Assembly: GCA_951406725.2 (NCBI GenBank) | Contig: OX597835.1 | Coordinates: 9,982,001 to 10,046,000, forward strand | Source of the DNA: Octopus vulgaris | Taxonomy: Eukaryota | DNA length: 64,000 nt | Direction: 5' to 3' | Shown here: positions 1-64,000 of the stretch, in pieces | Numbering within the stretch: the first letter of the stretch is position 1 | Layout: every line of letters starts with the position of its first letter | The notes under the pieces: generated by a model | What the model was told of the DNA's origin: nothing | Database searches by the model: none | Seen by the model: only the letters and a program-made list of their open reading frames with translations | Translations under genes and position numbers: made by a program

Positions 1-32
<32 letters not shown>

Positions 33-155
33 GGGTGTATACATATGTATCTGTGCTTGTTTTTATGTGTGCGTGCATAAGGGTTTGTTTGCAGCGTGCG
101 AATGTAAGTGATCTTATAGTTATGTACTCAAAACTGGACTCTTCTTCACTAACGT

Positions 156-201
156 ATGTTCTGTGTGTGTGTGTGTGTGTGTGTCTATGTGTGTATGTGT
201 C

Positions 202-233
<32 letters not shown>

Positions 234-250
234 TGTGTGTGTGTGTGTAA
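156..250. repeat. (TG)n microsatellite
   Basis: Direct dinucleotide run; source of the CVCV ORFs. Confidence 0.95.
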
Positions 251-589
251 TTGGTTTATATATGTTTCTCTTGTACTTAATGGATTCGAGATTCTGTTGA
301 CGTTTCTTTCAAATGCGCCATTGGCTAGAATATTATTAACGAAACTGCAACTCATTCGCTTCACTTTTCTCTCTTTCATTCCATCTCTTTCCCTCTATCA
401 ATCTATCTATCTATCTTTCTATCTATCTTTCTCTCTCTCTCTCCCTCTCCTTTTCTTTCACTACATCTCTTTTTTTTTTTTGTATTTTTCTCTTTCCTTT
501 TCTAAGTCGCTTGGCTTTTTCCTTTTCGCTCTTTTTTTTTTCATGTTCTTTTGTCGTCTACAGACATCACACCTCATATCTACCTGCAC

Positions 590-950
590 CGACACACACG
601 TACACACACACACACACACACACGCATACACGCACACACACACACGCATACAAGCACACACACACACACACATACAAACACACACACACACGCACATAAA
701 AACACATACATGTACACACACACACACACACGTACACACACGCACGCACACACACACACACACACGCATACAAGCACACACACATACACACATACAAACA
801 CACACACACACACGCATACAAGCACACACACATACACACATACACGCACACACAAACGCACACAGACACATACAAGCACACACACATACACACATACAAC
901 ACACACACACACACACGCACATAAAAACACATACATGTACACACACACAG
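590..950. repeat. Compound (CA)n microsatellite with recurring interrupted blocks
   Basis: CA runs with repeated blocks such as 'cgcatacaagcacac', 'catacaaacac' and 'gcacataaaaacacatacatgtacac'. Confidence 0.9.
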
Positions 951-1389
951 AGTCTCATTATTTCTCATTCATTTCCTTCTTATGTTTTTCTCTCATTCGA
1001 TATCTCTTTCCTTCTCTCGCTCACTTTTCTTCTATTTTCTTCATTCCTGCTTTCTCTCTTTCCCATTGGTTGTTCACAAATTAAAATTCCCATTTGCCAA
1101 TATATTTCTCGCAGCTATTTCTAGCATTCAAGAATTGGCGTAGTTCTATGCTACTGAAGAACGATTTCAATTGAAGGTAAAGTCGCTCGGCGCAAAACAT
1201 ATTGATGGTGGGACATCACGAAGAATATGGTCCAGTTAGGAAACGAGAGGTTTCGATGCGATTTCAAACGTTGCAGATTCCATGAAGAGACGCGCTATGG
1301 AGCTGACAAACAGCCGAGAATTGGGCAGTTCGTACCTTGTCCTCGGTTCTGCAATGAATGCTGACTAAGACACTTTACTCTTTAATAAT

Positions 1390-1618
1390 TACTCTCTTTT
1401 ACTCTTCTACTTGTTTCGGTCATTTGACTGTGGCCATGCTGCAGCACCGCCTTTAGTCGAGCAAATCGACCCCAGGACCTATTCTTTGTAAGCCTAGTAC
1501 TTACTCTAGCGGTCTCTTTTGCCAAACCAATATATATACATATATATTATATATCATATATATCATATATATATAGATATACAGACAGACTAACAGACAG
1601 ACAGACAGACAGACAGAC

Positions 1619-1672
<54 letters not shown>

Positions 1673-1978
1673 TACTTATTCTATCGCCCTTTTTTGACGA
1701 ACCGCTAAGTTACGGGGACGTAAACACACCAGCATCGGTTGTCAAGCGATGGTGGGGTTCAAACAGACATACAAACATATACACACACATACATATATAT
1801 ATACATATATTATGCGACGGGCTTCTTTTAGTTTTCGTCTACCAAATCCACTCACAAGGCTTTGATCAGCCTGAGGCTATAGTAGAAGACACTTGTCCAA
1901 GGTGCCACGCAGTGGAACTGAACCCGGAACCATGTGGTTCGTAAGCAAGCTACTTACCACACAGCCACTCCTACGCCT
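1390..1978 (-). mobile_element. SINE family A (tRNA-derived, CORE-like), interrupted by TA/GACA/GATA microsatellites
   Basis: Reverse complement matches the full copy at 63218-63606 (head aggcgtaggagtggctgtgtggtaag; tail cagcatggcc..cagtcaaatgac.gaaacaagta). Confidence 0.9.
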
Positions 1979-2159
1979 GTTAAAGAATACCTTCAGTTAT
2001 CTTTAATAAATTCCCAAAGAAGAGGAGAGAGGGAGAGAGAGAGGAGAGAGAGAGGGAGAGAGAGAATGCTCCACAATAAGTAATAAATGTAGAGTAAGTT
2101 GACGAATGTATCATTGTTTGACAAGTCTGGCTCCTTCTCTATACGAAGTATGCAAAGTG

Positions 2160-2485
2160 AGAAGACGCATGGCTTAGTGATTAGGGCATTCGGCTCACGA
2201 GCGTAAGGTCGTTAGTTCAATTCTCGGCGATGCGTTGATTCCTTGAGCAAGACACTTTATTTCACGTTGCTCCAGTCCACGCAGCTGGTAAAAAATGAGT
2301 AGTACCTGTATTTCGAAGGGTCAGCCTTGTCTCACTCTGTGTCTCGCTGAATCTCCCTGAGCCCTACGTTAAGGGTACCCGTATCTGTGGAGTGCTCAGC
2401 CACATGCACGTTAATTTCACGAGCGAGCTGTTCCGTTGATCGTATCAGCTGAGACCTTCGTCGCCTTAACCTTCGGAATGCACCA
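2160..2485 (+). mobile_element. SINE with alternative tRNA-like head, CORE-like segment and family B tail
   Basis: A-box-like tggcttagtg, B-box-like gttcaattc, then ccttgagcaagacact; from gtacctgtatttc onward it matches the 3' half of 29477-29867. Confidence 0.8.
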
Positions 2486-3079
2486 GAGTTACAAAGTGCA
2501 AGAAAAGTAGATCTTCATATTGGGTGAGTAGGGGTGGGGGCCATGCAGTATTTATGTAAAACGTGAGTATATATACCAAGAGCGAGCAGTGAGTTACCTC
2601 TTTCTCTATGTACATACATCATTTACTATTTGCACGTTTTTCAACATACTATCTGCCTGTTTGCTTGATTCTTGTTGCTATTGCCTGTAGGACAACCAGC
2701 ATGGCAGGATCTACGTAAACTTACATTTCTGTAAACTCTTCAATTCTGGTGATGGGCCTTCGGGCCTAGAATATATGAAAGTTTCTTAACTTTCACTTTC
2801 ATCATTATTAGAAGCTTTTTTTTATTTTCATTATTTGTTATTTTACTCTTGCTTCTGTTTCGCAGTGCTTCAAGCAAACTACGTTGCTCGTTTTTCATAT
2901 ACATGTGTGTGTGTATGCGTGCATGTGTCTGTGTGTGTGCGTGTGTTTGTCAGTGTCTGTGTATAGAGAGATAGAGATAGAGAGAGAGAGTGTGTGACAT
3001 GCATACATGTGTGTATTCGTGAGCGTGGTGTGTGAGTGTGTTTGTGTTTGTATGAGTGTGTATACGAGTGTGTGGAGCT

Positions 3080-4075
3080 TCCATTCTTATTTCTCTAAAT
3101 AACATTAAATTCTTCACCAAAGTGCCAAGTGTTTGGTTCTTTTTTATCTTCTTAATTTTTTTCGAATAATTCCATGTCATCCATAAACAATAAATGATTG
3201 ATGATTTCTTTACCATTCCTTAATCAATATCTCGCTTTATCCTGTCTTCAAATATGAGTCATATGGATTAGACTGATTACAATTTCTTTTCGCCAACTCC
3301 AACCATTATTTGTTTTCCTGGCAGTAGATTTTTGGTCTTTATTTTGTCTTTCGTCATGAGAACTGTTGCTCCTTTAGTTAACCAGGCAATGACAGAATTA
3401 GATTCAAGGCTTTTGTCCAACATTACTGCCATTTTTTTCTTATCATAGCTTCTACTCCGTCTGGATCTGACGATTTCCAATCGGAGAAATTTTCCTGTTG
3501 GTGTTTGGAAAATATTTATTGCGTTCCGGTTGTTTTATTTAACAACTTTTTTATTTACATCTCTTTCCACTTCCAAAACTCAATTTACTTCTTGGTTCTG
3601 CCTCTTAACGTTCTCTCACATAGCTTGCTCACACAGCATTCTTCTGTTTTTTGTGGGGCTCTTTTGTTTTGTTTTGTTTCACTTTCTAGCGGCCAGAATA
3701 TCGCCGAGTTGACGACCTATTCCTTTCAGTTCGACAAATTACTCTGAGTGGGATGGCCAATTTGAAAGAGTTCTAACGGAATTGTCCTCTTCTACTCCTT
3801 ACTTTTTGGTTGTAACACCTTTGGCAGCAACCATTCCTCTCAGTTCTGTTACTTCCCCCAACACTACTTTCTTTCATCGTTTACATCGTTATTTAATGTA
3901 TTTAAAGGGTCCCACTTTTAAATGAATTATTGCATAATGACTCCAGTTCACCAATCAATTTCGTAGCCATTATGATACGATGTCTTCCATAAAGACTCAG
4001 TTTCCTCCATGTTTGACCTCTCCTTTACCCTCTGACGTACCTTATACTTCTTGCTCGGTGAAATTCATTAGAAAT

Positions 4076-4108
<33 letters not shown>

Positions 4109-4520
4109 GTTTAACGTCCGTTTTCCGCGCTAGCACGGGTTGGACGGTTCGACCGGGGTCTGGGAAGCCAGGGGCTGCACTAGGCTCCAGTCTGATCTTG
4201 CAGAGTTTCTACGGCTGGATGCCCTTCCTAACGCCAACCACTCCGCGAGTGTAGTGGGTGCTTTTTACGTGCCACCTGCACAGGTGCCAGGGGAAATTTC
4301 TTCTTTTGATATCGCCAACAATCCTATGAATTTCTAAAACATTTCCTTTCAGTCTTTCTGTCTCTGGTAATAAATCTGGGGTTCACAGGTTAGTCCAGTT
4401 CGACCAGGCTAACTCGTCTACCTTCATATTCAGAATACATACTTCGGCATTTTCTAATCCATTTACTCCCAGTCCTTCCTCAATCAATTTGATTTTCTGT
4501 TGTGATCTAGAGAACTGTCA
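3080..4520 (-). mobile_element. Degenerate Dong/R4-like LINE RT fragment
   Basis: Minus-strand peptides resemble 'INHLLFMDDLKLF' (3130-3215, frameshifted) and 'WLTKGATVLMTKDK' (3330-3400), typical of R4-clade RT; many stops. Confidence 0.55.
4079..4292 (-). mobile_element. SINE family D, 5'-truncated, (GAT)n tail
   Basis: Minus strand reads gttggcgttaggaagggcatccagccgtag...ggacgttaaacgatgatgatg; flanked by the direct repeat gaaatttc (TSD). Confidence 0.75.
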
Positions 4521-4610
4521 TATGTATATGAATGTGTATGTGTATAATAATCCAAAGGTATGTTTATCTATCTATACGTCTATGAACCTACCTATGCATC
4601 TATATATATA

Positions 4611-4900
4611 TACACTACCGTCAGAAATTAATTAGCACCCTTGATTTGCTCTTCACTCAAGGTATGTGCTGTCACCTAGTGGCCATATCTCGAACTATTG
4701 CTTTGTTGCGAGTTCACTGTTGCGCAGAACGATGACGTAACTTTGTTTGCAGAGCAGTTTGAGAGTCTACAGCCTTATGATGTTGACATAGCAGTGCAAC
4801 AACTTGGAGTGCGGATGCAGACAAATCTTCCTTTGTTTAATAGATATAGGTAGCGCCTCGCAAGGACCGAAATCACACCATACTAAGTTTTCTCATCGCG
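4611..4900 (+). mobile_element. Possible Tc1-like left-end remnant
   Basis: TA followed by cactaccgtcagaaa, similar to Tc1 TIR starts; no partner TIR found. Confidence 0.3.
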
Positions 4901-5029
4901 TAAGACGTTTTGAACAGCTCATAAGGTTAATTGATTTAACCTATTTAATGTAGAAATTTGAGAAGTGCTAATTAATTTCTGACGCATGTGTATATATATA
5001 TATATGCGTGTGCGTGTGTGTGCATTTGT

Positions 5030-5280
5030 GAGTTTTGTCTTTGTGTTTGCCCCCTCCCCCCACACACACACACGCACACACACCATAGCTTGACAATTGA
5101 TGTTGTTGTGTTTACGTTCCCGTAAAATAGCGGTTCGGCAAAAAGAAACCAATAGCATAAGCACTAGGCTTACAAAGAGTAAGTCCTGGGGAATCGATTT
5201 GTTCGACTAAAGCCGGTGATCCAGCATGGCCGCTGTCAAATGACTGAAACAAGTAAAAGAATAAAAGTATAAAAGAATAT
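5030..5280 (+). mobile_element. SINE family A 3' half
   Basis: Matches the 3' half of 63218-63606. Confidence 0.85.
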
Positions 5281-5294
5281 ATATATGTATGTTT

Positions 5295-5339
<45 letters not shown>

Positions 5340-5408
5340 ATATATACATATATATATACATATATATATACACATATACATATATATATACATATATATA
5401 TATATGTG

Positions 5409-5442
<34 letters not shown>

Positions 5443-5470
5443 CACATATATATATACACATATACATATG

Positions 5471-5508
<38 letters not shown>

Positions 5509-5539
5509 TATTCCAGAGTATTTAAAAACGTATGTTTGG

Positions 5540-5576
<37 letters not shown>

Positions 5577-5699
5577 GATATGTATGTATATGTGTGTGCG
5601 TGACTGTGTGTGTGTGTACATGTACCTACATATCTCAATAGATTTTTGTAAATACATATATACATACATAAGTACCTATCTGTTTTTGTGATGCACAAC

Positions 5700-5747
<48 letters not shown>

Positions 5748-6335
5748 TAGACACGAGGAGCGAAAAAAAATTGAGTATGACAAAAACAACTATCTAAAGT
5801 TTCAAAACTTTAATCTCAACATAAAAAAAAAATGTATTTTATCTTCAAACCTTCCTTTTTTCCCAACTCTTTTATTTATTGTTGTTTTTTTTTTCTTGTT
5901 ATTGCAAAATATGGAACGCAATACAACCACTACCAAACTAATGCATTTCTCGGTTTTCAATGATGTTTTCTATTTGTTCAAATACTATCGGACTGTCTGT
6001 TACAATTTGTAAAGCTGAGTGATGTCCATACATAAACCAGAGTACTTTGTATACGTAGACAACTCTGCGCCTGGGAGTGGAGCTACAGCTCACCACCTCT
6101 CCTTCTTCTTCTTCTTCGGCTGTTTTACCGTTTTATTATCGTTCTGAATATTTTTGCATAAATATCTCTGTACGCATGTCTGGGTATGGCTGAATATAGA
6201 CACGCGCACACACACATGCAAAACACACCCACACATTACAAACACACCCACACTCAAATATATATAAATAAATAAATATATATATATATGTATATATTTA
6301 TATATGTATGTATATTGGTAAATATATCAATATAT

Positions 6336-6380
<45 letters not shown>

Positions 6381-6390
6381 CATACACGTT

Positions 6391-6423
<33 letters not shown>

Positions 6424-6542
6424 AATACCGTTTTGCCCCTCTGTAAGACACCGAGGTAGGAAGAATAATCGAATACAGGTCATATGTAAATAAACATGTA
6501 TTTACTTTTTTACGGTTTTATATATATATATTTGTTATTCGG

Positions 6543-6594
<52 letters not shown>

Positions 6595-6670
6595 CCGAAT
6601 AACAAGTTGTTTACGTGTTTCCCTGCTTGGAAGGAAATTATTAAAAGCTGTTACCTTATATCTGTATGTG

Positions 6671-6708
<38 letters not shown>

Positions 6709-7019
6709 AACACATGTATATAGATATATATATAGATATGTGTGTGTCCAGGGAATAATTCCAAAACGTTGTTGTTGTTGTTGTTGTAGTGTATTTAAAA
6801 CGGTGTTAAAAGATTCGAGAAAGACTGGTTCCTGAAAGTATCGATGCAAATATTTAAACTTCTGTAGAGGTGGTGGGGTAAACGATCAATATTGGCTGCT
6901 GCTTCAAGGATGATCGCTACCCAGGGTCAACAAACTGGGAAAATACTACGTGTAAAAAAAAGGTCTGCTATGAGATTCTTTTGCATAGAAAGTACTCAAC
7001 GTATTGTAAACATTTCTAA

Positions 7020-7360
<341 letters not shown>

Positions 7361-7364
7361 CCAT

Positions 7365-7558
7365 ACATTTATATATTCTTTTATACTTTTATTCTTTTAC
7401 TTGTTTCAGTCATTTGACAGCGGCCATGCTGGATCACCGGCTTTAGTCGAACAAATCGATTCCCCAGGACTTATTCTTTGTAAGCCTAGTGCTTATGCTA
7501 TTGGTTTCTTTTTGCCGAACCGCTATTTTACGGGGACGTAAACACAACAACATCAATT
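7365..7558 (-). mobile_element. SINE family A 3' part (inverted near-copy of 5095-5290)
   Basis: Shares private variants with 5095-5290 (gccggtgatccagcatggccgctgtc; accaatagcataagcactagg). Confidence 0.85.
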
Positions 7559-7568
7559 AATAATAATG

Positions 7569-7610
<42 letters not shown>

Positions 7611-8169
7611 TATATATATATATACATATGCCTGCACCTATATGTAGATATATAGGTATATCGGCAACATAAGTATGTACCCAAACTCACACAAACACAT
7701 ACACACTTATATGCATATAAATATACATATGTATATGAATTTTTGTCTGTGCGTATATGAGTAATATTTAGAAACCCTATCACCTGTATATAAGAATATA
7801 ATTAGGAGCTAATAGCAAAGACTGAATGTTGTATGTTCTGTGTATAAAAAACGTGGGATAGCATTTGCTGTGAACGTGTGTTCCAGAGGAACATCTTACG
7901 AGATGTGTGCTTTTATCAGAGCGTCGATTATTCAGACACACATGTTTCGACACGATTTCATCTCCTCAGCATCGAATAACTCGGACGTCCTGAGATAAGT
8001 TGAAAATTGCGTTAAGGGCAGTCTTTTGATTTGGTCCATTTATATTATCAGTATTTATTTTTTATTAACCAAAGGATGGTAAAAGCAAAGTCCATCGCAG
8101 CGTGTCTAAACCCGGATCATAAACAGACGTAATTAACGCAACAGTTGGAGCAAGTTGGCAGAGTTGATA

Positions 8170-8460
8170 AGGTGCAGGGCGCAATGTTTTGGAGAATTTA
8201 TTCCAATGCACGATGGTCTGAATGTAGAATCGAGGGCAGTCAACCTTAACTTTCTTTCTTTTGGAGTAAATAGGCAAATTGCCAGTCCATGGAAATGAAC
8301 TGACGGAATTGCTATGAAATCAGATGAGATACGCGATTCAGTCAGGAATGCTATCCCTCAGATGGAATCAGCAATTGATGCGTGGGACCAGAACGCAGCG
8401 AGATATATTAACTGGTGCCGTAACCCGTCTGCCATCTCTGCCCTTCATACGATGTTTGTT
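8170..8460 (-). mobile_element. Possible degenerate LINE ORF2 C-terminus
   Basis: Peptide 'CPRFYIQTIVHWNKF' resembles the LINE terminal 'FFPRTIRxWNxLP' motif; many stops. Confidence 0.3.
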
Positions 8461-8943
8461 ATGTTAGGGTACATAAATTACTGTCTAAGCTGCAATGTTA
8501 GGGTACTTTGATTATTGTCTAAGCTGCAATCTAAATTGGCCGTGAGTGTTCGCATGCGTATGAATGAATATATCTGTGAATATGTATACGTGTGTGCATA
8601 TGTATGTGTGTAAATGTGCACGATGTATGTATCTGTGTGTGAGCCTACGAGGACAGCTGCGCAACCCAAGACGTAAAAGGAATCCTCCTGCTACTGTCTT
8701 GTCTCCGTGAATAGATCGGTGGATAGATTGGTTGAGCGGCTAATTATTTTATTGATTCGATATTTGCTTGGTTTACTGACAAATTGACAGCAATTAGTAG
8801 ATGACTAATTAAATGATTGCTTAGTTTCAATATCAATTGATTGCATTATTAGTTTATCTGCTTCACTTGGTGTGTTTCTCTTTACTCTCTAATGTTATTA
8901 CAGGCGTAGTTTTAAATATACAATATTAATTACTCAGTCGATT

Positions 8944-9028
<85 letters not shown>

Positions 9029-9209
9029 GTGTGTACTCGTCACGCAGTTCGCATGATACATGTTTCGATAACAAAGTCTTCTTAAGACGTAACTATGACA
9101 AGACAGATAACCTGAATCCATTCCCCTCCCTGTTGTATTTTTACTTGAGTTTGAACTCAGAACACTGTTATCACCTTCTAATGTGATGAGCCACGACTGT
9201 CCATTGAAT

Positions 9210-9375
9210 CAAACGGATTAAGTCGATTATATCGATCCCAGTGCGTAACTGGTACTTATTTAATCGACCCTGTAAAGTCGACCTCGGTGGAATTTGAACT
9301 CGAAACGTAAAGACGGGCGAAATACCGCTGAGCATTTCGCCCGGCGTGCTAACGTTTCTGCCAGCTCGCCGCCTT
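9210..9375 (-). mobile_element. SINE family C (tRNA-like head, Meta-domain-like core), partial
   Basis: Reverse complement of aaggcggcgagctggcagaaacgttagcacgccgggcgaaatg... Confidence 0.9.
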
Positions 9376-9376
9376 A

Positions 9377-9775
9377 TCTTTATATATAAAAGTGAGGTTG
9401 TGTGCTGTCTGTCTCCTACGATTTAGATTCCTAACTACTCCCATATTTTGCGGTACAGTTTAACCAAAACCGGGTATCTTATAGTCGTGATTCATATCGA
9501 GCCCTTCTGGGTATTAGCGCGCGTCTACGATGAGTCTACGATTTTTAAAATAATTTACCATCAATTTTTCCCATTTTAATGCATTTTTGGCATATATAAG
9601 GGAAGTAACTCTCTAAAAATTTATTATTAAATCTCAGAACGTAAAAAGCTACAGTAACACCGCCCCCCCCTTTGTGGTTAGCCATATTGAGATGGCTATT
9701 ATACTTTACATCTCTAAAAATGCTTATATAGTTATTTCCCTTACAAACCCGAGCAACGCCGGGCCATACTGCTAG
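9377..9775 (+). mobile_element. Non-autonomous Helitron, copy 1 (~400 bp)
   Basis: A|TC 5' end, subterminal hairpin cccgagcaacgccggg, CTAG|T 3' end, no TSD; near-identical copy at 48197-48595. Confidence 0.85.
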
Positions 9776-9992
9776 TCAATAATAATTATAATAACAAGCA
9801 ATAAGAAGAGCGCGAATGCAATTTGTAATAGAAATTGACTGTGTTGGATTGAGCAGTACATGCGCATAAAGAAACAAAAGCGAACGCAGCGTAAATAACG
9901 GACAGAGTCAACACTATTGAAAAGGTTGCAAGACGCAACGAAAATTTTAGGAAAATAAAAATAAGAAAAAAGTGGAAATTTTACCGGTGAGT

Positions 9993-10382
9993 AAAGAGGA
10001 AGCACTCCGTCGGTTACGACGACGAGGGTTCCGGTTGATCCGAATCAACTGAACATCCTGCTCGTGAAATTAACGTGTAAGTGGTTGAGCACTCCACGGA
10101 CACGTGTACCCTTAACGTAGTTCTCGGGGATATTCAGCGTGACACAGAGAGTGACAAAGCCGGCCCTTTGAAATACATGTACAACAAAAACAGGAAGTAA
10201 GAGTGAGAGAAAGTTGTGGTGAAAGAGTACAGCAGGGATCACCACCATCCCCTGCCGGAGCCTCATGGAGCTTTTAGGTGTTTTCGCTCAATAAACACTC
10301 ACAACGCCCGGTCTGGAAATCGAAACCGCGATCCTACGACCGCGAGTCCGCTGCCCTAACCACTGGGCCATTGCGCCTCCAC
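9993..10382 (-). mobile_element. SINE family B, full length (tRNA-derived)
   Basis: Head ggaggcgcaatggcccagtggttagggcagcggactcgcggtcg; 10 bp TSD accggtgagt at 9983-9992 and 10383-10392. Confidence 0.92.
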
Positions 10383-10841
10383 ACCGGTGAGTGTGTTAAA
10401 TAATAAGGCACAAAAAGGAAATGACTCTCCCCAGACACAACAGAATATGCAGAAATACAGAAGTACAAAATATGAACGCAGGAATATCCTGCGTTCTTTT
10501 TTAGACAAAACGACGTCATCAGATTTTGTTGTTGTTTTTTATATAACTGGTAACAAAGAAAATAAAAAAAAAGGAGAAAGGATGAAAAAAGGAAAGAGGT
10601 AAGAGAACACTTGGTCAAAAGGATTTGTGTAAATGTAATGGAATTCTCCACACATTTTGTTCATTTCCCCAGGAATTTGTTCTTTTCTCCAGGATGTGGC
10701 GTTAGTAATTTTTATCCTCGTGTGTTCTGACGACTTAAAGTGCAGTAGAATAAGAATATTTTCACAGAATATGCAGTTTCTGGTGTTCTTCAAAATTACA
10801 GCCGTTTGATGTAAAATGTTCGGCAAGCTCCATCGAACTTC

Positions 10842-11248
10842 TATTTCTTTACTACCCACAAGGGGCTAAACACAGAGGGGACAGACACACGGATTGAGTC
10901 GATTATATCGACCCCAGTGCGTAACTGGTACTTATTTAATCGACCCCGAAAGGATGAAAGGCCAAGTCGACCTCGGCGGAATTTGATCTCAGAACGTAGC
11001 AGCAGACGAAATACCTATTTCTTTACTACCCACAAGGGGCTAAACACAGAGGGGACAAACAAGGACAGACAAACGGATTAAGTCGATCATATCGACCCCA
11101 GTGCGTATCTGGTACTTAATTTATCGACCTCGAAAGGATGAAAGGCAAAGTCGACCTCGGCGGAATTTGAACTCAGAACGTAACGGCAGATGAAATACGG
11201 CTACGCATTTCGCCCAGCGTGCTAACGTTTCTGCCAGCTCGACGCCTT
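10842..11248 (-). mobile_element. SINE family C dimer: one head plus a second headless unit
   Basis: Internal junction gacgaaatacc|tatttctttac at ~11006-11026; TSD tcgaacttc(t) flanks the whole dimer (10833 and 11249). Confidence 0.9.
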
Positions 11249-12620
11249 TCGAACTTCTGCTATTGTGTTTGACGTCATTGATTCTTTTATTGAATTGTTC
11301 TTTTAGGCAACCAGCATAAGTCAAATTGTGTTTGGTGCATTTCACTTAGCACACAAAATGGGAATCTTTACAGGTCCCACCTTCTGTATAAATCATGACG
11401 TTTCTGTTATGATTTGTGATGGAACTGACTTGACTTATGTGGTGGCATTAAAGTGGACGATTAACTGACTGTTCTATCCAAGGACAGGAGTGGCTTCTCC
11501 ATCATCGTTCTACAAGTTTCCGTTTCAGAAATTTTATTCACAATATTTTTATCGGCCTGAGATTTTTGCAAAAAGGCACTAATCCAAGGTGCCGCACAAA
11601 GTGACCGAACTCCAAACCACTGAGTCATAAAACCAGTGTCTTAACCACACGGCTGTGCTTTACTTATAAAGCGAAAGTTTCATTGATTGGAATGTATTAG
11701 TGAATCCCCTGAAGCGTTTAATCAATAAGAATAAGCAATGTTAATTATATCTGACGCTAAACAGTGTAGGAAGTAATACAGTTGGTGTGTGGAAGAGTAA
11801 TTAGTTTGCCGTGAAAATTGTTTATCGTTGAAAACAAGTTAATGACTTCACAAAATCAGCAGTTTAGATTTTTTAATCACGTGATCTCATTAACTTAGCT
11901 GTTAACAAAAGACAAAAGAATGTTTAGATCATGAAGTTTCCAAATTGGCTGGTAGTGAAACCTTGGGTATCGGGGAACTATATTTGGGGTCGATAACTAC
12001 CTCGGAACAAAAAGGCGAGTGTCGAAAGCTGAGCCTTTGTATAAAAGATTCTTTAAAGAAAAATACATTTAAAAACTTTCAATAAAATACAATTTACCGA
12101 TACACATTTCTGATTTATGCTTAATTAATTTTATCATCTATTTTCTGTTGTTATAAGACAATAATGTAATTAGAGTAATTTTATTGGTTGGAATCACAAG
12201 ACGGTAAAATGTGTGAAAACCTACTTCTATATGGATTTAGCTTTTCTTCACTCTTTCGCTGGAATTCAATGAATGAATTAAATATTTTATTTCTCATTAC
12301 CATTGTAACAGTTAATTATTTTAATTTAGATATTTAAAAGTGTGGAGAGAAAATCTAGATTTTGATAGAAAAATGCTGAGTAATCCGACTGCGTTATTTT
12401 CTGAGCTATGCCGCTATGTTAGGACCCCATATTGATCTTGAACCCCTATAAAATCAATCGGAGAAAAGTCAGTGAACGGATTAACTGTTTGTTTACTGTG
12501 GGAAGTCAACAAATATTCATCTGATACATTCTTTTTTTTTTCTTTTTACTTGTTTCAGTCATTTGACTGCGGCCATGCTGGAGCACCGCCTCTAGTCGAG
12601 CAAATTGAGAACTAATTTAA

Positions 12621-12928
12621 CCCATTACCCAACAATTATTTTGAAAATAAATGTATTTTTTCAGACATATTTTTTAATTGTTTTATTTTACTATGTTTTG
12701 AATGGTGATTTCGAGGTATATTTCAAACCTTATTTATTATGAATTTTAATTCAATAATATTGATTTTAAATTACGGCATTGGGCAGAAACGAGTTAACCC
12801 GTTTTTAGACGAAGGAACTCGTTTGCTGTCGATTTTGGCGAGTCTATCTTTTGACGAGTTAACTCGCCAGAGGTGGAAAAAAACGATTTCGGTCAAAACG
12901 CATATATTCGTTTCTGCCGGGTAAGGGG
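12621..12928. mobile_element. piggyBac-like MITE
   Basis: TTAA|cccattaccc ... gggtaagggg|TTAA: CCC/GGG termini with TTAA flanks. Confidence 0.7.
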
Positions 12929-12932
12929 TTAA

Positions 12933-13084
12933 AGAGTCAAGAGTCTATTTTTGTATTTTTATACGTGGGGAATTTGATATACTTGCCAATTAAACATGCA
13001 ATTTATGCATGGTTTTCTCTTCAGCTTTATTACCAACCATGTGGTCGGTAAGCAAGCTACTTATTACACAGCCACTCCTGCCCC

Positions 13085-13120
<36 letters not shown>

Positions 13121-13390
13121 TATGTATGTATGTATGTATGTATGTATTATATATATATATATAATACATACATACATTCAGATAAAGAGTCGCTGAAGTG
13201 GTCACACGATGTGTGTCGAAAGAGCTTTGATTTAATAAACTAAAATAATAGCTTTAATAATAAAACTAAATACCTTTAAATAATAAAGCTAAAGTGAAAA
13301 CCGGGTATATATTGCGTGTTTAATTGACAAGCATATCAAAACAAAAAAAAATCCTCAAGTATAACAATACAAAAATGGACTCTTGACTCT
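12933..13390. mobile_element. Kolobok-like MITE with ~100 bp TIRs
   Basis: TTAA|agagtcaagagtc ... gactcttgactct|TTAA; 12933-13030 is the diverged reverse complement of 13282-13390; AG..CT termini. Confidence 0.7.
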
Positions 13391-14004
13391 TTAAGAAGTT
13401 CTCATAAATTTTCAATTGATATATACGACATTATTTTCTGAAAGCTTTTGAAGTTTGAATTCATGAGGCATTGATTTTAAATTCGATTGAATTATCATAG
13501 ATGTTGCATCGGCATAAAGAGATGAGCGATGCAAATGCTGACTCTTCACATATGAGTCTCTTCAAATGTTACTGGGTGACAGAATCGAAATTCTAATTAG
13601 TGGCAATCATATGGCATTCAATACTTTGATGTTTTACAAAGCGAGAAGTAAACAAAATAATTAGGAAATGAAACATTACCCAATCTAATAATGTTTCCAC
13701 TTAAATCGTTAATAACTTTATTCTAAATATTCCTGGCTTTTATTCTTCCTTCCTTTTACAAATTCATTAAATTAATTTGGATATAAATCTTTGGAGGATC
13801 TTGATCTATCTTAAGCACCCTTGATACAGTTTAATAATTAAAACATAATTAGTGGCTCAGTGTCATTTATTTGAATAATATAATATAGAGAAATAAGAGT
13901 ATAGTAAATAGCATATAAGATAATTTCTTCCGTCTATCTATCTTCTGCGCTCACTACTCATGTTGTGGGAGCCGTGAGGGAAGAGGCTTCGGACACTTCC
14001 TCCA

Positions 14005-14480
14005 TAGAAGAGATGGCTTGGACATGTTTGTCGTATGGAAGATGGCAGAATCCCCAAGGGCATACTCTACGGAGAGCTTGCTAGGGGCACTAGGTCTGTG
14101 GGAAGACAGTTCTTACGATACAAGGATGTTTGCAAAAGGGAAATGAAGGCCTGCGACATCAATATTAACAACTGGGAGCAGTTGCCAGCAACCGTGGAGA
14201 TTGGCGAAGCACCGTAGAAGGGGGAACACAAAAGAGTGACAGAGGGGGAGAGGAGAAATGGAAAGACAAGAAAAGACGTCAACAAGAAACTATGACATTA
14301 CAACCAGCCAGGACAGTCTTCGCTACGTTTGCGGCACCTGTTAGAGGGAGTGTTTGTCCAGGATAGGACTACACAGCCACAGCAGGAGATGTATTAGGAC
14401 CTGAAATGTAAAAGCCGGACTAGATTATTTTATGCGCAACACCATTGTCTCCCGAGACAAAATGGATGCCAACAACAACA
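14005..14480 (+). mobile_element. RTE (BovB-like) LINE 3' end
   Basis: RWLGHVCRMEDGRIPKGILYGELARGTRSVGRQFLRYKDVCK, a C-terminal C2H2-like motif (C..C.RECLSRIGLHSH), 3' hairpin tgtctcccgagaca and a (CAA)n tail. Confidence 0.88.
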
Positions 14481-14482
14481 TG

Positions 14483-14526
<44 letters not shown>

Positions 14527-14529
<3 letters not shown>

Positions 14530-14833
14530 GAGGCGCAATGGCCCAGTGGTTAGGGCAGCGGACTCGCGGTTGTATGATCGCGGTTTCGATTCTCAGACTG
14601 GGCGTTGTGAGTGTTTATTGAGCGAAAACACCTAAAGTTCCACGAGGCTCTGTCAGGGGGGGTGGCGATCCCTGCTGTATTCTTTTGCCACAAATTTCTA
14701 TCGCTCTTTCTTCTGTTGGCCTGCTCGCTTAGCCAGCGGGGTGGCGTCACTTGAATGCTAAAACAATGCAAAGTACATTGTGACCAGCGATGTGTAGCAA
14801 CATCTGACAGCCCGGTCGGTCACGGTGATCACG

Positions 14834-14838
<5 letters not shown>
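14527..14838 (+). mobile_element. SINE family B head with alternative 3' module
   Basis: First ~185 bp match family B; afterwards an unrelated tail ends in (cacggtgat)x2. Confidence 0.8.
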
Positions 14839-14873
<35 letters not shown>

Positions 14874-15589
14874 CATATATAAACATATACACACACACAT
14901 ATATAAACAGGGTATATATATATACATGTATGTATATACGTCCGTATGTGTATATGTCTATGTGTGTGTTTGTGTGCGTGCGAGTAGTGTGTGGGTGTTT
15001 CTGCGTGCGTTATGCATATGTGTGTCGTCGGTTCGAAACATAAAAAAACATTTCCATTTTTCCCGAGCGTCAAACGTTCTTGTTGCTTGTTGCTCCTACG
15101 CTTGTCCTCGCCTTTGTTTCTCTATAAATTCGAACCATATATATATAGATATATAATATTTCATATTCGGGTATACACCTTGTAGTATGCTGTTTAAAGC
15201 CCGTTTACAGTATTCGGTTCCCTGATGTCATCAACAGTATGGAGGTATATGCCACCGTATTCATTTCAGGAATTTTTTTTGTGTCCATAGAGTTTCTAGA
15301 AAATATGAGAAAAATGAAATGGAATTCACAAGATTCTTTATTCAGAACAAATATGATATGTGTACGGGGGAGTGGTGAAAAGCTCCTGGCTTTCGGTAAA
15401 AAGAAAAAGAAAATACATGAAGATCGGTTATCATTTCATTCATCATATTTCCCTCTTAGATTCACATACTATTTGCAACGGTTCTTCAGTTTTTCTAAGC
15501 TCAGTCAAAAGAACTCGGAACGCTGGAACTCAAACCAAGACTTTCGAGACACACTTAAATCCAGGAACTAATAAGCACACTTTCGTATA

Positions 15590-15773
15590 CATCATGATAG
15601 ATCGTTAGCTTCTACACGCATTTTTTTCTCTCCTTGTTTTTCGGTGTATCTTTCTGTGGAAGAGCGTAGGCTCGAAACGTAAAAGTCTTTTTCTATTCCT
15701 GAGCGCTATACTAATACATTTGTTTGTTTGTACACCACCTGCCTTTGTCTTTTGTTTATTTTCGTAAACTTTG

Positions 15774-15778
<5 letters not shown>
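15590..15778 (+). mobile_element. PLE-type terminal repeat fragment with hammerhead-like motif at 15650-15685
   Basis: cttt CTGTGGA agagc gtag gctc GAAAC GTA aaag; related copies at 16960-17120, 31875-32055 and 53930-54140; adjoins (TA)n. Confidence 0.65.
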
Positions 15779-15818
<40 letters not shown>

Positions 15819-16145
15819 GTGTGTGTGTGTAAGTGTTATCTTTTTTTTACTTTACTCTGTCTTTCTCAAGCCCCCGACCCCCGACCCGATCCACTCCACA
15901 CCTGTCTCCTTATATTTTGTAAATTGACGCGAATAATAATTTATTCATCGGCTGTGCTTGGTCTATTGGTCAATAAACTATTCATGGGGTGATGGACAAC
16001 CAGACTATACATACACACACACACTCACACACGCACGCACACACAAACACACACACACATATACCATATATGTGTGTGTGTGTGTGTACATATAAATGCA
16101 TATGTATTTATGTATATTTATTTCTGTGTTCAGATACATATGTAC

Positions 16146-16234
<89 letters not shown>

Positions 16235-16427
16235 TGTGTGTGTGTATCAGTGTGTGTTTGTGTGTATTTATGTATATCTGTGTTTAACCCCTGCCATCAC
16301 TTGACAAAACTATTCCGATAGAATAAGTACTAGGCTTACAAAGAATGAGTCCTGGGGTCTCTTTTTATTTGACTAATGGCGGTGTTCCAGCATGGCCGCA
16401 GACAAATAACTGAAACAAATGACTACA

Positions 16428-16465
<38 letters not shown>

Positions 16466-16778
16466 CAAAGTCTGGAAGAGTCGAATGTTTGGTATTTTAC
16501 AGAGAAGAAAGTATATTTTGAACGCAGTAAAGGATGTAAGAAACATTAAGTCCTGTGGTCGATTTGCTTGACTAAAGGCGGTGCTCCATCATAGGCACAG
16601 TTAAATGACTGAAACAAGTAAAAGAATAAAAGAACAAAAGAATATATAGAGTGTTTGAAATGATTTTTAGATATTGTACACCACTCGTCAAGACAAATTG
16701 ATTTTGTCTTGAGTTCGATAAACGAACGAAAGCGTTAATAAAACTTATCCAAAATTCTGACTGCCTCATTTTTCTCTA

Positions 16779-16888
<110 letters not shown>

Positions 16889-16994
16889 TATATATATATA
16901 TGTATATATAGAGAAAACAACACACAGAAACACGACAGACATATATATATGTACATATAATATTCTATTTTCGCTCCCTGTTTATTTCTGCATT

Positions 16995-17031
16995 CTTTTC
17001 TGTCGAAGAGCGTAGGCTCGAAACGTAAAAG
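16995..17031 (+). ncRNA. Minimal type I hammerhead-like motif (variant core CUGUCGA)
   Basis: ctttt CTGTCGA agagc gtag gctc GAAAC GTA aaag; palindromic rudimentary stem III. Confidence 0.55.
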
Positions 17032-17611
17032 ACTTTCTCACTTCCCGAGCGTTAACCTAATACATCTGCTTGTAGTTTACACACCCGTCTTCGTCTTATG
17101 TTCTTTGTAAATTCCCACTATAAATATATCCTGGAAACCACATATCAGAGACAGTCCAGTTTTAACCACGCACTTCTCTTTTCTTTCTTTTAGGAACAGT
17201 ATCTAGTATAATCTGTCCTTCATTCGACGTTGAAGATTTTAGTGTTACTTCTGGTTGGTCAAGTAACTACATAGAAAAACTCCTTCATTGAACGTCCGTA
17301 TCTATACCCCGACGACAGAGCGCTGTCCCTTTTTCAATGACCCTCTCTCTGGCTTATTGGAATCGCGAGAGATTACCTACATTTTTTGTTATATTACTGT
17401 ATTTGTGGTGTATTATTCTCTGTTCAGAGCAAAGTAGAATGTACAGAGGGAGGGGAGAATAGAGGGGGAGGAAGAAGAAGAAATTAGAAGAAGATAACGA
17501 CATCAGCTGAGTAAATTAATTTTTTTTTTTATCTCTTTACATTGAAAGCAAATAAGACAAGCAATTTATTTGGTAAAGATAAACACACAGAAATATTGAT
17601 TTTGCTCATTT

Positions 17612-17683
<72 letters not shown>

Positions 17684-17726
17684 CATACATATACATATAC
17701 AAATATATACATACATATACATATAT

Positions 17727-17772
<46 letters not shown>

Positions 17773-18589
17773 TTCAGAATATTCTTGAAGAGTAAGCCAA
17801 AATCTCTGCACATGTATTTGTACGCACATGTGTGTGTGTGTGCGTGCTCGCGCTCTCTTCTGTGTAAGAGAGAATGTGTGTGTGTGTATTCATGTGAATA
17901 TGTCTGTATGTCTTTGTCTCTATGCCTACGTGTGCGGGGTGGAATTAATCCAGAAGATGTCAGTTTAAAACGAGCTTTAACTCGTTAAAGCTTCCTCTGA
18001 TTTCTACTGACAGGTTGTCACACACACACAGAACAGTTTAACAAAAATGCCTAGCAGCAGGAACCTTGGGCAGCAGCCGTAGAATCTCGTGGAAATTTCG
18101 GCCAGTTCTATTGTTACCTTAATAATATGAAATCAACCCGTGTATTTCAATGATACCCCAAAATGATACAACCCAAAAGAAACCACAAACCTACAAACGT
18201 ATAATATTCTTTCTACTAAAGGCACAAGGCCTGGATTTCTTTCTGAGGAGGGGGACAATCGATCACATTGACCCCAGTACTCGACTGGTATTTAATTTAT
18301 CGACCCCGAAAGAATGAAAAGCAAAGTCGACATCGGCGGCTACAAACATATAATATTATTAAGACAATGTGATTGATCAAGCGAGCTAATCCTCAGAACC
18401 CTATCTTTTTATTGGTCTTTTAATGTCAGTCGAGCGGTGTGACACGATTTTCCCCGGAAAGATCTCTAGTTTGATGGGGTTGGTATAAGTTTGCTGAGAT
18501 TTGCTTTATAAGGGGCCTGCGTGCACAAGTAGAGGTGATTATCAAGTATCTCGAGACACTCCGTTGGTATGTTCGAGTAATTGCATCAT

Positions 18590-19032
18590 GCTTATTCTGT
18601 GTGATTACAATTTCAGGCAGTCGAGGTCTGATATCCCAAACTACAAAGTTCTGTTGCACCAAACTTCAACGTTTGATCTATCGGTCTCTAGAAGTTTGAT
18701 CCACTAGGTGGGAAGAGAGCTGATACATTTATCTATGGAGATCTGATCCACCATGTTTTAGACACTCGATCCATCAGGTTGTAAGAGTTTGATCCACTGA
18801 TCTGTATAGGTTTGATCTACAAGAATGTAGGAGGTATTTTCCATCAGGATGCAGGAGTCTACAAAACCAGCTTGTAGATATCCAACCCTCCAATCTCTAG
18901 CTGTTTGATCCACCAGGTTGCAGAGGTCTACAACACGAGATGTAGAGTTTTCATACACCATTCTCAAGAGATCTGATCAACCAGTCTCAAGAGTTCTAAT
19001 CCAGAAGTCTCTAGAAGTCTGAACCACTTGGC
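18590..19032. repeat. Highly degenerate ~23 bp minisatellite
   Basis: Recurrent t(t/c)tgatccacca.gt....agag motif at ~22-24 bp spacing. Confidence 0.65.
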
Positions 19033-19090
19033 TGGCTTTCATTTGCCTCAATACAGACGGAATATTTAATGGTAAGTCAATGAGTTGGAC

Positions 19091-19322
19091 AGGCGGCGAG
19101 CTGGCAGAAACGTTAGCACGCCGGGCGAAATGGGTAGCCGTATTTCGTCTGCCGTTACGTTCTGGGTTCAAATTCCGCCTTGGTCGACTTTGCCTATCAT
19201 CCTTTCGGGGTCGATAAATTAAGTACCAGTTACGCACTGGGGTCGATATAATCGACTTAATCCGTTTGTCTGTCCTTGTTTGTCCCCTCTATGTGTAGCC
19301 CCTTTTGGGTAGTAAAGAAATA
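19091..19322 (+). mobile_element. SINE family C, full-length monomer
   Basis: Complete head to gtaaagaaata; direct repeat ggtaagtcaatga at 19071-19083 and 19323-19335. Confidence 0.92.
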
Positions 19323-20984
19323 GGTAAGTCAATGACTCTTTACCAATTGTGGAACGTATTAGATATAATTACATGGAACTTCCAAGTTTTTTGGTGACGA
19401 GGTGTCGTTAGAGTGCCGAACACACTAAGTTATCGTATTTGTTCTTAATCTCTGGGCTGTAAGCTCAGACTGCGCTGAGGGCAGTATCACCTCTCAATCT
19501 TTCCTCTTCTGTAAGTGAACTGTGACCAACCAGTCTGTCTGTTTGTCTCTTTAAGTTCTACTCACCGATTCAGAATGTGAACTACAACTACATTAATGGT
19601 ACATAGGACTATGGAATACTCAGTCAGCCAGTGAGATATTAATTTCAATGATAAAAATTCACTTGATCAAAAAAACTAACAGCTCATCAATGAAACCGAC
19701 GGAGAACCCAAACTTTTAGTCGCTCTGCCATCGCACCACGAATATGTGTTAGTAAATATATTAATAAATATTTATAAACTGGTACCATAGCCACGTCACC
19801 TTGTGTTAATGAAACACTAAATAGTCATTAAAAGAAAATGTAAATGACTTTCTTTAGTGAATAATTTTTTTAAATATTTTAGTATTTTTAATAACTTTAT
19901 TTTTCTGTCTGTGAGCTGTGAAATTGCATCATTGAATCTGTTTTTGTAATCAAAATAATAATTGTAAGAGATTTTTTTGGCTTTATAAATGAAAGAATAT
20001 TTAACGTCTAAACCAAAACCGCTAACTTATTTAAATCTGGCCGTAAATTAATGCTACAGTTAGAAATTCAAGTATTTTCACCTTGTTAAATCACCGACAA
20101 CAGAGCAAACGGTTGATTTTTTTTTTTATTACTATTCATGCAATTGTTCTCTCATTAATTTGATCTGTGGTCTGTAGCATGACTTGCCAAAGGTATGCCA
20201 AAACAACTACGAGTAAACACGACGGTTCTTGCTTGCGTGACTTGCTTATGTTTGAGGTTATAACCCCAATAATATTTTAATTCAAAACTGAAATATGGTT
20301 TTAGAATATGTTTTTTAAAAATATATTTTCAATATAAAATATATTTTCACAAAAATGGCGAATGGAACTCCATATAATTTTTTTGTGTTTTGGGTTTTTT
20401 TTTCCATTTTTAAATGTGCTGGTGTTTTGGAGCTTTGCAAATATTGGTGAGATTTTGGAGAAGTTGCCTCAGAGACAAAGATTCTATACACACTTCAGTT
20501 ATTTTACCACAGTTAAACGTAGAAGTGAGGTTGGGTGAAGTAGTGATTCTGGTAAAAGGCTTGCGATTGGAGGTTCGATTTTGGGACAGGCGTGAGTTCT
20601 GTTTTTGAGAAAAGCATTTCATCGTTTCCCACTGCAGGCAGTTCGAAAATAAATACTAACTATACATTGGGGAAGTTAAGCCTTCGATGGACTGTAACCC
20701 GTCCAGGATGAGTGTTGTTCTCTCAGTTGCTTAAAAACAAATAAACTCCGATCTAATGTGTCTGAAGGTTCAAGACCAACTTATTTTAACTTTAGGTTTA
20801 GGGACTCACCTATTCTGGAAAGTAATCAATATTCTGAAAACGTGACCAACTTTGTCGAGCTGGCTGATGCCTAAAATATTAATTAACTTAATTAAAAATA
20901 TCACATCAAAATTAATTACTATTTTGGTGTGAATTTTACGTGTGTATGTATGTATATACGTGCGTGCGTACGTATGAATGTCTG

Positions 20985-21191
20985 TACGATGGGGTGACTT
21001 TAAAGGTATTGCTAAAAGCCAGGATGGAGGCCCAAACTTCCATGTTCTTTTTGAGGGCTTAGAAAGACTGAAGGACCGCTGCGATAACTGTGTGAATCTG
21101 AGAGGGGAATATGTTGGATAAAATCCTAATTAACTGATCCTCCTCTATTTTCTTTTACCCAAAACCAGGAACTTTTCAACAGCCCCTCGTA
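20985..21191 (+). mobile_element. Internally deleted mariner element
   Basis: TA-flanked imperfect TIRs (tacgatggggtg / cagcccctcgta); residual 'DRCDNCVNLRGEYVG*' matches the mariner C-terminus 'RWxKCxxxxGxYxE'. Confidence 0.7.
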
Positions 21192-21416
21192 TCTATGTAT
21201 GTACGTACTAATGTACATATGTATGAAAGTATGTAATTTCAGGCATCTATTCAAGTATCCGTCTATATATTTTTGTGTGTATGTATATGTATGTACGTAA
21301 ATATGTATGTATGTATCTGTGTATGTATGTTCATCTGTATGGACGCACGTATGTACGGTTGCGTGTATATATATGAACGTATTACGTATGTGTGTATGTA
21401 TACATATGTATGTATA

Positions 21417-21461
<45 letters not shown>

Positions 21462-21464
21462 ATA

Positions 21465-21624
<160 letters not shown>

Positions 21625-21979
21625 CATATATATATATTTACTTATATTAACATTTTGACTCCGTTTTTCCTAACCGAAACTTTCTCAGACGTATTTTGTT
21701 TGCATCTGGAAAACTTTCAGTAACATGAATCTGCGTCTGACTGTTAATACAAATATTTAATAAACTCAATTGTGCTTAGTGTTCTTCTCCCACGTTTGTT
21801 CATTTCTGTATATGTATGTGTGAAGGTGTGTGTTTAATATCTATCCACTATATGTGTGTTAGAATGTATCTGTGTGCGTATGTACGTGTGAGAGTGAAAG
21901 TGTCTGGACGTGTGTGTAAGTGTACTTGTAGATGTCTGTGTGTGTGTGTGTTTTCTCTTTATTCCAGTTCTTTCAGGAA

Positions 21980-22570
21980 GGATGGAGTTGGTTTCTAGCA
22001 AAGAATTAAAAGCCCCGCTGCTGAAATTTGGACGACTTTAATTGTTACATGTTGAGCATTACAAAAGTCTTGTATATTTTAACCATTCCACTTAACATAT
22101 GGAGTCTATAAAGTCAGTCAGACTTTTTGGCCAAAAATTCAGATTGCCACTAACACAACCAAGTGGACAATAACTAATGATAACATGTGGATTTATTGTC
22201 AAAGTCGAAGAACTGTGGTTTCCGAATCATTTGTCCATATTTAATCCCCTCGCTGTTTTGGTACACATTCACATCAGCAAGGAAACCAACCTTAATCCCG
22301 ATAAATGATTTTTTCCTTTCAGGTAACAATATCTCGCTTGTAAGGTTTACATTTGGCAGAAGATTTGATGAGGATGCTTCCCCGATATTCCTTGTGTTGA
22401 TATGCACGTATTCAATAACAAAAGTGTATATATTCATCCCAGGGCTGTGAGGATAGTATTGAATATCGTTTTTCATACAACATCATGTCACAACAGGAAG
22501 AAGTACCTTGATAACATCTTTTGGACAGCTGCCGCTTATGCGTTATGTCTCCCATGGAAGAGTGGCGTGG
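21980..22570 (+). mobile_element. Possible degenerate L1/Tx1-like ORF2 3' remnant
   Basis: Weak motifs 'EDASPIFLVLIC' and 'IFWTAAAYALCLPWKS'; frameshifts and stops; ends at a (CT)n tract. Confidence 0.25.
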
Positions 22571-22586
22571 TCGGCATTTACAGTTG

Positions 22587-22657
<71 letters not shown>

Positions 22658-22971
22658 CACCTTCGAAACGCAGAGTAGCTGAAACCATGGCGACTGGAAA
22701 AGGGGAATTTTCCTTGTGTTATTTGTCCTGTACTCTATTTTTTCGTTGTTTAAGAAAAATGTCCAGTTCCTTGGTTCTGTGTTTATGTTTTCGTTTCTCA
22801 TTGTGTTCAACGTTTTTTTTTTGTGTGTGTCCTGTACCCATATATGCATGCATATATACATGTAGAGGTAGATACATGTACATATACATGTAGAGGTACA
22901 TATATGTATGTATATATGCATATGTTTTATTTATTAATTTATTATATATATATATATATATATGTCGTCAT

Positions 22972-23262
22972 GGCACTCCGTCGGTTACGACGACGAGGGT
23001 TCCAGTTGATCCGATCAATGGAACAGCCTGATCGTGAAATTAACGTGCAATTGGCTGAGCACTCCACACCCACGTGTGCCCTTAACTTAGTACTCGGGGA
23101 GATTCAGCCTGACACAGAATGTAACAAGGCTGGTCCTCTTTCAGTTACAGATACAACAGAAACGGGAAGAAAGAGTGGGAGAAAGTTGTGGTGAAAGAGT
23201 ACGTCAGGATTCGCCACCCCCCACCCCCTGCAGGAATCTCATGAAGCTTTAAGTGTTTTCGT
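22972..23262 (-). mobile_element. SINE family B, 5'-truncated, diverged
   Basis: Aligns to the 3' ~290 bp of family B. Confidence 0.85.
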
Positions 23263-23283
23263 TAAATATATACACATGCATAC

Positions 23284-23340
<57 letters not shown>

Positions 23341-23399
23341 TATACATACACAAGATAAGTATATGTGTGATAGATAGATAGATAGATAGATAGATAGAG

Positions 23400-23511
<112 letters not shown>

Positions 23512-24247
23512 CTCGCATCAGGATTGGTAATGATTTTACGATAGGAATAATTTATCAGTCGCGGAACGTTGTTCGATTCTGTTCTCAGGAGATAAGTAAA
23601 GTCTGGCTGTGTTTGCATATTTGGCATTGTAAAATACCATTAAACTACTAATTGCTTTACTTAAGTCGATAACTTCAAATAATCGTTGGCAATGAACTAG
23701 TAGATATATGACACGAATCGTGTTTATCAGCCAAAATTAGGGATTGCGGATAATCATAATAATTGATTGATGGCCAAAGCTTCTCGGCGTTGCAGTTTCT
23801 TTTAGAAGTCGCGTTATATTCCTAGTAATTAATCACGTTAGCGGATACCCCCAATGGTATATACTATAGAAGCATATACACTCTACATACATACATATGT
23901 GTGCTTACAGGTCTGTGTATCTGTATGCTTATAAGTGTGTGTGTGTGTGTGCTTTTATATAATGATTGGTAAATATATATTAATTACGTTTGCTAATCAA
24001 TTTAAGTCTTCTACTGGGTCGTTAGTCTGGTCCTGTAGTAATTATGTAACTAAGCGCTTTGTGTTGAGAAGACAGAACTTAAACATTTCAAAGATTGTCG
24101 CTCTTCCTCTTCCTTCGCCTTCACTTACCAATAACCCAATTCGTATATAGGAATATTTATTCCACTGCCATACACACACACACACACACACACACATAAA
24201 TACAAGCACATACATACATACACATACAAACATACACACATACATAC

Positions 24248-24286
<39 letters not shown>

Positions 24287-24289
24287 CAA

Positions 24290-24530
24290 ATACGTTCTGT
24301 CTGCCTGTGTGTGTGTCTTCTAGGATCTCGGGCATCCTCCATCCGATTGCGCTCAAATTTGATATGTAGATACCGGACGATATCAGGGCGTGTATATGTT
24401 TTGAAAAAATTACAAAAATCGATTCCAGGTGAGAATGCGATCGATAAAGCCGTGAGAACGTGCATTTCTAAAATCGTTTTTCTTGGAATAGAAAAAAGTA
24501 TCATTATTTCTTCTTTTGCTGGTGTCTTTA
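24290..24530 (+). mobile_element. Possible Helitron-type internal fragment
   Basis: ctgtctgcctgtgtg followed by ccgattgcgctcaaatttgatatgtagata, a pattern typical of non-autonomous rolling-circle elements; ends not seen. Confidence 0.35.
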
Positions 24531-24899
24531 CGCGATTTTCCATTCTTTCTCTCTGATTAATCTACACTGATATATAAAGTCATAAATCCGACTTGATGCT
24601 ATCACTGGAGGCTCGTTTACATCTGGGTGGACTGTGGCAACAAGAAGTGAAGTATTTTCTTCAAGAGCATAACGCACTAGCTGGGCTAGTAATCGAAATC
24701 ACGATGGCTACATCGTGAGCGGAACACCGTAACCTCTATGAGATAGAGAGTAGATACGAAACGCATCTCTGTGGGTGAGTGGAATGAAGTCGATTGAAAC
24801 CGTTTCCATTATGTTTTGCCTTTTGTTGTAATCTGACGCAACTTTGAGCAATAATAAAAATTAAAGACAAATGAAAAGCGACTAAATCTTTGTAGCATA

Positions 24900-25283
24900 T
24901 AGGAGCACTCCGTCGGTTGCGACGATGAGGGTCCCAGCTGATACGATCAACGGAACAGCCTGCTCGTGATATTAACGTGCGAGTGGCTGAGCACTCCACA
25001 GACACGTGTACCCTTAACGTAGTTCTCGAGGAGATTCAGCGTGACACACAGAATGTGACAAGGCTGGCCCTTTGAAATACAGGTACAAGAGAAACAGGAA
25101 GAAAGAGCGAGAGAAAGTTGTGGTGAAAGAGTACAGCAGGGTTCACCACCACCACCTGCCGGAGCCTCGTGGAGCTTTAGGTGTTTTCGCTCAATAAACA
25201 CTCACAATGCCCGGTCTGGGAATCGAAACCGTGAACCTCCGACCGCGAGTCCGCTGCCCTAACCACTGGGCCATTGCGCCTCC
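24900..25283 (-). mobile_element. SINE family B, full length
   Basis: 12 bp TSD ctttgtagcata at 24888-24899 and 25284-25295. Confidence 0.92.
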
Positions 25284-26164
25284 CTTTGTAGCATACGAAC
25301 TCAATAAATGGTTGAGACTCAATACTAAACACCCCGTTTTTGAAGGACCCTTCTATCAAATCTCTTTAATTCTAGCAAAATATTCATTCACTCAAGATCA
25401 ACGGATTATCAGAGCATGCAAAGCCTGAATCGAAAGGATCACCATATTTAGTTTTTAGCTTTTATTTTTCCGAATGCGCATCACGTCCATATCATTTTGC
25501 CTTTTCATTTCACGATACCAGTGGTATACTTGGTTCACTTTTATCGACTATAATTCTTCCTGCCTAAACAGTGAAATCACTGAAACCAAATTAAACATGT
25601 TATTTTTAATTCATTTCTCCATTGTCCTCTCGTTAACGCCCTCGTAAACAGCTGACAATAACCTTCTTCCGTTTGACGACTCAAACGTCTTGTATCTAGG
25701 AAACAAATTGATGTCTGGCTGTATATGTAGCATCTTACGAAGCTTTGAACAGTTTCACTGAAGATTTCAAGAGGAACTGAGGATCTTAAATAAAGCGATA
25801 AGAACCAGAACTGTGAAATCAGAAATAGAAATATATATAACAGTGCAATAAAATATAAATGACTTCGATTAAAATATCATCCACTTGTCTCTTCATCTTG
25901 CCTGGGAAACTTGTTCGCAGGATCTGCTCTCTCTCTCTCTCTCCCTCACTCGCTCTCTCTCTCTCTTCTTCTTCTTCTCTCTCTCTCTCTCTCTCTCTTT
26001 CCTTCTCTCACTCATTGGACGGTGAAAAGAGGTAATATAATGAATACGTTTTATAAATTTATACACACACACAACACACGCACATAAAGTTCATGTATAT
26101 ATAGGTGCATGTATAGATACTCACACACACATTTATTTACGAATATATATAACGTACGTACAGG

Positions 26165-26218
<54 letters not shown>

Positions 26219-28059
26219 TAAGTGTGAGTCTGTGTATGCATGTACGTATTTACAAATGTATCTGTCCATCTGTGTGTGTGTGTGTGTCATTATTCAGTTT
26301 TGTATGTGTGTATCTTTAGTTGTAAACATGTGTAGGTGTGGATCGAACAGCTGATTGATTTACAGTTAGGTGAATCCTGTTTGTTGTAAGGTTCACTCTT
26401 GAGATCGATATAGATGTGTGTGGATGCGAACGCTATGTCTGTGAGTGTGTACATATATATGTATGTGTGTATGTATGTATGCACATAGTAAGGAAAAAAT
26501 AAAAAGAAGATAAGGCAGATGGTTTGAAGAGGAAGAAAAGAAGGGTAAAGTATGTGTTTAGGTTATTTCGTGTCATTTTACAACTCATAAAACCGTAAAT
26601 GGAACTGGAAAAAGGTCGTAAAACAGCCTACTTACAGCTCGGCCGAGGATTGTCTTAATTATATTAGCAAAAAAAAGTAAAAACGACAATTGTAAGGAAA
26701 GATAAAGTTAATCAAGTGTAAACAATAACATCTGTTTATTATCTTAGAAATAGGGACATAAAAATATCCCCAGCAATAAGAAAGAAAGTAAAATATATCT
26801 CCTTAAATGTGTTTTTCGAACGCTTTTTTTACGTAAGAATATTTCTACTGCATCTCTATGAAGCTTAGGATTTTTCAGATAATTTATGATGCTTGTTCGC
26901 TTCTTATTTTTCTGTTATCATTCGTTTATTGATACTAAGGAAGAAAAATTCTTGCTTAATCAAAAACTAAGTCAAAATGCTAGGCCGTCTTTTGATTTCT
27001 ACAACGGTTAAATACAGTAAAGAAGAAAAGAAGGCGAATGAATGAAGAGACCTCTAAGCAGTTGACCCGACCATCTATAAAAGTCGAATCTCCCTTTTCA
27101 TTTCACTTATCGATTAAATAATTCTACCCCCATAATATATTTTTCTTTCTTGCATAGGCACATAATCAGAAATTTGTTGGGGGTCGGTTTAACTGACCAA
27201 ATCAACCTCAGTACTTGACCAAGCGGGACTAAAGTCAACAGGATTTGAACTCCGATTGCAAATAGCCACAACGTCTTTTAAAATGAAAAGACAGGCTAGA
27301 TAATGTAGTTTTAGCTTTAAAATGGCGAAACCGTGAATGATGGAATAATGTAGTCTTAAATGCACTATTCCTGAAATCAGAATAGGTGGTCACTACTGGA
27401 AAGTTTTTATTCAAAGAACTCTGCTCAGTCAAGACTAACCTGTACTTTAAAATAAAACATTGGCATTTTTCTGGCCGCTAAAATTTCTATATTTTTTAAC
27501 AGCCATTATTTGTTTCTATTGGCATAGGTTAAACAAATTTCTTTTTGTCATCAGACAATATTTTGGTCCCTGCTATATTTCCTTTTCTAAATCATTTTTA
27601 ATTAAACCATCTCGGATTAAATCAGTAAATCACCGGCTTCTCTTAATACAAACACCTCTTTGGATTTTTCAATGTTTAAAAATGTCTTCTTTCGACATCG
27701 TTGCTAAAATAACAAATCATGAAACAAAAATTGTTCAAACAAAAACAACACAAAATAATTAATAAAAACAACTGGAGGTTCGCCATTTTGTCATCTTATT
27801 GTTGTCCTTTCTTAAAATAATGTGATTTTTACAGTATTATAGTGGAGCCGAGCTTTGTAGAATCAATATATTTAACACGTGTCATTATTGATAATAACAA
27901 AAGAGAAGAAAAAAAGAGAGTTCACAACCAAATGAAGCATTTGCAGAGGAGTTCGAGAGGGGGGAGGGTGAGAAGAGGGGCGCAAATAATGTTCGAATTA
28001 CAAGTGTGAGCATGAGAGCGAAGAAACTACACACGAGAACAAAAACGTAACGCTCATCA

Positions 28060-28868
28060 TGGTAATGATGATGACGACGATGATGATGGTAGTGGTGGAG
28101 ATGGTGGTGGTGGTGGTGGTGGTGATGATGATGACGATGCGGAGGAGGAAGAGGAGGAGGAGGAGGATACAGGTGACGTGTAGTGCTGGTGGTGGTGGTC
28201 GCGGTGATGATAATGGCTTTCATGGTAGCCCCGATGTTGATTGATAATGTCGATAGAATATCATGCTGATAGTAATGAGGATGTAATTATTGTAATGATG
28301 ATGATGATGACGATGGGGTAGTGATGGTGGTGGTGGTGGTGATGGTAGTTGCAGTGGTGGTGATGCTGGTGGTGCTGCTGATGGTGAATTGTTGTTGTTA
28401 TTGATGTTATTAGTGGTGGTACTGGTGGTGGTTGTGGTGGTGGTGGTGGTGGTGGTAGTGATGCTGGTGCTGGTGCTGGTGGTGCTGGTGGTGCTGGCGG
28501 TGCTGGTGGTGGTGCTGGTGCTGGTGGTGGTGCTGGTGCTGGTGGTGCTGGTGGTGGTGGTGGTGGTGGTGGTGGTAGTAGTAATGGTGGTGACGGTTGT
28601 GTTGATGGTGCTGGTGGTAGTAGTGGTATTGATGCTGCTGCTAATGGTACTGGTGGTGGTGGTGGTAGTGGTGGTAGTGGTGGTGGTAGTGGTGGTGACG
28701 GTGGTGTTGGTGGTGCTGGTAGTGGTGGTGGTGGTGGTGGTGGTGGTGGTGGTGGTGGTGATGTTGATGCTGGTGGTGGTGGTGGTGGTGGTGGTGGTGG
28801 TGATGTTGATGCTGCTGCTGCTGCTGGTGTTGATGGTGGTGGTGGTGGTGATGTTGATGGTGGTGGGG
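28060..28868. repeat. Compound GGT/GAT/GCT trinucleotide low-complexity tract
   Basis: Direct inspection; gives poly-Pro, poly-Val and poly-His translations. Confidence 0.9.
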
Positions 28869-28989
28869 ATAGCAGGTTGTCGAGAATCATCATTAACGCT
28901 GTCGGTGAATTGACAGAAATCGTTGATGTTGAAGCATCTCTACTTTTTTTTTTCGGGCCAGAAGAGGATGGACAGAACGACAAACTCAA

Positions 28990-29025
28990 TCAAACTTCTT
29001 CGATGAGTTGAAATCTGCCCCGAAT
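28990..29025 (-). other. Candidate terminal coding exon segment of an unidentified host gene
   Basis: Strong acceptor (T)11-GTAG at 29026-29040 on minus; all frames stop soon after (IRGRFQLIEEV*, FGADFNSSKKFD*, ..WPEKKK*), followed by TE-free UTR-like sequence. Confidence 0.3.
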
Positions 29026-29476
29026 CTACAAAAAAAAAAAACAATTAATTAATTATAAAAAAAAAACAACAAACAACATTGAGATAATTGTTGGAGACAC
29101 GTAAAGGAAAGGGAGGGGATAATCTCAAAAACAAATTAAGAATTTTTTTTTTCTTTTTGGTTACTTTTAAATCTGTTTTCTATAATTAGCGTTGGGGGCG
29201 GTTGTCTGGTCGTTGCAAGTAAGTAAGGGGACAGTTGGGGAAATGTTTTTTTTTTTTATCTAAGTTGCTCTCACTAGCGAAAAAATGTATAAGAAAACGT
29301 ATTAGGAACGATTATGTCCAGCAGCCATTTGAATAATTGCAAAAAAAATGAGCCAAGGGAAGTAACTCAAGTAAACCAGCCGGTGTAGTAAATCACAAAC
29401 TCGAAAATTTCTCATTGAATTAAAATTCATTTCTGACCGTTGCCTGTCGTTGTTCCTTGCATCGCTAAAATAGAGT

Positions 29477-29867
29477 GTGGAGGCGCAATGGCCCAGTGGT
29501 TAGGGCAGCGGACTCGCGGTCGTAGGATCGCGGTTTCGATTCCCAGACCGGGCGTTGTGAGTGTTTATTGAGCGAAAGCACCTAAAAAAGCTCCACGAGG
29601 CTCCGGCAGGGGATGGTGGTGATCCCTGCTGTACTCCTTCAACACAACTTTCTCTCACTCTTACTTCCTGTTTCTGTTGTACCTGTATTTCAAAGGGGCC
29701 GGCCTTGTCCCTCTCTGTGTCACGCTGAATATCCCCGAGAACTACGTTAAGGGTACACGTGTCTGTGGAGTGCTCAGCCACTTACACGTTAATTTCACGA
29801 GCAGGCTGTTCCGTTGATCGGATCAACCGGAACCCTCGTCGTCGTAACCGACGGAGTGCTTCCATCC
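29477..29867 (+). mobile_element. SINE family B, full length
   Basis: A box tggcccagtgg, B-box-like gtttcgattcc; 10 bp TSD aaaatagagt at 29467 and 29868. Confidence 0.93.
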
Positions 29868-30479
29868 AAAATAGAGTCCTGCCAGATTCCGGTTATTAAA
29901 GAGCCGTTTACTATATTCAGCTGAATAAATTCGAGACGAGAATGGAATGACCATAGAAGATCTTCGATTAAGATAATTTGTCTTATACCAGCATGTCAGG
30001 AGGGCAGAGTAATACTTATGACCTCTTCCGGAGCTTCCAAGAATGCCTTGAAAGGGGCCATAGTGAGAGCGAACAAGAGAAGGAGGGGAAAAAGTTATTT
30101 TCTAACTGAAGACCTAGTTTCCAGCAGACAAGATTCCACTAAAAATACTCGGGTGGACGTGTGTAACGGGGTGTTCGATTTAGTCAACCAAGTGGCCCAC
30201 GGTGGGATTAAAATTTTGATTGTAAGGCGCCGGAGAAGAATGCAAGGCATTTCACCGACGATCAACACATTTCGTTAATCCACAACCCAAGCATGACAGT
30301 CGACCAGTATTTATCGATTCCGGTGGGGGTGGGGCTGAAAGCTAGTGTTGACTCCGGCTGTATTTGAACGCGCAATAATATAATAGAAACAGAATAACTA
30401 TGGCCGATGCCTTAATGACTCGGCCAATGTGCTGACTGTTGATAACACTTTAAAGTCATCAACGATACCGATGAGGTTG

Positions 30480-31339
30480 AAGATCATGATGATAATGCTG
30501 ATGGTGATGGTGGTCGCGGGTTGTAGGGGTGTTAGTGGTAGTGGATGTGATATTGTTGGTGGTAGGAGTGGTGGTGGTGACGGTGGTGGTGGTGGTGCTG
30601 ATGGTAGTAGTGGTATTGATGCTGGTGGTGGTGGTGGTAGGAGTGATGATGGTGAATTTGGTGGTTTGGTGGTGGTGGTGGTGGTGGTGGTGGTGGTGGT
30701 AGTGGTGGTGATAGTGGTAGGAGGGATGATGGTGAATTTGGTGGTGGTAGTGGTGGTGATAGTGGGGGGAGGGATGATGGTGAATTTGGTGGTGGCAGTG
30801 GTGGTGATGGTGGTGATGGTGGTGATGGTGCGGGGGTGAAAACAAAACTGCGGAGTAGTGGGATGAGGAATAGCAATAAGAATAAATAATGCATTAAATC
30901 CAGGATAGAATTTCTAACTAAAAAAGAGGTGGATGAGATTAAATCGCAAAGTGATGTCAACCGTGTCGCCTTCGTTCCAACAACAACAACGACAACACTA
31001 ACACCAACAGTGACAACAACAACAACAATAACAATGATAATAATAACAATAACTATAACAACAGCAACAACAACAATAATAATAATAATTAATAATAATA
31101 ACAATAACTAGAACAATAGCAACAACAACAACAACAACAACAATAATAATGATAATAATAATAATAAATGATAAAAATGATAATAATAATAATAATAAAT
31201 AACGATAATTTTAATAATCATAATAATAATAATGATAATAATAATAATAATAAATAATGATAATTTTAATAATATAATAATAATAATAATAATAATAATA
31301 GTAATAATAATAATAATAATAGTAATAATAATAATAATA

Positions 31340-31379
<40 letters not shown>

Positions 31380-31441
31380 TGATGATGATGATAATAATAA
31401 TAATAATAATAATAATGATGATGATGATGATGATGATGATG

Positions 31442-31472
<31 letters not shown>

Positions 31473-31490
31473 TAATAATGACAACATCAT
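30480..31490. repeat. (GGT)n, (CAA)n and (TAA/TGA)n trinucleotide tracts
   Basis: Direct inspection. Confidence 0.9.
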
Positions 31491-31874
31491 TAATGTCAGT
31501 TAGGGTGAACTAAGAGCGAGTGAAAGGAAATCGATATTTTTAAAAGTAGAACGGTCAGATTAGATTCTGTTGAAGAAAATGGAAATATTTCGGATATAAA
31601 TTTGCCAACATTTGACCTTTATTCCAGTCTCTCGCCATGACGACACACAGACATTTGATTTGTTTAATGTACTATTGCATTATAATCGAACAGAATCGAT
31701 AGAAAACAGAGAGATCGCTCTTTAAAAAAATTGACCCACAGTAACTAGAACAACACTATAAAGATGGGTGCCGGGTTAAAATGTTACAATGCTCGCCTTG
31801 CAACTAACTCTCTCTGGGTTCGATCCTACAGCGTGACAACCTAGGCGTACTCTGCTGTGACATTGGGTTCAGCA

Positions 31875-32187
<313 letters not shown>

Positions 32188-32599
32188 TGCTTTTTATGGT
32201 CTGTTATAGTAAATACAATTTTACATTAATCTGTTGGGTTACTCAATACCTTTGTAGAATACAAATTTATTATTCTTTTACAAGACTGTTGTTGACAGTG
32301 ACGTCGAAGTGTCCACTAGTTAAGCCACCGTCAGACCGCGGTGGATTAGAGTTAGCAGTGACTTTAGATGGACTCTGTTGATTTAAATTCATCTATATGT
32401 GTGAATGTATGTGTGTATGTGTATGTGCATGTGTGTGTATGTGTATATGTGTGTGCGTGTGTATGTGTGTTGTAGACAGATATGGGCACTGTCTTTCCTT
32501 ATAATCTAACCACAGATGGAGATAGCTAGGTATTATATGAGGTGCTTAGCGATGAGATTAGATACGTAAAATACACTGGGATTACACGGCATAAGAATA

Positions 32600-33245
32600 G
32601 GAATAGGAAAAGGAATATTTACAGCACAGCCCAGTATTTTACCAAGCAGTAAAAACTAATATAGCTAGAGAATTTCTTAATTTAATAGATCTCCATTTTC
32701 CTCCTGGACATAAGTACAGAAAATATTGAATAGAATCTGTGTTAACGTTAGCTATTCGGGTGTTCTATCAGAGATTATAATGCCGTAAAGTTGAATATAA
32801 GAGAAATGCAAACAGCTAGCCAACAAAGATCATGTACCTGTAGAATTCGTGAGAACTACCCACAAGATGGTAACTTCTTGGCAAAATTGATAGTATACAG
32901 TGAAAAAGTTGAATCAAACAGCAATGATCAGCTTAAAATATATTTTGGAGAAACAGAAATCACATTCAAAAGCCGTTATTACAAGCATAAACATTCGTTT
33001 GTTTGCCCCGACAGAAAATGTGCTACGGCTTTGTCGAAGTTTACATGGTTCTTGCATGTAAACTCCTCCCGTAATCGAAATTACCTGGTCTACTCTAGAT
33101 ACAGCGCAACTATCCAGCGAACAATTGAGCGAACAACTAAGAATTTTGACTAAAGACATGAATGTTTGAACAAAAGAAATGAACTTATTGGTTCATTTCT
33201 TATATGCACACGGCTAAGTATCTCTTATGCAAATGCAAGCCTCCT
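32600..33245 (+). mobile_element. Penelope-like element C-terminus (GIY-YIG endonuclease region), pseudogenised
   Basis: KTNIAREFLNLIDLHFPPGHKYRK, CTCR..YPQDGNFL..IVY, IYFGETEITFKSRYYKHKHSF and TALSKFTW match PLE linker and GIY-YIG motifs. Confidence 0.85.
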
Positions 33246-33280
33246 TGAATTTTATTCTCGATCATCTTGTTTGTTGTTAA

Positions 33281-33322
33281 CGCAACGTTTCGGCTGATAT
33301 ACCCTCCAGCCTTCATCAGGTG
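33281..33322 (-). ncRNA. Minimal type I hammerhead ribozyme motif
   Basis: Minus: cac CTGATGA aggctg gagggtatat cagcc GAAAC GTT gcg; canonical core, 5 bp stem II, one stem I mismatch. Confidence 0.7.
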
Positions 33323-33404
33323 TCTTGGGGAAATTTCGAACCTGGGTTCTCATTCCTAAAGTATTTTTATATCTTGTTGTTATTATTATTAATGTGTGTG
33401 TGTG

Positions 33405-33459
<55 letters not shown>

Positions 33460-33574
33460 ATATATATATATATAAGTTCGGTAAAATTTAGATTCAGTTG
33501 AATATGGTACTTAAGTTAAAGGCACCAGAATTTAGTATGGTATTATCCATATAATTCAAAATGGGGTGATTATA

Positions 33575-33722
33575 ATCAAAATAAGCAACAAGGATATCTA
33601 GAGGTAATGCAGTACGATCGTTTCATGCGACTCCATTTAATTCAACAGCGCACTGTTCAATTAAATGGAGTCGCATGAAACGATCGTACTGCATTACCTC
33701 TGGATATCCTTGTTGCTTATTT

Positions 33723-33726
<4 letters not shown>
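33575..33726. repeat. Near-perfect palindrome (~70 bp arms)
   Basis: atcaaaataagcaacaaggatatc...tacgatcgtttcatgcgactcc / ggagtcgcatgaaacgatcgta...gatatccttgttgcttattttgat. Confidence 0.95.
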
Positions 33727-33774
<48 letters not shown>

Positions 33775-34225
33775 AGAGAAGTCTATTTCCACTAGGAAAA
33801 GGTATATAAGAGAATTTGCATTGAGATTTGATTTAAAATGCACCTCAATCTCAAAACTTGTCATTGTTTTTAAATTTTGCAATAAATTTATTCAAATACC
33901 AAACAAATTTAAAGTTGCATTGACTTTAAACTCTCCTAAAACCTTTATTTATATATTTGTACCATTGATAAGCAAAACAATTGTCGACAATTGATATTTA
34001 CATAAATCTGTAACAAACTATAAAAAACTACTCTTTTGGAGATTCCAGTGCATTTTGAAACTCCAAAACAAATTCTCTTACATATATATAAGTATGTGTG
34101 TGTGTGTATATGTGCGTGTGTGTTTGTGTATGTGTACATATATGTATGTATATATATATATATATGTACAAATATCACTGCATAAACACACACACAAACA
34201 TATGTGTGTAAATGTGTAAATATAT

Positions 34226-34302
<77 letters not shown>

Positions 34303-34332
34303 TGTACATATAAATGTATGTATGTATATGGA

Positions 34333-35373
34333 AAAAAGGCAAGGTAGAAAATGCTAAAAGAATTTTATAAAAACCATTTCTGTACTGGTTTCAGTCAATG
34401 AGATTTTTTCAACTGTAAGTATGGAAAACAATTAAATTTTGGAAACATTAAAAGAAAAGTTTTTTCAAAAAAATATTTGCATAGTTTCAAATACCAGGGG
34501 CATTTTCCTCGTTTCTGCCTGTTTCTGTCTCTCTTGTTTACTCTTGTGGGTTCGAGGTCGTTGTGAATTCTTGGCAGTAAAGAAAAAGAAGAAGAAGAAG
34601 GAGAAGGAGAAGAAGAAGAAGAAGAAGAAGAAGAAGAAGAAGAAGAAGAAAAGAAGAAGGAGGAGAAGAAGGAGAACAAGAACAAGAACAAGAACAAGAA
34701 GAAGAAAAGAAGGAGGATGAGGAGAAAAGGAAGAAGAAAAAGAAGGAGAAGGAGAAGGAGAAGGAGAAGAAAAGAAGGAGGAGAAGAAGGAGAAGAAGAA
34801 GAAGAAGAAGAAGAAGAAGAAGAAAAGAAGGAGGAGGAGGAGAAAAGGAAGAAGGAGAAGAAGAAGAAGGAGAAGAAGAAGAAGAAGAAGAAGAAGAAGA
34901 AGAAGAAGAAAAGAAGGAGGAGGAGGAGAAAAAAGAAGAATGCGGGAATGCCATGATAGTAGTAGGTGTTAAATGGTCAAGTACCCTGAAAGTGACTTGT
35001 TGTGGATGATAGTATTGATTGAAATTCTTGAGACATTTCTTCTAAATGTATTGTTTATAAAATTTGCGTAGGTGTTATTTTAAACACCAATAGTGGGAAA
35101 GTTAGGAAGGAGGTGGCGGAGAGGAAGAAGACGAAGAAGAAGAAGGAGGAAGAGAAGGGAGAATGAAAAGGGAATGCAGCTGGTATGATAGTAGTAGGAT
35201 GTTAAATGTATTTGAACGCTATGCAAATATTCTTTTTAAAAAAACGTTTCTTTTTATTTTTCCAAAATTTAATTGTTTGCCATACTTACAGTTGAAAAGT
35301 CTCAGTGACTGAAACTAGTACAGAAATGTTTTTTTTATAAAATTATTTTTGCAATTTCTACCTTGACTTTTTC
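34333..35373. repeat. Diverged ~165 bp inverted repeats flanking a (GAA)n-rich spacer
   Basis: 34333-34494 is the reverse complement of ~35207-35373; TA tracts lie nearby on both sides. Confidence 0.8.
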
Positions 35374-35409
35374 TCCATAAAGGAACTGGTGTGTTCCTTT
35401 TCAACCTTC

Positions 35410-35457
<48 letters not shown>

Positions 35458-35461
<4 letters not shown>

Positions 35462-35607
35462 TATATGAAAGAATGGAGTTGAACGACTAGTTAACAAATA
35501 TCCTTTATTCTCGACATATGTTTCGAGATATGCAGCCTTCGAAACATATATCGAGAATAAAGGATATTTGTTAACTAGTCGTTCAACTCCATTCTTTCAT
35601 GTACTTA
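35458..35607. repeat. Near-perfect palindrome (~68 bp arms)
   Basis: atgaaagaatggagttgaacgactagttaac...tttcga / tcgaaa...gttaactagtcgttcaactccattctttcat. Confidence 0.95.
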
Positions 35608-35793
35608 TAATTTTAAAATAAACATACAAATTTCCGCACGAAGACACGTAGTCTATGCCCTAGGGACGTAGCTTCAACCGTGTTCTTTCTGATGTGAATT
35701 TGCTACCCAGGTATCGGTTATCTTTCGAATTATCCTTAATAAGATAATTCATTCAATTACTCAAATATGTATATATATATATATATATACATG

Positions 35794-35861
<68 letters not shown>

Positions 35862-36584
35862 TACATGGATACAGTACAAAACCCTCAGTTGTATATATTT
35901 GTTTGTGCGTGTGCATATGTGCCTGTATCTGTCTTTGGTATTCTATTTATACTGTTATACCGATCTAAAAATGCAAATATGTTGTATCCGTTTGTGTCCT
36001 GTAACATAGCTGTTCGTTGATTAAAGATCGATAAAGAGGCGCCATACTTTAACGTGTTGTCAATATGATCGATTAAACCATTGAAGGTGCTGCCCCTGCA
36101 TGGCCGCATTCCAAAGAGTAAAACTAGTTATAGAACAAAATTCTGTCAACCGCATTACCAGATTGTTGCTATTGTTATGGTTGATGTGGTCGCTGCTGCT
36201 GTCTTTTTCTTCTTCTTCTTCTTCTTCTTCTTCTTCTTCTTCTTCTTCTTCTTCTTCTTCTTCTTCTTCTTCTTCTTCTTCTTCTTCTTCTTCTTCTTCC
36301 AATCAGGACTCACGCCATAAGCAACAAACAATAATCTCTAATTCGATCCTACTCTAAGCTACCAAGAATGCGTGTGGCAACTTGAAGATCCACCCGCCAC
36401 ACGCAATAGACTGGCGGTTGCACGGGTGCGAAAGCTACGTTGTTATCCTCATTCCGTAAACGGTGGCTTTTTAACGGGTGGAGAGCTGAACCATCCTGGG
36501 ATACAAAGGATTCTCAACCTAGACTAAGGTCTGAAAGTTTACCACACCATAGTGGGTTACACCACGGTTCCTCTGCTTTGTGTC

Positions 36585-36778
36585 AGAAGTAGGAAGAAAG
36601 AGTGAGAGACAGTTGTGGTGAAAGAGTACAGCGGGGTTCACCACCACCCCACCACCGGAGTCTTGTGGAGCATTTTTTTTGCTCAATAAACACTCACAAT
36701 GCCCGGTCTGGGAATCGAAACCACGTTCTTACGACCGCGAGTCCGCTGCTCTAACCACTGGGCCATTGCGCCTCCACT
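36585..36778 (-). mobile_element. SINE family B 5' half
   Basis: Head and body match family B up to ~36585. Confidence 0.85.
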
Positions 36779-37423
36779 GCTGCTGCTGTTGCTGCTGCTG
36801 TTGCTGCTGCTGTTGTTGTTGTTGTTGTTGCTGTTGTTGTTGTTGTTGTTGTTATTGTTGCTGTTGTTGTTGTTGAAAGCAAAATGTTATAGATTTATAC
36901 AAGATAAATATCAGCCAAGTTACGGGGGTTCAACGTAAGATCGATACGTCTTCGAGTGTCCCTTCCTTCAAGGATTAAACCCCAGAGAGTTTTTCCCCTG
37001 TATAACCTGAATTCTGAGAGGAAATTTCGCGATAACTGTAAAAATAAATAATACGGCGATGTATTCATATCGGCAATCTGTGTTGTCGTTTTTTTTTTTT
37101 TTTTTGGTCTCTGCTATCAGCGTTCTTCTCATTAAGAATTATGAGCAATATCATTTTTATTAATGCAATTTTACTTTAGAAATTATCAATAAAATTGTAC
37201 AATTGTATGCGAAACATCCATCAAGCTTGATGAGTCTCGGGTCAATGACACATCGAGAATATCGCTAATGGAGAATCTCATGCTGTAGGAGGAGAGGCCA
37301 TGAATACACAAACGTTAAATAATTCCTTCTAGCAACAACCATGAGAGGATGATGATGATGAGGATGATGATGATGATGATACTACTCTACTACTACTAGC
37401 ACTACTACTACTACTACTACTAC

Positions 37424-37424
<1 letters not shown>

Positions 37425-37477
<53 letters not shown>

Positions 37478-37554
37478 TGATAATGATAATAATGATGATA
37501 ATAATAATAATAATAATAGTAATAATAGTAATAATAATAATAATGATAATAATG

Positions 37555-37591
<37 letters not shown>

Positions 37592-37602
37592 TGATGATGA
37601 TG

Positions 37603-37645
<43 letters not shown>

Positions 37646-37680
37646 TGATAATAATGATAATAATAATAATAATAATAATG

Positions 37681-37714
<34 letters not shown>

Positions 37715-37736
37715 TAATAATAATAATAATATTAAT

Positions 37737-37788
<52 letters not shown>

Positions 37789-37803
37789 TTAATATTAATA
37801 ATG

Positions 37804-37840
<37 letters not shown>

Positions 37841-37845
37841 TGATG

Positions 37846-37888
<43 letters not shown>

Positions 37889-37926
37889 TGATGATAATAA
37901 TGATAATAATAATAATAATAATAATG

Positions 37927-37966
<40 letters not shown>

Positions 37967-37988
37967 TAATAATAATAATAATATTAAT

Positions 37989-38022
<34 letters not shown>

Positions 38023-38027
38023 TTAAT

Positions 38028-38083
<56 letters not shown>

Positions 38084-38133
38084 TAATAATAATAATAATA
38101 ATAATGATAATAATAATAATAATAATAATGATA
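37425..38133. repeat. ~700 bp (TAA)n microsatellite with TGA/TTA interruptions
   Basis: Direct inspection. Confidence 0.97.
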
Positions 38134-39675
<1,542 letters not shown>

Positions 39676-40821
39676 TAATAATAATAATAATAATAATTAC
39701 TGTAATAGTGCTCATATATATATGAATATATGCCTGTAGACTCTTATGGAAATTAAGAGACAACAGAAATTAATTAATTAAACGGGATTAGAATGGTCGA
39801 GTCTAAGTAGAGCAAAACTGTATGAAATGTGACGAATGAGATGCGAATTTTGCCTCGATGAGTCACTCCAAGTACTTATGTCAGAGAGTAACCTAATTAG
39901 AGATACCTAATTAGCGACACCTAATTAGAGATACGTTGTATTTCTATAAGCAAGTTCCCTAGAGAACTTTAATTCTATACTGAGTGACAATGGTCAAGAT
40001 GGGTGTGATGCCTAAAGGATAATTGAGAGTTATCTAAAATTTTTTAATTTTTTTATGATTGTACTTTATCTTTTAAAATTCCATTTGATTTTTTTTTTTT
40101 TTCATTTTTAAACTAATATTTTTTCGCTCTGTCTCCCATCCTCTTCAGCTATGTATATCTTTCTCCACTTTCTCATCATAATGCTGTCACCACCGATTCT
40201 TTCATTCCACCACCCCCCCTTCGTTTTGTCTAATAAACTTCACTCCCAGTGCGTGGCTAAAGCAATAACGCAAATGAAGATTTAAGCTGACAACGGGACT
40301 AATCGCCAATATCAAATTCCACAACAATACCTTGACACTATTTTATCCGAAGACAATACAAATGTTTTCACTACCGTTATCTCTTTCATTTCTATCACGT
40401 ATCCCTTCCAGCCTTTATTCTACAATCTGGCACCTCCCCTCCTCTATTCCCTCTCTTCGTTTTCCTCTTTCTTTTCCTTTTTTCTTTTTCCTTCAGTTCT
40501 CCCTTCCGCCCCATCACATTCCTTCCCCCCTTTTCTCTTTACCTCTCTTCCACTTACCTTATAATACTTACCTCTTCCCACTCCCCTTCCTATGCTTGCA
40601 TCGTTCATTTATCATTGTTCTGCCTGGCTCTCACCAGAATAACAAGATTCTGATGTGAATAGTCCTTTAAGTTCGTTAAATTTTTACACAAACAATCATT
40701 GGTCCGACCGAGTAAAGCAATCAATGGACGAAACTATGCTGACTACAAGAAACAGCTGTAAATTAAATTTACTACAACAAAGGAATGTGTAATGACAATC
40801 ATTGATACCGTGTCTTAAATG

Positions 40822-40914
<93 letters not shown>

Positions 40915-40976
40915 ACGAAGGCGGCTAGATGTAATATAAAACCAAAAAGGGACATTTCAATTGCCACAAATAGAGT

Positions 40977-41015
<39 letters not shown>

Positions 41016-41320
41016 TTTGTGTGTCTGTGTGTGTGTATGTATGCATGTATATGCATATTTATATACATAAATAAACAAACATACACATAAATACATACAT
41101 AGATATACATGTAGGCATTTGTGTGTATGTGTAATCAAAGCATTATAATGTAGAATGGATAGTTGTAGATCTTCAAAATTTGTATATTAAAGTATTCTTT
41201 CATATTATATTCCGACATGTAGCCCCTATGTACATTTAGTTAATTAGTATTAAACCATTTGCAATGCACATTCATCTAAATGTTGACAATCCTATGCAGC
41301 TTTGTTAAAGGTGGTTGAAG

Positions 41321-41399
<79 letters not shown>

Positions 41400-41579
41400 A
41401 GAAATTAAAGAAGGAAAAGGCACACACTTTACATAGTTTTAATATAATTTTTAATATGTCGACCGGTTTCGCTTTCGCTATTCATGACATTAAGATTTAA
41501 TTATTTAAATATGTATTTTCTTAAGAAATTTTTTGGTCCATGTTGTGTGTGATATTTTTGAGTGAATGCTACAACCAGT

Positions 41580-42380
41580 AGAAAAACTAAGAGAAGGTAA
41601 TTGGTTATCGTTATTATTGTTATTATTTCCACATAAAGGTAGGAATAAAACACTGGATGACTTCTGCGACCATATCCAAAATTTCCCCATATACTGTCCA
41701 TAAACAAAAAATTAAATCGAACCTCAACAGTCGAGAATGGAAAAATCTAATTGAACTACGAAACGACAAAGACCTGACAATTAAAGGAGCAGACAAAAGA
41801 AGTGTTGTATTCCTGATGGACACAGAATACTATAAAAAGCCTAGTATTATCCATACTAGAAAACGATACCTTCAACGAAAAAGTTATAAACTATAAACAA
41901 CAAAATATACAATGAAAAACCTTGCAACCTTCATATTTCTACATGGAAAAGGCCTGACAGAGAAACAGACTACATCACGAAATTCAAATGTAAACAAAGT
42001 CTTTTTTACGGCCAACCTAAAATACACAAGAGCAAGCTAATTAATGAAGCCTGCAAACAATCACCAGGCAAATACATAAATACTCAAACGCCAGAAGACT
42101 TAACTTTAAGACCCATTATAGCTGGCCCATCCTGTGAAACCCGCCACCTAAGCAATTATCTAGACATCCTACTGTATCCTTGCTGAAATACATCAAAAGT
42201 TTCATTAGAGACGATTTAGGCAGGCTAGAGCACGTGCCAAAACCATTATTGAGGAGGCATTATTGGTTTCCTTCGATGTTATCAATCTCTACACCAACAT
42301 CCCACATGACTATCGAATAAAAGCAATCAAATTCTGGTTGGAAAAGTTACCCGAAGTATTCCACGAAAGCATAAATTAGA
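41580..42380 (+). mobile_element. Penelope-like element RT N-terminal half, frameshifted
   Basis: SNLNSREWKNLIELRNDKDLTIKGADK; FYGQPKIHK; LRPIIAGPSCET; LVSFDVINLYTNIPHD. Confidence 0.92.
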
Positions 42381-42515
42381 TATAGATATTAGGTTCGCAT
42401 GTATTCTCTTCCGATAGCTGCGTACTGGTCAGAGCGAGCTGCAGAAACACGTCTGTTCGGTTTGGCTGCCTCGTCCTATGTTTATATATGTTTCCCTCAT
42501 TAAACTTCGTTTTCC

Positions 42516-42548
42516 TTTCTGACGAAGGGCGATGCTTGAAACATCAAA
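42516..42548 (+). ncRNA. Minimal hammerhead ribozyme motif downstream of PLE RT
   Basis: ttt CTGACGA agggc gat gctt GAAAC ATC aaa. Confidence 0.55.
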
Positions 42549-42660
42549 AACTCTCCTTTTACCACCTTTACAGTGGGTCAAACTAATACATTCCATGTTC
42601 ATGTCCTCTTGTTTTTTTGTTATTGTTATTTTTTATGTTTGAGCATTCTTTTTGACTCTG

Positions 42661-42711
<51 letters not shown>

Positions 42712-42719
42712 CCTGTATC

Positions 42720-42840
42720 CACACACAAGGCTTTGATCGGCCAGATGCTATAGTAGAAGACGCGCAAGGTTCCACGCAGTGGGACTGAACCTAGAACCAT
42801 GTCATTTGGAAGCAAACTCGTTATCACACAGCCACGCCTG
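42720..42840 (-). mobile_element. SINE family A 5' fragment, diverged
   Basis: Matches the family A head (cacgcagtgggactgaac...cacacagccac). Confidence 0.75.
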
Positions 42841-42952
42841 TGTGTTCGTTATGTACATGAGTATGTATATGCTTTTTTTCGAAATATATACACATTTTAG
42901 GATGTATGTGCGCGAGTGTGTGTGTGTATGTGTGTGTGTATGTGTGTGTGTA

Positions 42953-42989
<37 letters not shown>

Positions 42990-43262
42990 ATGTGCGGTTA
43001 TGGCTTGAGTGCATGCGTCCATTTCTCTTTTAGCGGATGACTATAATGTTATTAGATCGATAGTGAACGCTGCTGGGTGACGGGCATTTGAATAAAAGTG
43101 TTTTCTTAGAATTCATTTGATGATTGTTTTCACCGACATGAAACACATTTATGGAGTATTATTCATCTTCAACAACTACATTATAAGTATATGTATACAT
43201 ACATACAAAGATATATATATATATATATATATATGTACATATATATACATATATACATACAT

Positions 43263-43447
<185 letters not shown>

Positions 43448-43452
43448 GTATG

Positions 43453-43504
<52 letters not shown>

Positions 43505-44112
43505 ATTCACAGATACTAAGGAATGTATGTCTTCTTGTAACTCTTGTAAATTCAATGCTTCTAGTGGAACCGTAGACTGGTAATCAGTGCAATAGTTCAA
43601 TGGACAATTCGGTAGATAACTGAGATAAAGAATTGGCGTAAGACTTCAATAAAACAGTTTTGATAATGTAACAATCTTCAATCTTTTTCCAAACGTTTCC
43701 TCACAATAAGGTGGCTTACATCTATTCCGATGTAATTTACTTAACAATGATAGCATGTCGAGTCAGTTGTAATCAACCATTATTACATTTACAACTTATC
43801 ACTACCCGTCCTCATCCTCGTCATTATCGACGCCATCTTTTATTCCTATTATTTTATTCTTTCCTTCATCTCCACCCCGCTATTTCTTCTCCATTTTCTT
43901 CTGTATTCACAATATATCAATATGTGCTTATATAACTTATATAATCAATATATTGTTATATAATCTTTCAGGTCTGGACTGTCTCTGTTTTCACATTGTA
44001 TCGTCACTTAACCATTATATCAGACCTCATAAATCGATAACATTGCAACGACATTTTCATACAGCTACAAATGATGTGGTCTCTATATTCATTGTTTAAT
44101 ATATAGTCTCCG

Positions 44113-44335
44113 AAGGCGGCGAGCTGGGAGAATCGTTAGCACACCGAGCTTATTGCTAAACGGCGTTTCATTCGTTTTCGCGTTCAAGTTTTTACGTTCA
44201 AATTCCGCCAAGGTCTATATTGCTTTTCATCTTTTTGTGGCCGACAAAAATAATTAGCTGTTAAACACTGAGATCGAAGTTATTGACTAGCTGCTCCCAC
44301 GAAATTGCTGCCTTGTGTGAAAATTTGAAACTAAT
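44113..44335 (+). mobile_element. SINE family C-related older subfamily with different tail
   Basis: Head aaggcggcgagctgg; tail ccttgtgtgaaaatttgaaactaat shared with 57275-57495. Confidence 0.75.
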
Positions 44336-44602
44336 GTATAGGTCTCCATATGTTGCTATATCACAATATATATATATATATACATCAACGTCTTTTTCTA
44401 TGCTAAGTTATAAAAGCAATTTTACGTAAACCTGAAGGATTACTCACAACTGTTGTAGAGTACAAATTTATTATTCCTTAATAAGAACAGTATTGACATT
44501 GGCATCGAAGTTCTTTCCAACTGAGCCATCATCGGACAATCCGAGGATGGATTAATTGGTCGAAATTTCGAAGCCAGTGTCAATATTATTCTTGTTAAAG
44601 AA

Positions 44603-44690
<88 letters not shown>

Positions 44691-44691
44691 T

Positions 44692-44917
44692 CAACTAAAA
44701 ATAAGGGTGTCTGAGAGACACCACCATGCCGAAATAGCAGTCAAATCTCTGACTCTAAGAACCACCTTAAATGTTCATATCGCACCATGAGATAAGACAG
44801 AGGGACAAAATAGACTAGCAAAATAATATTACTGAATAATAAGGTGGTTCTTAGAGTCAGGGATTTGACTGCTATTTCGGCATGGTGGTGTCTCTCAGAC
44901 ACCCTTATTTTTAGTTG
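44692..44917. repeat. Inverted repeat, ~78 bp arms, ~70 bp spacer
   Basis: caactaaaaataagggtgtctgagagacacc...aaccacctta / taaggtggtt...cacccttatttttagttg, about one mismatch. Confidence 0.95.
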
Positions 44918-45038
44918 CAAAAAAGTATTACCTTTGTATGGTATTTATTCCCATGTTGGCCACTTGATAATACCGATATTTAAATGTCGATATTATCCTT
45001 ATTTATTGATTAAACCTCGCTAAGTTAAATATTTAAAT

Positions 45039-45101
45039 CACCTGAAGAATGACTGTAACTCGAAATTTTAAGAATTGGACAGCCATGAAACGATCGTAGT
45101 G
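45039..45101 (+). ncRNA. Type I hammerhead ribozyme motif with palindromic stem III
   Basis: cac CTGAAGA atgactgt..acagccat GAAA cgatcg TA gtg. Confidence 0.75.
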
Positions 45102-45236
45102 TTATATTAATTATCTTTTTTTAATAATTTTGATATATATTTAAAATAATATAAATTAATTAATCTTATGTATTGGCTTAAGTTTTTCATTGTATGATTT
45201 GCCTAATAGTGGTTTTATCTCTAATTTAATATAACA

Positions 45237-45297
<61 letters not shown>

Positions 45298-45309
45298 TCT
45301 GTAAAAAGC

Positions 45310-45860
45310 ATAGATCCAAAGGAAGAAGCACACTCTAAGATGTAGAGCAGTATATATTAAAAATGGGGAAGGCCGGTTTATGGGATTACCTTGTGTTCCC
45401 CGCCCATAAAGAGTTTAACTTTATGGCTTTAAACCATCGGGTTGATCATCTTCATGGAATCATTTCTTCAGGCGATATATCATTAATGGATGTACAACAG
45501 GGGGATGTTTATCCCTTTTTACCAGTGCGAAGGTTGATTGAGTTCTGTGAGTATTTCTGTGTGTGTTTGGTGGGAAAGAAGGGCAAAGAGAAGGAAAGAG
45601 AAGAAGGAATGGTAGTTATATGCGGATGGAGGTGTGTGGTGATGTTGGACTTATTTTGCTATTCAGTCTGTTGATGTCAAGGACGGGTAATACATTCCTT
45701 TGTTCGATCTCGTTTGAGGCATGACAATCTTCAATGAAGTCTGAAGTCAACAGGTCAGCCGGTACAGACACTGCAGCCATCAGCTGTTGGAGTTCATTGT
45801 CTGAAATGATAAGTGATACTTTCTTAATCTGACCTTTTAATTGCTTTAGCAGAATCAACA
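45310..45860 (-). mobile_element. Degenerate Penelope-like element thumb/linker region
   Basis: 'ILLKQLKGQIKKVSLIISDNE' resembles PLE 'ILKQLPxxIxxRxSxxSSNE'; downstream 'YPPVVHPL' resembles 'FNPP'. Confidence 0.5.
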
Positions 45861-46099
45861 GCTACACCACCACCACCAAAAACCAAAAGACAAATTAGGA
45901 AAACAACATCACCAGCAACACCACCACCATCACAAACGCCGACCAAAGCAACATCAACAATGAACAAGAAGAGAAAAGAAAAAAAAACAAATTATTCACA
46001 CATACCACGTGTGAATTCAACCTCCGACGCTATCATCACCATCCTTAACACCAACACATTTGCTGAAAGTGACAAAAAACCGCAAATCGAGAGTTAACG

Positions 46100-46720
46100 G
46101 TTTCGCAGGTGCAGTGCGTCAAGCGCAAGATGTAAAGCTGTCAAAAGATGATTTTAAAAAGTGTGTTAAAAAGAAATGGAAGAAGAATAACACTTAGCAC
46201 CTCTGAAGACGTCGTAGAAGACAGGTTCAGAAAGTCAATAATATACAAAAAGATAGAAATGAAAAGCAATAAACTAGAACGGGTGACACGCAGACAAACT
46301 TGAGAAGTGTCTAAGACCAATATGGGACACGGAAACATATGTTGCAAGGATGAGCGAAATAGTTACTGTAGAGGTGAGAGTTCTGGTACCAACATAACTG
46401 GGCCGTCGCGAAGCGAAAATTAAAATTGGAGACATACTACCAGAAATACATATCTTCGGATTCGTGACAGCTGTCCTCCTGGACATAAAGGCAAATATCT
46501 TGCAGGTACAGAAACTGCAAGGACAAAATTGGTTGTGGCAAGGTATGGAGTTGCTGGTACAGATGGATCACGATAGTCTTGAGGCAATCCCAGACATTAT
46601 AAGTTTTCAAGGTGGCACTAACCTTCACGTGGTCTTTGAAGGCAGGAAGCCGAAGTGTCACCTGTGTGAGGACACAAATCCTCTAAAGGCCTTTTGCCCA
46701 CAGCAAAAGAGAGAAGAGAC
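46100..46720 (+). mobile_element. Tx1/L1-like ORF1 remnant
   Basis: IPDIISFQGGTNLHVVFEGRKPKCHLCEDTNPLKAFCP, a degenerate CX2CX4HX4C knuckle in typical ORF1 context. Confidence 0.6.
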
Positions 46721-46769
46721 AACATGTTGGAAGTTCACGTTGTTGTTATGCCTAGTGTGCCATATATTT

Positions 46770-47087
<318 letters not shown>

Positions 47088-47267
47088 CATGAGAACTCTC
47101 GGTTTTATTTTGTTGGTTACGATGGGAAGTGTCAGCTGTCCACAACCAGCAGACTAATGTGACATTGTTTACTGATCATGCTTCAAGAACCCTGCAGAGA
47201 CTCTGACAATTCCAAACAATGACGATTTTTGTTCCAATTCTGTCGTTGGTCGGTTTTTTTAGTGTCA

Positions 47268-47813
47268 AAAGAAGAAGAAGAAGAAGAAGAAGAAGAAGAA
47301 GAAGAAGAAGAAGAAGAAGAAGAAGAAGAAGAAGAAGAAGAAGAAGGAGGAGGAGGAGGAGGAGGAGGAGGAGGAGGAGGAGAAAAAGAAGAAGGAGGAG
47401 GAGGAGGAGAAGAAGAAGAAGAAGAAGAAGAAGAAGAAGAAGAAGAAGAAGAAGAAGAAGAAGAAGAAGAAGAAGAAGAAGAAGAAGAAGAAGAAGAAGA
47501 AGAAGCAGAAGAAGAAGAAGCAGAAGAAAAAAAAGAAAAAAAGAAGAAAAATAAGAAGATGAAAAAGAAGAAAAAAAGAAGAAGAAAAGAAGAAAAAAAA
47601 GAAGAAGAAGAAGAAGAAGAAGAAGAAGAAGAAGAAGAAGAAGAAGAAGAAGAAGAAGAAGAAGAAGAAGAAGAAGAAGAAGAAGAAGAAGAAGAAGAAG
47701 AAGAAGAAGACGAAGAAAGAAGAAGAAGAAGAAGAAGAAGACGAAGAAGAAGAAGAAGAAGAAGAAGAAGAAGAAGAAGAAGAAGAAGAAGAAGAAGAAG
47801 AAGAAGAAGAAGA
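47268..47813. repeat. ~550 bp (GAA)n/(GGA)n polypurine tract
   Basis: Direct inspection. Confidence 0.97.
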
Positions 47814-48196
47814 ATGAGGGTGGTTGTGACATGGAGTTTTGTTAGAGAGGACTTAGTGGATGAAAGGGAAAAGAGAAAATGATGAAGATAACGATGAAGA
47901 TAAGGTGAAATGATAAATTGAGAGAGAGCAGTGGGGGGGAGTGGAAGGTCTGTGGATAGGAAACTATCTCCAGACGTGATTCAGTAATTATATAACTTTA
48001 TTGTACATCCACAGGGACGTATGATAGTTTATATAACTCTTGTAGATTGGTATAGAAACGCTGTGTATTGTTAATGATGTAGAAGGTGGTAATGGTGGGG
48101 GTGGGGTGGGGGTGTTAGTGGTGAAGGATTTTCCCATGTTTTTGGAGTAAATACTATTGTGTTTAAAAATGAATGCTTATATTCCTGATTGTAAAA

Positions 48197-48595
48197 TATT
48201 TATATATAAAAGTGAGGTTGTGTGCTGTCTGTCTCCTACGATTTAGATTCCTAACTACTCCCACATTTTGCGGTGCAGTTTAACAAAAACCGGGTATCTT
48301 ATAGCCGTGATTCATATCGAGCCCTTCTGGGTATTAGCGCGCGTCTACGATGAGTCTACGATTTAAAAAAAAAATTACCATCAATTTTTCCCATTTTTAA
48401 GGCATTTTTGGCATATATAAGGGAAGTAACTCTCTAAAAATTTATTATTAAATCTCAGAACGTAAAAAGCTACAGTAACACCACCACCCCTTTGTGGTTA
48501 GCCATATTGAGATGGCTATTATACTTTACATCTCTAAAAATGCTTATATAGTTATTTCCCTTACAAACCCGAGCAACGCCGGGCGATACTGCTAG
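48197..48595 (+). mobile_element. Non-autonomous Helitron, copy 2
   Basis: Near-identical to 9377-9775; hairpin plus CTAG|T end; 5' TC changed to TA. Confidence 0.85.
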
Positions 48596-48867
48596 TAGAA
48601 ATAAAATGATATACAGAATCAAGCGGATAATAGTTATCATGTGATTATTGTATTAGTAGACTCGACACAACGTTGTTCTTCCCTTATAAAAGAACAACCA
48701 GCGTCATAGATGAAGTAGGGCATTACAGATGTTAAATACTACACTGGGCCCTGCCTAGATTTTAACAATGTGTAGAACACAGTATGGACTTATAAAAACA
48801 TTTCGTATACTTTCTAGCATGTTATAGTTGCATAACGAAATACCGCGTACTTATAAGTCATTAAGTA

Positions 48868-51800
48868 TTTATTTCTTTATTGCCCACAAGGGGATAAACA
48901 CAGAGAGGACAAACAAGAACAGACAAACGGATTAAGTCGATAATATAGACCCCAGTGCGTAACTGGTATTTATTTTAATCGAACCGGAAAGGATGAAAGG
49001 CAAAGTCAACCTCGGCAGAATTTGAACTCAGAACGTGCAGGCAGACGAAATACCTTTTTTTTTTTACTAACCACAAGGGGCTAAACACAAAGAGGACAAA
49101 CAAGGACAGACAAACGGATTAAGTCGATTATATCGACCCCAGTGCGTAACTGGTATTTATTTTAATCGACCCCGAAAGGATGAAAAGCAAAGTCAACCTC
49201 GGCGGAATTTGAACTCAGAACGTGCAGGCAGACGAAATACCTTTTTTTTTTACTACCCACAAGAAGCTTAATCACAAAGAGGACAAACAAAGACAGACAA
49301 ACGGATTAAGTCAATTATATCGACCCCAGTGCGTAACTGGTATTTATTTTAATCGAACCCGAAAGGATGAATGGCAAAGTCAACCTCGGCGGAATTTGAA
49401 CTCAGAACGTGCAGGCAGACGAAATACCTTTTTTTTTACTAACCACAAGAGGCTAAACACAAAGAGGACAAACAAGGACAGACAAACGGATTAAGTCGAT
49501 TATATCGACCTCAGTGCGTAACTGGTATTTATTTTAATCGAACCCGAAAGGATGAATGGCAAAGTCAACCTCGGCGGAATTTGAACTCAGAACGTGCAGG
49601 CAGACGAAATACCTTTTTTTTTACTAACCACAAGGGGCTAAACACAAAGAGGACAAACAAGGACAGACAAACGGATTAAGTCGATTATATCGACCTCAGT
49701 GCGTAACTGGTATTTATTTTAATCGAACCCGAAAGGATGAATGGCAAAGTCAACTTCGGCGGAATTTGAACTCAGAACGTGCAGGCAGACGAAATACCTT
49801 TTTTTTTTTACTAACCACAAGAAGCTTAATCACAAAGAGGACAAACAAAGACAGACAAACGGATTAAGTCAATTATATCGACCCCAGTGCGTAACTGGTA
49901 TTTATTTTAATCGAACCCGAAAGGATGAATGGCAAAGTCAACCTCGGCGGAATTTGAACTCAGAACGTGCAGGCAGACGAAATACCTTTTTTTTTTACTA
50001 ACCACAAGAGGCTAAACACAAAGAGGACAAACAAGGACAGACAAACGGATTAAGTCGATTATATCGACCCCAGTGCGTAACTGGTATTTATTTTAATCGA
50101 ACCCGAAAGGATGAATGGCAAAGTCAACCTCGGCGGAATTTGAACTCAGAACGTGCAGGCAGACGAAATACCTTTTTTTTACTAACCACAAGGGGCTAAA
50201 CACAAAGAGGACAAACAAGGACAGACAAACGGATTAAGTCGATTATATCGACCTCAGTGCGTAACTGGTATTTATTTTAATCGAACCCGAAAGGATGAAT
50301 GGCAAAGTCAACCTCGGCGGAATTTGAACTCAGAACGTGCAGGCAGACGAAATACCTTTTTTTTTTACTAACCACAAGGGGCTAAACACAAAGAGGACAA
50401 ACAAGGACAGACAAACGGATTAAGTCGATTATATCGACCTCAGTGCGTAACTGGTATTTATTTTAATCGAACCCGAAAGGATGAATGGCAAAGTCAACCT
50501 CGGCGGAATTTGAACTCAGAACGTGCAGGCAGACGAAATACCTTTTTTTTTACTAACCACAAGGGGCTAAACACAAAGAGGACAAACAAGGACAGACAAA
50601 CGGATTAAGTCGATTATATCGACCTCAGTGCGTAACTGGTATTTATTTTAATCGAACCCGAAAGGATGAATGGCAAAGTCAACCTCGGCGGAATTTGAAC
50701 TCAGAACGTGCAGGCAGACGAAATACCTTTTTTTTTTACTAACCACAAGGGGCTAAACACAAAGAGGACAACCAAGGACAGACAAACGGATTAAGTCGAT
50801 TATATCGACCTCAGTGCGTAACTGGTATTTATTTTAATCGAACCCGAAAGGATGAATGGCAAAGTCAACCTCGGCGGAATTTGAACTCAGAACGTGCAGG
50901 CAGACGAAATACCTTTTTTTTACTACCCACAAGAAGCTTAATCACAAAGAGGACAAACAAAGACAGACAAACGGATTAAGTCAATTATATCGACCCCAGT
51001 GCGTAACTGGTATTTATTTTAATCGAACCCGAAAGGATGAATGGCAAAGTCAACCTCGGCGGAATTTGAACTCAGAACGTGCAGGCAGACGAAATACCTT
51101 TTTTTTTTACTAACCACAAGAGGCTAAACACAAAGAGGACAAACAAGGACAGACAAACGGATTAAGTCGATTATATCGACCTCAGTGCGTAACTGGTATT
51201 TATTTTAATCGAACCCGAAAGGATGAATGGCAAAGTCAACTTCGGCGGAATTTGAACTCAGAACGTGCAGGCAGACGAAATACCTTTTTTTTTTTACTAA
51301 CCACAAGGGGCTAAACACAAAGAGGACAAACAAGGACAGACAAACGGATTAAGTCGATTATATCGACCTCAGTGCGTAACTGGTATTTATTTTAATCGAA
51401 CCCGAAAGGATGAATGGCAAAGTCAACTTCGGCGGAATTTGAACTCAGAACGTGCAGGCAGACGAAATACCTTTTTTTTTACTAACCACAAGGGGCTAAA
51501 CACAAAGAGGACAAACAAGGACAGACAAACGGATTAAGTCGATTATATCGACCTCAGTGCGTAACTGGTATTTATTTTAATCGAACCCGAAAGGATGAAT
51601 GGCAAAGTCAACCTCGGCGGAATTTGAACTCAGAACGTGCAGGCAGACGAAATACCTTTTTTTTTACTAACCACAAGGGGCTAAACACAAAGAGGACAAA
51701 CAAGGACAGACAAACGGATTAAGTCGATTATATCGACCTCAGTGCGTAACTGGTATTTATTTTAATCGAACCCGAAAGGATGAATGGCAAAGTCAACTTC

Positions 51801-53750
51801 GGCGGAATTTGAACTCAGAACGTGCAGGCAGACGAAATACCTTTTTTTTTTACTAACCACAAGGGGCTAAACACAAAGAGGACAAACAAGGACAGACAAA
51901 CGGATTAAGTCGATTATATCGACCTCAGTGCGTAACTGGTATTTATTTTAATCGAACCCGAAAGGATGAATGGCAAAGTCAACTTCGGCGGAATTTGAAC
52001 TCAGAACGTGCAGGCAGACGAAATACCTTTTTTTTTTACTAACCACAAGGGGCTAAACACAAAGAGGACAAACAAGGACAGACAAACGGATTAAGTCGAT
52101 TATATCGACCTCAGTGCGTAACTGGTATTTATTTTAATCGAACCCGAAAGGATGAATGGCAAAGTCAACTTCGGCGGAATTTGAACTCAGAACGTGCAGG
52201 CAGACGAAATACCTTTTTTTTTTACTAACCACAAGGGGCTAAACACAAAGAGGACAAACAAGGACAGACAAACGGATTAAGTCGATTATATCGACCTCAG
52301 TGCGTAACTGGTATTTATTTTAATCGAACCCGAAAGGATGAATGGCAAAGTCAACCTCGGCGGAATTTGAACTCAGAACGTGCAGGCAGACGAAATACCT
52401 TTTTTTTTACTAACCACAAGGGGCTAAACACAAAGAGGACAAACAAGGACAGACAAACGGATTAAGTCGATTATATCGACCTCAGTGCGTAACTGGTATT
52501 TATTTTAATCGAACCCGAAAGGATGAATGGCAAAGTCAACCTCGGCGGAATTTGAACTCAGAACGTGCAGGCAGACGAAATACCTTTTTTTTACTAACCA
52601 CAAGGGGCTAAACACAAAGAGGACAAACAAGGACAGACAAACGGATTAAGTCGATTATATCGACCCCAGTGCGTAACTGGTATTTATTTTAATCGACCCC
52701 GAAAGGATGAAAAGCAAAGTCAACCTCGGCGGAATTTGAACTCAGAACGTGCAGGCAGACGAAATACCTTTTTTTTTTACTACCCACAAGAAGCTTAATC
52801 ACAAAGAGGACAAACAAAGACAGACAAACGGATTAAGTCAATTATATCGACCCCAGTGCGTAACTGGTATTTATTTTAATCGAACCCGAAAGGATGAATG
52901 GCAAAGTCAACCTCGGCGGAATTTGAACTCAGAACGTGCAGGCAGACGAAATACCTATTTTTTTTACTAACCACAAGAGGCTAAACACAAAGAGGACAAA
53001 CAAGGACAGACAAACGGATTAAGTCGATTATATCGACCTCAGTGCGTAACTGGTATTTATTTTAATCGAACCCGAAAGGATGAAAGGCAAAGTCAACCTC
53101 GGCGGAATTTGAACTCAGAACGTGCAGGCAGACGAAATACCTTTTTTTTTTACTAACCACAAGGGGCTAAACACAAAGAGGACAAACAAGGACAGACAAA
53201 CGGATTAAGTCGATTATATCGACCCCAGTGCGTAACTGGTATTTATTTTAATCGACCCCGAAAGGATGAAAGGCAAAGTCAACCTCGGCGGAATTTGAAC
53301 TCAGAACGTGCAGGCAGACGAAATACCTTTTTTTTTTTACTACCCACAAGGGGCTGAACACAAAGAGGACAAACAAGGACAGACAAACGGATTAAGTCAA
53401 TAATATCGACCCCAGTGCGTAACTGGTATTTATTTTAATCAACCCCGAAAGGATGAAAGGCAAAGTCAACCTCGGCGGAATTTGAACTCAGAACGTGCAG
53501 GCAGACGAAATACCTATTTTTTTTACTACCCACAAGGGGCTAAACACAAAGAGGACAAACAGGGACAGACAAACGGAATAAGTCAATTATATCGACCTCA
53601 GTGCGTAACTGGTATTTATTTTAATCGAACCCCAAAGGATGAAAGGCAAAACCAACCCCGGCGAAATTTGATCTCAAAACATAAAGACTGACAAAATGCC
53701 GCTAAAAAATTTTGCCCGGCGTGCTAATGGTTCTGCCAGCTTACCACCTT
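48868..53750 (-). repeat. Tandem array of ~26 SINE family C-derived ~185 bp units with one terminal head
   Basis: Unit = family C from GGTATTTC to the 3' end; only the right-most copy carries the tRNA-like 5' head (53700-53750). Confidence 0.97.
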
Positions 53751-53846
53751 AGTAGGTACATATATATATTATATTACAAATAATATGTACATAATAAAAT
53801 ATGTCTTTCCCATTCTATGTAGTATGATATTTATATCATATATATA

Positions 53847-53926
<80 letters not shown>

Positions 53927-53929
53927 ATA

Positions 53930-54140
53930 AAGTTAATCCAAACAAGAAAACACAGAAAAAAACATAGCAACGCGAGGACGTGGAATAATTAAAGTATTAT
54001 TTGACGCTCAGGAAAGAAGGGAAGGAGGGTTTAACGTTTCGAGCGGAGCTCTTCGTCGGAAACAAGGAGAAGGAAAGATCTCAAGAAGGGAAGACAGAGG
54101 AAAAAATATTTTTGCTGGTGGTGCTCAAGAGATCACATGT
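53930..54140 (-). mobile_element. PLE-type terminal repeat fragment with hammerhead-like motif at 54029-54063
   Basis: Minus: gttt CCGACGA agagc tcc gctc GAAAC GTT aaac; bounded by TA repeats. Confidence 0.65.
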
Positions 54141-54142
54141 TG

Positions 54143-54191
<49 letters not shown>

Positions 54192-54199
54192 GGCTTAAG

Positions 54200-54275
<76 letters not shown>

Positions 54276-54284
54276 GATAGATGA

Positions 54285-54373
<89 letters not shown>

Positions 54374-54399
54374 ATTAAGACGAAGAAATGACTGCGTAC

Positions 54400-55810
54400 A
54401 GACATACTTTTACAGCTTTCAGAGGATGATTCGTTCGATCATGTAAAAAGAATTTGATTAAAAGTTTGTAAATACAATTTTCAGTAGGATTTACACAAAA
54501 GAATTACAGAGATAAGGAACTCAAATACGATTTATATTCACTCTAATGAAATAAAAAAATCTATACGAGGTTGACAGTTCTATAGTGAAGTGATTCTTAT
54601 CAAACTCCATCACAATTCGTGTACACCAAATCACTATCTAATTCGCTAAATGATATAAACACCAATGAACAAAGGATTTCTTCCAAATTGAATATCAACA
54701 ACAGATATGAATCTGTTAACCCTGCGCGGCCATATTTCAGTTTTAAAGATTATATAAAGCTAGCTTCAGTAAATGATCCATCTGTCAGACTTTGCAACGT
54801 AACCAAATCTAATTAGAGATTATTGTTAAGAATCGCTTCGATAAAATTTTAACTGAGCTAATACATAATAATCTTAAGGAATAATGTACTGTGTTATTAA
54901 CTGATTTTAATTTTTTACTGTAAAATCTTGTTTTTAAATTTTTATATTTCAAAGTTTAGCATCATTCCTCCTCGATCTCTGAGTAGTATTTTTCTTTTCT
55001 AGCGTTCTCAGCTTCATTAGATGAATCGCTAAGATCAATGGTAATTAAATAAGGATTATAACGAATTGTTAAAAAACAAACCCTTTTACGAAATATCTCC
55101 ATTTAGATTTTTAAACCCTCTAATTTAACATCAACATGAGAATGAACGCTTACGTTGAGGTTATCAATCTCATTAGATTGTTCCTTCTCTGAAAGCTTGC
55201 CTTTTCCATATTTAGTAGGAGGTTTGTATAGAAATAATGGCCTCCTAATTTTCTGCAAATAAATGAAATCAATTTAATAAGCTTATGAAAACCTTCAGCC
55301 ATATTTTCAAAACATTTTAACCAAACATTATAGAAACTAACTTCAAATCCCTTAAATTTTCAGTAGTTAACGTTAACCTTTCTTCCCCGCTTTTTCTACC
55401 CTTTCTAAAAACGCAATGAAGTGATTAATTACGTACATGAAACATTAATCCACCCTAGAAATATTGTAAAGAATCTATTTAAGGATATATCTCTTAGAAT
55501 TTCTAATAGTTCAGATAACGAGCAAATCTGTAGAGAACATTCTCTTTATTAAGACGCTTTGAATAGAAACGGATTCCAGGATCTGATTGAATATACTAAG
55601 CCTAAATCTACGAACTTCAAAGATAAAGGGAAAAACACACATCTTGTTGAACGCGGCCTTCTGTTTCGAAGCAGCCATTCCTAAAATTTTCTTTTCTTTA
55701 AATAGAAACACTTTCCTCATGAAAATCGATATGGCATTTTCAGGAACTTTAACCACACCGAGTTTCAATCGAACTAGTTCTTCTAATATAATGAAAGTAA
55801 AAGCAGTCTA
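54400..55810 (+). mobile_element. Heavily degenerate Penelope-like RT
   Basis: ISSKLNINNRYE..PYFSFKDY..NDPSVRLCNVTKSN resembles PLE 'AKKLxLxDR..AFITLKDHK..NNPxxRLINPxKS'; later 'HPPRNIVK' and 'FNRT' motifs. Confidence 0.7.
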
Positions 55811-55856
55811 ACAACATATACATGTGTGTGCGTGTGCGTGTGTGAATGTATGCATT

Positions 55857-55887
<31 letters not shown>

Positions 55888-55950
55888 ACATATATACACA
55901 TGTATATATAAATATATATACACACACATATAAATATATATTATATATAC

Positions 55951-56358
55951 TCTCTCTTTTACTCATTTACTTGTTTCAGTCATTTGACTGCGGCCATGCT
56001 GGAGCACCGCCTTTAATCGAGCAACTCGACCCCGGGACTTATTCTTTTGTAAGCCCAGTACTTATTCTATCGGTCTCTTTTGCCGAACCGCTAAGTAACG
56101 GGGGCATAAACACACCAGCATCGGTTGTCAAGCAATGCTAAGGGGACAAACACAGACACACACAAACACACACGCATATATATATACATATATACGACGG
56201 GCTTCTTTCAGTTTCCGTCTACCAAATCCACTCACAAGGCTTTGGTCGGCCCGAGGCTATAGCAGAAGACACTTGCCCAAGATGCCACGCAGTGGGACTG
56301 AACCCGAACCATGTGGTTGGTAAACAAGCTACTTACCACACAGCCACTCCTGCGCCTA
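55951..56358 (-). mobile_element. SINE family A, full length
   Basis: Complete reverse complement of the 63218-63606 type. Confidence 0.93.
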
Positions 56359-56393
56359 TATATATAAATATATATTATATATATATAAATATA

Positions 56394-56752
56394 TGTAGAA
56401 GAGGAAGAGTTTAGGTCCCTGGTGATCTAAACTAATAAGTGTACGGTCTGAACGCTCCAATTGATAAGCTACTAGGATCCAAGTTCACAACTGGGGCTGG
56501 AGTTGTGGAAGCCACAGTCCAGAAGGGAGAGAACCGGAGATCTGTAGCCTACCTGCGATCAGCAGGTATGCTTTAATCAAGAGGAAAACAGAACCAAGGC
56601 AAGACAAATCTTATCAGTTCATTTAAACGGGTTTAATGGCGAAACTTTATTACAATTAATATGAAATAAAGCTGAAGCAAGCGAACACCAAATGTATACT
56701 GTGTGTGTTTTCATTGGCTAAACTGGTCACATGACCATCCCCAAATACAACA
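56394..56752 (-). mobile_element. Possible solo LTR (~360 bp)
   Basis: TG...CA termini, flanks atata/atatt, and on minus a CCAAT box then AATAAA in LTR-like order. Confidence 0.4.
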
Positions 56753-56800
56753 ATATTTGTTTCACATCAAGAATCTTAGAAAACGAATACATACATACAG

Positions 56801-56827
<27 letters not shown>

Positions 56828-56831
<4 letters not shown>

Positions 56832-56978
56832 CGTCACTTAGCGGTTCGGCAAAAGTGATCGATAAAATAAGTACTGGGCTTACAAAGAATAAGTCCCGGG
56901 GTCGATTTGATCGACTAAAGGCGGTGCTCCAGCATGACCGCAGTCAAATGACTGAAACAAGTAAAAGAGTAAAGAGAG
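56828..56978 (+). mobile_element. SINE family A 3' fragment
   Basis: ccccgtcacttagcggttcggcaaaag...gactgaaacaagtaaaagag. Confidence 0.85.
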
Positions 56979-57024
56979 TATATATATATATATTTGTTTA
57001 AAACTCGCCAAGAAAATTTTGAAA

Positions 57025-57087
57025 CCACCTGATGAATGTCTGCGACTCAAAAATTTGATGACAGAAGACAGGAAACGATCGTAGTGG
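57025..57087 (+). ncRNA. Type I hammerhead ribozyme motif with palindromic stem III
   Basis: ccac CTGATGA atgtct..agacag GAAA cgatcg TA gtgg; the downstream 120 bp is homologous to 45102-45235. Confidence 0.75.
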
Positions 57088-57215
57088 ATATTAATTATAT
57101 TTTTTAATAATTGTTACATATCTAAATAATATAAATTAATTTATGTATTGGCTTAAGTCTTTCATTGTTTGATTTGCCTAATAGTGGTTTTGTCTCTAAT
57201 TTAATATAATATATA

Positions 57216-57269
<54 letters not shown>

Positions 57270-57274
57270 CTAAT

Positions 57275-57495
57275 CATTAGTTTCAAATTTTGGTACAAGG
57301 CCAGCAATTTCGAGGGCGGGTGGAAGTCGATTACATCGACACCAGTTTTCAGTTGGTACTTGTTTGATGGACTACGAAAGGTTAAATAGTAAAGTCAATC
57401 TCGGTGGCATTTGAACTTAGAAGATAAAGATGGACGAAATACCGCTAAGCGCTTTTTGCCCGACGTGCTAACGATTCTACCAGGTCACCGCCGCC
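57275..57495 (-). mobile_element. SINE family C-related older subfamily
   Basis: Diverged family C body with alternative tail. Confidence 0.78.
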
Positions 57496-58556
57496 TCGGA
57501 TATAACCTAATTATTATAAGTTTACAGTTCATTCGTCTTGCTTTTTCCTCTTCAACTGCTTTACTAAAGATACTATCTAAAATGTAACCCAACTACTTCA
57601 AAACATATATTAGCTTCACTACTAATCACATTCAAACTCAATCCAATGAAAACAGTTTCTCTTTAAGGCACACTCCCAAGTAAGAAACTACATTTCCCTT
57701 CGCGTATATAAGGAACTTAAATAGCAATAGCATACCTTTATAAAGTTAATCAATACCATATAAATTCGGTGTGGTTAATGAAGACACTAAGCTTTAGTGT
57801 GTAACAGGAAGCATCGTGACTGATGTACTTCAGCAAAGTTTAAAATCTTTCTCTCGAAGTTTTCCAAATCAATATCTATTCCGAATGATTAATTTCTTGC
57901 AACGATAACCTAATCGAAATTTACGAACACTTCCATTTAGTATCTTAGGCCTAACATATTTTTATTTCATTCATGGATGCTTCCAACATTTTTCAGTTTG
58001 CCTGAAGCTGAGCGCGCTTTTATTTCATATATTTTTATATATCTTAATGTATTGGTACTTTATTTACCTTCTTCTTGATATACTTTAAATATTAATATTC
58101 TTTCGTCCAATTCTTTCACCTCATTCAATATTTCCACCTGCTTAGCTCAGGAATTTCCTGTTCAATAAAAAAAAAATATTTTGGTACTATTACTTTCGAA
58201 CAAGTTTATCTCCCATTTAATTCCATCTCTACCGTTTCCAGTCTTCATAATTAATTACCAATGAAAGTGTTTTTGATTAACATTTGCACACATGATATAT
58301 CACTATCATGTAATCATGCTTAATCGCTTAATTACTGAATTCTCGAATGCCATGTGCTGTACTTTTCTACACAGGTAGCTTCATTTATTTTGAGGCCTTA
58401 TATAATCCTTTTAAATTTTTATTTTTAGCATATATATATATATTTATAGGCGCAGGAGTGGCTGAGTGGTAAGTAGCGTTTCCGAGAAAAATCCAATCGG
58501 CGGGTGTTGGGTTTCGTCTCTCATTTATTCATGTACGTGCTATAAATATATATGTG

Positions 58557-58627
<71 letters not shown>

Positions 58628-58646
58628 GCATATATATATATATATA

Positions 58647-58990
58647 TTCTTTTACTCTTTTACTTGTTTCAGACATTTGACTGCGGCCATGCTGGAGCAC
58701 CGCCTTTAGTCGAGCAAATCGACCCCGGCACTTATTCTTTGTAAGCCCAGTACTTCTTCTATCGGTCTCTTTTGCCGAACCGCTAAGTGACGGGGACGTA
58801 AACACACCAGCATCGGTTGTCAAGCAATGCTAGGGGGACAAACACAGACACACAAACACACACATACATATATATATATATACATATATACGACAGGCTT
58901 CTTTCAGTTTCCGTCTACCAAATCCAGTCACAAGGCATTGGTCGGCCCGGGGCTATAGCAGAAGACACTTGCCCAAGATGCCACGCAGTG
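58647..58990 (-). mobile_element. SINE family A, 5'-truncated
   Basis: Aligns to 55951-56295. Confidence 0.9.
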
Positions 58991-58994
58991 ATAT

Positions 58995-59042
<48 letters not shown>

Positions 59043-59225
59043 GCAGTCTAATGACTGAAACTGGTAAAAGATAGAATGTGTGTATATATACATAGATCTC
59101 TAAAAATAAATATATGTATATACATGTATAAGTAGACAAAAATACATATATATGAATATATAAGGGTATATAAAACTACATATGCATATATACATACATA
59201 AAATACATATATAATATGCGTGTGA

Positions 59226-59256
<31 letters not shown>

Positions 59257-59297
59257 GAAGGGGGAGGGAAGAAGGGAGAGAAAGTGAGGAGGGAGTG

Positions 59298-60431
59298 AGA
59301 GTTGTCAGATGAATTCGTTCATTTTTCCTCCGTTTATTTTCATCCTTATTTTTCATCAACAATTTTGACAAGTCAGTCAATAATATATTCTCCTTCAGGT
59401 TTCATGATTTCTTGTCAATGTTCCACTTCCTTGCCAATGCCTTGATGTTTGAAACAACTGGGTTTCCACTCGATGACTTCATCAAGCCACGTTCTTCTTT
59501 CCTCGCTGTTGTTGAATGAATCGCCTCATAAATTGTTGGTTAGCAGCCAAGAAAGGTGATGACCTGAAGGCTCTAAGCCAAAAGAATACGGTGGGTGTGT
59601 TTGAACTTCCTAACCGAGCTCTTGAATGGTATTCTTGGTCAAATTAGCGATGTGGGTGTGCTTTGAGGAAGCACACCGCATCGCCAGTCGGGTCGTATGG
59701 ACACTACCTGTCGAGCCACGATATATATTTCTTTACTACCCACAAGGGGCTAAACACAGAGGTGACAAACAAGGACAGACATAGGTATTAAGTCGATTAC
59801 ATCGACCCCAGTGCGTAACTGGTACTTTATTTATCGACCCCGAAAGGATGAAAGGCAAAGTCGACCTCGGCGGAATTTGAACTCAGAACGTAACGGCAGA
59901 CGAAATACCACTAAGCATTTCGCCCGGCGCGCTAACGTTTCTGCCAGCTCGCCGCCTTGATATAATGAGAGATTATATCAAGACTCCCCTCTACTAGATT
60001 GGCGCGGATCCTCATGAAAGCACTCGTTTAATCGATCCTCTCTGAAGTGAACCGGGCAAACGGAACGCGGGTAATCTGCAAGTTGGAATTTGTCCTTTCG
60101 AAGCATGAAAGCCATTTCTAGACAGTTCTTTCGTTAATTGTGCATTTTCTGTACACAGTGCAAATATGTTAAGCAGTTTTTGGCAGCTATGGAATCTTGA
60201 TTTAAAGGTGAAGAGAAACAGAAGTCGAAAATGATAATATTTGTATATTTGCAATCCCTCATCATAATCCTGAACGCAGGTAAAATATATTCAAATTTCA
60301 AGAATTATCAGCAAAAGTTTTGGAGCAAGAATAGGACTAAACAAATAAATAAAGCACTAAAATAAAAATATATTTTTTGTTAATTCAAATAACATCTGAA
60401 AGAAACGAACTAATTTATCTGACAACCCAAT
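59298..60431 (-). mobile_element. Degenerate mariner transposon interrupted by a SINE
   Basis: TIRs gttgtcagatgaattcgttc / gaactaatttatctgacaaccc; minus peptides HFRLLFLF (N-terminus), HPPYS (catalytic region) and GEYIID* (C-terminus). Confidence 0.85.
59726..59958 (-). mobile_element. SINE family C, full-length monomer inside the mariner
   Basis: Complete copy; short TSD gatata. Confidence 0.93.
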
Positions 60432-60436
60432 GTGTG

Positions 60437-60488
<52 letters not shown>

Positions 60489-60491
60489 TGT

Positions 60492-60680
60492 GTACCTGTA
60501 TTTCAAAGGGCCGGCCTTGTCACTCTCTGTGTCACGCTGAATATAATCCCCGAGAACTACGTTAAGGGTACACGTGTCTGTGGAGTGCTCAGCCACTTAC
60601 ACGTTAATTTCACGAGCAGGCTGTTCCGTTGATTCGGATCAACCGGAACCCTCGTCGTCGTAACCGACGGAGTGCTTCCC
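60492..60680 (+). mobile_element. SINE family B 3' module only
   Basis: Starts at gtacctgtatttcaaaggg, between TG repeats. Confidence 0.88.
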
Positions 60681-62437
60681 TCCTTGTATGTGTGTGTGTG
60701 TGTGTGTGTGTAATGTGTATAAGAATGGGAAAATGAGGGTTCAACACGGTGAAGTTGGTCATACAGTTATCTTTAAAAGAATTTTGTTTAAATTTGGGGA
60801 AACCATCGTTGGTTGCTGAAGGAAATGAGAAATAAATCCGTCAGAATTATAATCAGGGATGTAACTTCATCATTTTAGTTGGGAAGAGTACAATCAGAGA
60901 TTTCGGCGAACATGATCAGTAAAACTAAAATTAATAATAACTGGCGCTGTTCAGGCCTTTCTTTGGCTTGGAACTCTAAAATTTATCGGTCTATCGACAT
61001 TTCTAGTTCTTATTTCTATCTGGGATTAGATGGTTTCTATTGGCCTGTGTCGATGCCATTAAAGCAACCGGTCTATGTCCGGATTCTGCTATAAAACTGT
61101 AGTAACACAACACCATCCACATCAAAGAGGTGATCAAACTGCTATAAATATCAGCCAAATCTCTGAATAATATTTACTATCTTTAAAATGGAACACACTC
61201 GATGTCCAGAAAAGCTACGATTGATCACAATTAGGATGTCTTTGATTATAGTTCCTATATTCCAGGTTTGACATAAGTCTAAATAAAAAGTTTAACAACA
61301 CCTGTGACCAGAAGAACTGTGACGTCATCATTGTATTAAAATTTTAATGAGATTTTGATGTCAATGAGTGCTTGATCCAGTTTATTGAAATTATGTTATC
61401 TGCGTTTTTATATGTGTAAAGCATTCAGTTAATTCTAAAAGTTATAAATCAGATACTCAAATACACCACGTGCGTGGATGTGTGTGTCTACCAGTTCTAA
61501 TATTTTAGTTTTAAAAAATCTTATCAAGTATTCTTTTTAATTAAAAGCATCTTATTATTGTAATTACGATCCTTTGCGTGCGTGTGTGTTATGCGTGTGC
61601 GTATGTGCGTGTGTGTGTGTGTGTACTAGTTCTAATATTTTAGTTAAAAAACCTCCTAGTCAAGCATTTTTTTTTGATAACTCAAAGCGTCTTGCCATTC
61701 TGGGTAGTCAGTTTTATTCTTTGTCAAAATGTCAGAGACTTTATCAGAAATTTGGATTTTTTTCCTTCTGTTCTAATCTCTTTTATAAGAATTCATTGTT
61801 GAGATATTTTTCTAATCTTGTTGCATGGCATAAAGATTAGGAAGTAAGTCTGAAAGTTCTTCAATTTAGTGAACTTGTGAAAATCAATTTTGCTGCTCAA
61901 GTTGGCAGAAAACAAGATTCGTTTGAACTACAGTTTTACTAACTACAAAGGAAGAAAAACAAAACATTTCCCCAACCCATAGCGTCTGGTTTTTCTAAGA
62001 GTTTGGAGATTTTGCTTTAGCTAATACCTAAATTCTGCGAGGGTGAAATATCACATTCAGATCTCAAATGAATAATTCAGAAGGATGCAACGAAGCCTAA
62101 CATACGCTTAATATGAACGTTTGTTCCAAATAGACAACTCCAGAATTATAAATCAGTCTATTCATGCTGAATGTCGAAAGTATTAACCTACAAAGATGGC
62201 GTTGTGTGTTAATATTTCTGCTGTACTCTTGTAGATTCTACATTTGTTATTGTAGGAAACAGTTAAGGAATTGATATCCATGTTTTACTACATCGCTACG
62301 AAAACACTCTTGAAAGCTACATTTATTCTGCAGCACTTCAGATTAATTAAATTCAACTCAAAGAAGTGCTACTTTATTTATTTATTCATTACGCTTCTTT
62401 ATTGTTATTATTATTATTATTATTATTGTTGTTGTTG

Positions 62438-62483
<46 letters not shown>

Positions 62484-62675
62484 TCTCAGCCTCATTTAGT
62501 ACTGTATTATAAATGTATTACTACAGTAAGGTAACAGACTAACTTGGAATCTCTCAGTTGAATTTAATTAATTTCAAGAGCTGCAGGGTAAATGAAGCGT
62601 TTAACTACTCTCTAGAGACTGATGATGATGATAATAATAATAATAATAATAAGAAGAAGAAGAAGAAGAAGAAGA

Positions 62676-62707
<32 letters not shown>

Positions 62708-62809
62708 AATAATAATAATTATAATAATATTGATAATAATAATAATATATACATATATATACATTCATATATATACATACATATATATGTGTGTAGATAT
62801 AGATACAAG

Positions 62810-62915
<106 letters not shown>

Positions 62916-62935
62916 TATATATATATGTGTATATA

Positions 62936-63163
62936 AAGGCGGCGAGCTGGCAGACACGTTAACGCGCCGGGCGAAATGCTTAGCGGTATTTCGTCTGTCG
63001 TTACGTTCTGAGTTCAAATTCCGCCGAGGTCGACTTTGCCTTTCATCCTTTCGGGGTCGATTAATTAAGTACCAGTTTCGCACTGGGGTCGATGTAATTG
63101 ACTTAATCCCTTTGTCTGTCCTTGTTTGTCCCCTTTATGTTTAGCCCCTTGTGGTCAGTAAAG

Positions 63164-63168
<5 letters not shown>
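62936..63168 (+). mobile_element. SINE family C, full-length monomer
   Basis: A-box-like gagctggcag, B box gttcaaattcc, Meta-like gcctttcatcctttcggggtcgat, end gtaaagaaata. Confidence 0.93.
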
Positions 63169-63217
<49 letters not shown>

Positions 63218-63220
<3 letters not shown>

Positions 63221-63606
63221 CGCAGGAGTGGCTGTGTGGTAAGTAGCTTACTAACCAACCACATGGTTCCGGGTTCAGTCCCACTGCGTGGCACCTTGGG
63301 CAAGTGTCTTCTGCTTTAGCCCCGGGCCTTGTGAGTGGATTTGGTAGACGGAAACTGAAAGAAGCCTGTCGTATATATATATATATGTGTGTATGTGTGT
63401 TTGTGTGTCTGTGTTTGTCCCTCTAGCATTGCTTGGCAACCGATGCTGGTGTGTTTCGTCCCCGTCACCTAGCGGTTCGTCAAAAGAAACCGATAGAATA
63501 AGTACTGGGCTTACAAAGAATAGGTCCCGGGGTCGATTTGCTCGACTAAAGGCGGTGCTCCAGCATGGCCGCAGTCAAATGACTGAAACAAGTAAAAGAG
63601 TAAAAG
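63218..63606 (+). mobile_element. SINE family A, full length
   Basis: A box tggctgtgtgg, B-box-like ggttcagtccc, CORE-like accttgggcaagtgtctt, internal TA/TG microsatellite. Confidence 0.93.
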
Positions 63607-63624
63607 TATATATATATATATATA

Positions 63625-63787
63625 TATAAAATATTATTAGAGACAAAACCACTATTTTGCAAAACAAACAAGGAAAGACTTAATCAATACATAAAATTTT
63701 AATAAATAATTAAAATTTTATGTATTGATTAAGTCTTTCCTTGTTTGTTTTGCAAAATAGTGGTTTTGTCTCTAATAATATTTTATA
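63625..63787. repeat. Near-perfect palindrome (~78 bp arms) made from PLE-type terminal sequence
   Basis: Arms are related to 57140-57205 and 45165-45235 (tatgtattg..ttaagtcttt..atagtggttttgtctctaat). Confidence 0.93.
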
Positions 63788-63866
63788 ATATTTTACTATA
63801 AAATTGGATTTAATCCTAAATCTGATTTTTTTCCCTGTAAATTTGGATTTATTCCCTAATATTTAT

Positions 63867-63918
<52 letters not shown>

Positions 63919-64000
63919 GTGGGAGGTGCGTGTGTGTAAATGTGTCTGTATCTGCTTCTGTATGTATTACACATGCGCATAGTTTAGTGGTCAGGGTGTT

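What the first reader, a model, noticed from the sequence alone, without database searches (positions are those of the whole stretch)
48868..53750. A SINE that multimerises at a fixed, self-complementary junction: one head plus ~25 headless units
Seen: every unit runs from the SINE-internal GGTATTTC to the 3' end ...AAAGAAATA, and only the last copy has the 5' head. The same junction occurs independently in the dimer at 10842-11248. The 3' terminal GAAATA is the reverse complement of the internal TATTTC, so the ancestral junction is the hairpin GAAATA-GG-TATTTC. Inference: in the RNA this pairing places the 3' end next to the unit start. Reverse transcriptase could then re-enter the 3' end repeatedly, or the unit could be ligated into a ~185 nt circle and copied by rolling circle, like retrozymes but with no ribozyme I can see. 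This would be a built-in SINE-to-satellite route. I cannot tell from the sequence whether it has been described.
Basis: partly seen in the sequence, partly recalled or inferred. Interest (0 to 1): 0.8.

Follow-up and report, generated by a model that had tools for sequence, protein, structure and literature searches.

The report
Octopus SINE satellite with self-targeted junction
A short jumping element of an octopus-type family sits here as one complete copy followed by 25 headless copies, an array most likely grown by ordinary DNA duplication, and the same join recurs across the family, likely because read-through RNA of the element primes insertion at a short sequence that the element itself carries.

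Summary
The anatomy is real: one head-bearing tRNA-type SINE unit plus 25 headless units of about 186 bp (48870-53748, minus strand), all starting at the SINE-internal GGTATTTC. The same join is in the dimer and is the top go-back joint in public runs (93 of 96 and 26 of 34 contigs in the listed rows). The rolling-circle or re-entry reading does not fit these loci. Internal units share linked variants in repeated blocks, and the first and last units differ on their outer halves, as unequal exchange predicts. The dimer's two arms carry different family variants. None of the 25 array junctions keeps the hairpin, and in full-length RNA the internal site is predicted to pair with the head. New clue: a solo headless copy landed on a GGTATTTC that belongs to an old LINE reading frame (15-bp target duplication), and a full copy landed on GGTAAGTC. 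Most likely read-through dimer RNA primes at GGTATTTC-like targets, including the SINE itself, so the junction is inherited and re-made, and DNA-level exchange then builds long arrays. SINE-derived satellites and head-plus-truncated-unit multimers are published; the self-targeting is the untested novelty.

The parts
53515..53748 (-). Head-bearing first unit (u0): A-box-like motif near 53726-53738, long head hairpin, B-box-like motif. The 5' half is more diverged and has T4+ runs, so it is probably dead as a Pol III gene; the 3' half matches the array units
49055..53514 (-). 24 internal headless units of 184-188 bp, each from GGTATTTC (SINE position 50) to an A-run; 2.2% apart on average; shared variants in repeated blocks; B box but no A box in the unit tested
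48870..49054 (-). Last headless unit (u25), the only one ending AAAGAAATA; array-like 5' part, own 3' end; no target duplication found around the array
48835..48846 (-). Extra GCGGTATTTCGT (junction site with its head-side bases) 23 nt beyond the array's 3' end; unexplained
   Evidence: 3 matches in the window, the other two in SINE heads; 0 expected
10842..11248 (-). Dimer: head-bearing unit (11016-11248) plus headless unit (10842-11015), with intact junction AAAGAAATA|GGTATTTC
10833..10842 (-). 3' copy of the single 10-bp target duplication AGAAGTTCGA around the dimer (5' copy 11249-11258)
38456..38651 (-). Solo headless copy flanked by a 15-bp target duplication beginning GGTATTTC (38456-38470 and 38637-38651, one mismatch), inserted in an old LINE reverse-transcriptase frame; the duplicated letters are LINE coding DNA
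19071..19337 (+). Full-length monomer with a 15-bp target duplication beginning GGTAAGTC (6 of 8 letters match the junction site)
59726..59958 (-). Full-length monomer used as the reference for public reads; following letters unlike the junction (3 of 8)
62936..63168 (+). Full-length monomer in a TA microsatellite; following letters unlike the junction (4 of 8)

Best explanation
This is a SINE-derived tandem array of one head-bearing and 25 headless units that most likely grew from a dimer or short multimer by DNA-level unequal exchange, and its family-wide junction is likely both inherited from read-through dimeric source copies and re-made because such RNA would prime reverse transcription at GGTATTTC-like targets, the commonest of which is the SINE's own position 50. 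Steps: (1) shown: young units and the dimer have no T4 run. Inferred: Pol III reads from a head through the junction into the next unit. (2) Inferred: the partner LINE enzyme binds the tail of any unit and starts at a nicked target whose end pairs with the RNA letters after the tail (GGUAUUUC), giving monomers or dimers whose target duplication starts with those letters. (3) Shown for one locus: a non-SINE GGTATTTC target was hit, and the 5' end was joined inside the same homology, giving a headless copy. (4) Inferred: the same event inside an existing SINE gives head+unit+unit with the identical junction. (5) Shown pattern, inferred process: block duplication and homogenisation make the 26-unit array. 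The GAAATA/TATTTC complementarity is not needed in this model.
For: Array: among units 1-24, 12 of 16 variants are shared and 4 are singletons. One haplotype with several linked changes recurs at units 4, 14, 20 and 23, and the pair of types at units 4-5 recurs at 23-24. 63 changes fall in 16 variants, against at least 28 in 20000 simulations of independent mutation with hot spots. All 24 share 10 column differences from the dispersed majority. u0 differs from the internal units mainly in its first 60 columns (13 of 53, then 7 of 133), and u25 mainly at its 3' end (1 of 53, then 13 of 133). Junction: top go-back joint in both contig runs, and also in raw DNA reads (1 and 2 reads). The consensus of 208 loose ends beyond the 3' end reads GGTATTTCGTC. 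Target: removing the solo copy restores a continuous alignment to a LINE RT protein across the site. 2 of 6 non-junction 3' ends in the window start GGTA and 1 of 6 the full 8-mer (each about 1e-4 by chance, post hoc). The GGTA case has a head, so its template was linear. The dimer sits in one target duplication. One listed junction continues with older-type letters, as nested insertion would give. No T4 run in 3 of 4 monomers or the dimer. RNA-to-target pairing at priming is described for LINEs (PMC10830420 and PMC4760211, passages).
Against: Only 6 informative 3' ends, and 4 of them do not resemble the junction (3-4 of 8 letters). No genome was held, so target duplications could not be counted genome-wide. 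An endonuclease preference would give the same targets. The model leaves the exact self-complementarity at the junction as coincidence, yet headless RNA is predicted to pair its ends (P 0.44-0.96 in 3 units; clearly above shuffles in 2 of 5 units, borderline in 2, not in 1). The array has no target duplication, so its first insertion cannot be read. The older look of the array head is weak (p 0.04 on all sites, 0.12-0.16 without CpG). The partner LINE was not identified.
Confidence: 0.55

Rival explanations
1. Pure descent: one ancestral head+unit+unit dimer became a source gene (an Alu-like dimeric subfamily). The junction is only inherited, and the look-alike targets are a side effect or chance. 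Arrays grow by unequal exchange.
For: Single target duplication round the dimer; arms differ at family-level sites 17, 86 and 89 of the unit; dimeric SINEs are common (PMC3531059 and PMC10702118, passages).
Against: Does not by itself explain the 8-of-8 LINE-coded target, the 6-of-8 target, or junctions followed by older-type letters.
Confidence: 0.17
2. The partner LINE endonuclease prefers a GGTA(TTTC)-like site that the SINE happens to contain, so copies insert into each other at position 50 without any RNA-DNA pairing.
For: The same target data; precedent of target-preferring Tx1 elements and tandem SINEU-3 from sequential insertion (PMC4494074, passages).
Against: Letters 5' of the cut differ among the sites (AAT, GTT, AGC); 4 of 6 ends do not fit; the partner LINE is unknown.
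Confidence: 0.13
3. One reading: the transcript is cut at the loop of the head hairpin just before G50. The headless RNA pairs its ends and is ligated into a circle or serves in end-to-end template jumps, so multimers are made during reverse transcription.
For: The junction lies at the edge of the predicted apical loop of the head hairpin; end pairing is predicted in headless RNA; the junction is fixed family-wide; L1 ORF2p makes template-jump concatemers in vitro (PMC10830420, passages). Jumps between different RNA molecules would also give unlike dimer arms.
Against: Array variants are shared in blocks; dimer arms have 13 substitutions plus a 10-nt gap and no private shared change, which excludes one molecule copied twice; no ribozyme; the junction is in genomic DNA, so junction contigs are not evidence of circles; a circle cannot template the head-bearing GGTA insertion.
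Confidence: 0.12
4. Ordinary tandem duplication by replication slippage, repeated at many loci and steered to the same end points by the short inverted repeat.
For: The inverted repeat brackets the unit exactly; DNA-level growth is shown for the array.
Against: A recent duplication would give arms with shared private changes, and the dimer has none; no direct microhomology at the join; says nothing about the LINE-coded target.
Confidence: 0.03

Closest known systems
TSD1-(SINE)n-TSD1 multimers of the blood clam Scapharca broughtonii (Martelossi et al. 2024, PMC11481361; passages read, 8 supplements searched for motifs)
   Same: Mollusc tRNA SINE arrays of 4-15 units with a complete head only on the first unit, the same head truncation on the others, and one target duplication round the whole; ascribed to unequal recombination.
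   Different: There the first and middle units also lack part of the tail (an internal duplication). Here every unit keeps the whole tail, and the join is tail end to internal site. No self-targeting in the passages I saw.
SINE-derived satellites (sSat) of scaled reptiles (Vassetzky et al. 2023, PMC10702118; parts 1, 3 and 4 of 5 read)
   Same: Units of 70-290 nt shorter than the SINE, a longer terminal unit reaching the SINE end, the same unit at many loci, homogeneous long arrays, growth by multi-unit steps.
   Different: Reptile families; the authors found no true dimeric source SINE and name unequal recombination or insertion into the same locus. Here a dimer inside one target duplication and a junction-like landing site are seen.
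Dimeric or complex SINEs such as Alu and B1-dID (SINEBase PMC3531059, passages; PMC10702118)
   Same: Two related units moved as one piece inside one target duplication.
   Different: The second arm lacks the A box and begins mid-head; monomers, dimers and long arrays coexist with the same join.
Crocodilian SINEU-3 with Tx1-Mar (Kojima 2015, PMC4494074; passages)
   Same: A SINE with a preferred landing sequence that forms tandems by sequential insertion.
   Different: The target is a Mariner element and units are separated by a target duplication; here the target would be the SINE itself.
Non-LTR retrozymes (bioRxiv 10.64898/2026.07.22.740005, abstract; PMC4918200, search listing only)
   Same: Tandem short units proposed to move through circular RNA.
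   Different: Defined by hammerhead ribozymes; none found here, and this element has a Pol III-type head and target duplications.
Octopus SINEs OK, OR1, OR2 (Ohshima and Okada 1994; seen only as citations)
   Same: tRNA-derived octopus retroposons; this family occurs in Octopus bimaculoides gene models.

Membership tests
tRNA-derived SINE | Short, interspersed, non-coding, many copies | tested here: met
   233-nt monomer; 8 dispersed loci plus the array in 64 kb; 93725 and 17867 contigs laid in two runs
tRNA-derived SINE | Internal Pol III promoter (A and B boxes) | tested here: met
   A-like motif at position 13 and B-like motif at 77 of the monomer (box patterns recalled)
tRNA-derived SINE | At least 60% identity to a named tRNA (SINEBase definition) | tested here: inconclusive
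   ARAGORN and Rfam found no tRNA; no tRNA set was compared
tRNA-derived SINE | Target-site duplications | tested here: met
   10, 15, 15 and 6 bp at the 4 dispersed loci tested; none at the array
tRNA-derived SINE | LINE-derived tail with a known partner | not tested
   No LINE 3' end with this tail in the window; no genome
SINE-derived satellite (sSat) | At least four middle units shorter than the SINE, with a longer terminal unit | tested here: met
   24 middle units; u0 carries the head
SINE-derived satellite (sSat) | Higher likeness within the array than among dispersed copies | tested here: met
   2.2% against 8.0% mean pairwise difference
SINE-derived satellite (sSat) | Subtelomeric or heterochromatic placement | not testable with these tools
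   No genome held
Dimeric SINE family | Dimer moves as one unit, with fixed left and right arms | tested here: inconclusive
   One dimer with a single target duplication and unlike arms; n = 1
Retrozyme | Self-cleaving ribozyme at the unit boundary | tested here: not met
   0 Rfam hits in the window and in 53100-53800 at E up to 10; no hammerhead core on either strand and no HDV-like fold anchored at the junction in 3 stretches (descriptors recalled)
Retrozyme | Abundant monomer-length circular RNA | not testable with these tools
   Only assembled contigs of runs guessed to be RNA were offered
Named central-domain superfamily (Meta, Nin/Deu, CORE) | Match to the published domain consensus | tested here: inconclusive
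   A 23-nt block is shared with another animal's SINEs in 121 metagenome loci; motif not found in texts or held supplements; figures and one supplement each of PMC4824008 and PMC4758252 were not visible

The most novel reading that the evidence does not exclude
The SINE transcript is cut by a host nuclease in the loop of its head hairpin, like a tRNA in its anticodon loop. The freed headless RNA pairs its two ends through GAAAUA/UAUUUC and is closed into a 184-nt ribozyme-free circle or chained by RT jumps. The sealed junction then base-pairs with GGTATTTC in genomic SINE copies, so the element seeds its own satellites: a self-targeting, protein-cut analogue of retrozymes.
Probability: 0.1. 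Interest if true: 0.85.

Novelty: new variant of a known kind. Interest (0 to 1): 0.42.

Why it matters
Why particular pieces of a SINE become satellites again and again is open: PMC10702118 calls the process non-random and leaves the factor unknown. If a SINE's read-through RNA primes at a sequence inside the SINE, the same headless join is re-made at many loci and supplies ready seeds for unequal exchange. That is a concrete, countable explanation, in a genome group where SINEs are about 11.6% of the DNA (O. vulgaris, PMC13282606). If the genome-wide count fails, this is an ordinary SINE-derived array from a dimeric subfamily.

Tried and rejected
No genome for the window. Tail motif: 0 hits in viral and metagenome contigs. 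Central motif: 0 in viral and GTDB contigs. Its 121 metagenome loci are another animal's SINEs that share only the central block; 5 of 121 had a second hit, none a unit-spaced copy of this element, so they say nothing on the junction. ARAGORN and Rfam were blank. A spurious ORF across the dimer junction had no protein match. The three Octopus bimaculoides matches cover head and body only, not the junction. No RNA holder on record was listed; X15 and X19 are only guessed to be RNA and are contigs, so nothing is concluded on expression or circles. X22 and X23 laid only 16 and 225 of 12.9 million reads each, too few for the same genome, so they were used only for presence. Depth was not used as copy number. 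An HDV-like fold was considered because the first 7 letters of the unit have a complement 82-83 nt downstream; rejected, as the rest of the fold is absent. 'The array head comes from an older copy' was considered; it is not significant without CpG sites. One search cut two 3' ends one letter off; one search has the right letters, and the counts 2 of 6 and 1 of 6 follow. Four related copies (9210, 18259, 44113, 57324) lack this tail and were left out of that count. Literature: 10 searches listed no description of this octopus junction; one search returned only unrelated papers. The library lacks most subscription papers, including Ohshima and Okada 1994.
Full report
Observation. Tandem Repeats Finder gives a 186-bp array of 25.8 copies at 48884-53680. 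On the minus strand it splits into one head-bearing unit (u0, 53515-53748) and 25 headless units, all 25 starting GGTATTTCGTCT, which is position 50 of the 233-nt monomer. The element is a dispersed repeat with eight other loci in the window, target duplications and A- and B-box-like motifs (patterns recalled). Antisense read-throughs of it occur in three Octopus bimaculoides gene models, so the host is inferred to be an octopus. One correction: 0 of 25 array junctions read GAAATA|GG. 23 have an A-run and 2 an A-run ending TA. The intact AAAGAAATA|GGTATTTC is in the dimer only.

The junction is a family trait. Reads and contigs of four runs were laid on the monomer at 59726-59958. The table lists 15 of 87 joints, and the tool notes that X15 was too deep to count fully. 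The best-supported joint goes from the last base back to position 50: 37 contigs in X15, 11 in X19, and 1 and 2 raw DNA reads in X22 and X23. Seven listed rows leave the 3' end, and all go to the unit start or to a diverged version of its first 16-17 letters. They hold 93 of 96 contigs in X15 and 26 of 34 in X19; 67 and 18 of these are within 1-2 letters of the exact join. No listed row joins the 3' end to position 1. The consensus of 208 loose ends past the 3' end in X15 reads GGTATTTCGTC (agreement 0.6), and 511 loose ends before position 50 read as the SINE tail (0.79). The runs are only guessed to be RNA, are contigs, and the join exists in DNA, so this says nothing about circles.

The array grew in DNA. 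If 24 internal units had been copied from one RNA or circle, later changes would be private. Instead 12 of 16 variants are shared. One haplotype with several linked changes, including an insertion, recurs at units 4, 14, 20 and 23, and the pair of types at units 4-5 recurs at 23-24. The 63 changes fall in 16 variants, against a minimum of 28 in 20000 simulations with mutation hot spots. Internal units differ by 2.2%, dispersed copies by 8.0%. u0 departs from the internal units on its outer, 5' side (13 of 53 columns, then 7 of 133). u25 departs on its 3' side (1 of 53, then 13 of 133) and alone keeps the original end. This is the pattern expected from unequal exchange starting in a dimer or short multimer (established satellite behaviour; process inferred). 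The head of u0 has four T4+ runs, so the array is probably not a current source. No target duplication flanks it, while the same search found 6-15 bp duplications at 4 of 4 other loci.

The dimer was not one molecule copied twice. It sits inside one 10-bp duplication. Its arms differ by 13 substitutions and a 10-nt gap, share no private change, and carry alternative letters at sites that vary across the family. That fits a two-armed source copy, a nested insertion, or a jump between two RNA molecules.

The hairpin. In 4 of 4 full-length monomers the internal TATTTC is predicted to pair with GAAAT of the head (P 0.77-1.0) and not with the 3' end (P about 0) (consensus fold). The 14-letter junction does not fold alone and reaches P about 0.38 in the dimer RNA. 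Rfam and hand descriptors show no ribozyme. The RNA route therefore needs an unknown cut first.

The new clue. A solo headless copy at 38471-38651 is flanked by a 15-bp duplication beginning GGTATTTC. Taking out the insert makes one continuous alignment to a LINE reverse-transcriptase protein (residues 230-486, 49% identity), where the filled site gives two pieces. The duplicated letters are therefore LINE coding DNA: the SINE landed on a non-SINE copy of its junction sequence and was joined at its 5' end inside the same homology. The full monomer at 19090 landed on GGTAAGTC. Of 6 non-junction 3' ends with this tail, 2 start GGTA and 1 the full 8-mer (about 1e-4 each, post hoc); the other 4 match 3-4 of 8. 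In target-primed reverse transcription the first letters of the duplication are those that pair with the RNA (L1 model in PMC10830420, and annealing in PMC4760211; passages). The template RNA then likely ran on into GGUAUUUC. Young units and the dimer have no T4 run, so read-through from a head into a second unit is expected. The head-bearing case needs a linear template. The most abundant GGTATTTC targets are SINE copies, and insertion there with a homologous 5' join re-creates head+unit+unit. One listed junction continues with older-type letters, as that predicts, though an old dimer would too.

Comparison. Head-plus-truncated-unit multimers in one target duplication are described in a clam (PMC11481361, passages). 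SINE-derived satellites with one long terminal unit and locus-to-locus fixed units are described in reptiles (PMC10702118, three of five parts). Dimeric SINEs are common (PMC3531059, passages), and target-preferring SINEs that form tandems are known (PMC4494074, passages). It works like an sSat seeded by a dimeric SINE, and it meets the sSat features I could test. It is not a retrozyme. Ten searches listed no account of this octopus junction or of SINE self-targeting through it; the original octopus SINE paper is outside the library, and unseen figures and supplements may name the family.

Verdict. Observation largely real; rolling circle or re-entry unlikely for these loci. DNA-level growth of the array is about 0.9 likely; the full account with junction priming 0.55. 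New variant of a known kind, interest 0.42. The ribozyme-free circle remains possible at about 0.1.

Noticed in passing
window 48835-48846 (-): A copy of the junction site with its head-side bases lies 23 nt past the array's 3' end, after a short palindromic stretch; elsewhere in the window this 12-mer occurs only in SINE heads.
   Followed up: partly
run X23, loose ends at window 59726 and 59779: 48 and 50 reads show a roughly 79-nt tandem derivative made of the first 13 letters of the unit plus the tail, with the same junction. The run laid few reads, so it may be another species or one locus.
   Followed up: no
window 38140-39320 (+): Decayed LINE reverse-transcriptase fragment (about 49% identical to P0001, Pfam RVT_1), interrupted by the headless SINE.
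   Followed up: yes
window 18259-18339, 44113-44330, 57270-57495: Older sister SINE copies with the same head and central block but a different tail; two have target duplications containing TAGGT or TAGT.
   Followed up: partly
window 59955-59985: The 5' flank of the monomer is an inverted repeat (12-bp arms, 5-nt spacer) ending at the SINE start, so its 6-bp target duplication may be coincidental.
   Followed up: no
window 19071-19092 (+): A few extra letters lie between the 5' target duplication and the SINE start.
   Followed up: no
window 48400-48600 (+): Short element with internal hairpins ending in CTAGT, resembling a non-autonomous Helitron 3' end (recalled, not tested).
   Followed up: no
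L001-L121: SINEs of another animal in metagenome assemblies share an exact 23-nt central block with this SINE but have different heads and tails.
   Followed up: partly
P0003, P0004, P0005: Three Octopus bimaculoides protein models contain antisense SINE translated as exon, likely annotation artefacts or exonisation.
   Followed up: no
window, unit position 83-89: All array units carry a change that makes a perfect 7-letter complement to the unit start 83 nt downstream; dispersed copies have a G-U version.
   Followed up: partly
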